Position numbers and translations under genes: made by a program. A stretch of 63,064 nucleotides of DNA, the filler included, from Rhabdomonas costata (taxonomy: Eukaryota): assembly GCA_019059605.1 (NCBI GenBank). It is 49 parts of 49 records of this genome, joined end to end, with 100 filler letters (N's around TTAATTAATTAA, not from the genome) between each part and the next. Parts side by side here need not be neighbours in the genome. Positions count along the whole stretch, not along the records: positions 7,719 to 8,908 come from JAHMHO010024301.1; positions 9,009 to 10,198 come from JAHMHO010024302.1; positions 10,299 to 11,489 come from JAHMHO010024303.1; positions 11,590 to 12,778 come from JAHMHO010024304.1; 45 more parts are not named here. One strand, 5' to 3'. The first letter of the stretch is position 1. Each line of letters opens with the position of its first letter. Positions 1 to 63,064 of this stretch are shown here, one piece after another. The notes below the pieces were generated by a model. The model worked only from the letters and a program-made list of their open reading frames with translations, was not told where the DNA came from and did not search any database.

Positions 1-35
1 AACAACCTGGCAACAGCCAGCGCTCATTGCGCCCA

Positions 36-80
36 ACACACACACACACACACACACACTCACACACACACTCACACACA
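36..80 (+). repeat. (CA)n microsatellite
   Basis: Run of ACACAC... with a few CT interruptions. Confidence 0.9.
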
Positions 81-679
81 ACCGCAGATACACAAGTGCA
101 TCGGACCGCTGGAGCCGAGCCGGACTGCACACCCGAGGGTCTGTTTGGCCGATCGCCCCAAAATACACCCGCCCCCCTTCGTTTTTTCCCTCAGTTTTCC
201 CACATTTCCAAGGACCCCGGCTGCATTTTGGTCCCTTTGCCTTTGAAGGCCTGCACACTGTGCCTTTCCGCTTGAACCTCCTGGGCTCTACCCAAAGCTA
301 GAGCCTAGGAGCTCTTGATGCTGGGACGAATGCTTAGGTCTTTAGTTTGGCATATTTGTGGTTTGTATTTGCTTCGGCACGCGTGTGGTTGTAATGTGCT
401 GCTCAAGCTGCACGCCAGGTGAGCCTCTTCTGCGGAATAGGAATCCTACTGAATCTTCTCGAGACGACAAGAGCACCCCCCCCCCTTTTTGCTTTCCACA
501 AGCAACCAAAAAAAAACAGACCAGAACAGGAACAACACCGGAGAGAGTCCTTCACTGTTACGTCCATTGTTGTCCATTCATTTTGACGGCGGAATGGGAA
601 GAGTTTCCATTGAGGTGGTTTCTTGCTGAGGGATGCCAAAATTCTGTTTCCGTACGGGGCTTGTGCCACCCGTTCACAG

Positions 680-874
680 GTTGCTGCGTCCTTTGCTGCG
701 GGAAAAGCCTTGGCAGAGACCTGCGAAGCAAAGGACCGCGAGAAGGCTCTGGCCATTTTGAGCAGTGGCTTCCCAGACGTTACGGTAAAGTCCAGCAAGG
801 GGTTCGTCACTCCCCTTGAGAGTGCCATCCTGCATCGATGGGCAGACGTCACCAAAGCACTCCTTCGGGCTAAG
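680..874 (+). CDS. Ankyrin-repeat protein, internal exon
   Basis: cag|GTT...AAG|gtacgc bounds 65 codons containing KGFVTPLESAILHRWADVTKALL, an ankyrin-type G-x-TPLxxA helix-turn-helix. Confidence 0.6.
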
Positions 875-1191
875 GTACGCCTAATGCGGTCAGCTGGCTG
901 CTGTTGTAGCCTTTTTGTGTGCTCTGCTTTGTGATGCATAATGCAGCCGTGTGCCCTTGTTTTAGAGGTAAAGGGGATTGGTGGGTGTCAGGTGCAGGAT
1001 GTCTTTTCACCGCTTTGAAATGTTAGTGAGGGGCAGCGGTGGACTGACTTCGTTGAGTCTTTGTTTACCAAAGGGGCTTGCCCTCGTCATTAATGCTTTA
1101 GAGAAGTTTGCATGCGAATGTATGAGGAGAGGAGCTGAGGGCTCCGAGGAAAGGCATTGGCGGAAACCCCAACACTATGTCACAAAAAAAC

Positions 1192-1291
1192 NNNNNNNNN
1201 NNNNNNNNNNNNNNNNNNNNNNNNNNNNNNNNNNNTTAATTAATTAANNNNNNNNNNNNNNNNNNNNNNNNNNNNNNNNNNNNNNNNNNNN
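1192..1291. other. Artificial contig linker (N44-TTAATTAATTAA-N44); the same linker recurs about every 1.29 kb through the window
   Basis: Identical 100-nt spacer with stops in all six frames separates ~1.19 kb contigs of near-identical length, as in a length-sorted concatenation. Confidence 0.99.
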
Positions 1292-2225
1292 GGTTTGGGG
1301 TTGCAAGTATGTCGCGGCCTGGTTAAGCACCGCCTCGGAGTCTTCGAAAGTCATTTTGTGCAGTTCCTGCCGCAGCGCTGGCTCCAGAGAACTTTCCAGT
1401 GTCAGCTTGGCCAGGAACCTTGAGATGGCGAGGTCGGTGAGCTGAAAAGAAGAGAAGGTCAAGCGGCGTTTTTGTTGAGAGGGGGGGGGGTCATCGTGCG
1501 CTTCATGCGCGTGCTGGGTCTCAAGCTCCAAGATGAAGCATCTTCTGCCATAGGTGTGGACCCTTCTCTGTGCTGAATGGCAGGGGGTTGGGGACAAATG
1601 GTGGGCCCATCAGTATCAACATCACTAATCGGAAGAATATATCATGTCTTGTCTCGTGGGAAGAAGTTGCGTGGAGCGACGAGGCTATCCTTTAGGGCTC
1701 TGGCGTCGCCATCAGGCCCCGGCAGCGTTACGGCATTTTTTGAGAAGTTTGTCGCGACCACTGCGCCATTAGGTGGGTGGCCATTTTCGCCGGCGGTTAC
1801 CATGTTGTCGACTTGTTGAAGTTGTGCCTTGTACGAGTCATTTTGCTTTCTGAGCTGGAAATTACGTCAATATGTATGCCCCATTTGAGCTGTTGGGCAG
1901 CGAAAAAGCATGGGTTTTAACCCCTTTTCGCTCTTTAAGTCCGAAATCGTAAACTTTAATGTACAGCGAGCAGAATTCTTTTGAGCTGACGCGAGCAATA
2001 TCATCTCTGTATATCATATATATATCCTCTGCATTTGTGTTAGCCTGCACTGCACACTGCACATTGCCACGCTCTGATTCAAAATTTGTAGGATCCCTTG
2101 ATGAACGAAGGCATCAGAGGCTGACCTTAGGGGTCCTGTAGGACTGCCTGTGGTCCACGAACTTCTCGGCGACCAGCTCGACAGGAATGACGTCCACCAT
2201 CTCCCGGAAGTCACACCACCACACC
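1292..2225 (-). CDS. Hypothetical protein, exon fragments
   Basis: Putative exons VWWCDFREMVDVIPVELVAEKFVDHR (about 2145-2225) and LTDLAISRFLAKLTLESSLEPALRQELHK (about 1300-1442). Both have AG acceptors and GC3-rich codons. Confidence 0.4.
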
Positions 2226-4928
2226 TGAGCGCAGTGGGAAAACAACTCACTCACAAAAGCCCCCCTCCCCCGATTGGTGAAGGTGCGGTGCGTAGATCTG
2301 TTTCACAACCAAAATTCATTTCAACACAATCTGCGCAAAATTTGCCAAACTGCAAGAACTGCTGATGGTCAAGCATGACCCCAGCTTGCAGACGACGATC
2401 ATATGAAATTCCTGGATCTTCTTGGGCGAACTTGTTGAGCCACTGCGTTCTCCCCAGAACCCGACACTGACAACCCACCCCNNNNNNNNNNNNNNNNNNN
2501 NNNNNNNNNNNNNNNNNNNNNNNNNTTAATTAATTAANNNNNNNNNNNNNNNNNNNNNNNNNNNNNNNNNNNNNNNNNNNNCACACACTTTCTCCTCAGG
2601 AACGCCGAGGCTCACCAGAACAAGGCTGACCTCCAGGATGTCACCCATGCAACAGACAAAAGGAAGCCAGAGTTCCTATAAGGAAAAAGGGAGACACGTG
2701 GAGCAAGTCCACCAAGGAGGCAAATGAAAAAGGAGGGACGATATGCAGCAATCAAACGACACAAAATCAAGCCGCGCACAGACATCCTTCGACCCTTCGA
2801 CTGCATGTCAAGTTGCCGAAACGCAGCTGTGGGCCTGGCTAGGGAGTGTGGGTGCAGATATTTTAAGGTAAGGAACAATTTCTTTCCGCGTAACACAGAA
2901 TCACAAGATGCATTCCAATATAGGCGAGCTGTACCGTGTTCCACACAGGCGTGACAGTGCGAGGCACGGGCGGAGTCGTCTTAGAGGTCGCACCCACCCG
3001 AAGCCTCACAGTGAGTTGGGAAGCAGAAGGCCAAGTGGGCGACAGGCAGACCACACCGCCCAGTACAGTGGCGACCAAGCAGCTCGCAGCCTCGGCCTGT
3101 TAGAGACCGCCCTCCCTCACATCAGTCCCCCACAGCAGCAACATCCTTTCGAATGAGCTTTGAAATGTCTCATTTTCTCACTGCCTCGGACCGTCAGACT
3201 GAGCCCTCTACAATCCTACTGACTGAATTCCCTACATTCCTAACTCATTTCTCTCAAATAAAAAATTCACAGTTCTTTTTTTTTTGAAAACTTTGTGGCG
3301 ATTGTATCCAACTTATCTACTCGCTGCCCGCTCGCTGGCATGCTATAGAAAGAGGCAGTAGGGAGAACGAGAAATTCGCAGGCGGTATTTTTTTGTGACC
3401 GCATGAGATGCCCATGTTACACACATCACACTGACATACACCTCTGGTACTGCTATTTGCCCGCAGCAACCAGTGGAAGGCTCCAAGCAAATGCCACGGG
3501 CGTCACCTTCGGCCGGCCCTATGTGCATGTGCGGAAGAACAGTAATGCCCAACCGGAGTAAGTACGCCACACACTACACCCTCCCCCCCAGGGCGCCTTC
3601 CATAACCATATTCCATCATGCTATCAATGTCAATGCAATCATAAGCGAACAAAACGATCTGCATTGATATATTGACTGACCGAAATTGTTTGAGCAGTCA
3701 ATAAATCCTACAAGTGAGCGAGAAGCGATAAAAATGCCGTGGAGAAGCACACAAACCTGTCCGTAATGAAANNNNNNNNNNNNNNNNNNNNNNNNNNNNN
3801 NNNNNNNNNNNNNNNTTAATTAATTAANNNNNNNNNNNNNNNNNNNNNNNNNNNNNNNNNNNNNNNNNNNNCCTTTTTTTTTTGGACAATATTGACAGGG
3901 CGGAATTTTCCCTTGGTCGCTTCCAGCGCGACCCAAGAAAATCGCAAAGGGGCGCGGAGAAAAGGGGTTGAGGCGTCATCAGCTGCCAAATATGCCCACC
4001 GTCACCATCATCTCTTTATGCTGAACTGTTCACAAAATTGCTCGTGAGAATACATTGCCACACACTCGAGCAAGAAGGCGAAAGTTTCGCCGAACAGAAG
4101 AGGAGTTAATTAGACTTAGAAAATTGCAGAAAAGAGACATGAAACTTGCTTTGAGCAACGAAGTGAATTTTCGTCATGCCGCATATGGGATTCTGGCTTT
4201 CCCTTTCTTGCTTGCTGCTTGCTGCTTGCTGCTTCCTCCATTTCCATTCGCTTCGACTGTTTTCTCAGATGGAGTTGTTTTCATTGCGCTCGTGGGGCCT
4301 TCGGTGAACACCACCCTGTTGCTGTGTCAGGATGACCCTGGAAACGGCAGCCTTCTCCCGCTTTGCGTTGTCCATGTTATCCCCGAGGAGGGAGGTAGCA
4401 CACACTTTGCGTTGCCTGACCTGTGAACTCAAGCCTATTGGGTGCCTAAGGCTCCAGTTTCAGTTGTCGTGTAATTTTCGCACGCCAGTTGAGGTTATTG
4501 AAAATGAGAATCTTGGAGTTGCCGTTGTGGGTGGGAACTGCGCCGCTCCCCTTCCGCGGCTTCCTCACTGCCAGTATATATAGAGTGCTAAGTGGGTCTT
4601 TTGCTTTTGTTTATTTGAAAAAGTCCCCGCATGTTCTCGTACAGGTCCACCACCGCCGGACTCCTCCAGTGGGGGTGGCACGGTATGTTGGCTGAGCCCC
4701 CTCATCCCCCTTGCAATCTATGGATAACACTTCCGGGAGGCTGTGGGGAGCCATTCATCGGTCCAAAAAATGCTTCCTTGCCTTTGTGCGCCAAATGTGT
4801 CCAGACGTGCGCGCGCACGCACGCACTTACGCACGCACTCACATGCTCGGGACCTGCGGGGCAGAAGCGAGGTTACCATGTGAAATGCTCAGCGGTGAGC
4901 CGGCGCCCCACAAGCCGTTTGCTCGTAC

Positions 4929-5040
4929 GCTAGTATCGCGAGCACCCGTGGCCAACGCTAGCGCGTACACCCGTCCGTCCACAGTGGTCACCGACAGGCA
5001 ATCCAGCAACAGCCCTATTGGCCCGACACACCCATGTCCC
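4929..5040 (-). CDS. Possible PQQ-like beta-propeller repeat exon
   Basis: VTTVDGRVYALALATG resembles the DGxVYALDxxTG blade motif; it ends at a gtacga donor. Confidence 0.4.
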
Positions 5041-7941
5041 ACAACCNNNNNNNNNNNNNNNNNNNNNNNNNNNNNNNNNNNNNNNNNNNNTTAATTAATT
5101 AANNNNNNNNNNNNNNNNNNNNNNNNNNNNNNNNNNNNNNNNNNNNGGGTGTGGGTACAACAGGAAAGCTATGCCTCGAGATCCTCTCATAAATCTGGTT
5201 TCGTCCAGAGAAAAGGTCACAGGCGCAATTTCTCGTGTGCACTGTTGAGGGGACAGCCCGATTAAAAACACCGGTTAAGGACCGGTTAAGGACCGGGTGG
5301 AAAGATGTTGAGGACCTTGGGGGGAGGGTATTGGTTACCTGCCTATGGTTATGATATGATAACAATCGAATGATAACATCGATGGAGTGATGCTTTGATC
5401 ATGGTTTTGGTCCGGTGACGCGACCCTCCAGCATCGGTGCCGGAATGCCAATATACCATTGCATAAAGTGAAAAAGTGTCATAAAAAAAAGTTGACGATC
5501 AAAGCTGACGGAAACTCGGTTCGTACTCCCTGTGCTCCCTGTGCTGCGCTGCTGCAACCAGAAGGATCAGCAAAATCAGCAACGGCCACCATAATGCGGA
5601 CTCTCACGGGGAGGGCAACCTTGACACACGCACTGGAATTCGCGTTCCAATAGGAAGCGTGCACTGCCCGACCCGACGTTAGGTTGGGGGCCCCACTTGT
5701 AGACCCCCCCACCCCGCGCCAATCACCCTCACAACTCTCGCACCCCAGGTACTTTGGTTGAGAGCACAGAGATAACTGCTGCCAGAGTTATGTGCATTGC
5801 CGTGGTAAGGCGGAACAAAAGCGCGTGGATCCCTCCCCCACTGGGGGTTAAGTGTAAACCTTCGTGCGGATACGGTCAGGCACCGAAAGGCTCGAATCCA
5901 TACTTACGGTCAACCACACTGGTCTCGCTCAGGCGTGATGGTGAAGGACAACTCTGCCCACCCAAACCAAGACTTCCCGTATGGAACATGGGGGCCAGCA
6001 GGGGACATAACGGCGCGCTTAACGGATTCTCGTTCCGGCGAAACTTGAGATGACCGCTGGGGAGGGTCCCTTCCACCAACACACCTTGTTCACGGTGAGC
6101 ACCTGGTGCCTCAAGCACCGAGGCTGGAACGGCAGCAGAGTTCTCCACCGAGGATCCACGGGCTTCTCTGCTACGGGCACCAGACCAGCCCTCACCTCGT
6201 CAAGAATGTGCTGCATAAAAAAAAGCACGAATCGCTCCTTTCTCCGGTCCAGCACCCGAAAAGCTCCAAAAACCAAAACAGTCGCCTGAATGCCACGCAA
6301 AAAAGGCCTCCACAATCCGAAGCAAAAGGATCAAANNNNNNNNNNNNNNNNNNNNNNNNNNNNNNNNNNNNNNNNNNNNTTAATTAATTAANNNNNNNNN
6401 NNNNNNNNNNNNNNNNNNNNNNNNNNNNNNNNNNNTTGTTGGGTGCACGTGCACGTGTGCGGGTGTGCACTTGTGAATGTCAGTGAGTGATGGAAGAATT
6501 GGTGCACGTCTGCATCGTGAGTAGGAGGAAGCAGTGTGGGTGGGACCAATGGGGAGTCTTTGGGAAGAGCGGTTCGTGAGATCGCGCCCGTTTCACTGAT
6601 TAGGAGCCTCGCGCTTCGCCTCTTCCAAAGCACTCCCTCTTGATTCACTTGCTTGTATGTGTGCTGTGGCTGGCCTTTTGACATGTCTGGGGGGAAACAA
6701 GCAAGGCGCTTGGGTGAGAGAAAGTTGAGGTTGAGGTTGCAAGCAACGAAGAAGGATGAAGCGAAAATGCGGATTGGCCTTGTTAATATTGAGCTTCGGC
6801 AATTGCAGTCATGGACAGAAGAAAGCCACTCTCTCACTTTCGCCTTCCATTTGTTAAATTTACAAGATGACGGTAGAAATTAGTTTGTTTCCAAACGTTA
6901 AGAAAACAGTAATAATAATAATAATAATAGTAATATTAAATGGCGAATAATATGGCAAAGAACGTACTGCGGCACAGGCACATGAGTTGTTGCGTCAGCT
7001 GGGGTTGAAATAGGCAATTCACAAGAAGGAATGAAAGTTTTTGCAATGCGAAACACAGTAAAAAATTCTTTTAGGCCCAGAGATGTCGCCGAAAATTGGA
7101 GCAGCGAAAGTGCTCACCCTGGCAACTCATTGTTTTTTGCCCTGAGGTTTTACTGCAATGCTTTTTGTATCCAGGTTTTTCTTCCCTGTTTTTTTTTCCG
7201 AGCTTTCCCGAGTTTCCTTCCGCTGCAGCCATGGGGGTGTGCTGCTTCTATGCATGTTGAGTGGGCAGCTGTGAGGCGATAGAACACTGAAAGGTCAACT
7301 CAGTGAAAGGATGACAATATGTGTGGGGAGGGGGAGAGGTCGAACTCAAACAGGGATACAGGGATCCCCACTGACTCGTACACAATTTTTACGAACCACA
7401 CTTCAGACGCGTGAAGGGGACTTGACTTGGCCTTGCCTGGCTTGCACATGGTGTTGAACTGGAGGTGATCGTTCGCAAGGGGTAGACATTGGGTTGCTTT
7501 CATCTTCTGGGCTGGACTTTGTGTTTAGTACGTTTTAAGAGCTAGCTCACCGGAATTTTCATTATAAAGACAGCTCTTATGTCTAGACGAAAGCTGCACC
7601 GCTTGCGAACGATCACCANNNNNNNNNNNNNNNNNNNNNNNNNNNNNNNNNNNNNNNNNNNNTTAATTAATTAANNNNNNNNNNNNNNNNNNNNNNNNNN
7701 NNNNNNNNNNNNNNNNNNTGTTGGTGGTATCGCTTGCTCAGTTGTTCCAAGAAGAACTGAGCAAGCGATGCCACCAAAAAGTATTCAGTTTGTTCAGTCA
7801 TCGCTGTTAAGCGTTATAAAGCGTTTAGAGGTTAGCCGACTGTTCTTAACTGCAAACATCCCAGCTAACCACCCGCGCATTTTCGCATTTTTGTGTATAT
7901 TCTGTTCAAACCCCTCCAGTGGGTGCCTTCAAAACAATAAG

Positions 7942-8261
7942 GTGCACCGGAGACGGGCAACTTGGCGCTGCATCGGTTGGTTGCCTCCCACGCGGTGGGC
8001 TCTCGGACGATTCTCCTGGGGGGCTTCGACAAGCTTGGGCCGGCGTGGCGCGAACAATACGGGGAGCAGTTCCTGAGGGACTTCGCCGCCATTGTGCACA
8101 CGGATCGCTTGAGGGCGGTTGCGGATGAGTTTTTGCGGAAGGAGGCGGCGGACCGCGGCGAGGGCTCTGCGGAGGGAGCAGAGATGCCCTTCTTGAGTGT
8201 CCACCTCCGGCGAAAGGACTTCATCAGCTTTCATCCGGATGACTATGGGACAACGAAGGAG
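7942..8261 (+). CDS. POFUT2: Protein O-fucosyltransferase 2-like (GT68), internal exon
   Basis: LRAVADEFLR...PFLSVHLRRKDF matches the POFUT2 motif PYLGVHLRRKDF; AG and GT boundaries are present. Confidence 0.8.
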
Positions 8262-10513
8262 GTTCTTGCTGTTGTTATCGCAAGTTTTTACGGCGGTTTT
8301 ATAAAATTGTGTGGCACCGCTCTAGAAATTGTATTGCATCGCTATAAATGGTTGGCAAATGTTATATAGTGTGCTGTAAAAGGGGCCACTTAAAAAAACC
8401 TGAACTTTTGTGCCTCGGGAAAGTCACATTGATAGCACATTGGTGGGGCATTCTCGTTTGCCTTGACAGCTCTTTCCCTTTCCAACATGTTCTTCGGTGA
8501 ACCTCTCCCCCCCCCCTCAGGCTGGAGCCATTTGGTCACATTTGAGGTGAACGGTCGTTGCTGTTGAGGCTGTTGCCGTGATTGGCCATATTCTTGGTGA
8601 CTGCTCGCTCGTTCTGCGACTGGCCAGACGTACGGGGATGGAGGGTTTTGTCTTACTGTCAAAATGTAACTGCTGGTAGGTGTGCTTCGTGCTGCTGAAG
8701 GTCCCTTTAGCAAAATGAAATACATTTCAAATACATTTCAACAAAGACGTCACTTTGTATTGCATGAAAATGGGGTGTTGAATGTTTTAACGGGTCAAAT
8801 GTTTAAAACTGAACGCTCGAAACGTTTTAAGCTTCTAGGGGCACTCGCATAGAAAACATGACCTCTTCTCGGACACGTCCTTACACTTTGCCCCCCCCCC
8901 ACAAAAACNNNNNNNNNNNNNNNNNNNNNNNNNNNNNNNNNNNNNNNNNNNNTTAATTAATTAANNNNNNNNNNNNNNNNNNNNNNNNNNNNNNNNNNNN
9001 NNNNNNNNAGGTCAGTGGGTGTGTGCTTATCTTTGTTTTCGGTGTTCTCAGGAGTCGCCATCCCTTCTGCACCCCGTCGCCCGCAGCGTCCAAGTGTGCA
9101 TGCCCAGAGCCCCTCCCGGTATGCGCTCGGGGAAGTGGAAGAGTACACATCTTCTGGACAACTTTCTTCTGTGCGGTATCTGCATTGTGCTTCGTGTCAG
9201 AAGGGCTAACTTTTGTTTTTGGTCGAACATCTGTGGAAAGGGTCGCGGTGTGTTGGTGTGTGTGTACCGTATGAGTCGTGTGGCTTTGTATGTGTAGTTG
9301 GAGGGAAGATGGGGAGTTTCCAGCAGCACCTTTGTGTTTTCCACAGCCCCTCCGGAAGTCTTCCAGTCGCAGCTCAGCCCGTCGTCCCGTGGGCAGCTCT
9401 CGCCGCGCACCCCAAAGTCGGATCCCCTGGAGTGGTCGGAGCAATGCAGCAGCCCATCCTTCAGCAGGCATGCGGGTTCCAAAAAGTTGTCGTTATGGTG
9501 ACATTCTCATATATTCTCATATGCTGGTGATGGTTAGTCCATCAACTTTTTAGGGCTCGCTTTGTAAAGCAGCAGAAAGTGGTGTGACAACTTCCTTCAG
9601 CTTGTCTGATTGCAGGGGAGACTTGCATACGCTTTTTCGGATGTGCTGTGTGAGTTGTTGGAGTCAATTTGAGGCCTTCTTGCCTTTACTCGGACCTTTA
9701 CATGAACATTTGCAGGCCTGAAAACGGACTCTCCTCTTATCTTGTCTTCTTGTCAGCAGTGATCGTTTGGTGAGTGGAGGCCGGGAGGTTTCACCTAGGG
9801 TGGGTGGGTTTGATAAATCGTGGAAGTTCAGGAGGGACAACGGGTGGTGCTGCTTCCACACTGAAAGTCGTGCTTTGCCCAAGAGCAAAGCGCAAATGTT
9901 CATTTAGGCAGTATTTTCTTTTTTTAATTTCATCCGTTTGTATCACGAAATTACGAAAGCACGGAATATCGTCTTTGCACCAAATCGCAAACAGGCCTCC
10001 CAATCTAACCAAACAAAGCTCAAGCAAAACACAGAGACATCGGATGAGGACAAAAGATGTGGAAGCGTCGGCTCACTCCATTAAAATTCCCAAACCTCGG
10101 TTAATTCAAAGCGCTTTTTTTTTCACTTTGAGATGAAACAAGCAATGATGCTTCATTTTGTTCTTGTTCAGCCCTTCAGCCTCCTTTGCCCCCAAACCNN
10201 NNNNNNNNNNNNNNNNNNNNNNNNNNNNNNNNNNNNNNNNNNTTAATTAATTAANNNNNNNNNNNNNNNNNNNNNNNNNNNNNNNNNNNNNNNNNNNNCC
10301 ATGTTCGTGTGATCTGGCATGTGTGTATACGTGTGTTGTGTGCGCGAGCCCGCGAGCCCCAGTTCTTACGGTCTTGAGCTCAGGCCACAGCACGGGCCAG
10401 CCGGCAACTCATAGGCAGAGCGCCCGGGCGAGCGCCAAGTCCCCAGCCGCGGGCCCGCAGGCCGCCACATCCAGATGCCCTGGGGCGTCGGGGGAGGGCG
10501 GAAGGGCAGAAAT

Positions 10514-10813
10514 ATGTATACAGTTTTAAATGACATTGATAAGTGTATTCTTTTACGTGAATGCATTTTCTCAAGTTATTATATAATGGATTACTACAGT
10601 ATGAATGATCTAGTTGAGAACCTTAAAATAATGATCGCCTTTAAAGAACAAGAAGCTATGAAATTACAGTTAAATTCAGCTAATGATCTGAATACTAACA
10701 TTAAGCTCAATATACTTAAAACACAACCTACATATCATCAGAATTTAATAAATGATATGATGATACATAGATGTACAAACTGTTGTACTTGTAAGGGATT
10801 CTGTTACAAATAA
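10514..10813 (+). CDS. AT-rich intronless ORF of unknown function with a C-terminal Cys cluster (99 aa), in a virus-like island
   Basis: MYTVLNDIDK...HRCTNCCTCKGFCYK*; its AT-rich codon usage is unlike the host exons. Confidence 0.55.
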   Translation: MYTVLNDIDKCILLRECIFSSYYIMDYYSMNDLVENLKIMIAFKEQEAMKLQLNSANDLNTNIKLNILKTQPTYHQNLINDMMIHRCTNCCTCKGFCYK

Positions 10814-10859
10814 ATTCTCCAAACTTATTTTTATTTAATTTTTTTGTTCTACATAAATA

Positions 10860-11207
10860 ATGAAATACAATTATAAAAATTCAAAAATAGTTTTATAAAT
10901 ATATAAAAACAACTATATTTTAGATGCAACAAATGATACCATTAAAGAAAGAAAAATTGCTTTAAGAAATACACACCGTAATAATGCGCGTTTTTATGAA
11001 TTTTTCTGCAATTGCGATTTTATTTTATTAGATTCTTTTTCTTGCAATAATAAAAATGAGTTGAATCAGCGCATTAAATATTATGAACTTTTGCTAAAAA
11101 AAATAACTGAAATGAATATTAAGAAAGCAAACACTGAAGTAAATTTATACAAAAAGAAGTTGGATATATTAAACGCTCGGAAACAGCCACTCGTTGAAGT
11201 AAGTTAG
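10860..11207 (+). pseudogene. Degenerate GIY-YIG-like endonuclease ORF of large-DNA-virus/Polinton-like type, with an in-frame TAA at codon 13
   Basis: MKYNYKNSKIVL*IYKNNYILDATNDTIKERKIALRNTHR...CDFILLDSFSCNNKNELNQRIKYY parallels the viral pattern Y.NGKIYKI...YIGST...R...HR...I.LIE.FPC.NK.EL..RE.YY. It is absent from the ORF track because of the stop. Confidence 0.6.
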
Positions 11208-11639
11208 TCCTGTTTTGTATTTTGATTAACTAATTCTTTTAACAGTTGATGTTTCTTTATAAATCTATTCATTAGTTTTCCTATTCTGTACACACACAAG
11301 TCCAGTGTTCAAAGTCCGGCGCACACAACAGCCGCACAGATGCGAAGAGAAGAGAACGTGACTGCGGGAAAACAGTACAGTTTGAAGGGAGGAACAATAA
11401 CAAAAGCTTTCAAGCAGTCAATGAAGGAAGACACTGGTGAAACATGACAACAGCAGCAACTACCGCGGAGTCCACTCCCATAAACGCCCNNNNNNNNNNN
11501 NNNNNNNNNNNNNNNNNNNNNNNNNNNNNNNNNTTAATTAATTAANNNNNNNNNNNNNNNNNNNNNNNNNNNNNNNNNNNNNNNNNNNNGGTTTTGCTTT
11601 CTTTCCCTTTCTTTTGCCCACCACGCATCCCCTCCCCAG

Positions 11640-11810
11640 GTGGATGAGCTGAAACAGGCCATTGCCCGCCAGGTGGCGGTGGGCACAGGTCCCACTGGTC
11701 TAACCGCGGAGAACCTCCGTTTGATCCACCAGGCTCGGGCTCTGGGGGAGCCTCAGTCCGCAACTACCGGCGCCACACCGCTGCAAAACTGCCTCCCTGA
11801 CGGGGCGACG
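11640..11810 (+). CDS. Ubiquitin-like domain protein, internal exon
   Basis: VDELKQAIA...ENLRLIHQARAL fits the UBL V.ELK..I...Q.RLI..G+.L pattern; cag and gtgttt boundaries, 57 codons. Confidence 0.6.
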
Positions 11811-13062
11811 GTGTTTGTGTGAAGACCTTGGCGAAGGTTGTGCCCCTCTGCTGCACACGTTGCTGATTTTCTACAGTTGTGTGTGTTTGTGTGCTTCAAT
11901 GTCGACTGTGTGATCTGACGGCCCCACTTAGGGCACTGGGTTGTTTGCGCTGACTGCAGCTGCCGCGTTTGCCGCTGATGCATGAGTCTCGTAGTCTGCA
12001 CTTTTCTGACTGGCGACCCGGGTGTCTGCGCGCGGGTGCATGTACGTACATACATCATTGACTTTGCCGTGAAGGGGAAAATTGTGTTGCTTATCAAAAT
12101 TGATTGGGTCCATTGAGACTTAGTTGGACTGTCAGGTTAAACACCCGTTCCTGTCTTGGTGTGTTCTCCGAGATAATGAATGAGCTGTTCTTCAGTTCTT
12201 CTGTTTCCTCTTTCAGCCTGCTCCAGCTCGAGATGGAAGTCAGTCTGGGAACCTGGTGCAATGCCAAGCTCTCTCGCTTTCTTTTGTTGCCTGTCACATC
12301 TCTTGGATCCTTACGCAGCCTACACATGTATGGGGTGCATGTCTTGCAAGATTTTCACAAGGGGAGATCAATAATGCGGGGTATCTGTGCGGACAAGGAC
12401 ACAAGTGCTGGTGACGAACACAAGACCGACTTTGGACTGTTAGGCACCAGAAACAATCTCGCCGCTAGTTGCTTTGGTGTTCTCATTCAGGATATATGTA
12501 CATCATGAACATTCAGCTCACTCTGTGAGGAGAAGATGTCAATATGTTGGGGTAGTTCGGGAAGATTTAATGGACGCTTCGTCAGGATTTTGGTTTGGCA
12601 TTCGTAGTTCGTCAGGATTTTGGTAGGGCATTGCGAGGAACGACGGTCCTGTGCTTGTCGCTACGCTCCTGACTGTAAGAACCCCAAGGTAATCTCTTAT
12701 TACGATGGACAAGATCCCAACACCTGGCGCTAAAGGATACCAAACCCGATGACTCATGCCCCTAGGCGCAAAACAACANNNNNNNNNNNNNNNNNNNNNN
12801 NNNNNNNNNNNNNNNNNNNNNNTTAATTAATTAANNNNNNNNNNNNNNNNNNNNNNNNNNNNNNNNNNNNNNNNNNNNGAATAGTTATTGTTTGTAATAA
12901 AGACCTGATCCCTCTTTATTACAAACAATAACTATTCGATAAAAAATAAAGTAAGGTTCGGATCCATGATCACGGTTGAGCAAGCTAGTCTTGCTCAGGG
13001 AAGGGGTAATAGTGAAGCCAATTTCTGAGACGACAACTGAGAAAGGTCACCCATAAACACAC

Positions 13063-13592
13063 CCCAGGACTGCGAGAAGATTCTGGCCCCCGCGGCGTAC
13101 TGTGGAGGGAATAGGGCAGTATCAAGGGCCCCGGGCAGGAGAATCGAGTCCTGATCCGAGCTTCCTGAAACCGAGAGGTCGTAGAACGCCACCCTGGCTT
13201 TCGGGGCCATGCCGCGGTAAGGCGAGTTCTGTCCCAAGTAGCCTGACAGGTGAGCCGGGGAGAGGGAGACAGGCGCAATGGGAGTATTTAAACTCACTCA
13301 GACAGTTCTCAGGATATAGCTGTTGACCGGAAGCTTTGCAGGGTCACTCGAACGCAAGCATCGGGGAGAAACAGGAAGGGTTTCCGTTGTGAAAGAGTGA
13401 AAGGATTTCGAGCAGTTATATCACACCCTGAGGACCAACCATATACCATATACAAACGCACACATATGGTGCGGTCATGCACCCAGTGCTCGGTGAAGAG
13501 ACAAGAACCTTCGCCAATAATGGACCCCACGACGTGAGTGCCGTGCCCCTCTGCTGCGTCAGCAACGGCTCCCGAGTCTCTTTCAAGCATGT
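13063..13592 (-). CDS. Subtilisin-family (S8, Kp43/TagC-like) serine protease, 2 exons (13509-13592, 13063-13242)
   Basis: Catalytic His motif GHGTHVVGSI, followed by YRGMAPKARVAFYDL and YAAGARIFSQSWG. Confidence 0.9.
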
Positions 13593-15589
13593 CTGAACAC
13601 AGAAAAAAGGAACAAAAAGCCTGGGGGGAAGCATCGGATAAAGCTAAAAAAAAGACTCTTGAGAGCATCGGATTGGCAGTGCACCACATCCGATGCTCTC
13701 ACATGTCTTTTGCTTCCGTCCCCGATGCATCAGGCGGGTTTAGGTAATCCCCGAGCAGGGCCACCTGTGAGTCCGAGTCACACTTGAGTCACACTTGTCG
13801 TACAGCGAGGATCCCCCCTTAGAAAATCCAGTAAAGGTAAAGAGTGCCTCATTTCTGGCACAGGTCACACAAAAGTGTGAGCTTTCAGCAATACTTTCGA
13901 TTCGCAATTAAAAATGTCCACCGCGATATATTATAGTCAGTACCATTACGAAAGTGGGACGGAAAAACACAGCAAGGCTCACTCAGACATCCAACTACGG
14001 CCTTAAAATAGCAACTGTGCCGTCAAGGTTCTGCGCGGGAAGACATTTTTACTGTCCTAAAAACCACANNNNNNNNNNNNNNNNNNNNNNNNNNNNNNNN
14101 NNNNNNNNNNNNTTAATTAATTAANNNNNNNNNNNNNNNNNNNNNNNNNNNNNNNNNNNNNNNNNNNNCCTGCACGGTGTACTCCTGGTGTGTGTATGTG
14201 TGTATGGTAAGAAGAAGATGACCTGTGATGACCTGTGGATCCCACACAAACGAAGAACAGATGATGCCCACCGAGCGATAAGCAGGCTGGGCGAGTGCAG
14301 AGGATTGGAGCTCCCTAGAACCGCGGTTTAGTGCACCATGGAGGTTTCCCAAGAACCTCCGTCCAGCAGCAGAGGGGTGATGCGTGCCCCGAGAAGCGGC
14401 CAGTGGGAGAGTATTCGAAAGCCCGCTGGAAGCCGAAAAGACCTCGATCAAAAGAAAGATTGTGCATGTAGTGCGTGTGCGTGTGGTGTTTCTGTGTGTG
14501 TCCTCATGCAGGGGTGCCTTTTGCACCGCCCGAACCATGTGAACTGTAGGCAGCTTTTTGGCAATTGACGCATTTGATAGGGGCTCTCCGGCACGAATTC
14601 CGCGTTCAGCAGGCAGTAGTGCAGCAGGGGACTGCTTTTGTGGATGCTCACTCTTGAGGGTAACCCCGATCCTCTTTTCTGTTCAGTTCTATTGCAGGGC
14701 CACCCAAAGCGCAGCACCTACCGTCTTGTCTCAGTGGATGCACCCTCCCTCTTCATGTGTGTGTGTGCCGGGTTTCGGTTTCTCCCGTTTCCCCACACTT
14801 GTGAATCCGAAGGAGGTTTATGCGGTTTGCCATACTCACTGTCGCACATCTGTGCCAGTGGCCCTCCGTTTGCTACCACCGGCTGCCTTTTTTCCTTGGC
14901 TTCAGCTCATGTATTTCACCCCTTTCTGCGCCAGTTACCCCACCACCACCAGTGTTGCGAACTTCTCTTTGTCCTCACGGGCCATTCACTGGTTCTGTTC
15001 CTGCGCCTAACTCGGAATCGCCACCCAGTCCTGAGCGTCTGTCTACTGAATTAGTTTGGTCCTGGCACCATCCCAGACATATGCGTGCACCTTCTCAGCA
15101 AGAGCGAAAACTGCTTCGAAAAAGCTTCGAAAAAATTTGTAAAGAAAAGAAAGGTCCATTGGAAGTTGAGGGGCGCCAATCGTCAATGGCTGCGATATGG
15201 CCGGACGAGGAGAACAGCATTAGTTTATGGGCGAAGGCCAGTCCGCGCCGCAGCCGGAGCGGGCTGCTGGGGCGGGGACGTGACCTGGGGGCAACAACCT
15301 TTTGAAACACGCTTCCATGTTAAAAATTGTTACCAGTGGTAACCGTTAGCAACCCCCCNNNNNNNNNNNNNNNNNNNNNNNNNNNNNNNNNNNNNNNNNN
15401 NNTTAATTAATTAANNNNNNNNNNNNNNNNNNNNNNNNNNNNNNNNNNNNNNNNNNNNGTATTTGGGTCATTCAGCCATGCCAGCGACAAATATCGCTGC
15501 TCCAGCGACTCCGTAATTTAAACGTGTACACCCTACACTGCGCGCACGAGGGACGAGGGACACACAGATGCATATGGGCACGCACCAGG

Positions 15590-15860
15590 CCAATCGCTGG
15601 CCTTCGCGACCAGCGACCTTTCCGCAACTGTTGTGGCGTTCTCCTCCAAAGAGTGATTATCTTGGTCTACTGCAGCAGCCGCAGCCACACCCAGCTCCAG
15701 GCCTGCCTCCAGCCCAGGCGAGACACCCGGGTACAACACAGCATTGATCTCCCCAGCAAGCTCTGGGCCGACCTGGGCCAATACGCGGTCCAGGTCGTCA
15801 CCGTACACCCTTCCATCGACGTCAGCAGGGGAAAGAATCAGGGTCGACGAGGCGCAATCG
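15590..15860 (-). CDS. Hypothetical protein exon
   Basis: GC3-rich open frame DVDGRVYGDDLDRVLAQVGPELAGEINAVLYPG; family not recognised and boundaries approximate. Confidence 0.4.
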
Positions 15861-18153
15861 CCACCGCTACTGCGGCTGTTCGGGGGAGTTTTCGATGTCA
15901 TTGAATGCAGGAGTCGGGCTGAGCAAACTGGATGGTTTGGATAAAAGCGGCGGACGAATCAGAAAGAAGGAAGCGAAAAACCTAAGCAGAAAATTCCGCG
16001 GCTCAGGAGAAGGAGGCGAACCTCCCTGCATTTCGGGCTTTGCCGATAATTACGGAGAAAACGAAAGGAAGTTCCAAAAATAGGGCGAGAGATGCGACGA
16101 CATCAGCGAGGAGATAGCAGGAATATAATTTCTCCCTGAAATGAACAGCACATGCTGGGCTGTGAGGTCCGCACCCCTCGCAAACTTAGGAACTGAACTC
16201 CGAGGTTTGGAGCGTGCTCCGTTGCGCTGCCACCACCCGGTTCGATGGTCGAGTGAAGCCAGACGTGGTTTCTGAAGTCATAGGAAGTTTCAATGCCCGA
16301 ATCACCTTCTCCCAGCATATCTTTATTCGTTGTCTTCCGTCCCCTTATTTTCGATGTACAGGTGTACGTGACAAGTTGCGCACTCACCCACTCAAAACTT
16401 GACAAACCTCACCGCAGCCTCGAGATAACCTAACAGCCTGAGCAGGTGGTGGTTCACCTTCTACTGCACGCATTGACACATGGGACCAGCCGAAAAGAGG
16501 GAAAGCCGAGGTCGTGAGACAATCCTTTGCTGCCCAGAGGCACCGTACCGTTTTGGTCTCTTGGCTTGCATTTACACATGCTGAGAGACGCAAAGGTGCG
16601 AGTGGTGCGGGAGGTGTGGATACCCGCACCACTGATGACCCCAAAACANNNNNNNNNNNNNNNNNNNNNNNNNNNNNNNNNNNNNNNNNNNNTTAATTAA
16701 TTAANNNNNNNNNNNNNNNNNNNNNNNNNNNNNNNNNNNNNNNNNNNNGGGTGGGGTGGGGGGAGAGGAAGTGATCACAGAACAGGCAGCTAGCACGGTC
16801 AAAAGTAGGTGGGTACGAGGAAAATGAACGAAAACAGATTAAATCACAGTCGGTCTTCGTTCCCATTCTCTTCCTATCTTATGGTAAAACCAGCATCTTT
16901 TGAATGGTTTCGGTTGACTTTCCAGCTTATGGTTAATCGACTGTCAACTTTTTTTTGATACGAACTTGACGGCTGGCTTTGGGCGGAGATACGATGAGAA
17001 ACATGGAACAGGAGAAAGAGAAAATTCATGAAGTACAGCTTTTTTGGTTCTGTACAAACATTTAAAGAATGAGGTACGGATTACTTGACTAAAGAATATT
17101 CTCGCTGCCGTAAGCCATGCGCTAGTCATGCTTTCTTCGGCAGCTCACGTAAACATCCTACCTTCCAAAATCAAAGGTGAATCTTGGAAGGCAGCCCATA
17201 GCCCATGGCAAATTAACCCAATCCTTCTCCAGTCGTAAATTGCAACTGAAAACCCTTGAGACCAGAAAGGCACGGCTCATCATCTCCCGGGTCGCTCCCC
17301 CAAGGGCCGGTGCACTGTTCAGGTTTCCTTATGTGTGCAACAAACGCCTCCTTTGGGCTCTGCAGCCCCCTTCCAGCCAACCCAGTGGCCACAGCCCCAG
17401 GCGTGGGGGAGCTAAAATCATAGGCAACGACCCCCATATGAATAAAGAGAGCATAGAGATCCCACGGGAGGGGAGCGCGTAAGCACGATATGCACAGATA
17501 TGAGAATGAACGTTTCAAAGTCCGCTTCAAAGTCCATTCCCATTCCGCATGCCTTCTCTCTTTCACTCCGACCTAGGCTTCCGTTTCAGGGAAGGGCAGA
17601 GGGGGGAAGTGCGAAACACAAAAGGCAAAAGGCTTGAAAGCGATCACCCGAGCAACAGGTGCGCCGTTCACACAGGACAGGTGTGTCTGTCAGTGTATGC
17701 CAGGGAGGGGTCAGCATCGACTGAATCGCCTCTTCGTAAGCCTTTGTATGAATAGCAATCACAAGACTGGGTCTGGCTGTAATCGAGCGAGGGCTTAACT
17801 TAACATAACTTAATCACTCACTTGCCCACACATACGAAGAAATGAGCAGATTTAGCGCGCAGCCGCATTGTCTTTTTGACTTAGCTACACTTTCAGCTAA
17901 CATAAAGAATGTGCAAAATAATATGTCCAAAACCACCNNNNNNNNNNNNNNNNNNNNNNNNNNNNNNNNNNNNNNNNNNNNTTAATTAATTAANNNNNNN
18001 NNNNNNNNNNNNNNNNNNNNNNNNNNNNNNNNNNNNNTGTTGTGGGTGTAACGCATGTGGTGCTCGTGGGTGTTGTCATTGATGGGGTTGAAGATGATGA
18101 GGATGAGGGAAATTCTGGGTGAGTGTGGAGTTGCGGCCGGGCGCGGGGTGCAG

Positions 18154-19182
18154 TTCTGAAGCTATGCCCTGGAGATGGGGACGTTCTGCAGCACAAGACG
18201 GTGGCCCTGTTGAATCTCGGCAGGTTCGACGACGCCATCAAGCTTATCACGGAGCACCGCCTGCAGAGCAGTGCGCCCAAACACACAGACACAGAAATAT
18301 GGCCACCTTTTCACAGTCTCATTTTATGCAAAAATGTAATTCCGTCACTCTTGCTCCTTCGACGAGAAGTTCCCCTGTTGTTCCCCCTCTCCTTTGTGTC
18401 AGTTTTTATTCGGTTTATTTGGGTTTGGCTTCAATTCCCCTGTCCCTGAACACCGCGACTTCGAATCCAGGACGTAGCTGACTGTAGACTGTGCTTTCCT
18501 GCTGTTTGTTGGAGCGTCGGCTTCGGCATGCTTCTGGTTGGCCATTTTTCTTGGTGCCTGCCAGAGCAGCACTTCTCCTAAGCCCCCCCCCCCCCATGCA
18601 CAACAGCACGGCGCAACTGCAGCACAGGGGCGATCAGGGAGGGGGGATGTGACTTGACGAAAGTCGTGTGGTATTTTAATGCGGCGGCCTTCGGCACAGT
18701 GCGCTTCTGATTTCACGCGGCTGCCCCCCCCCCATCGACAACAGAGCTGTCGTTTGAGTTGGCGTACGCCCACTACCGTGCCGGCAACACGGCAGAGGCA
18801 CACCGGGTGCTGGAGGGCGCTGCCAACTCGGAGGCCCACAGGCTGCTCTCTGCTCAATTGGTGCGCGAAGCACCGCTCGTGCACAGCCCACTCAACTCAT
18901 CTTGCCTGCGTCAGGATAGTGGCATTTCGTGGGGATGGGCTGGTCACCCCTGCATTCCTCTTCCGTCCTCGGCGCCTCTGCATCATTTCCCCCCTCCTCC
19001 TTCGCTCCGTAAAAAGCCTCTTGCAATGCCCAAGTGCAACACAGGATGAGCCCCATCGCCCCTCCTCTCCCACCTCCTCTCTCCCTGCCAAACAAACCCA
19101 GGACAACAAGGCCGAGAACTATGCGGACAGCTCCCGGAAGTACCTCCAGTTGGTGGAGGAGAGGGTACAGGCCGGAGAGGAG
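18154..19182 (+). CDS. SRP72: Signal recognition particle subunit SRP72, N-terminal TPR region, 3 exons (18154-18270, 18745-18860, 19102-19182)
   Basis: Spliced LKLCPGDGDVLQHKTVALLNLGRFDDAIKLI..SKLSFELAYAHYR..LLSAQL matches the SRP72 motif LSFEKAYCEYR; exon phases are consistent. Confidence 0.85.
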
Positions 19183-19328
19183 GTGCTCTTTCCGCATACA
19201 CATTCATACCTACTCCGTCAAAAACACNNNNNNNNNNNNNNNNNNNNNNNNNNNNNNNNNNNNNNNNNNNNTTAATTAATTAANNNNNNNNNNNNNNNNN
19301 NNNNNNNNNNNNNNNNNNNNNNNNNNNG

Positions 19329-19610
19329 ATGCTATAAAAATTCAAAATTTTATAGCGATCGATATAAAATGCCAGAAGACGTGTACCGCCCCCTAACCCC
19401 CCTGCAAGACTAAATAAACTCACTTCAGGAACCCTTTTCGGAGACTGCTGTGCACTAGAACCTGCACTCCGCGGCCCAAGACATCCCGGACAAGCAAAAT
19501 TAACACGACCCAACAGTTCACACCATCGCCGAAATTGTGTAAAAATGTCACCGTTATAATCATTTATACCACCACTATAAAATTTTTGCATTTTTGAAAT
19601 TTTATAGCAT
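19329..19610. mobile_element. Candidate MITE-like element with imperfect terminal inverted repeats
   Basis: atgctataaaaattcaaaa at the left end versus ttttgaaatttatagcat at the right end; each end is also self-palindromic. Confidence 0.35.
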
Positions 19611-19993
19611 TGCCATAAAAGGGGGGGGGGGAGCATTCAACAAACTTAACCGTTCAAGCACTTGTAATCCGCAAAAAAGTGCTTCGCTCAGAAAGCCCTG
19701 GAACTCAAAGAAAAGCGAGGTAGGGAGAACGCGCGCACACAAACCTCCCCAAAAGCTCATCACACAGTCCCCGATGAACTTGTCGACCGTTCCTACGACA
19801 CATATATCATGTGATCAGACACACACACACAAAATAGTGGACACCAGGTGTGATGTCATCAAGACAATTAAATGCGGGAACCATTCGAAAGTGTCCACTG
19901 AGAATTAGTTCCTACATTCCTTCCTTCGCACCAACATTCCAATTCCAGCACCAAGGGCAGCTTCTTACGGCTCAATCGGCAGGCCTCGTTCAC

Positions 19994-20458
19994 CTGAAGC
20001 GTCGTGTACCGCCTTGCACACGAGCCGCAGGTAATCGTTCATCATGCTCATCAGCACCTTGGACGCGACAGCCTCGCAGAGTTTCGTGAACCCTAAGCCC
20101 CACCAACCCACCCATCCACCACACCCGCACGGCACAGTCCCGCAGCCGGCAGGCCCGTTACGTTTCATTTCCCAGCAAGAATCGCGGAAAAATAAATCGA
20201 GGAAAAACCGTGATAAAAAAGGAGGAGGGAGGAGTTCTGCCTTCTTGCCAAACGAAGAATCAGTCATTAGGCCCCCATATTTCATCGAGGAGCCAATCAC
20301 ACGCCGAGTTTTTTTTGGCGGCTCTTCACGTCTCTCGGGTTCCCCAACGCACACACCCACAGGTATGTGTACAAATGTGGGGTTTCGGCCTCACCTGCGA
20401 TGTCGAGGAACATGATTGTCACCGAGGCGTGCTGCATCCCAAGACTTACCGAAGCACC
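19994..20458 (-). CDS. Class III adenylate/guanylate cyclase catalytic domain, 2 exons (20395-20458, 19994-20092)
   Basis: Spliced VTIMFLDIAGFTKLCE...LMSMMNDYL matches the first metal-binding motif VT.LF.DI.GFT. Confidence 0.88.
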
Positions 20459-21111
20459 CTGTGAACGTGGCGAACGAGCTACAAAGGATGAGAGACAAGG
20501 GCAAGAGAAAAGAAATTNNNNNNNNNNNNNNNNNNNNNNNNNNNNNNNNNNNNNNNNNNNNTTAATTAATTAANNNNNNNNNNNNNNNNNNNNNNNNNNN
20601 NNNNNNNNNNNNNNNNNTCAGTCGATTGCTGGTTTTAGTCCATCCTCTCTTTTTTCTCTATCATTTTACATCAAAGCAGTCAGTGCAAGTGCTTCCGTCG
20701 TTTTTCTCTGTATCGTTTTATGGCTTTACGTGCACTGTAATTGCAACGAAATGCTTTTCCCAGATGTTGTCAGTGATTATCGGTCTCATCTGATGTGCAA
20801 AAGTGGTGAATCGGAGCGCCGGTCAATCTTGCCACCAAGGTCCAGGGCGGGCATTCCCATATGCCAAATGCTAATCAGCCGTGCCTGGTGTCGTCTTTTG
20901 TTCCTTTAGCAGAAGCCCGCCAAGGCGCTTTGCATGCTAGCACACTCCTAAGATGCATGGCTGGATAGATGGAAACATCGCCAGTAAATGCGCTAAAATG
21001 TATCGAATTAATTGTTCTGGATAATTCGGCTAAGAAAGTACACGATTCTCTCAACTTCTTTGTTTCACAGAAAATCGCTGTTTTTATGGGAAAACTGTGC
21101 AGTTATCAGAA

Positions 21112-21790
21112 ATGTCTTGTCCTTTGTTTCTACTGGTTCTCACCGTCGCATGGTCGCTAACAACCGCTACAATTACGCCCACCTCAACAACGACACCTAC
21201 CTACACCTCAAGCCCGAGTACCACACCCTCACCTTCAACCACACCATCGACTTCGCTGTCGCCATCATGCACGCCCACCCCCAGTCCCTCCGCCTCTCCC
21301 AGCTGTACGCCCAGCGTGTCTCCCAGTTCGACGCCAACATGCACACCAACCCCCTCTCCGAGCGCTACTCCCTCTCCCAGCACGTCTCCGAGCGCTTCGC
21401 CATCGGTCAGTCCCACTGGCACACCCTCGTCAACTCCATCCCCTTCTTGCACGTGTACCCCTTCTGCGACGCCTACCTCCACGCCCACTGGCACCCCATC
21501 TTTGACACCAAGTGTCTCACCAACGGCTACAATTTCACCCACGTCGACACCAACGGGCACCCCTACGCCAACCCCGACGGCAAGTCCTACCATAACGCCA
21601 ACATCTTCACTCACAAAATCCCCGACGTCTACTCCCACGAATACACCCACTCACACCCCCACGCCCACGCCCACCGCTACCCCGAGCCCAACGCCGACGT
21701 CCACGTTGACGCCCAGCTCTTCTCCTTCCACCACGCCCTCTTCCTCGCCCACGCCCAGCCCAACCCCTACGGTGACTTCCACCCCAACCA
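21112..21790 (+). CDS. Secreted or surface mucin-like Thr/Pro/Ser-rich protein, 5' part (runs off the contig)
   Basis: Hydrophobic N-terminus [19 protein letters not shown] followed by >200 aa of TPS/TPT repeats in an uninterrupted frame. Confidence 0.8.
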
Positions 21791-23326
21791 CCCAAACACA
21801 CCAACACNNNNNNNNNNNNNNNNNNNNNNNNNNNNNNNNNNNNNNNNNNNNTTAATTAATTAANNNNNNNNNNNNNNNNNNNNNNNNNNNNNNNNNNNNN
21901 NNNNNNNGGGTTTGGGGGGAGACGGGTCGGGTCCCGCAGGGTTATCGCCGAGTAGGAACCAGTCGTCAAAGTGAGAATAGAAGTGAGCAAGGAAAGACAT
22001 CTACTTCATGCTTTCTGACATTCCGTCAGCTTGGACCGTAGGTAATAGCCGATGTGTGTATCATCCTGAGCGTGATATCCACAGCTTTTCATCACATAGT
22101 CTCTTAGCAAAACGGTCCCAGGCCTCATATTTGAAGTAATAGCGTTGTCGAGAGGGAGGAATAGCTTTTGTGAAATACTGCGGGAAAGCGGCCTCCGTTT
22201 CCTGTGAGAACATCCTTTGCCCCTTTGCCGGAGGCTCATTGATCGCAAAAGTACCGTCAGCATTTCACTGGAATCGGGTCAACGGCCTCAATTTGAATGA
22301 TACCAACCAAACCTTGATAAGGGCATGACCTGCAGGCACAGCTGTTCAATTCCTCCACATCACTGGGAAGGCCACGAGGAAGAACGGGGGTATTCGACAG
22401 GATGTGGCCCTTATGCCTATTTTGTACGCTTTCAAAAACCCTTTTGAGCTGCAATGATCACCCTGGCCGGGCTATAGATTATGATTCTGCACCAACTCTC
22501 ACTCTTGGAAGGCCCGGGCCGGACTACAGTCATTGCACCTCGTTGCTTCAAAACGAACATGCAGTCGCAAACATCATTTTTAAACATAAAGTGAAGAAAA
22601 CTGTGCAGGGGCACAACAACTCTCAACTCGCAGGCCACTCGCATTCTTGTTTCCTTTTCGGAGCCGAGAAAAAAGCGCACGAGAAGACCTTCATGCCCAC
22701 ACTGCCCGATAAGCTCCCAACGCTCGACAAACGGGCTCCACGGAGTGGGGCTGCGCGCACGAACGACCGCGGATTGCCCTGAGCCCAATGTCTTCGTCGG
22801 CCTTGCCGAGTGACTTCTCGGTGGAGTTCTGAAGAAGCGCATACAGTCTCCCTCCAGCAACGATTGCTGCTGTTTTCTATCGCTGCGTTCCGCCCGCTTC
22901 ACACCTGTCCTGCTTCCTCCCTCTTCTCCATCTTGTCTTTGCCCAAGATCCCAAATTCTCCAATCATCCCGTTTTTGCCCCTCCCTTCTCTCAGACTTGT
23001 CGTTCCCGTGTCAGTCTTTGTAGTTTGTTTTCCCACTCAGATCTCTCTCGTGTTCCTCTTGTAAACAGTTTGTTTGTGCACCCCACAACCNNNNNNNNNN
23101 NNNNNNNNNNNNNNNNNNNNNNNNNNNNNNNNNNTTAATTAATTAANNNNNNNNNNNNNNNNNNNNNNNNNNNNNNNNNNNNNNNNNNNNTGTTGGTGTG
23201 GGGTCAGCAATACAACCAGGTGTTACAAAGGCGTCCGAAGCCTTTTGTTCGCATCAGTATCTGTTGAACGCTTGAAGCGAAGAGAGTGCTGCCATGAGAA
23301 GTTCTGTGTGTGGGTCGGGATCCTCA

Positions 23327-24350
23327 CCTGGCAGGAAGTAGGTGTACACCAATGCCGAGAACGCGAAGAACTGCTCCTGGGACAGGAGGGGGGGCAGCTC
23401 CGCCGCAATGCGGAGGTCAGCACATCCATGAGCTCGAGCCCATAGCTGCATCGAAAACGTAAGTCACGTAAGAAACTCAGCCTATTGGTTTTCGATGGCG
23501 AGAAAGGTCTTCTTCACAATGCCCTAAAGTATCGGACTTCAAATGAAAAGAATACGCTTACCTGGGAACTCGACAGTCTGTAAATAAATATCCATATCCA
23601 GAAAAAAGCCAGCGACCATATAAATACGTTCCCGGAGCGGAACGTACCACAGTTCAAGCAAGGCCCGTACGGTGTGGGAAAAGGCACAACCGTTTCGTGA
23701 ACTTTCAATACAACCAAGACCAGATGAAACTTGCTTCAGCGGAATACATAAAGGCAGATCCCAAGAGAGGCCATGTTGGAGAAGGGCCAGGGTGAACTTC
23801 TCGGTGAGAAAACCAAGATGACATTGCAAGGAGAAAACACATAAGGGATCATTAAAGAACAACCGAATTCGCGCACTCATAGCACACTCCATGGCGGGCC
23901 AAGAAAGCTCTCACATGAAGTGAAAAATGGCTGAGAGTCGAGAAGGTGGACAGGTGAGCACAATATGCTAACCTTCTTGAGCTTTTCCAGCACAGGACCA
24001 CACATCAACGAGTCGATTTGGCCTGTGGCAAAAAAGGAGATGGCGAAACTGGCTGGGTGCGTTGGGGGAAGTTGTACAACAAAAAAGCAAAAAAGAAAGA
24101 ACACGAAACACATTGCAACGCTCTGCCCCAGCAGCAACCTGCATTGGAGCCAGGTGGCAGTGGCGCCAACAAGACACAAAAAGACGCTGAAAAACCACAA
24201 AAACGCTGAAAAAAACCTAAATAAGGGCACCGGTTCCCCCCATCCCCGTACACAATACTTGCGGGAATAGGGCCCTCCAGGATTGCGCGGTGCTCGGCTA
24301 AGGCTCTCGCAAGTGTGGGGTCGTACCCCTTGACCCGCGGACCGGACACC
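23327..24350 (-). CDS. Hypothetical multi-exon protein fragment
   Basis: Several AG/GT-bounded open segments: VSGPRVKGYDPTLARAL; QIDSLMCGPVLEKLKK; CHLGFLTEKFTLALL; LWARAHGCADLRIAAELPPLL. Confidence 0.4.
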
Positions 24351-26799
24351 TGGAGGGCAAGTACACGTATACCACACAACNNNNNNNNNNNNNNNNNNNN
24401 NNNNNNNNNNNNNNNNNNNNNNNNTTAATTAATTAANNNNNNNNNNNNNNNNNNNNNNNNNNNNNNNNNNNNNNNNNNNNGGGTGTGGATTCCGTAAACA
24501 TCACTACTACTCGTATCAGTGGTTACAAGACTGGCTTTCCTTTAGCTGCTTCTCTCTCTCTTATTCCAGCTACTCTTGTAACCACTGATACGAGTAGTAG
24601 TGATGTTTACGGAATCCACACCCACAACTTGAGCCGCAGTGATGTGGCTTTGTTCATTCGAAACCAGAGAAGTAAACTATTCCTGATTGACTCAACAAGT
24701 GCGGAAACGATCTGCGCTCTTCCACTTTTGCGGGCTTTGCGCGCAAGTCAGGAGGGGTGATGCGACTGTTTTAGCAGATATGCGAACCGATGGTCCGATG
24801 AATTTGGTGGAAAAAGTTTAACAACATTAAACAATAAGGTTCAAAACTATGCTGGTGGGTTTGGCCGCCAGAACACCCCCCCCCTTGTGTGTTGCTTTTT
24901 GGGCTCATGACCACGAAAACGCCCAGTCCCCCTCCGGCCGCCAAGTGCATCGGGCCCATATACTCATGTCAATGACCTCCAGACATCAGGTTTGTGGCTT
25001 ACAATGGCCAAAAATGAGGAAAAAAATCTGCGCTCAAGTATGCGAGTGTCGGTGGGATGTGTAGGTGAGCGATGTCTGTGAGCGTGAGCATGCAAAGCGT
25101 CAATAGGATTCAAAATGTTTCTTGGTTCTGGCTGGCGACGAGATGTTGCCGCTCACAAAAGGAGTCCGGAGGAGGGGGTGTACCCCGCGCTGCGAGCCAC
25201 CGCGAAGCGCGTTGCTTGCTCCAGGGAACCCCCGTCACGAAAAAGAAGCGGGATGTGGGAGTAGTCGTGCATGCACCGGAACGCAAAATTGGAGAAAAGG
25301 TCTATCGGCAGCACACTCTGACAAAAGCATAGCGAGCTGGCACTTCTGCTATGCCCACCACCATCGACCGGGACAAATCCACAACAGCGTCCATTAGTGA
25401 AAAGCCAGCCACCCTAAAAAAACATTTTCGATGTGTTCACCTTCCTTTCATGAGCGTTGCTCGCCACGGCACTTCGGTAATGGCGCTTACCTGTTTGTGA
25501 TTCCTTTCCTGCTTTTCAAAAAGCTGTGTGTTTCCAGACCGTCTTCTTCATCTCCTGCCCTTTTCAGTTAAAACTACGCACTTCGTCTTTCCTCCCTATA
25601 GTAGTTCATGATTTCTGCTTTGCGCGCGTCGAACCATTCTCTTCATTGCTGTAACACAGTCAAAACCCCCNNNNNNNNNNNNNNNNNNNNNNNNNNNNNN
25701 NNNNNNNNNNNNNNTTAATTAATTAANNNNNNNNNNNNNNNNNNNNNNNNNNNNNNNNNNNNNNNNNNNNTGTTTTTTCGTCCGCGCGTCCCTTTCTGGG
25801 TGCCAATTCACTCGGCCGACAGTGCCAGATTGAATCCCCTCTCCCTTTTTTTTTCGTGCTCTATGTGCTGAGAATGTGGTTTGTGGTTGGTACGTGATTT
25901 TGTGGTGGTTCCCCGTCCTGGGTCGACATCAGTCGCAGCACTGTGAAGGCATGCTCATATGCCGATGCTGCGTTTACATGCGATCCCGTTCAAGATGTGG
26001 TAATTTATTATTTTAGAGTCAGAGAGAGCTTACATAGATCTCACAACTCGTGCTAGATTGAGGTGTTGGGGCTTCTGTGAGGAGTTGGTTGGCCGCCGTT
26101 CTCTGCACCGAGAAGCGACTCTGTCAAGGTCTGTTATTAGTGTTTCCATGGTTTGACCCTGAGGGCCTTTTTGAATGAAAAAGACTTCATTTGCAGCAGA
26201 GAAAGGGGACTGGCTGAGCAAGTGTTGCCCCTATCCGCCACCCTCACCCTGTCCCTATGAAATATTCAGATAGACCCACGTGTGAGAGTTCAGGTGAGTG
26301 AGGTCGTCCGGTGAACATCACCCATCACCTTCCCAGGGAAAGAGCTGTCGCAGACGGGCCAGCACCCCCCTTTCGGGAGGTGCAGGAGGAGGCCAAAGTC
26401 TGAAAGGACTCAAAGATTTTTCCGAAATCACCGCGCCTTCGGCGCGCTAAGCCTATTCCATACCGTATGTTTGCCTCTCAGGCCGAACCGTCGACTATGG
26501 GCTCGCCCACCATACGTAAACTGCAATTTTGAGACCAGCGGCAATATGGTCCGCGTCATCTCAAAAGAGGTAGGGGAAGATACGCAAAAACAGGCCGAAA
26601 AGAGGCAAAACCACCTCCAGGTCAAAATCAGTTTTTTCACCACCCCTTTTTATAAGTCCGAAAATGCCTGAGTGCACTTCTTTCGGTTGTGATTTTTAGT
26701 TGACGCGGACAATATTAGGGTAAACAGACTCAGCTCTCAGTTTCTCAATTTAATTTACCCTAATTTGCCTAATTTACCCTGCAAACCCTGGTTTTTTAG

Positions 26800-26913
26800 G
26801 CGGACTACTTCGGGCCCACGGTGAACTACGCGGCCCGGGTAGAGTCTAAGGCTATCGGGGGGCAGGTCCTGGTCAGTGTAGCAGTGCTAAGCGAGCTCTC
26901 GGAGGAGTTCCGA
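26800..26913 (+). CDS. Class III adenylate cyclase catalytic exon (receptor-type), truncated by a fold-back chimera
   Basis: ttttag|ADYFGPTVNYAARVESKAIGGQVLVS contains the catalytic N...AAR.ES motif. Confidence 0.9.
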
Positions 26914-27267
26914 TCGGAGAGCTCGCTTAGCACTGCTACACTGACCAGGACCCACCCACNNNNNNNNNNNNNNNNNNNNNNNNNNNNNNNNNNNNNNNNN
27001 NNNTTAATTAATTAANNNNNNNNNNNNNNNNNNNNNNNNNNNNNNNNNNNNNNNNNNNNGGTTTGTGCTCTGCTCACTGTCCCATGAAGTTTTGACGCTG
27101 TGCTTGTTTCTATCGAAAAGTCAGATTCTCCTATGGCGATTGCCAACGCTGTAGCAATCATTTACGATACCAAATGCATTTTGTGCCTAAAACAGGTGTT
27201 GCATCAATCCCCAGGGGCGCAAAGGAAACGAAATGGGTTGCGGGTGGAGAGCTAGAGGGCTTGAAAC

Positions 27268-28230
27268 CTGAGCAAATAGATGTTGCAGCACCCATCGTCT
27301 CACAGGAGGCCAGCGCTCGCACGAGGCAGTTGTCCTTTAGCATGGCCTTCATTCCGTAAGCCAGGGAGATTGTTACGGCCAGGGGAAGGCCTTCGGGAAT
27401 CGCGATCACCACCACAGTAATCGACAGGGTAATGTAGTCCAGAAAATCTGTGGAAGTCAATACAGGTATCGACGACAGCTCAACGACAACTCAGGATACT
27501 GATGCTACGTTCAACCCCATCCGAAAGAATGCTCGCAGCATGATATCCGCACACGCACAGAACCAAAACGAATGGCAACCCATCCATCTGATAAAATTCG
27601 CACACATCCTATCTCCAATCTCGTTCGTGTCACATTTTACTTTTATCCTCTGATAAAGAGCGAAAAGAGAATAAACATAAAAGCTTTTTGACGGCAAACA
27701 CACTGTCCAACTTTGTTCACAGCACAGCAAATGCAAAGTGAGAGGGGAGGGAGAGAATAAAAAGTGTATATGTGAACGTGTGTGTGTATGTGTATGTGTA
27801 TGCGTATGTGGTTGTGTGTCAATGGTTGTTGAACAAATAGAGCTGGCTGATGCGAGGCAAAAAAAGAAAGTGGTTATGGGGGTGAGAGTAAAGAGCAAAG
27901 AGTAAGCGGTAATCACCGTCGTGCATCACCGCCCACCCCAACCAACTATAGCGAACTAAACGGGACAGAGACAAAACAACAACACACACATACATATGCA
28001 TACCCCGGAGGCTAAAGGGCTGCCGATAGACCGCTATCGCCACGGCCTGCTTCACGGAAAGAATAACAAGAAGAAACACCGCGATGAAAACACCGCCGCG
28101 GCCTAGCCGCTTGGCGAGCTGAGAGAGCTTCTCCTGCAGCGGGGTCGGCGGGCTCTCCACCCGAGTGCTCATCCTCAGGCGTCCGCTGAAGCTGTTGGTT
28201 CCCACCCCCACCACAAGGACGCCCCCACAA
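27268..28230 (-). CDS. P-type IIB Ca2+-ATPase (PMCA-like), 2 exons (28004-~28230, 27268-27447)
   Basis: TPLQEKL, then [42 protein letters not shown] leading up to the phosphorylation Asp. Confidence 0.95.
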
Positions 28231-28504
28231 CACCACACACACCCAACACNNNNNNNNNNNNNNNNNNNNNNNNNNNNNNNNNNNNNNNNNNNNTTAATTA
28301 ATTAANNNNNNNNNNNNNNNNNNNNNNNNNNNNNNNNNNNNNNNNNNNNGTGGTGGGGTCAGAAATTCGGTCTTTGGGTTCAGGTATTAGTGTCCCCGAG
28401 TTGAGGAGGTTCTGAGTCGCGTCTTTGGGTTCGGGTTTCGGTCTTTGGCCTTCGGGTTCGGTCTTCGGCCTTCATATCCATTTTTTCAATCTGGTTTTGT
28501 GCAG

Positions 28505-29043
28505 GCGGAATCAACAGGGCACCCTCCCAGGACCGGTGGAGAGCCTCCATGCTTTGGACAAATGTTTGGCTTCACCGCCTGTGCGTCATTCTCCTGGCGC
28601 ATTACCACACGGTTGGTCAGCAGCTGGTCCGCACTGCCCCTGGTACCAGCGATGCGGACCGTTTCTATGCCGGCAACTTCTGGTGGGCTCGGGCCTCGTA
28701 CCTGCTTGCCTTGGACCCCGCACGAGTGCTGAGGCCTGAAAACCGCCACTCTGCTGAAGGCTGGGTTGGTGCCCCTCTGAAGAACACGTCTTGGCTGGAG
28801 CCTGCGCTGGGTCGATATGCGTGCCTCTTCCAGCCCTACGACCTCTCCCCCGAGGCCTTCCGCTACCTGAACCCTACCGTGTACTTCGCCATCGCCTCAG
28901 TGGCGTGGGAGCACCGCGCCGGGGCCTCCCCTCGGCCGCTGCCCCCGAAGTGCGTGGTCAATTGCCTCAACTTTCTCTGTGGCCGCAACGACATCTTCCC
29001 CGACAAGGGGTTGTGGGTTCCTGGGACCCTCTCCCCTCAATAG
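28505..29043 (+). CDS. Uncharacterised 'GNFWWA' putative glycosyltransferase-like protein, last exon
   Basis: WRASMLWTNV...CVILLAHYHTVG...FYAGNFWWARASYL...RHSAEGWVG; acceptor gtgcag at 28504; ends in TAG. Confidence 0.65.
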
Positions 29044-30101
29044 AGTGAAACGCCTGTGTACCTCGGCCGCCTCGGCTCGGGCGTTTCTTTCCCATCAACC
29101 AGCGATTTTTTTGATTGAGTGTTGCGTCTGTGTGCCGCAATCGAAATCGCCGTGCCTTGTAAAGGTCCTCGCAAGGTTCGGAGAGTTATGGAGGTTGAGG
29201 TCGCCATCGTGTGACTTAGGTGAGTGTTATGTTCACTTTCTTGTGACGTGCTCCCAAGATCAACCTTTCCTCATCGAATTCTCAAGGCAAGTCTAGCTCT
29301 GTGCTCCTCCACGATGCTTGGAACACTCTACGATTGTCTGTGGTGGGAACATTTTCGCTAGCTTTTCAGGTGAGAAACAGCTTGGGAACAGACCCCCAAA
29401 CTACTCAGCTTCAGGCCGTCCTTTACAGGCTTGCTGGTGTGCCTGGAGCGCACGTTTGCCTATTGTAACTCTCAGGCTTTTTTATATTTTTCTTCTTCTT
29501 TCAACTTCAACTTTTTTTCAACTTCTTCCACACACACACNNNNNNNNNNNNNNNNNNNNNNNNNNNNNNNNNNNNNNNNNNNNTTAATTAATTAANNNNN
29601 NNNNNNNNNNNNNNNNNNNNNNNNNNNNNNNNNNNNNNNGGGTTTTTTGTATCCTTACCTGCTGCTTTATAGGGTCTTCGCAGACCTAGGATCGAGCTGC
29701 TTCTCGAGGCTGGCTTCTGAAGCTGGCTCTTCGTACCCGTACTTCTTGTCGGCAGGCTTCCCGCTCTTCCCTTCATCCTCTGCTAATCACTGGTTCATCT
29801 TTATTCCGGTGAATCGCCGACCTCTCTTGTCGTATCTTTTTCTGCCTGGAATCCTCAACTCAGCTTCTTCAGACCATAAGACTAGTATCATCGCGTGATT
29901 CCCATGTTCTTCACCACATTTTGAGGTGTTGTTGGGAACTGGTCACTGAGCGTTGCCGCAGGCTTTCAGGGAGACGTGCTGAAGCATCTCCATCACCTCC
30001 AGGTGGTTTTGGGCGCCCTCGTTTTTCCACTTTGCGCCGGGGCAGTGGCGGTTCTCGACGTATTGGCCATGTCGTACTCGTCGGCAGCGAAAGGCATGCA
30101 A

Positions 30102-30102
<1 letters not shown>

Positions 30103-30145
<43 letters not shown>
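30103..30145 (+). repeat. (CA)n microsatellite at the start of a cyclophilin intron
   Basis: Perfect CA run; on the minus strand it supplies the GTGTGT donor. Confidence 0.9.
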
Positions 30146-30147
<2 letters not shown>

Positions 30148-30721
30148 TTGTAGCCATAGCCCTTCTCCCCTAAAAGAGCGAACAGGGAGGTAGACAAAAC
30201 GGACATAGAGGCAAAGCTCATCCCTCGACCAGACGCCCTCACCAGAATTACCTACAGAGGCCATAGTACCTCGGCTGTGGCTAGGTGGTGTAGTTGGCAG
30301 TGGACTTGGCGTGGATGGTGGAGATAGATGCGGTGTGGTGCTGTGCTTCGGAGTGTGATGGTTGGGTGACCTATTGGACCTTTTAGTGCATCGTCGGTCC
30401 TGCGGTCGGTGTGCTGGTTGGCTGGGAGAATGAACCAACCGCCACACTAATCTCGTACCTGTCGCAAGTAATGACTGCTTCCGATACTACGGAGGAACGG
30501 TGAAGAGTATTTTGTGACAGCAAAAAAAAAAGAGCAACAGAGCAGAGCATCGCCGCCCCTCCACTCCCCCCCTTTACACTCGCCAACTGATGCGCACCCG
30601 TGCAAAGCGCTCGGAAGTTCTCCGCGGTCCTCGGCACCACGTCCTTACGCAGCTCCATCACAATGCGCCCCAGGGGCGCCCCGCCTGCCTGGATATCGAA
30701 GAAAACCGTGGGGTTCGACAT
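30146..30721 (-). CDS. Cyclophilin A-type PPIase, first exon (30598-30721) plus a 24-nt micro-exon (30146-30169)
   Basis: [42 protein letters not shown] joined in frame to EKGYGYKG. Confidence 0.95.
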
Positions 30722-30932
30722 CAAAGTGGGCTCTCACGGGAAACTAGCGCAAAAGGTGCTGGCTGACAGGAGTAGTACAACAAGAAACACGGAGGATCAA
30801 CACGGAGGATGCGAGAAAATCTCACAACCACCNNNNNNNNNNNNNNNNNNNNNNNNNNNNNNNNNNNNNNNNNNNNTTAATTAATTAANNNNNNNNNNNN
30901 NNNNNNNNNNNNNNNNNNNNNNNNNNNNNNNN

Positions 30933-32110
30933 GGGGTGTGGGGCAAGCGACCTCCAACACCGCCCTGCACATTTTGCTCCTGGAAGGCTGCGTGCACTCC
31001 AAGGTCAAGCGCCGCACTCGTGCTCACCGAATTCCCGGTCAAGGGCAACGTCTGCCCAAACACAAGAGCTTGAGTACCCAGTCCAGAATAGTCCACTACG
31101 GTGCAGTCGGAATTGTGTGGCAGGGTTGCGAGGTTTCCCACGGAATCCAAGGAACTCCCACTGGAATTTCCAGCCAAAAGCCACACTCGCTTCAGGCCTT
31201 CCCCTCCACAGCTTCCCGAAGCGACTGTCGCAGGAAGAATCAAGTCCGGCATGAGCTGAAGGCTGGGATGGTTGGTCACCGCACTGACAATGGTAGCGTT
31301 GCTGACTGCACTTCCGCAGGGCAAAGCTGAGATGGATGTTGCAATCAATCGGCCCGCCAAGTATCCCTCGATCAGTTCGGCCGAAATGGACGTGGCAGAG
31401 GGAAGAAGTTGCTGGACACGAGCCAGGACGGAAGAATTCTGAGTTGGCACCACCTGTGAGATTGAGGGTACACATGAATAACCACATGTCATCGACGATC
31501 GAAGGAAAGAAATGAATCACGAAAACAAAGTGTATTGCAGTGTTAGAGGTAGCGCCATAGAAATAAATCGGTTGATAATTAGGTTACCACCATGCCTGAA
31601 AGGCCCCTCGATATACGGAGCAGTTCGGAATAGACCTAATATGGCTCGTGCCACCTCAAAAGTAGGAGGTGACAGTAGAAGGCCAATTTTTTCACCACTC
31701 GTTTTAGCTTCCAAGTCCGAAAACGCCTGAATCAGTGCACACTTTTGTAAGTTGTGACTTTTTGAGATGACGCCGACAATATAACCGATGCCAAACAAGA
31801 GTAAGTAACGCCTAAGCCAAAACGTACGCCAAAAACGGGATATACCAGACAATGTAACGCACGCGCTGCCGAAATTAAAGCAAATAATCCATGCCTGCGA
31901 AATCACCAGTCCACTCGTGTCATTGCCAAGGTCCTGAGAAAGACTTCCAAGCCCATTCACCGAAATCACACCCACCACAAACTGAAGTAAAGCTTGCGGC
32001 CGCTGCCGCCGCCGAAATTCCAACACTGCCGCAGAAAGGGAGGACGAGGAGGAAACAACAATCACTGCCTGGGGCACCAATGGAGAGCTCGCCCCGAGAA
32101 GCGCTGACAC
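30933..32110 (-). CDS. Tandem type-1 periplasmic-binding (Venus flytrap) domain protein, probable receptor ectodomain; 2 exons split by a GC-AG intron (31454-31894)
   Basis: Spliced GLVISQ|VVP...IEGYLAGRL ends one PBP1 domain; LVFGQTLPLTG...GVHAAFQEQNVQGGVGGRL starts a second. Several N-x-S/T sequons are present. Confidence 0.75.
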
Positions 32111-32613
32111 ACCCCAACCCCCNNNNNNNNNNNNNNNNNNNNNNNNNNNNNNNNNNNNNNNNNNNNTTAATTAATTAANNNNNNNNNNNNNNNNNNNNNN
32201 NNNNNNNNNNNNNNNNNNNNNNTGTTTTTTTGATTTGCGCCATTTTGTCATGATTTATAATGTAATGGTATCAGGCAAGGTAAGGTCCCCCCCCTTCCAA
32301 GCACACGTGGGATATCGACGGGAAGGGACCTTACCTTGCCTGATACCATTACATTATAAATCATGACAAAATGGCGCAAATCAGAAAAGCAGCGTGATCA
32401 CACTGGTGGCGCACTGGAAACAATGCAAAGAAGCAATCGACCAGTGAGAGAACACAGTCCCATACAGCACGCCGCCTTTGTTGCCGCGCATCAATCTCCC
32501 GGAAGAAACAAGAGAGTAGATGAAGGTTCCCACGCGAGGGAATTGAAATATTACTCACTCAGTTGTCACTGATTACATAAATCCGGAAAGTCACTGCCCT
32601 CCCACAGTCGCAC

Positions 32614-32713
32614 CGATGCCCTGGCCAGATCCAGTGATGATGGCCACCTTACCCTCCAGCAGCCTGGGCCGGCTCAGGTGGCCTTCCACCACCTTCAGCC
32701 GGCTGCTGGCCAT
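32614..32713 (-). CDS. Short-chain dehydrogenase/reductase, first exon, with an N-terminal PTS2
   Basis: MASSRLKVVEGHLSRPRLLEGKVAIITGSGQGI(G): RLx5HL followed by the TGxxxGIG Rossmann motif; gtgcga donor. Not in the ORF track. Confidence 0.88.
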
Positions 32714-32859
32714 CAGCTCTCGCCAAAAAAAAGAGGTGACACGAAAAGGGTGTACACAAGGGGAAAGACTACTCCAGAAAATGTTCAGGTGACTCCGTTG
32801 ACTGCCACAACAAAGAAAAGAATCGTTACTGGCATACCGGCGTGCAGGTGGGCGGACGG

Positions 32860-33103
32860 ACCCGCCACTCTAGCTCGAGTTATGAGGTCAATGTTAGGTC
32901 TCCGGCTGGTCCGGTCCGGTCCGGGAGTGACCATGGCGGATGTCACCCAGCGAATAGGGCGAGGATTTGGGCCAAAGTAAATGGTCCTACCCCCCTTTCG
33001 GATGAGGCCCCCGACGATTGGTGAGGTTCCCGAGGCCGGTTGAAGAGGCTAGGTAGGCCCACCTTGCAGAACCCCCAGAACAGCGATAAGACAAAGCAAA
33101 CTG
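32860..33103 (+). repeat. Dispersed ~240 bp repeat, copy 1
   Basis: Aligns with the reverse complement of 38774-39005; shared core gggagtgaccatggcggatgtcacccagcgaatagggcgagg. Confidence 0.9.
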
Positions 33104-33935
33104 TTGAATAGTGAGGCAACACGCATATGCGGGATGAACACTGGTGGAACCCTGGAATCTTGTCTAACCTTCCTGATTCGACGTGGCACAAACTCCTTTA
33201 AGTCCAATTATTCAAGCCAACCATTTGCAGACTGGTCCAACTTTTTCCAAGAATTTGGAGAAGGGCCCCCATTTTTGGAACCAATAAACGTTGCTCTTGG
33301 GTACCGAAAGCCTCAAGTTACTAATGACCCTGTGCGTGGGTCAGAAAGTGGGAGAAACGTCCGCCTTCAACCATTCCGGGAACGAAAAAAAGGCTGAAGA
33401 CTATAACACCACNNNNNNNNNNNNNNNNNNNNNNNNNNNNNNNNNNNNNNNNNNNNTTAATTAATTAANNNNNNNNNNNNNNNNNNNNNNNNNNNNNNNN
33501 NNNNNNNNNNNNGTGTTGATAAGACCGCAGGTATCACTAGATATGGGGTGAGCTTCGTCTGCGGTGTGCACAAATGGCTTGTCTCTTGGATTAGGTAAAG
33601 GGAGGATTTTAGGCGGTAGGTAAAGGTAGTTTTTGTGCAGCAGTGGCCTGCAGCACAAACGCGACCGATGGGAGGGCGTGCTATTGCAGTGCTGGAGTGG
33701 GAACCCGAAAACCGCGAAGAGGAAGCTCAGTAGAAAAATTCTGAGTTAGTGAATGCGCTATACCGTAGATCACGCACACACGCACACAGTGGAGCGCATC
33801 CAGCTGCATAGGTGCAGTTGTTCCTTGGGACGTCGTTTTATCTTGCGCACACAACACCGGCAGATTGTTTCCTTCTTCATTCGAAAGCACCAACACCAAC
33901 ACCAACACCTGTTCGTCTTCTTTCGGACCACCAAA

Positions 33936-34118
33936 ATGGCAACTCAGATCTCGCAATACCTCAAAAAGGAGGTCTTGCAGGCCGGGGATGGGAAGACCCG
34001 TCCTACTCCCGGGTCGAAGGTCTCGGTACACTACACAGGCACCTTGCTCAGCGGGGAGAAGTTTGACAGCAGCGTGGACCGTGGCAAGCCCTTCCAGTTC
34101 AACATTGGCAAAGGGGAG
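33936..34118 (+). CDS. FKBP-type peptidyl-prolyl isomerase, first exon
   Basis: [61 protein letters not shown]. Confidence 0.95.
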
Positions 34119-34809
34119 GTCATTCACCTTCTCCTCCCCCTCTCCAACTTTACCATATTTTCGCTTTCGTTTTTTTACCTTTCACTCGGAAAGCAAGAAA
34201 AAAAAGGAAATGCAGGGCAAGACTCTTCTTGTTCACAAGCAGGGTGGGAAGATGTGTAAATGTCCGCAGATACGATTTTTATCATAGCACTGGCAGCACT
34301 CTCAACCATCCCCAGAACGCTCTGACGGAGCTGCGCAAGTGTCCACAGCCGTGGATTGTGCCTGTCGTCCTTGCCTGAAAGTATACGTCTACTGCTGTTC
34401 TCTCGCCGGACCGTCGCTGCCCCTAATTCCAGGGCTGGACCTTTAGTGCATGAATGCAGAAAGTGACCTTACCGTTTTTGAAAAAACGTATAAAAAGAAA
34501 AGGTCTATGGTTACATGTACGAATGGAGAACACAACCTTCCCAGTGGACCCGGGCATGAAATTGGGGTGACAGGGATGCAATGTTTGCACTTCTGGCCAG
34601 TAACACCAGGCCAGGCTTGCCCCTGTGCACACTGGCCTTCAGCTCAGAGCCACATTTGGAGCACTTGGAAGGCGGCTCTCGGAGAACTCCGTAACCCCCC
34701 AANNNNNNNNNNNNNNNNNNNNNNNNNNNNNNNNNNNNNNNNNNNNTTAATTAATTAANNNNNNNNNNNNNNNNNNNNNNNNNNNNNNNNNNNNNNNNNN
34801 NNGGTGTTG

Positions 34810-35480
34810 TTGGGCCACCTCCGGGCCACCTCTGTCACCTTCTCTGGATACACACCGAAAGCGTGGGACCAAAAGCAGCCTTTCTGGTCCTCATTCGCAT
34901 AACGGAAATGCCCCGGAGTGAGGTGGGAAAGAAAAGACCGAGCAATATGGCTGGCGATGGAGTCGCTCAATGCTCCCCTGGTTTCTTTTCTTGCAGCTCG
35001 AAGTTCACAGTGGAAAAGCCTCCAATTCAGTTTTGTAATGGTGTGTGCTTCCATCTCCAAAACTGAATACATGAATGAATACATGTACAACGCAGAGCTT
35101 TGGTAGAGGTACTTTTCCGCCTCCAGCCGGCTCGCAACATACTCTCCCGCTGCCTGGCCGCTTATCGAGGTGCGGACCACCCGCTGCTGTTGGGCGGAGG
35201 TTCTTGGGATACGCCCACGGGGCAGGGAAGCTTGGTCCTGGGGTGAACTCCAACCCTCTGCGCTAGCCCTGTCTGCTCATCACACACACACACACACACA
35301 CACGCTTCACACTTCATGGCTTCTTGCCCGCATATGTGCCTCTGCTGCCCACAACCTCCAGATGCACACAAACAACACACATGCAACATACTCGTCGTCG
35401 GCGAAGCGGATATGCCCAGAGGCAGGGCTGCCGTGGCTGCCAGGCTCACTACAGTGCCCCCCTACAGCGACGAGGAGAGA
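34810..35480 (-). CDS. Hypothetical multi-exon protein fragment
   Basis: Open GC3-rich segments (SGHIRFADDE; VVRTSISGQAAGEYVASRLEAEKYLYQ; NEDQKGCFWSHAFGVYPEKV) with GT donors. Confidence 0.4.
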
Positions 35481-36265
35481 GTGTGGGTGAGGGTGGCGTC
35501 TTAAGTATGACCCGTAATTCCTCACCGAAAGAATTTCATGGGGGCACTCACCTGTTTTTTTCTGCACCCTTTTCAGTGAAGGGAGCAAAAGAAAGCCCTC
35601 CTCAATGTTTTTAGAAACAGTTACTGTGCAAAACTCCCTGCAATGCTGAGGGAGAACACGACGGGGTGTTGGCGAAGTTTCAACCCAGCCAGTTCGTTTA
35701 TGCACAGGGACCATTTTCTGCAGCGACAGCTTGGGACCGGGAACTGAAAGGCTTTTGAATTGAAAGGTTTTTGCCAACTCTGTGGAGGCATAAAAGGGAA
35801 ACAGATAGCGAGCTATCCTCGCGGCCGTCACCGTCATCAAAAATCCCAGAGAAGCCTGGAGACGGCGGTTAAGCACTTTTCGGCATTGAACAAAACTGAC
35901 TTACCCTCGGGATCAGGTTCTACGGTTAGAGGGCGTGAAGCGAGAAGCGAGGGAAACCTTCACCGGAATCAGAAGCGGAGAAAGCCAAAAAANNNNNNNN
36001 NNNNNNNNNNNNNNNNNNNNNNNNNNNNNNNNNNNNTTAATTAATTAANNNNNNNNNNNNNNNNNNNNNNNNNNNNNNNNNNNNNNNNNNNNATGGAACT
36101 TATGTGCCTTGCACCGCTTTGGACGCTGGAGAATTAATCCTGTCGGATTGCTTTGAAGTTTTGTAACTATCTGCAACACACACATCCCATTTTCAACCAT
36201 GAGAGCATCGATGTCATCGACGGATCTGAAAAAAAAATATCGCGTTTGGAAAGGAACAGTCGCAC

Positions 36266-36869
36266 AGTAGCGCAGGGAGGCCCAGCACACCTGGGCCCAT
36301 GAACACGGCATCGTAGTCCTGTCGGTCGAGCAAGTCGTGAACCATCGCCGCTGACACAGGAGTGGAGGTGCGAATTTTCACACCCATGGAAACAATGCGA
36401 GAAATCTGAAAAAGTAAAAGCAGGGAAGCAACTCCTTTTGCAGAACCCTCATAAACGAAAATGGAAGGGTTACTAACAATGGGGGGCGGACATCTTGACG
36501 GGGAGAAATACTGTCGAGGGCTCCAAAGGCAGCCAATGCTTTCCCAGAGATGTAGTTTTTCTCACTTTTGACATGGCGCATGCCGCGGGCCCAATGGCGA
36601 AAAATCTTGATTCACTCATCACTCATTGCTCATCCTTGCCTCTTGCCTAATATCGCCGTCAAATATAGCTTCGAGCGGGAACTTGCAAAAAAAAATGTAG
36701 CAACAACCTCTGTGTGGATTAGCTCTTCAGGAAGCCGAGCTCGCGCAATGCCGTACCTCATGATCCCCCCGGGACGCGGCCGCGCCTCAAAGATGGTCAC
36801 GGACGCACCCCGGCGAACCAACTCTCTTGCGACAGAAAGCCCGGAAGGTCCGGAGCCAACCACAGCGAC
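36266..36869 (-). CDS. GltD/dihydropyrimidine dehydrogenase-like FAD/NAD(P)H oxidoreductase, exons 36708-36869 and ~36266-36350
   Basis: VAVVGSGPSGLSVARELVRRGASVTIFEARPRPGGIMRYGI...RLP and DLLDRQDYDAVFMGPG. Confidence 0.85.
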
Positions 36870-37761
36870 CTGATAAAAAGCGCAACGCCCTAGCATTCCG
36901 GGTCTTCCAAGTCAAACTGATTATTGAATGAAAGTAATCAGCTCAAAGCGGGAACTTGTAGCTTTTGTTAAAAGATGATAGGAGATTGCTGGTTGAAACA
37001 ACAGATGAGACGAAGCAATAGTCAATCCATAAGACAAAGTGGCATTTCTAACTTGGATGCAAGCTGCAAAGGTCAACTTCGACGGTGAACATTCCAGAAA
37101 AACTCGCGGAAGCAGGTGACGGGGGGGGGGCAGTGCCCCATGCCCCTGATTGCATGCCCCTGGGATGCCCACAGGTGCCGATTGCACAGAGCAGCAACTT
37201 GGGGAACGAACCCCACCAAAGGCAAAAAGAAAGAAAAAAACGTCACATGTTGCAGGTGACCACACTTCCATCACCTTTTTGTTGNNNNNNNNNNNNNNNN
37301 NNNNNNNNNNNNNNNNNNNNNNNNNNNNTTAATTAATTAANNNNNNNNNNNNNNNNNNNNNNNNNNNNNNNNNNNNNNNNNNNNTTTGGGGTGCCAAACT
37401 CTCAAACTTGAGAATAATTACTCGAGTGCAAAATCTAATGACAGCGACTGACCATGCGCAAAAATCTCGAGAACCGGTTTCGTGGAATTTGAAGTTCTAC
37501 GCAAACAACCCACACCAATCACTGAATCTACAACAGAACCTACTCACCAGATCTACATCAGTTGCTCGGTTTTCAGTTGGGAGTTGACACAGATGTGAAG
37601 CAGGAGAGTAAAAGACGAGAACTGGAATAGGGTGTCAAAGAAAACCACAAATCTTGTCGTCGAGAGGCGAGAGACACGAGAAAAGATAAACGGGTCGTGC
37701 CTTTTGCGTCACTGATTGGAGAGCTTCACAGACACCGTGTGACAATAAACTCTCTCACACT

Positions 37762-38574
37762 TCACGGTTTGGGCGCTGCAAAAACCAGAGAGAAAAGACC
37801 CGCAGGCAGTTCCCTCGCTCGCTCTGTCCCGCTGTCCCTGCACACCCACCAAGCAGAAAGGTTCTTAATCCAGGCAGTCCAATGCCCCGGGACCCCCTTA
37901 GTGTACTCGACGGCGGCCAGAATGGTGTAAGGCTTCGTGTTTACAACTAAGTCGTCCAGCTTGATCAGCTTTTCGCCCAACTGCTCAGTCTTGAGGGCCA
38001 AGACCAAGGTCGCGCCTTTCACAATGTAGTCATTCACTCGAACAGCAGGACCCGGCTTCTTAGGCGCGCACTTCGGACAGTCGACGTAGTCCGCGGAGAA
38101 CTCGTCCTGCAGTCCTGCTACGGCGTCGGAAAGCAGCTCCTTGTCGCCCAGGTCGACAAGCACGGTAAAATGGTCAGAGTAGGGGCCGAGGACGACGTGA
38201 GGGCATGCTATACAATTTGCGAAGGTGGAGATCTGGAAGTGGCAGACTTTCGGCTGAAATAGCGATGCCAGTGCCATCCAGACAAGTCGGGCATCCCGGG
38301 TCCGGTCGGTGGTGTCCTCTGACTGCGTAAGAAAAGGATATTAGTCGATGAATACTGTTTAAAGTTGTGGAAAGGGAGAAAGGCGGAACTCATAGGAAAG
38401 TGAAGTGCAAAGTACCAGCAGTGGTTTGATGTCGTTGTTGATGATGAGGGCCGTTGACCGTCAGCAATGCTCTTGGTCACCGTGGCCAAGTGGGCCTGAA
38501 TCTTCTGCTTGGACTCCGCGTACTTGGTGAAGCAGGGGAGCAGCGCCTTGCACCGAACGATGCAGTGGAAGATC
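37762..38574 (-). CDS. Divergent ubiquitin-specific protease (C19)-like domain, C-terminal part; intron or frameshift near 38325-38460
   Basis: Two CxxC pairs (CIAC, CPKC), a His box YTILAAVEY...GHWTAWIK...WWVCRDS, and an RDARLVW segment resembling the QDA box. Confidence 0.7.
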
Positions 38575-38773
38575 NNNNNNNNNNNNNNNNNNNNNNNNNN
38601 NNNNNNNNNNNNNNNNNNTTAATTAATTAANNNNNNNNNNNNNNNNNNNNNNNNNNNNNNNNNNNNNNNNNNNNTTGTTTTTGATGTGCCCTGCCCTTTA
38701 TTTTCTTCCTTCGTGCGTGTTGCGTCGTTTTCCACCTTTTTTGTATCGCTGCTTGTCTGCTTACAGTTCTTTT

Positions 38774-39005
38774 CAGTTCTTTCTCTTACCGCTGTTCTGG
38801 GGGTTCTACCAGGTGGGCCTATCAGCCTCCTCAGCCAACCTCACCAATCGTCGGGAGCCTCATCGGAAATGGAGGGGGGGCACTTACTTCGGCCCAAAAC
38901 CTCGCCCTATTCGCTGGGTGACATCCGCCATGGTCACTCCCGAAGCGGACCGGACCGGACCAGAAACCTAACATTGACCTCAGAACTCGAACTGGAGTGA
39001 CGAGT
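38774..39005 (-). repeat. Dispersed ~240 bp repeat, copy 2
   Basis: Reverse complement matches 32860-33103 with substitutions and short indels. Confidence 0.9.
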
Positions 39006-42000
39006 TGGGGCTCATATTTGGTGGTATGGTAGTACTCTTGAGATGAGTTGGTTTGGGACAACGTTAGATTGGGGGCGGAAGCCAGCCTTCGCCGCGGCCG
39101 GAACGGCCGGATGAGGTAGAGTCGTGCCACGGAGGGGGGGGCGGTGCTGTTTATCGGTGTTAAACGTTTATTGCCCCCCCAATACAACAGCCCCGAGTGA
39201 ATTCCTTGCGTTCCCAATTGGGGTTGGGGTTGTCATTGGGGTTGTTGGAGCAATCCCGGCAGAATGTTTTGGTCCTGAGATCTGCGGTGTGACCAATGCA
39301 GCGATCTGGGTCTTTAGACGAACCAGCGATACGGCTGGGAGTTGGCGGCTGTAACGAAAGTACGTTGTTCTTTTCAGTTCCTCATGCTGTTCGCCTACAT
39401 TCCGATTTCTTCCGCACGAGTCCCACTCAAGCTCCTCCGCACGTGAAGTAGAAGAAGAAGAAGAAGAAGACACCACGGAAAAATCCCGAAAGAAAAAGCG
39501 CAGACGTCTTCTGGCGCGCCACATACATGGAGAAATCCATACCACAGTTTCTGTCCTTGCCAAATTTGCGCCCGAAGCTGAGCCATTTGGATAACTTTTT
39601 GGGGGATGTAGTACATGGGTTTCGCGTCGGTATTCTTCTTAAACAGTTGCTGAGATATTTGACAAAACGCAATTTAAACAGGATTCTCTCCATAGTAAAG
39701 CATGGCAAATAATTCCAAAACTTTCTGGCACTCCTTGCCCAAGGGTTGTTATTGGCCCTAGCGCGCACGCCTCCCTGTAGTACGACTCCCTGTAGCATGA
39801 CCTTGCCTTGCTCGCTTGTGAAGTCTCCCGGAGGCACCCAAAAAGAGTCAAATTTGACCTAAAANNNNNNNNNNNNNNNNNNNNNNNNNNNNNNNNNNNN
39901 NNNNNNNNTTAATTAATTAANNNNNNNNNNNNNNNNNNNNNNNNNNNNNNNNNNNNNNNNNNNNGGGTTTTGGTTGGGCGTTCTTGGAAGGAGTCCCTTA
40001 GGGAGTACACGCACTCTACTCTGGCAGCAATGTGAAGCAGGGCAGCTCCGCCTTGGGCAGGGGCCTTCTGGGTGCGTGGCCTACAGGTGATTTATGGAGT
40101 GGGGTGGGGAGAGCCCGAAAGGTTTCCGAGGTGGCCAGTCCCTACCGCGACCCGGCGCCTCAGTTGCCACGCAGCCCCACTTTGCGTTGTTGAGGGGCTA
40201 ACCCTCATTTATGGCAACCGTGATTGCCTCCGTTCTCTCTCTGTCTCTCCTCCGCTTGTGTGCTCGATGAGCTACCGCAGAGATTGCTGTCCATTGGACG
40301 CATTCCATGTGTGCCTTGAAGTGGCACTTGAATGTACACTTGTCGCTCACCTTCGTTCGTTTTGTGCGCTCTTCGTTCATAAAAACGCAAACGTTTTCCA
40401 CCCCCGAAGGTGCCAACACCAGCACATCATCGAGCAACAATCCTCATCCATCATTGGTGAAACTCACATTAACTCACACTACTACTCCACAGGGGTCACT
40501 GGTGGTGAAACTTGTGCACTGGCTGGACAGGTGTTTTGTGTGACACCGGAAGTGAAAGGAGAGCACTCCACAACCAAACGCTGATTCCAGATTCTTGATC
40601 TCGCTGGGAAGAGTATGCACTGTGCCGGCTCTTTTATTTTTCTTTGGTTCGGAGGCAGAGGGCTGCTTTGCCATTTCGGGGGCTTTTCGTTTCCTGGGGG
40701 GGGGTCTCAGACTGTTGCATTGTCTCTTTCGACCGGTTGGCGAGTCGCGATGGCGAAAACTCGCATCCCAGTTCCCATATTCCACTCTATTGAGTGCCAC
40801 TACGCGGAGCCGTTTTCTCCTCCTGCGACGTACATCCGGTACAAAGGTTGCCCCCCTCCCCTCCATCCCTCACTTCCTTCTACCCCGGGTGGTCGGGGAT
40901 GTGAAGTTAGGCGCCTGATATTCAACTGCAAATTTCCGCACTTGACGAGGCCATAACCTGAGTCAAGCTGAAGTCGTTGTTTGTGATGTGGTCTCGATCT
41001 GAACCTTGTGCTCAACCTTGTCGTACCCCGTGAATTTCGTGCGTTGCCTTGGCCTTCAGACCCGCATTGTGACTTCCCTACCCCAATGTCAATGTCGGCA
41101 TAGGTATGCTTAGGTAGCCCCTGTATCGCGCGCGCCCACCACACACACCCAACANNNNNNNNNNNNNNNNNNNNNNNNNNNNNNNNNNNNNNNNNNNNTT
41201 AATTAATTAANNNNNNNNNNNNNNNNNNNNNNNNNNNNNNNNNNNNNNNNNNNNATCCTCTGTATGAGAATTACGACAGGCGCATTTTAGAGCGCAACAC
41301 TTTTTTTGCTTTTTTTTTGGGGGGGGGGCGCAGCGTATGTGTGGTTAATCATATGGCAGTTATCTGTCGGATTTTGTATTTTATTTATCGCTTTTGAAGT
41401 GGCGCGAACCATTTCTGCTGTCGCGCCCGACTTTTGTCAGATCACGTTAAAAGGGCCAGCTGTGCGCAGACATTGGGTCCCGGCAACCATCGTCTGTTGT
41501 CGTTTCCAATTCCCTTGCGGGCGAGACGCTTTCTCCTGGTCGCCGCGTTTTTATCTCTGGTTTATAATGGGACCTCTTTTTCTTCGACTCCTCCATCATC
41601 CATAGTCTGTGTATTGTTGCGTAAAAACTCAGTTTCTTAAATTGCATAGGCCCAGCGAGAGCTCCAGGAGCAGCAGCAGTCGCGGGATAGCCCCTCTCGG
41701 TGGGGCTCGCGGGCTGGGCGAAGCCTCTCCGCCCATGCCCGGCCCAAGGTGCGGGGCTTTTTCGCTGAATTTGGCCCCAATCTACATACGCTAGTTTTCG
41801 ATTGTTTCCGCGAAGTCCCACAGTCTTGATACTGTCCGGCGGCAGTTTCCAGCCTCCACTCGCTTTCAGTTCCGAGGCAGCACACCCCCTTTCTCTCTCG
41901 GACGATGGCCTGGGAAATAGCTAGCGTCAGCTTGAGTTCCACCGTTTCCAGCTTTTTTCGGACATATTTCGGAACCTTTAGCACTGAAAAAAAGATTTGT

Positions 42001-43181
42001 GGTGAAGTGTGCATTGTCACCGAGGGCACGAGCTTATGCTGTGCGTGAGTACAGCAGTCGACAAACTATGCCCACTTGCCGCTCGAGCCCGAGACGGCGG
42101 TACCGCCGACAGCACCAGGTTGCACAGAAGCTTACACTCTACCAAGGTAAGCACAGGGAGGCGGATTGCGAGGATATGTACCCAAGGCATGTGACACTTG
42201 CAGCGCGGGATGCGATAGCCATGCCGAAGGCCGAGGCAGGACCGAGGGGAGTGGGGACGGGAAGAGCTCCTTTCCAAGCCACCGAAAAGAAACGCATTTT
42301 CTTTTGCACTGCAAGAAGGCGCTTGCTTGGGCCCAGCCTCCTCTCTCAGTGTGTATGTATACTGACCCCTCCCGCATAGGACCCTCCACGTGCTGCGCGG
42401 AGTCCCGGTCGAAAGGCGGGGCCTGCCGCCCCCTCGCCCTCATCNNNNNNNNNNNNNNNNNNNNNNNNNNNNNNNNNNNNNNNNNNNNTTAATTAATTAA
42501 NNNNNNNNNNNNNNNNNNNNNNNNNNNNNNNNNNNNNNNNNNNNGGTGTGGTGTGGTGGCTGAGAGGGAGGGGGCCGCGGAGATTGGGAGCATTCTACGC
42601 CGTACTTTCATTAATCCATCCATGCGTTGCTGGTAGCAACAGAGAATACTGTGCCTCCCCCCAAGTCCTGAAGTTCACCTTGGCCCCCCTCCCCAAGTTT
42701 GAACGATGCCCGTTGTGCACCGGAGGATAGACGGACCTCGTGCGCAGTGAGAGAAGCGGTCGAGCATCTGTTAGGCAGTGCCCGCAGACGCACCAGGCGA
42801 AATTCACTGTGAGAGAGGAGATTCAGGGGAATAGATACACAACCATAGAGCGGTGTCCTGCACCTTGAGCTCCGTGAGACAAGGAGACAAGGTCCCAGCC
42901 CTCCCCTCCCAAATGAGGAGTGCGGAGCCTCAGAGACCCCGTGCAGAAGGGAGGTTTCCGCACGTAGAACGTTCGGCGGTGAGCGGGTACCCCACTGCAC
43001 CGTTCGCTCCAACGGTAACTCTCGAGAGCACCCGTAGCCAATAGCGCGTGCTCCTGTCAGTCCACAGTGGTTGCCAACAGTCTATCAGGCAGCAGCCAGG
43101 GCGTTATGCGCCCAACACGCACACTTCCACCTGCACACACCCGCGTACTCCAGGATGACCCAGGTTCCCCTGATGGGGCAG

Positions 43182-43625
43182 GTGGAGTGGTGGTGCACCT
43201 ACGGCCGGCCCCCCTTGGAGTTCCGCAAGCTGCTTATCCTGGCGGTCACGGTGCGCACCTTGGTCGAGAACGCCCCCCAGGGCACCGTTCGGGGCACGGG
43301 GACTTACACCTCCTTCATCACCGCCCTGGTGCAGTACGTCGTCGACCGAAAGGCACTGCTGTTTTGCAGTTGCTGTGTGTGTTGCCCGTGGCGGTGGGTA
43401 TTCTATGGAGAGGCGTGAAGGACCGGTTCAGACTGCCTCTGTGGCGGTATGCCGCTTTGTCGGGGCTGACGTTGGGTGACCAAGTACGTCGGAAAACTCA
43501 TATGTAACCAAAGACCTTTTACAGATTTGGATATATGTCAGGGAGAGGATCGGACCTATATGTCGGACCACAATGCTGGCCTCCTGAGTTTCTGTACCAC
43601 AGTGCTTCGTTCGCCCGAAATGGCG
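43182..43625 (+). CDS. Hypothetical protein, 2 putative exons
   Basis: VEWWCTYGRPPLEFRKLLILAVTVRTLVENAPQG...YVVDRK|gc and ag|GEDRTYMSDHNAGLLSFCTTVLRSPE; GC3-rich. Confidence 0.45.
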
Positions 43626-45406
43626 ACAGCATTGTACAAAGAAGTTTTGGGCTTTGAAGGAACCCCCCGGTTGAAAGCGTCCCTCTGCGTCTGTGTATGA
43701 AAGCTTTCAACCGGGGGGTTCACCCAAACCNNNNNNNNNNNNNNNNNNNNNNNNNNNNNNNNNNNNNNNNNNNNTTAATTAATTAANNNNNNNNNNNNNN
43801 NNNNNNNNNNNNNNNNNNNNNNNNNNNNNNGGGTGGTGGTGTTCAGAGACCTTTCGTGTTGTGTGTGTTTGCGTTGCCCGAGGTGCGTATAGAACTGAAA
43901 GCGGTTTGAAAAACCTTCTGGGGGACTTCTGTGATTTTCAATGCGCTTCTTCGTTCTTATTCTTTTTTTAACTTTCTGCACCTGCCACTGCAGCAGCGTT
44001 ACACCTCCGGATGTGCTGGTTGGATGCTGGTGGTAGAAAGAAGCACGATATAAAGGATAACCTGCATGCGTACATCGTGATAGCCGGTTCTTTTCCTACC
44101 CCCGATGCAGTGGGTACTCGGATCATAAGTGGCACGGGGGCGGCTGGCAAGCAGAATAAAAGCGGTGTGGATAACTGCACAGATCACGCTGAATGCCAAA
44201 GGCTGCACAATTAACTGAAAGGAATGTTTGCAGGGAAGGAACAGGACGGTGGGGAGGGGGCTGGTGATATTTTCTCCGAAACACTTGGGAGAGGAAAATG
44301 AGAATAAAAGAGATAAAATTTTCTGCTGCTGGATAATGGGAACGTATGGTGTACGCGCACCTGGGCTGCAAGGGCTCGCCGACCACCCTGCGGGGCGCGG
44401 GGGCCGGGCCGGAAACCTTCCCCCACAGCGTGATAACTTCAGAGAGCTTGGCACGCATCCTTTCGGCCTCTTGGCGGTGGCGTTCAGAGAGCGAGCCCCC
44501 GCGAAGCAGCCGCTCCAGCTGCTGCAGGTAGTCTGTGGTAAAGTGCAAAGAAGGGGATCTGTATCACTCATACCCTTCAAAGACCCTCCCCATAAATGAA
44601 TTCCTCCAGAAAGACCACACCCTCACCCTCAGAACCGGTGTCAGGCGTCAGGCATCGGCATTCGGTAAGGTGCCAGCAAAAACAATTCCTGGCTACAGTG
44701 ACCACGCGAATGCGTTGCTCGGTCACAACGAGGGGGAAAGCAGAGGTAGCCGGTTTGTAACGGTATTTGGTTGGTTGGTTGGTTGGATTGTTGGATGGGT
44801 GGTAAATTAGTGAGTGAGTGAGTGCGTGCACGGGCGAGTGTGTGAGAGAGAATCTCTCTTCAAGTGGACAAAATTTGTGATCCTGCATCTCTTCTTCACA
44901 ATCCGCAAAATTTCTTCAGAACGAACCAGAAGATGCTCGCGCGTTTGGTTTAGGAGTGCAGAAACAGGGAGATAGAGTGAGAGAACGGTGGCCCCAAACC
45001 ATTGCAACGGTCAAAAANNNNNNNNNNNNNNNNNNNNNNNNNNNNNNNNNNNNNNNNNNNNTTAATTAATTAANNNNNNNNNNNNNNNNNNNNNNNNNNN
45101 NNNNNNNNNNNNNNNNNTTTTTTGGGTTCCTAGAGTCGATTGAAGGGCCATTTCTGGGGTGTTTTTGAGCCCCTTTTGCCCTTTCTCAGCCCCTTTTGGG
45201 GGCCTTTCCAGGCCTTCACATTGAGCCTGAGCTTTCGGCTTTCGGGTCTGCACACCTAAGGGCAGAGCCCGGTGCTTCACTAATACGGGAATATGGACGG
45301 CTTGCAGCCCTTTGCGTCAATGGCTTGCTTTCAATTCCAAACCAATGGAAAAGTAGTGCTCAGTGCGAGGTCAAAGCAGCGGCTTTCACCCCCTTTCCCA
45401 CCGCAG

Positions 45407-46069
45407 GTGGCCCTGGACAACAATGTGTTGGGCTTGGCTGAGGTGGGTCAAGTCCTCCGCAAGCTGGGCTTCCGGCTCGCTGAGAAAGAGGTGGCTTTTT
45501 GTGTCCCCCTCTCCCTTCTCCTCCTCAACCCCTCACCGTTTGTGTGCTGATCTGGGTATTTATTGAATGGGCCAGGTGGAGAGCTGGAGGACGGGTTTTC
45601 ACAAATCTCTTGGTCCATTGGGTTTTAACCCGTTTGCAACGCGAAGTGGTGCTCGCTGCTGAGGCAACTCATGCACAGCGGTCGTCACTCATAGTTTTGT
45701 TTGCTGCTGATACCAGTCTTGCTCAACGCCCTGACATTTTGGCAAACGGCTGGAGGGGCAGTGGCAAGGGATTATTAAAGACCAGAGAATGGGCGGGAGA
45801 GGTTTCAGACCTTACTTGACGGGGAGGGGAGCTCAAACATCCATGTTATATTTTGTATCACTAACGGAAATCGTCGGATCCAGCCCTGCCCCACGTTTGC
45901 GCCCGGGCACTGTTCACCATGAGCACGTGAGCGCGGTCTTCTGGAACTCAGGGGGATGGGGTGCGGTAGGTCCGCGAGGTTACTTCGAGGTACGCCAGCG
46001 ACCTGCGCGCGGTGACCTTTGAGGAGCTGCTGCGCATTGTGCACTGCCATGCCGCCCTGCTGCATGCCG
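45407..46069 (+). CDS. Degenerate EF-hand (calmodulin/centrin-like) protein, 2 exons (45407-45490, 45970-46069)
   Basis: Spliced LGLAEVGQVLRKLGFRLAEKE|VREVTSRYASDLRAVTFEELLRIV follows the EL..VMRSLG...T..E...I.F.EFL pattern. Confidence 0.6.
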
Positions 46070-46894
46070 GTGCCGCCGCGGGGGTCTCGCGAGAGGGAGG
46101 CTCTCGGCCTCTGCCCCTGCTGCTCCCCGAGACCACCGTTGAATGAGAATGAGAGACTGTATTGCATGTTTGTGAATGGGAGCGCATCTGTACAGCTTCT
46201 TGCTTCTCGCTGATGATCACGTTGGTTGGTTCTGTGACTTACCAGCGGACTTCTGTTCGTTTCCCGTGCCCACCTCGCGGACCAACCACACACCAAACAC
46301 ACCCCCNNNNNNNNNNNNNNNNNNNNNNNNNNNNNNNNNNNNNNNNNNNNTTAATTAATTAANNNNNNNNNNNNNNNNNNNNNNNNNNNNNNNNNNNNNN
46401 NNNNNNTGTGGGTCGAGAGCACCTCACCCACCCAGACCTGCCCCTCTGGCCATTTGTGTGTGTTGAATCCTGATCAGCAGCTTAAAAAGGCTCATTTGTC
46501 ACCCGATACAGGAAAAAAACTCACCTCCCACCTTACCCAGTCTTTGACGCACCGACCTACGAGACAGGAGCAGAAGGTAAGGGAAGTGTAACCCCCGGGG
46601 ACGGATGGTGTAGCTTGTACCATCTCGGATGCAAAACGCAACCGGGGGTTGGGACAAGGCAGTCGTAAACTTGGTGCCTCGCACTTTTGTTCAGATTTTG
46701 TTTTGGTTTTATTTTTCTGCGGCCCTTCCGTTGACGTTTGAGATGAACACCACCGCCTTCATTGGACCCCACCTCCAAAGGTTTGCGCCTTTCACGCCAT
46801 TCTTCATCAAAAAGAGAAAGAAAAACAAGAACAGCGCTCTACAGAGACCCCCCCTCAAGATCCTCTCCGCTGTTCGCAGAAACACGCCCCGTAC

Positions 46895-47213
46895 CACTGC
46901 TAGGATCCTTCAGGACCTCTGTGCACCGCAGCACCCCCGCGAACCGCAGCCTGACCCGAGCTCCAGGGCTAAGGCGGTGGAAGCCCGGTGGAGGCTCCAC
47001 CGCGAAGTCCGCCCGCTCGATCACTACCCGCCGGGTCAGCGCCACCCTCCGCCGACCCATTGCCGCATTCCGGGGGTGGTTGCCCGCCCATACCCACCGC
47101 ACTTCCTCCCCATACGGCGCCACAGGCGATGCCGTGTCCACAGTACTGGTTTCAGGACTTGGGAGGCTGGGGGTGAAGTTCACGATCTCCACTAGAAGAG
47201 GGTCCACCACCAC
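46895..47213 (-). CDS. QARS: Glutaminyl-tRNA synthetase, anticodon-binding domain exon
   Basis: VVVDPLLVEIVN...NHPRNAAMGRRRV...IERADFAVEPPPGFHRLSPGARVRLRFAGVLRC. Confidence 0.88.
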
Positions 47214-47711
47214 CTGGTCGAACAGCGACGAACCAAAAGCAAACGAGACAAGTAGTAGAGCGCATGACGCGAAGGTTGGTCTGGCTGAAGCGAGCTATGT
47301 GAAACGAACACACCCACATTTGCACCCATTTGTTTCGGCACCAAAACGAAATTGGGACATATGTGCCAAGGTGTTAAAAGTCTCCCAAAAGAGGAAGAAG
47401 ACCCCTCCTTCAGAGTCTTTGCCAAACTCAGTCCTCCAACAACATCTCCTCGTTGACTTCCGATCTGGCGCTTTGGCAGCGACCTTACTGAGGACAAAGA
47501 AGACCAGGACTCCGTTAAAAGCTGTTGAATCACCCCGTGACTTGCTAACAGGAAATGCACAGTATGGCAGACCAGCCTGCGGGGCACGGCGGGCTCNNNN
47601 NNNNNNNNNNNNNNNNNNNNNNNNNNNNNNNNNNNNNNNNTTAATTAATTAANNNNNNNNNNNNNNNNNNNNNNNNNNNNNNNNNNNNNNNNNNNNGGTT
47701 AGTGGTTAGCC

Positions 47712-48110
47712 AACGAGAGCTCCAAGCCATGGACAAGAAAGCCCAGGAGCTGCGCGGCTCTGTGGAGCGGTTTGTGCGGGGTAGGGTTCGGGTGATGTTC
47801 AGATGTGAACCCCATTCCCTGGATATGCAAGTGAAGGTCGTCTCGTCCTGTCATTGCTGATGGCAACTGTTATTCTGGTGGCTGTGTCAGACGCAAGGCT
47901 TCGGGTTCTTGCCTGTCACTCCGTTGTGCGCTTTTGGTTTCCTATAAATGATGTATTCCCTTTCCATTTTTCCGTGGGGTTAGAGCGGAGCGGTCGCTGG
48001 AGAGCCGCCTGCAGGACATCCTGGCCACCGTCACCGCGGTGCAGGATAAGACGGACACTGCGGACCGCCGCTATCTCGGCCTCATCGACGCCTCCGACCG
48101 GAGGCTTTCG
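47712..48110 (+). CDS. Hypothetical coiled-coil protein, 2 putative exons
   Basis: QRELQAMDKKAQELRGSVERFVR and AERSLESRLQDILATVTAVQDK with GT/AG boundaries. Confidence 0.4.
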
Positions 48111-50785
48111 GTGCGGACCCACCCACCCACGGGCACTCACAGACGCAACTCTTCTTTTTTTCACCCCCACTTTAACAGTTGTGTCACTCTTCAACATTTG
48201 CTGTCCCTTCCACCTGCCCCACTCCTCATGGCAAGCTCTCGTTCAGGACGAATTCTCTATGGGGTACTTCCAAATGAGGCCCAACGCACCTTTTTCACTT
48301 CTTCGGTTTTCGTTTTATTCGCTTCTCTATCCGAAAGCAGAAGTTAGCGTGAGGATTGGGGTGGGGGTGAAACCGGACAATTTGTGGTGCAAATAACTGC
48401 CCTTGGCGTTTCTACGACGTGCGGACTCTCTGTCGAAAATCCGTCCCTAGTCCCTTCCACACACGCACACCTGCCCAGGAGCGCATGGCGCAGATCGAGG
48501 GCACCTCCGCTTCCATCAACGAGAAGAGCAAAGAGAGGGACAGACAGGTGACCTGCACTCAGTTTCTGTGTTGACCTGTGCGATTTCTTCACAGCATGTG
48601 TCCCTGCGACCTTTTGGCCGACGTTTTTTGCGACGCCATGGTGTTCGTTTTTGCTCCACTTCGCTTTCAAGGCTCTGGTAAAGGTTAAAGTGACGGCTGC
48701 GAGGATCAATGAGGCTGTCAGTCTTGCCCCTTCTGTGCCCTTCAGAGAGGTGGGACTTGAACCCATATGTTTATACCAATGGTTGGAGCTTTTTTTTGAA
48801 GTAGTCGACGTCTCAAGCCTCCATTTGTCCTTCAACCCCAGGTTAGATTGGGCTGGCGGCGCTAGTGCATTTATGCCCCCCACCCNNNNNNNNNNNNNNN
48901 NNNNNNNNNNNNNNNNNNNNNNNNNNNNNTTAATTAATTAANNNNNNNNNNNNNNNNNNNNNNNNNNNNNNNNNNNNNNNNNNNNAAGCAGACCCAGGGT
49001 GGGTCAGTGCTTTCGTGAGACTGTTTATTCCGAGACTGAGCGCCCAACGGAAATTACCCACAGGTCGTCAGCCTGCGTGTGGGAGCAGGAGATGTGCGGT
49101 GCGTAGGAAGTAGGCGCGTCGACGAGTCGTCGGTCGGAAAAGCATGGTCCAGATCCAATATACCGAGAAAGGAGGAGGGGAGAAATGGCGAAGAGGAAGG
49201 AGGTTAGATTGGATACGAGGAGGAAGAGATATGTAGCGGGACGTGCAAGGGTCACGCGCGGAGTGAATCCAGTCCAAATGTCTCCGTGGCCTCCAAGCTT
49301 CGCCAGACCCCGCCGAACCAGGGCCAGACAAGGATCCGAAGTTTTCGGTGAAGGGGGGGGGGAGCTCCGGTTTCGGGTGCGAGAAAGAGCCATCCCAACT
49401 AATACACCAGGATATACTAGATATACACTGGCAGAATTAGTCCTTGGAAAAAGACAGCCTTTGTGCAAGAGAACAAGAACCAGAATCAAAACGAGGGAAC
49501 CGCTGCACTTTTGGCACGGGTCCATATCAATAGCAGTGTGGCATTCACAAGATGACCCCACGTGTTCAAAGGTCAACCGAAGTAGAGGTGGTGATAATGG
49601 GTGATGGTGGTGGTAGGCAGCCCAGTTCATCGTACGGGCCCTATGTATAAAAAGGAATGCAAACTCTCGCCCCATGAGCCCTGAGCGGGGGGGGGGGTGC
49701 TTTTGGGTTGGAGGTGCCGGGAGAACCGGCAGGCACAGCACCGCAGCAAATGCCGGGAAGGAGGGCTGGAGGGCGGGAAGAGGTCCGAGCCCCCAGCACA
49801 TGGCCAGAACTTTGTGGGTCTGCAGCCAGGAGCTCGTGAACAGGAAGAACATCAGCACTGCCACCTGAGGCGAGACGCAGACCCAACACTTCAAGGGGGC
49901 CGCTGTCATTGGGGGCGATGCGCATTTTGTCCTACCAAAGATGAAGTCGTGCTTTCCAAGAGTTTGGTGGACGACTGGGACGCTATTAGTTGAGGTTGCG
50001 GGGAACACTGATGCATGGTGCCGAAAGGCGTCAAAAAGCGGCGTAGCTATCATACCTGACCCCCCCACACACAAACACACTATGTGAGCTTAAACCTATC
50101 CCCCCGCGAAAGCCCCCACTCAGAAAGTGCCTAGGAGCTTGGGCCGCCGAAGGGAACACCTATAAACCAACACANNNNNNNNNNNNNNNNNNNNNNNNNN
50201 NNNNNNNNNNNNNNNNNNTTAATTAATTAANNNNNNNNNNNNNNNNNNNNNNNNNNNNNNNNNNNNNNNNNNNNAGGTGATGCTGATATATTCTTGATGT
50301 TTGTGTGTGGTGGGGAAGAGAAACGCGAGTCTTCCCCAGAAAAAGTCGTCCTGGCCAATTGCACAAAGTGTGTGTGTGTGTGGTGTATGTGTTTGAAGGT
50401 TGGGTTCAAACCGCCGTTCTAATGTGCCAGTGAGGTTTCCGCCCATGCACCCAGCAGTAGAGGAAGGGGTGGCGATTCCCCCCAAAAGCAATTGTGAATT
50501 AACAGCCAAAGTGATTCTGTAGTTGAGTATCTGCCACCAGAGAGTCAGATGTAGGTGTAGTCAGGTGTAGTTTTTTCAAAACAACTGGTGCCTACAGCGT
50601 GCCTGAAAGCAATTATTTTTCCGTTTTCTCGACCGGTTTGCTTGACACATTTCGTTTCTTGCCTGCCCGGCATTTTCACACTGATGCCTTATGGAAACCT
50701 CTTCGCAAAACAAGGACGAAGAAGACCCGAACCTTCGATTGCACATCACAACTTAAATGTCTTCTGGTATCCCGCTGTGCGTCAG

Positions 50786-50945
50786 ATTGCGATGGTGAAA
50801 TCTGCGGATTCGATCATCCACCAGTACAACGGGCTCTCCGCCGAGGAGAAGGCGTGGTACAGCAAGTCTCCGGTCTCAGAGGTGGTGCTTGCACTACGCG
50901 CGGTGGTGCCCCTGGTGGGCTTCCTGGTGTTCGTCCTGAAAGTCG
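50786..50945 (+). CDS. Membrane protein exon, possibly DUF1538 family
   Basis: WYSKSPVSEVVLALRAVVPLVGFLVFVLKV; clean cag/gtatgc boundaries. The family call is from recalled motif similarity. Confidence 0.5.
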
Positions 50946-51563
50946 GTATGCGAACCCCCCCCCCTTCTTGCGGTGTTGGCGATACTTGGTTTTGTGTTTC
51001 CACCTTCACGCACGCTTCCCTTGACACTGCCACACTCGTGTGCGTGTCTGATCCATAATGTTAATGGGGGGATAGCACTATGACCCTGTCCTCCGCAGTA
51101 ACACGACTGCGGTACCCTTCATTGCGCTCAGTCAGTGTGCGACACGCTGGAACTTCGGTACATTGGTTCCTATATGCCCTTCCCTGTCGAGGCAGTATAC
51201 GTTTGCCATTTTCATGAACTCCTCTCCGACCTGGCCCCTGACGGCTCCGTTAATTCGGTAATTGCAGTCAGCTGTTGTTGTCACCTTGACGATTGGTGGT
51301 ACAGAGGCGCGCATAGGAGAATCGATACGTGCTGCTGGCAACCCCTCCCCCTCCCCAGAACATCAAAAGAGGAATTCATGCAGACACACACACACGCTCT
51401 GTGGACACGCGCACACAGTGCTGAAGGTGCCGTTGCCGTACATCTCTCTGATGCCCAACCACCNNNNNNNNNNNNNNNNNNNNNNNNNNNNNNNNNNNNN
51501 NNNNNNNTTAATTAATTAANNNNNNNNNNNNNNNNNNNNNNNNNNNNNNNNNNNNNNNNNNNN

Positions 51564-51860
51564 AACCCTTCCAAGTACGTGTGTTCGTTTTTTTGGGAGG
51601 GCCCTCGCTTGCGGTGAAAAGAACGCAGCCTCTCCGACATCCGCTACCAAAAACACGAACACACGTACTTGGAAGGGTTCAATCTTGGCCACTTTCATCC
51701 CGTTCACTTTCTGTTGTTGGTCTCTTTGTGATGTCTTTTGAGGGAGAACAGGGAGAAGCATGCCACGATTGAACCCTTCCAAGTACGTGTGTTCGTTTTT
51801 TTGGGAGGGCCCTCGCTTGCGGTGAAAAGAACGCAGCCTCTCCGACATCCGCTACAAAAA
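51564..51860. repeat. Nested direct and inverted repeat (A-s1-A'-s2-A-s1; period 208 bp)
   Basis: About 84 bp starting aacccttccaagtacgtgtgttcg occurs at 51564 and 51772; an inverted arm lies at about 51648-51690. Confidence 0.85.
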
Positions 51861-52091
51861 ACATGCCGCCCGATCGCGCACGCTCTAGTCCTTCTCACGC
51901 CCGCAGGTACGCCGTGTCAACATCCCGTCACAACTTTTGCAAGACAACCCCTTTGCCAAAGTAACTGGGGCGGCTTGCAATGCTCGCATCCCCAATCTGG
52001 TTTCGCCTTTCCGCTTTAAACACCTCCCACCTCCCCCCGACCCCCTCACGCTGGTGTTGTTGTTGTTGTTGTTGTTGGTGGTGGGACGTAC

Positions 52092-52628
52092 TTCCGAAAG
52101 TCCGGCGGCGATCCCAGGCGTCGCCGAGCCGCACGTCGCCGGGAGTGGTGGTGGTTGTGGTAGTGCTTGTGCTCCACATCGGCTGCGAAGACCACGGCAT
52201 TAGTGGCTGCGAGTACACATCTGCAGAAAGAGCGCAACCACAACATCCACAACAAAAACACTCCCATACATTCAGACAGAGAGGGAGAGGGAGAACGGGG
52301 ATTGGATGGCGGTGCAGAAGACAGTGAAAGGCTGCAGGCCGTCACAACTCACCCGCCGAGTAAAAATACCGCGCTAATCCACGGAAAGATTTCCCCGCGG
52401 CGCTGCCATCAAAGCGAGACGAAGTGTTGTGGCATACAACAGACGTCCTGTTAGCCAGCGCAGCACATTGGATTCCCAGGATCCATGATGAGTGTCTTCA
52501 AACCCGAAATGCTACACACAACAAGAAGAACCAAACCGATTTGAGTGATGACCCCGCCATACTTCCAAAGGTGTAGCGGCGGTCGCTGAAGTCTCCCAGC
52601 CGGGCATCCCCATACTGAACCGTTGAGG
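52092..52628 (-). CDS. Unknown repeat protein, two phase-1 symmetric exons (52563-52628, 52092-52220)
   Basis: The exons end in GDARLGDFSDRRYTFG and GDVRLGDAWDRRRTFG. Lengths are 66 and 129 nt and they splice in frame. Confidence 0.7.
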
Positions 52629-53147
52629 CTGTGAAATTGTACGCCATCCACACAACAAGGCCCAGGGGTTGGGTTTTCACATGGGAAGGCGAAATGTTCC
52701 ATCCCGGAATCCCTATTTCAAGAGCCCCCGTCTTGAGGTGAGGCACAAAAAACNNNNNNNNNNNNNNNNNNNNNNNNNNNNNNNNNNNNNNNNNNNNTTA
52801 ATTAATTAANNNNNNNNNNNNNNNNNNNNNNNNNNNNNNNNNNNNNNNNNNNNGGTGTTTGGGCAGAGGACCTGTGTGGTTATGATGTATGTGGTGGTGG
52901 TGATGGGTGGAATCAGGGGAAGGGGGTGCTTTCAGGAACAAATGAGATGGAAAGGTTCGTGAATTCAAAACAAATGCTTTAAAGCGTTCGGAGTGGTGAA
53001 AATTCCTGGCTACACATAAAGGAGACTGAGAAAGAGCATTACAAAGGGAAGGGGAAGAACAATGAAAATGACTGACCCATGGATCAAACCAAAACAAATC
53101 AGCTTCAGCTTTGCAAACTCTTCGCACTCGCACACCGGGAGATGCAC

Positions 53148-53653
53148 CGTGGCGGAGCCAAAGGGCACCGCAGGTCCGGTGCCAGAAAAGATGCTCAGCT
53201 TGGTGTCGCCTTCCACCCGATCCTCATCGTCGAGCTCTTCACTCACCTGAGATCCCCGCCCCTTCCAACATCGGCCTCCCTCCCAACAAAGCTCGGGCTG
53301 CTTTGCGTTCTTGGTTCATTGAAAGCACGAAAGAAATGTTGTTTCGTCAAAATCAGAGAGGCAGCCTCGGCAAATTCATAGAAGCCTCCGAGGGACGACC
53401 TTTGAGCAACTTCGGCTCATACGAAGACTGACGACTAGATGGCACGCCGGCACCTTCTTTCGGCCTTTGCGGGTCGTAGCAGCATTGAAAAGGTTGAGCA
53501 TCTCCGTAGTTTTCTGCTCCATCGCGCCCAGGAAGACAAGCATGGTGTTTTCCGTGCACTGCGTGGTGCCCAGGTGGTCCCCCATCTCCTCCAGGCTGCA
53601 CCCCATCTTCACAAACAGAGACTCGATCGCGCTGCGGATCTCCGCGATTTGCT
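53148..53653 (-). CDS. Outer dynein arm docking complex subunit (ODAD1/CCDC114/CCDC63-like), 2 exons (53454-53653, 53148-53246)
   Basis: IRSAIESLFVKMGC...LGTTQCTENTMLVFLGAMEQKTTEML matches the DC2 pattern LF.KI.C...LG..GVT..N...YLG.IEQ+TNELL. Confidence 0.78.
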
Positions 53654-54456
53654 CTGTCGCGGCAACACGGAAGCGCATGAAGAAGGAGAGAAGATGATAG
53701 TTATAACTCGTGTGATTTTAAATTCAATTAGAAAAAGGGATTCATTTTAGATTCAACAGAGGCAATACTGGAGTCTGATGACCAAAAGTACGGAGGCCGC
53801 GGTGCCGACTACGCGAGCAGGACTGAGTTGCTGGGAAAAGCAGTCAAATCACGACGAGTGATTTCATTTAAAGACGATGCCAGTAGGTGATCACGAGCAG
53901 AAAACATCTGCGTAATGTAGAAAGGCATTTCTCACCCACAGCCGAGTGACAGTCGACCACATGGCCAGCATCAAGCACGGAAAGCTTCCAGTCTTCACTC
54001 TGAAAACTGAACTCTGGAGATCTACAGTGGCCCAAACCCCCCNNNNNNNNNNNNNNNNNNNNNNNNNNNNNNNNNNNNNNNNNNNNTTAATTAATTAANN
54101 NNNNNNNNNNNNNNNNNNNNNNNNNNNNNNNNNNNNNNNNNNCCACCACAATTTTCAGTGAGGGAACACAGGACCTATGTATTTCCAAGAAGCAGGCACA
54201 CGAATGGTCTGCGACAGGTTTCGGGCTGGCCTCTGGGAAATACATAGGTCCTGTGTTCCCTCACTGAAAATTGTGGTGGTTTACCTGCCGGCACTAGCTT
54301 CCGAACCTCTTTATCTACCCACAGCAAAGGGGCGCTGAGGCAGCACTTCCTCCTCTTTGTCTTTGCTGATCTTCCTTTCCCTCCTTCTTTGCTGCTTTGC
54401 TTTCCCGCTTTTTTTTCTCCGCGCTTCGTAACCTGTGCACGCGGTGCGGTTCGAAG

Positions 54457-55328
54457 GGATGTCACTGTGCCTCTCGGGGCTGAAGGACTGTGAGTCGATG
54501 GAGGACCTCAGGCGGGCCGTCAGCCGCGCCGAAGCCTCGCTCAGCATCGCGCAGCTCTCTCTGGAGGCCGAGCAGCGCGACCTGCAACGCGCCCTGGAGG
54601 ACGTCGGGCGGGCCAAGGGTGACGTCGCGGCCCTGAAGGAGCTTCTCCTGCAGCAGGAACAGCAGCATCAGCAGAAGGGCTCTGACGAAGCAGACGCAGA
54701 GGAGGCGCCCAAGCAGACGCAAGTACGAGCATCCCTTCTCTCCATGTTTACTTTTCTCTGAATGCTCACTGCGCCTGAGGTGCTCGTGCTTTGTGCTACA
54801 GTCTTTCTTTACGTTTCTGGATCTCCGCCTCAGCTTACCGCTGTCCTACCCTTTTCGCAACGCGTCCCACCATACTCGCCCCTTGCTTGCGAACTCCAGT
54901 TAGACAGCTATGGCAGCCCAGCAATCTGATCTCTCCCCATCCCACCTCTCTTTTCACACTTTTTCTCAGTTCTCAGTCTCTGTCTCTTCTTTCTGCCGTT
55001 TAGGCGGACCCCGAAGGTTCGGAAGGTTCCCAAGAGGAGGCCGTGGCTGTCGCAGATGGGGGGGCTCAGCCCCCGTCTTCTCCGGAGCCCAAGCGCCTCA
55101 AGAAGAAGAAGCTAACAAAGAAGACCCTGAAAAAGAAGCAGGGTTCGGAGAACGACGCCCTCTGCACACCTGAGGGAACCAGCCCTTCTCCCAGTGGCAA
55201 GGTCACCCCGAGGAAAGAGAGAAAGCTTGTGCACGCCTCCCCTGCTGCCGGCGACGAGGACGGGCCTGCGAGCCCTGAGCAGAGTGGCCGCGGAGTGAGA
55301 AAGCGGAAGGCGGCGCTGGACGCCCCCA
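54457..55328 (+). CDS. Hypothetical protein with a coiled coil and basic NLS-like tracts, 2 putative exons
   Basis: MEDLRRAVSRAEASLSIAQLSLEAEQRDLQRAL and PEPKRLKKKKLTKKTLKKK; GC3-rich. Confidence 0.5.
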
Positions 55329-55682
55329 CACNNNNNNNNNNNNNNNNNNNNNNNNNNNNNNNNNNNNNNNNNNNNTTAATTAATTAANNNNNNNNNNNNN
55401 NNNNNNNNNNNNNNNNNNNNNNNNNNNNNNNGTGGTTGGGGTCAGGAACCTGCATCTTAATAGTGCGTCCTGCTGCTTTCTCTTGAACATACAGCGTGTG
55501 TTAGGTAGGCGATAGCAAGGTTAGAAGGTGATGCATTGTCAAGAAGTGTCTGTTTGTTTGGTTGTTCTTTGTTTGTGTGCAGTTGGTGGGAGGATGTGGA
55601 TTCTTCTCTAGGCTGCGGGTCCCGTGTGTTTCCGGTGAGTCCCCCTTTCCGCGCGCACAGCTTCCTTGGCTTTCTCACACAG

Positions 55683-56484
55683 CTCTGTTCTTCCTGTCCC
55701 CCGACGACTTCCCGCTGCGCTCCGCCCTGCTGAGCCACGTCTGCACGCGAAGGTTCTGCGCAGCGTGCGAGCTGGGATTCCTGTTTCACATGCTGGGGCA
55801 GACCCACAGTGGCACCGGGGCCCCCGCACAACCCACTAACTTCCTCCGCACCGTGCGGCAGATCAAGGAGGGTGTGTGCGTGCGCGTTGCGGTTTGAGCT
55901 CCCTACAATTGCGCTGTGATGCGTCATTCCGTTTGGCGTCAAAAAAAGGGTCCAACATGCAATTCATGCGAGGCCAGATCACAACAATGCAATAATCCTG
56001 GGATCCACGCAACACCAGACACCCCAAAGATAGTACCCGAATTTTGATGAAATGGAAATAATGGGAAAGTCATCTCAGTCAGTAAGTTCACACAAGCGCT
56101 GCTAATACGTATTGCAGTGGTTGGACCCTTTTCAACACCTGCTCCACTACTTGTACCATGAGTTTTTCTCTGCCCTTGCCTTCTCCACAGTGCCCGTCAG
56201 GCCGGCTCGATTTTAAGCATCTCTCATCACTTTCTTATGAGTTGCCATTCACGAGCGATTCACGGTTGACCGTTGCTTTGGGCAGAAAAGGCTCGCAGCC
56301 AATACTCCGTTGTATACTGGTCCTCATCCTCCGGTCATGCTTCCATGCAAATCCTTTTTATTTCCCAGCGGAGGGGATGGGCCTATTCGACACCGACGAA
56401 GGCAGCCCCTCGGCAGCCATTAGAATGATGGCCCGGGTCCACAATTTGGTGCGGTTTCTGCTGCCTCAGCTGCACGCAGAGCTG
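55683..56484 (+). CDS. PAN2: PAN2 deadenylase subunit, inactive UCH domain, 2 exons (55683-55871, 56369-56484)
   Basis: HVCTRRFCAACELGFLFHML...QPTNFLRTVRQIKEAEGMGL...RFLLPQLHAEL matches the PAN2 motif CLACELGFLFHML. Confidence 0.92.
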
Positions 56485-58689
56485 GTGTGTTCCTCCTCTC
56501 CCTTCCTCCCTTCCTTCCGTTCTTCACTACCCCGTGCAGAAGGTCTTCATCGGCATCCACAGCCGTCCGTTCTGACAGTGAAAGGACTGCTTCTGCCTGC
56601 GAACCACCTCTGAGTCATCANNNNNNNNNNNNNNNNNNNNNNNNNNNNNNNNNNNNNNNNNNNNTTAATTAATTAANNNNNNNNNNNNNNNNNNNNNNNN
56701 NNNNNNNNNNNNNNNNNNNNGGGTGGGGGGAGGCCTCGTCAGAGTTCTTCAGGCGGGTCGACCGCGGCCGCTCGTGCGCGGCGAGCTCCTCCGCAGAGCC
56801 CGCGAAGTGCAGCGGAAGGCTCTTCCGGGGGGACCCGGCGGTCTGCGGATGGGGGAGCAAGAGGCTTCGACGCCACAATGCACCGTTCCTCAACAGAAAA
56901 GCGACGGTTACGTGCTGTAGGGGTGTTAGAGAGCGATGTAGTCCCGATATGTCTTGCTGCGGGAGGTCATTTACAATGTCAACGACTTGCCTGGCTGCAG
57001 CAGGATTAATCAACTAATGTATTGCGCTTGACTTCCAGGGAACGCAGGCACTTTATCCTCCAAATAAGGCCAGTAACACCCCAAAACTGAGAATTAAGTT
57101 TGTGGCATTTCAGCAGGTTTATTTATGCCGGTGACCCTTCGCGGCATCCTGTGTCGTGCCATGTTTAAAACTCTCAGTTTACGGTGTACCCTGCGAAATG
57201 TCTCGAGACAGAACCCCTCCCCCCACTCGGTCTTCTAGGATCTTGCGCTTCGCGGCCCAAGCGGCCCAAGACATTCTGGAAGTCTCCCATAGAAGAATGC
57301 ACCCCCATCTAACCCCCTGCGAGACCAAGAACCTCACCCAGGGGAAATGTGCCCACCTAACCCAAGGGCCGCTGCACCTAACCCAGGACGTATTTGGCGG
57401 ATAACGCGCCCTTTTTTTAGCCGACTACTTGAGGGACCACCTCGACCTTATTTGAACACTTAAGCCAAAGTCACAAAACCATACATCCTTGGGGGGCACT
57501 GGCACCGCTGGCGCTTGCAAAATTCACACAACCCAGGAAAATGTCTGATGTCCTGATGCACTTTTCTTGCAGCTTGGGGCCTTTGGTGCTGGAGAAATGT
57601 GACAAGGCAGAAACCGGAACCCACAGCAAAACACTGCATAGTATATATACTTCATAGCCTAAAACGCAGTGGAAACTTGTGAGGTCGTAACTGACATTAC
57701 GGAAAACAACACGACCCCCACCCCACCACAAAACTCATGCAAGAAGGTGCAAGAAGGCAACACAGGGAAGGGGAGGAGGCTACGCCCTTTCTTCAGCATT
57801 CACACATACATGTGTGACTTGCCCCAAGACCCTCATTTGGAAAGCCTCGCATCTGTCAGCTCCACCATAGAAACAACCCCTGAAAAAGTGAAGCATCGGC
57901 AAAAAAAACNNNNNNNNNNNNNNNNNNNNNNNNNNNNNNNNNNNNNNNNNNNNTTAATTAATTAANNNNNNNNNNNNNNNNNNNNNNNNNNNNNNNNNNN
58001 NNNNNNNNNCAGCCACTTGGGTAAGCCTTCCTTTTGTGGTGTGTCTGTGTTTGACTTTCCTCCCATAAGCCCTGTGGATTCATACTAAAAAAACGTCCAC
58101 TGCAAACAGAGAGGAGGAGGGAAGGAATAACGACTGGATGCGAGGGGAGGGGTAGGATTTGTGTGTGTGTGTGTGTGGAAGAGATGGATGAATAGGTAGG
58201 TAGGTGCACATCTCGGCACATCCGAAACCGGAAAGTCCGGATGTTAACAGTACAGCGCAGGAGGAGAAGAAGGAAAGACGGGATTGAGTGGGGCAAGACA
58301 AAGGTTGAGGCGGAAAACTGGAAGGGGAGATATCCTGGCAAAAACGTCCAGCGGCTTGCTTGTGTTCGTAGTGTCCTCCTTCAAGAGAAGACTACACTAG
58401 ATTGTTTGATTCTTCCGTCCCCCCCCCAATGGCTTCACAACTCGACAACGCTCCACGAACCCTCGACACCCTCCAGCCCAACTACGTCAACCCACCAACG
58501 AACCCCAGCCCCACTACAGCCTCACACATTGTACGTCAACCCGACCCCGACACCGGCACCGTAACCTCGAACCCAGAGACGCAAACCCGACACCTTGAGA
58601 CCATCAGAGGACGCCTGAACCTGGAGACACGTGCAGCTAGAAGATGCAACTTTGGGTAAGTGGAACCACGACGTAAGACCGGGCCGCAC

Positions 58690-58822
58690 CTGATGTGGTC
58701 GAGCCACTGGGTCACCTCCGGCCCAGAGAGTTCAGCGGAGGAGACGCTCTCCTTCCCGCAACGGTTCATCACGCTGCGGAGCATCTCCAAAGAGTCCCGC
58801 ATCACATGGATGTTGGCAATCC
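58690..58822 (-). CDS. Myotubularin-related phosphatase, internal exon
   Basis: GIANIHVMRDSLEML...TQWLDHIR matches the myotubularin I.NIHVMRES...WL.HI motif. Confidence 0.88.
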
Positions 58823-60774
58823 CTGCAGAACCCCAGGTACCACGTACGGCTCAAGCTCCCCAAGGACCAGCCTCACACACACTTTGAGAATTGGTGGCTG
58901 ATGGGGATTAGACCAGTAGGAACCGTCGCACCGTTGCCAATATTTTCAGAGGTGTAAGAGTTTGCCTGAACCGAGGTTAACAAAATCATTTCTCACTGCA
59001 TTTGCGGAGCATCCGACCCCAAGCCAATGTCAAAAATTCCTCCGGGGAGATGACAGAGAAACGGGAAAACCAGGAAAATTGCGCCACGAGGGCGCATCGA
59101 GCCAACCTCCGCCTCCATCCCAAGCCCCTATGCACACGCAGAACCGTACACACAAAGACACAAAGAGAGTCTTCGAGAGGCAAACCACACAACCCCNNNN
59201 NNNNNNNNNNNNNNNNNNNNNNNNNNNNNNNNNNNNNNNNTTAATTAATTAANNNNNNNNNNNNNNNNNNNNNNNNNNNNNNNNNNNNNNNNNNNNTTTG
59301 TGTGACCTGGCCGCCTCATCATTCTTGCCTTCACACATTTACTTGCTCTTACAACGCATTTTTGCGCCCTCTTATTTTGCTCTTCGTAGTCCGCCCGGGC
59401 GGAGGCCCTGCTGTGCCCCGTGGACCCCGGAGTTTGAGCAAAAAAAAAAGAAAAGCGAAATAGAAGCCAGGAGGCAAAGTAAGGGCAGCCATAAGGAAGA
59501 AGTTTTCAGAAGATTGAAGTTTCGTTAGCTGAAGAAAATGGAAAAGAGAAAACAGCAGAGAAATCGAGGTGAGAGGCGGTTTTTGTAGTGTTGGGGCGCC
59601 GGAGACTCAGTATGAAACTGGGCGCGGAAGGAAAAGAAACTAAACGCAACCAGAAGGAATTTGCACTCGTCCACGACCTATCTTGAAAGAGTTTGAAAAG
59701 GAGAAAGCAGTGGAGCAAAGAATTTACAAGAAGCTAGCAGGATTCCGAATGCCGCGGATTTTAAAGAAGATTACTTTGAATTGAATCTTCAAGACTTTCT
59801 ACATCAAGGTGAAGAATCAAAAGGGGCTTTGGAAGTGTTTTGTGGCTTTTTGACCTTATGTGTTGGAATAGAAGGTTGAAAATTGCGCAACGCAATGGTT
59901 TGAAGTGTGGTGCGTTTAAAATATTTCCTCTTGCATTTGTTTGGTGTTTTGGTAGTAGGGTTGAGTTCGTAGTGTGCCGTGCCAGAGATTTTGTAAAGGT
60001 TTGGGCGGTGGTGTGCATCGTAAGTAGTGCGGTGTTTGGCTAGACTTTGCCTTGATTGGTACTGTTTGGATTTTGCTGTGCTCATCTGGCTTCTGCGCAC
60101 AAGCCGGGAATCTTGGAAAGCTGTGAAAGGCCAAAGGGCACACTCACACCACCCGAAGTGCGCGTGTTTGTTAGAAGAGAAGACAAAGCATACCACAGGC
60201 ATCAGGAAGTCGAAGGCACACCCTCAACGCGGAAGTGCAGCTCACACGCAGGCAATTTGACAGGAGGATTGGGTTTTCAGTTAAAGCTTGCGAGCACTCG
60301 CACTCCCGTGGCACCGCCACCCCAGCAGGAGTAAAAAGAACCACAGCCGCATGTCACCGAGGAAAAGCTGGAGTCGCGAAGGACCCCGCCACGCGCCGCG
60401 AAAGGCGTATCAGTCTAATCAAATCCAGGTACTTGGTGAACACAAATGTAAGCCACGGCAGCGCCCAACGCGCATCACAGGCGTTCNNNNNNNNNNNNNN
60501 NNNNNNNNNNNNNNNNNNNNNNNNNNNNNNTTAATTAATTAANNNNNNNNNNNNNNNNNNNNNNNNNNNNNNNNNNNNNNNNNNNNGGGTGGGGTGGGGA
60601 GAAAGCCACTGGCAAACAAAACCAGACCTTGCCTTGTCATTGGCCCACTTTGTAGTGCGCAAATTTTCTTTTTCTTTCTCTCTCCCACATCTTAGCGGGT
60701 GCAGTTCTCTCTCGCAGTCCACGCAATACGCAATGGGAGAGGGGGGTGAGGACGGAGATGGGCGAGTACGCAGC

Positions 60775-61485
60775 TTAGTAGTTGCTGTACCCGGCGTAGC
60801 CACGGTTGCCACGCACGAGGCCGCCTCCGCTGCCCATACCGCCGCCGCCACCTCCGCGGCGGGGGTTGTAATCATACCTATTCGGAGAAAGAAGTGGTAA
60901 CCTCCTTTCCCTCCTTGCACTATGGCACCAGAAAGAGAAACTATCTGACCAATAAAACAACGCAAGTGTCCAGCGTTCAGCACATCTCAGGCCTCTCGGG
61001 GACGTACCCGCGCTCATTGATCGTGGTGTTGCCGAAGGTCTCCATGTTCAGCTGCTTCTGCTTTTCGCGCATCTCCCGGTCCATCCGCCGTGGCTGGCCT
61101 ACACGCCGCGAACCAAAAGGAAGCCCAAAGGAATAGCAAAAACAGCGTACAGCACGCACCAATACAGAAACACACTTTGCCCCTTTTCCTCCACTACCGA
61201 GGAAAGCGGGGTGAGAGCAAGTGCCTTTCAGAAAGGACAGGCAATTACAACAGCTTCGGACAAGTTTTCGGCCCCAAGGAAGGGTAGTGACGGTGGACAG
61301 CGGGCGAGTGTACATGGGAGGGATATATGAGGAGCAATGGGAGGAGGACCTCCGGCGGCACGGCGTTCAAGGGACTCGCAGCTGATCTCATCGAAGAAGC
61401 CCTTGCTCTTGTCGTAGGCCACGTGGGGAAGCGCCTCCTCCTTCTCTCCTGCGCCCACGCTCTTCTCCCGCAGCTCAGCAGCGAC
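60775..61485 (-). CDS. SCD6: Scd6/LSM14 mRNA-granule protein, C-terminal 3 exons (61350-61485, 61008-61098, 60775-60877)
   Basis: FFD box (YDKSKGFFDEISCE), TFG box (KQLNMETFG) and an RGG tail ending at a stop. Confidence 0.9.
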
Positions 61486-62024
61486 CTGAAGGCGGGCCCC
61501 GCCCCGTCCCACAGACCCACACTCACAGCGGTTCACCATCCCCACGTCCCAACGCAGCAAAAAAAAGGTGACCACACCAGAAGATTCACCAGTGATTAAG
61601 GCACAGGGAACACAGGTAGATCAGCGAAACACAAATAGAACCTGGGCTCATGCTTCTATTTGGCAGCAACAAAATCCAACAATATTTCAGCGATTGTCTC
61701 ACAATGGCCTTTAAACAACCACCCATACGCAAGCAAGCTATGAACCACACCCACATACCCACCCAACTCAAAACTNNNNNNNNNNNNNNNNNNNNNNNNN
61801 NNNNNNNNNNNNNNNNNNNTTAATTAATTAANNNNNNNNNNNNNNNNNNNNNNNNNNNNNNNNNNNNNNNNNNNNCAGCTTATGCAAGGCTCCCTCGATT
61901 TCCTTTGTGTGAAATGTATCCCCCCCCCAGAAAGAATCACAAGATCCACGCGTCGACATCACACCAGCCTGTCATGTTTTGTTCATCATCACATGTACAC
62001 ACATGCACTTTGTCACGCTCGTAG

Positions 62025-62317
62025 CTTGTGCCGATCAAGCCTGAGAACCGCGAGCCCTTCGTCGACGGCTGCAAGTACACCGCGGCGTGCTTCCTGAACA
62101 CCTGCCCGCGGTGCAGTGGGGCCTCCGCGGCGGCGCAGCGGTGCAGCTGCTCGTACTTCCCAGCTCTGGGGATGACCCTCAACCTGGTCCCCGGAGACGC
62201 AATGCTGGCGCAGAACCGCGACCTGGAGACCTCCCAGACGGCCCACGCCTCCGCCCGGGCCTTCTTCGGGGCCTGCGACCCCGCCCTGCAGCTGTGGCTC
62301 CTGGTGGTCTACTACAT
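62025..62317 (+). CDS. CRT-like (chloroquine-resistance-transporter family) membrane protein, internal exon
   Basis: DGCKYTAACFLN...GACDPALQLWLLVVYY resembles the CLT Cys loop G.ACFLN...GCDGAPLL; tag/gtaagt boundaries. Confidence 0.55.
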
Positions 62318-63064
62318 GTAAGTGCAGGGCCCGCGGACGTGGGGGCCTAACTGAGAAAGAGAGTATGGGTGGTGAGTGCGTTAGCGAGAGAAGAGGAAGC
62401 CCGTTTCCTCGTCTCCCCTGCGCTCTTCCCCTTTCTGCTCATTTCCGCTGGTTTAGCGTACCCTTTTTTCATCCAGCTTCTTTTGGCCCACCCACCCATC
62501 CATCAGTCATCCTGCCACACTGGCCCACTCTCATCGCGTGGCGTTTTTTCTAGACCAAGACTTGCAGGGTCGCTGTAGCAAGGCAAGTTATTACAGCATA
62601 CAGGTATTTTGCGACCACAAGTCGTTTGGACGGTAAATATTCGTAGGCATTGTTTCTCGTGGCCGAAGGACAATCTCAAGGCAGGTGCAGGGCGCGTGTT
62701 AGTCAATCTGATTTATGTAATTTGGGCGCCTTGCTGGTATCATCTGGGGTGCAAATTGAATTGGGTTCTGAAATGGAACTGAAGAGATGGCTGTTCAAAA
62801 TTGATATGGTTTACACACCTCGTGCTTTTAACTAACTATAAAACTTTGGTGGAAGTGGGCCAGGCCCCGACAAGCCAACCTTTCCCCTATGCAGCTTTTA
62901 GAGGCTGCTGAGGCTTTAGAGTAAAACACACTGTAGGGGGTTCCCAATCCCTCATCCCTCCCCATTTTGCTTCATTCGCTGTACTTTCTCTAATCATCCC
63001 CCCCCCCATGTTTCACGATTCTCAGCAGCCACTGTTGCCATCACTGAAGCATACTGTGACACCC

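Follow-up and report, generated by a model that had tools for sequence, protein, structure and literature searches.

An AT-rich island with remnants of four genes

The window, the whole stretch of DNA analysed here (63,064 nucleotides of the Rhabdomonas costata assembly GCA_019059605.1, filler included), is not continuous DNA: N spacers separate its 49 contigs, each about 1190 bp long. One contig (10299-11489) holds an abrupt AT-rich island that an earlier note, made from the sequence alone, had put at ~780 bp and, by eye, 20-25% GC. A composition scan agreed with this estimate, giving 24.6% GC across 10512-11288; the lowest 300-bp interval of the island has 20% GC, and every 300-bp interval of the other 48 contigs has at least 36%. 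The island amounts to 773 bp from the interior of a Polinton/adintovirus-like element that is AT-rich and present in many copies, and its contig is laid out as follows.

10299..10508, no strand: GC-rich left flank, which holds a splice-like segment (composition, own-genome search)
10509..10564, plus strand: end of gene A (about the 18 last codons; ~75-aa coiled-coil-like protein), cut at the left junction (comparison with L003)
10561..10813, plus strand: gene B (comparison with L003, Pfam search)
10814..10859, plus strand: A/T spacer of 46 bp whose last bases, TAAATA, precede the start codon of ORF2; L002 and L003 have it too, conserved
10860..11207, plus strand: gene C, which is ORF2, predicted to encode a GIY-YIG-fold protein with a long C-terminal helix; stop at codon 13
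11204..11281, minus strand: end of gene D (last 25 codons), convergent with gene C and cut by the host repeat
11286..11489, minus strand: host repeat of high copy number, putatively a retroposon and tailed by (TG)n; its fixed end lies here and forms the right junction

Both co-oriented reading frames described earlier are present, ORF1 at 10514-10813 (99 aa) and ORF2 at 10860-11207, as are the 46-bp A/T spacer with its TAAATA-ATG (A or T at 39 of the 46 bases) and the single in-frame TAA of ORF2. However, ORF1 is not the one intact gene it was taken for. At its position L003, another copy of the island, carries A and B as two genes whose stop and start overlap, and a one-base length difference near 10564 between the two copies fuses the end of gene A to gene B in the window, which gives rise to ORF1 and rules it out as a single gene. 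ORF1 had no match in Pfam, PHROGs, a word-index homolog search, the ESM Atlas or Foldseek PDB. The gene B protein is ~93 aa long in other copies and helical with a Cys-rich C-terminus; it had no Pfam match, and the window copy lacks 21 bp and 9 bp relative to L003. Gene D, whose 3′ end lies in the window, encodes a Cys-rich, zinc-finger-like protein.

Besides the window copy, an own-genome search returned three others, 87–93% identical to the island. The premature stop at codon 13 is private to the window copy and absent from L002, L003, L008 and L066, which carry other lesions of their own. Read-through of the TAA by a variant genetic code was ruled out, as the other copies are open at this position and neighbouring genes end in TAA. 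Stops in short-read assemblies of endogenous viral elements can be artefacts according to PMC10120064, and under that warning the private stop may itself be one.

A host repeat at the right junction

The right flank of the island belongs to a high-copy repeat, which accounted for 36 of the 42 matches of the own-genome search. Of these 36 repeat copies, 24 were examined; all begin no more than 18 bp from the position of the island junction, and they have mostly unrelated flanks and varied far ends. Three of the 24 break up genes that belong to the viral family of the island. At L132, the repeat insert is flanked by an 11-bp duplication of a sequence that is single in L006. Together, the fixed tailed end, the variable other end and the target duplication suggest a host retroposon, a class assigned from these features; no reverse transcriptase was seen for the repeat. 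Its copies (11286-11489; L004-L007, L129-L148) reach ~490 bp with 87–99% identity, several sit at AT-rich sites, and no coding partner was identified. The proposal that the island sits in a host intron is at most tentative, the right flank being a transposon-like repeat. As the repeat inserts in the nucleus of the host and amplification does not produce such insertions, they are good, if indirect, evidence of real integration, and the sequence data indicate that the island is viral and very probably endogenous.

The left side is less distinctive. The flank at 10299-10508 had no second match in the own-genome search, and the two sides of the junction share a single base pair, with no target duplication. 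Within this flank, a 110-nt minus-strand segment (10479-10370) is bordered by a pyrimidine tract ending in CAG on one side and by GTAAGA on the other, with one frame open and two stopped. The exon-like segment reported at ~10370-10480 thus has acceptor- and donor-like ends, and as an exon it is only a candidate.

The features of the left junction would also fit an amplification or assembly chimera in which the right junction is real and the GC-rich left flank was joined artificially, in which case element DNA would extend beyond the left junction at the true locus. Pointing the same way, 4 of the 49 window contigs have fold-back ends, 19 of 129 AT-rich loci match themselves in inverted orientation (genuine hairpins in some cases) and the assembly has many side contigs of 200–260 bp. 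However, the island contig has no fold-back, the private lesions (stop, frameshift and two deletions) fit an old host-resident copy, and element fragments with GC-rich neighbours are common, as GC-rich DNA is found on 15 of the 51 element loci of at least 600 bp. A chimera is, in our judgement, distinctly unlikely.

Elsewhere in the window, the fold-back inverted repeats at contig ends (12879-12937, 7721-7777, 26865-26952 and 32223-32391) are likely amplification or library artefacts. Three host-like genes were recognized by eye at 33753-34259 (plus strand), 21034-21855 (plus) and 37762-38340 (minus), which we take to be an FKBP-type exon, a Ser/Thr/Pro mucin-like stretch and a peptidase-like ORF, respectively.

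Predicted GIY-YIG origin of ORF2

Searched on its own, ORF2 had no match in Pfam, PHROG, the word-index homolog search or the ESM Atlas, and none in Foldseek PDB at E ≤ 0.001. The profile-type check proposed earlier failed for direct searches of both ORFs, but profiles built for the purpose did tie ORF2 to GIY-YIG proteins. The genome contains a paralog of ORF2 (L024; 26% identity, E 6e-8), and this paralog and its database relatives led to a four-sequence profile, which returned 821 matches at E ≤ 0.001, with PF01541 in 22 of the 40 top ones tested. An intact GIY-YIG profile was made from those 108 members of a 149-match set that have the complete Y/G/R/H/E set, the 149 having been gathered with a profile that included ORF2. 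ORF2 scored 32.8 bits on this intact profile, compared with a maximum of 11.9 among 5000 shuffles, and hhalign gave 98.7%. Searching PDB sequences by profile gave weak matches (I-TevI, E 0.012).

A model based on ten degenerate sequences only, with intact members excluded, reached a pLDDT of 85 and fits the three-strand, three-helix I-TevI-like domain of ~100 aa that is the fold of the GIY-YIG superfamily. Its top structural match was I-TevI (Z 6.4, rmsd 3.3, 73 residues), followed by UvrC, Slx1 and EndoII. Although a Z of 6.4 is middling, the top nine structural rows are all GIY-YIG-type proteins, four of which we presume to be of this type. In the ESM Atlas, the relative P0017 falls with GIY-YIG clusters, and the best fold matches include Klosneuvirus/Faunusvirus GIY-YIG proteins. 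With GIY-YIG nucleases (PF01541; I-TevI, 1ln0; UvrC, 1ycz; the NCLDV-type group with 'Y-x-N-G-K-I-Y ... C-x-x-K-x-E-L-x-x-R-E') gene C shares the fold, the spacing and the residues Y5, K9, I10, T24, R31, C62, L68 and R71. Unlike these nucleases, gene C has a long C-terminal helix and not a DNA-binding add-on. Overall, profiles and model indicate that ORF2 is GIY-YIG-derived, which confirms the resemblance first noticed by eye.

A conserved subfamily with a stripped active site

The Tyr, His, Arg and Glu of GIY-YIG domains have catalytic roles. The nine best matches of ORF2 among the 149 are 32–44% identical to it and cluster with it at support 90 in what is only a quick tree. In the active-site alignment, from which the poorly aligned L003 row was left out, the nine relatives have both tyrosines replaced (one relative retains one), as well as Gly, His and Glu, and keep Arg. 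The Tyr of GIY is changed to Val, Leu or Ile and that of YIG to Ile, Leu or Val, Gly to Asp, His to Leu, and Glu to Ile or Val. According to PMC1564403, the GIY and YIG motifs, Arg and Glu define the GIY-YIG superfamily. In ORF2 and its nine relatives, KIV and ILD stand in place of the two motifs, the central Arg (R31) is invariant in 10/10 members and the C-terminal Glu is Ile or Val in 10/10. The Asp at position 22 is likewise invariant in all ten, and loss of Glu and gain of Asp occur together in the subfamily.

That the same losses are kept across such divergent sequences suggests selection for a non-standard job, and the gene C subfamily is a conserved group of probable pseudo-nucleases. 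The label 'decayed', given to the gene earlier, thus suits the private stop codon but not the odd active site, as nine distant proteins show the same losses. ORF2 has 22 Lys/Arg residues versus 12 Asp/Glu, and its C-terminal helix comprises 40 residues. From its sequence features, the gene C protein of the parent virus most likely binds DNA without cutting it. We also infer, tentatively and with slightly less than even confidence, that it may dimerise via the 40-residue helix and act as a decoy or regulator.

It is very unlikely that gene C and its relatives would still be nucleases, with the invariant Asp at the YIG glycine replacing Glu as metal ligand and Arg31 kept. The 10/10 invariance of D22 and R31 and the coincidence of Glu loss with Asp gain would suit such a rewired enzyme, but both tyrosines and the histidine, which also have catalytic roles, are gone too, and a second degenerate group (P0003-P0005) is without Arg, His and Glu yet has gained no Asp.

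A pseudo-nuclease that binds DNA remains our preferred reading of gene C. In searches for the genomic context of the dead subfamily, 0 of 119 candidates in IMG/VR and 1 of 48 in metagenomes were retained, the latter a spurious bacterial locus; 11 loci from a further context search all retain Glu where it is visible. A catalytically stripped GIY-YIG subfamily was not found described in the open-access literature searched. A broader reading, which we regard as unlikely, would have an undescribed widespread viral GIY-YIG subfamily retained by small DNA viruses of protists as a non-cutting decoy (or as an Asp-for-Glu nuclease) that protects their own DNA against the active GIY-YIG nucleases of co-infecting giant viruses or rival elements, or interferes with those nucleases, with degeneracy having arisen at least twice here (gene C and the L024 type).

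The gene at L024:218-484 (G000:C40951) is a second degenerate GIY-YIG gene, which keeps Tyr/Tyr/Gly and is without Arg, His and Glu. It has two database relatives at 68–69%, is AT-rich on a contig with one GC-rich end and has no link to the island's element.

A multicopy element family with Polinton hallmarks

L003 extends the island upstream and L002 downstream, in both cases into AT-rich gene-dense DNA. Neighbouring pieces have at least 52, 32, 26, 42 and 37 matches in the genome, and the element family evidently consists of dozens of divergent copies in the assembly. Gene C is optional, as L019 and L030 pass directly from B to D. A chain of overlaps from the island (65–96% identity over 116–912 bp) leads one way to two fibre genes, which match tail-protein PHROGs, two small genes, a penton-like ORF, an ORF with PLA2 and Adeno_PX, and an ATPase; in the other direction it passes genes D and E and reaches a ~330-bp terminal repeat. 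L014, L267, L035 and L045 join blocks directly, but the polymerase orientations of L035 and L045 are opposite, so that at least one of the two is rearranged or chimeric. No single contig carries both the island and a hallmark gene, and the chain mixes subfamilies and includes weak or short links (116 bp, 132 bp, 65%, 68%); the resulting map is family-level, assembled from fragments, and does not represent one genome.

The defining features of Polintons are pPolB, an integrase, an ATPase and terminal repeats (PMC4642659; bioRxiv 2023.08.22.554363), and their terminal inverted repeats span 100–1500 bp (bioRxiv 2023.08.22.554363), a range that includes the ~330-bp repeat. The inner end of this repeat was found in 16 contigs, where it meets the pPolB stop (6), the gene E start (9) or no inner flank (1); in 15 of the 16 it faces outward, after pPolB and before gene E. 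An AGTAGT-type outer end is present in 8 of the 10 repeats examined. Repeats of the AGTAGT type are typical of Polinton ends. A 5–8 bp target site duplication surrounds a Polinton; here no contig contains the two ends of the element together. The polymerase scores above cut-off with PF03175, as a protein-primed PolB, and is linked at family level to the island through the terminal repeat and L035/L045; it has 40 matches in the genome and relatives in public assemblies at 61–83%. The ATPase scores 27.5 bits with Pox_A32 (cut-off, 22.8), as expected of a packaging ATPase, and is tied in by overlaps and by L014 and L267, although a Pox_A32 search of the genome had missed it before contig walking reached it. 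The single ORF with PLA2 and Adeno_PX combines a parvovirus-like PLA2 with a pX-like C-terminus (PF08398, E 0.00018; PF05829, E 0.0018; both under curated cut-offs), and such a PLA2X marks Alpha-adintovirus-type modules (PMC8502044).

The remaining structural genes and the integrase are less clear. An ORF of 266 aa adjoins a fibre gene and is presumably a penton by its motif pattern; it had no Pfam or PDB sequence match. The overlap walk from the island reached no major capsid gene, and a search with PF21738 (double jelly-roll capsid) gave no match anywhere, controls included. The earlier suggestion that other contigs be checked for viral genes yielded pPolB and an ATPase, whereas the walk met no capsid gene. 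At L163, pPolB is followed by a weak integrase-like start (E 1.8e-4); a clear rve gene accompanies a different polymerase.

Several further loci were noted during the walk. At L059:1-1671 (G000:C10922), another Polinton-type family has the pPolB C-terminus directly before an rve integrase, and it is found elsewhere only as 100%-identical fragments and so has a low copy number. L025:676-1478 contains two opposed terminal repeats ~200 bp apart, the first truncated, which could be nested elements, head-to-head elements or an artefact. An AT-rich ORF at L206:3-743 has a ricin-B-type lectin domain (E 4.5e-6, under cut-off) and lies beside the outer portion of a terminal repeat. Between the two fibre genes, L071 (530-715 and 324-581) holds genes that start with MGSCCC, presumably an acylation-like N-terminus, and a Cys-rich gene, none with a notable family match. 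IMG/VR contained no relative of fibre 2 and none of the polymerase. At L186:5080-11361, an element fibre resembles a tailed-phage tail fibre from IMG/VR (64% over 108 aa, weak head similarity), a likeness that possibly reflects phage-to-PLV fibre exchange.

The linked terminal repeats, pPolB, PLA2X and A32 ATPase indicate a Polinton-like source; the viral origin proposed earlier holds for Polinton-like viruses and not for NCLDVs. An organelle origin was ruled out, as copies are interspersed with viral hallmark genes. That the island came from a giant virus (Nucleocytoviricota) or from a phage of prey or contaminant bacteria is most improbable: the Klosneuvirus/Faunusvirus fold matches and the tailed-phage fibre, the nearest IMG/VR relative of the element's fibre, would favour it, but the four linked hallmarks and the host repeats inserted in element genes speak against it, PLVs commonly have GIY-YIG genes and fibres like those of phages (PMC12220804), and the phage record with the similar fibre has no match to the element polymerase.

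Proposed history and relation to known viruses

We are fairly confident that the best explanation of the whole is a decayed fragment (end of A, B, C and end of D) of a host-resident Polinton/adintovirus-like family in which gene C is a pseudo-nuclease. A full linear DNA element of this type would have integrated into the genome of its host, where a retroposon would later have inserted in gene D, making the right junction; the left part of the element would have been lost; and the remaining slice would have acquired its frameshift, its stop and its two short deletions, lesions that leave the window copy unable to make a complete gene C protein. The gene C protein of the parent virus would lack the cutting residues but keep a basic surface, the central Arg and the GIY-YIG fold, a combination from which we propose that it bound DNA and did not cleave it.

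Polintons/Mavericks and the adintovirus-like MELD viruses (Starrett et al. 2021, PMC8502044; Yutin et al. 2015, PMC4642659) have in common with the element pPolB, an A32-type ATPase, PLA2X, a presumed penton-like gene, phage-like fibres, terminal inverted repeats and, very probably, host-resident copies. In contrast to them, the element has a GC-rich, intron-bearing microbial eukaryote as host, no linked capsid or protease gene so far, a weak integrase link, a pair of fibre genes and clustered small orphan genes; the main text of PMC8502044 does not mention GIY-YIG. Endogenous PLVs and virophages of protists (Bellas et al. 2023, PMC10120064; cryptophyte PLVs, PMC12220804) likewise occur as AT-rich multicopy insertions with short-read fragmentation, stand-alone GIY-YIG genes and retrotransposons nested in viral genes. 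In the present element, by contrast, what is nested is a short repeat of non-LTR-like type flanked by a target duplication, and the catalytic set of the GIY-YIG gene is missing.

Protists are known to carry AT-rich Polinton-like insertions in many copies, in which GIY-YIG genes, fibres of phage type and nested retrotransposons occur (PMC10120064; PMC12220804). The element is one more member of the well-described Polinton-like viruses of these hosts, and the gene C subfamily is a variant within a known protein family. The datasets of PMC10120064 may already list capsid genes from the Rhabdomonas costata genome. Insertions of a host repeat with target duplication provide evidence, from sequence alone, that the element's virus family resides in the host genome. 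The conserved, catalytically stripped GIY-YIG subfamily escapes Pfam and offers a testable case of a viral pseudo-nuclease.
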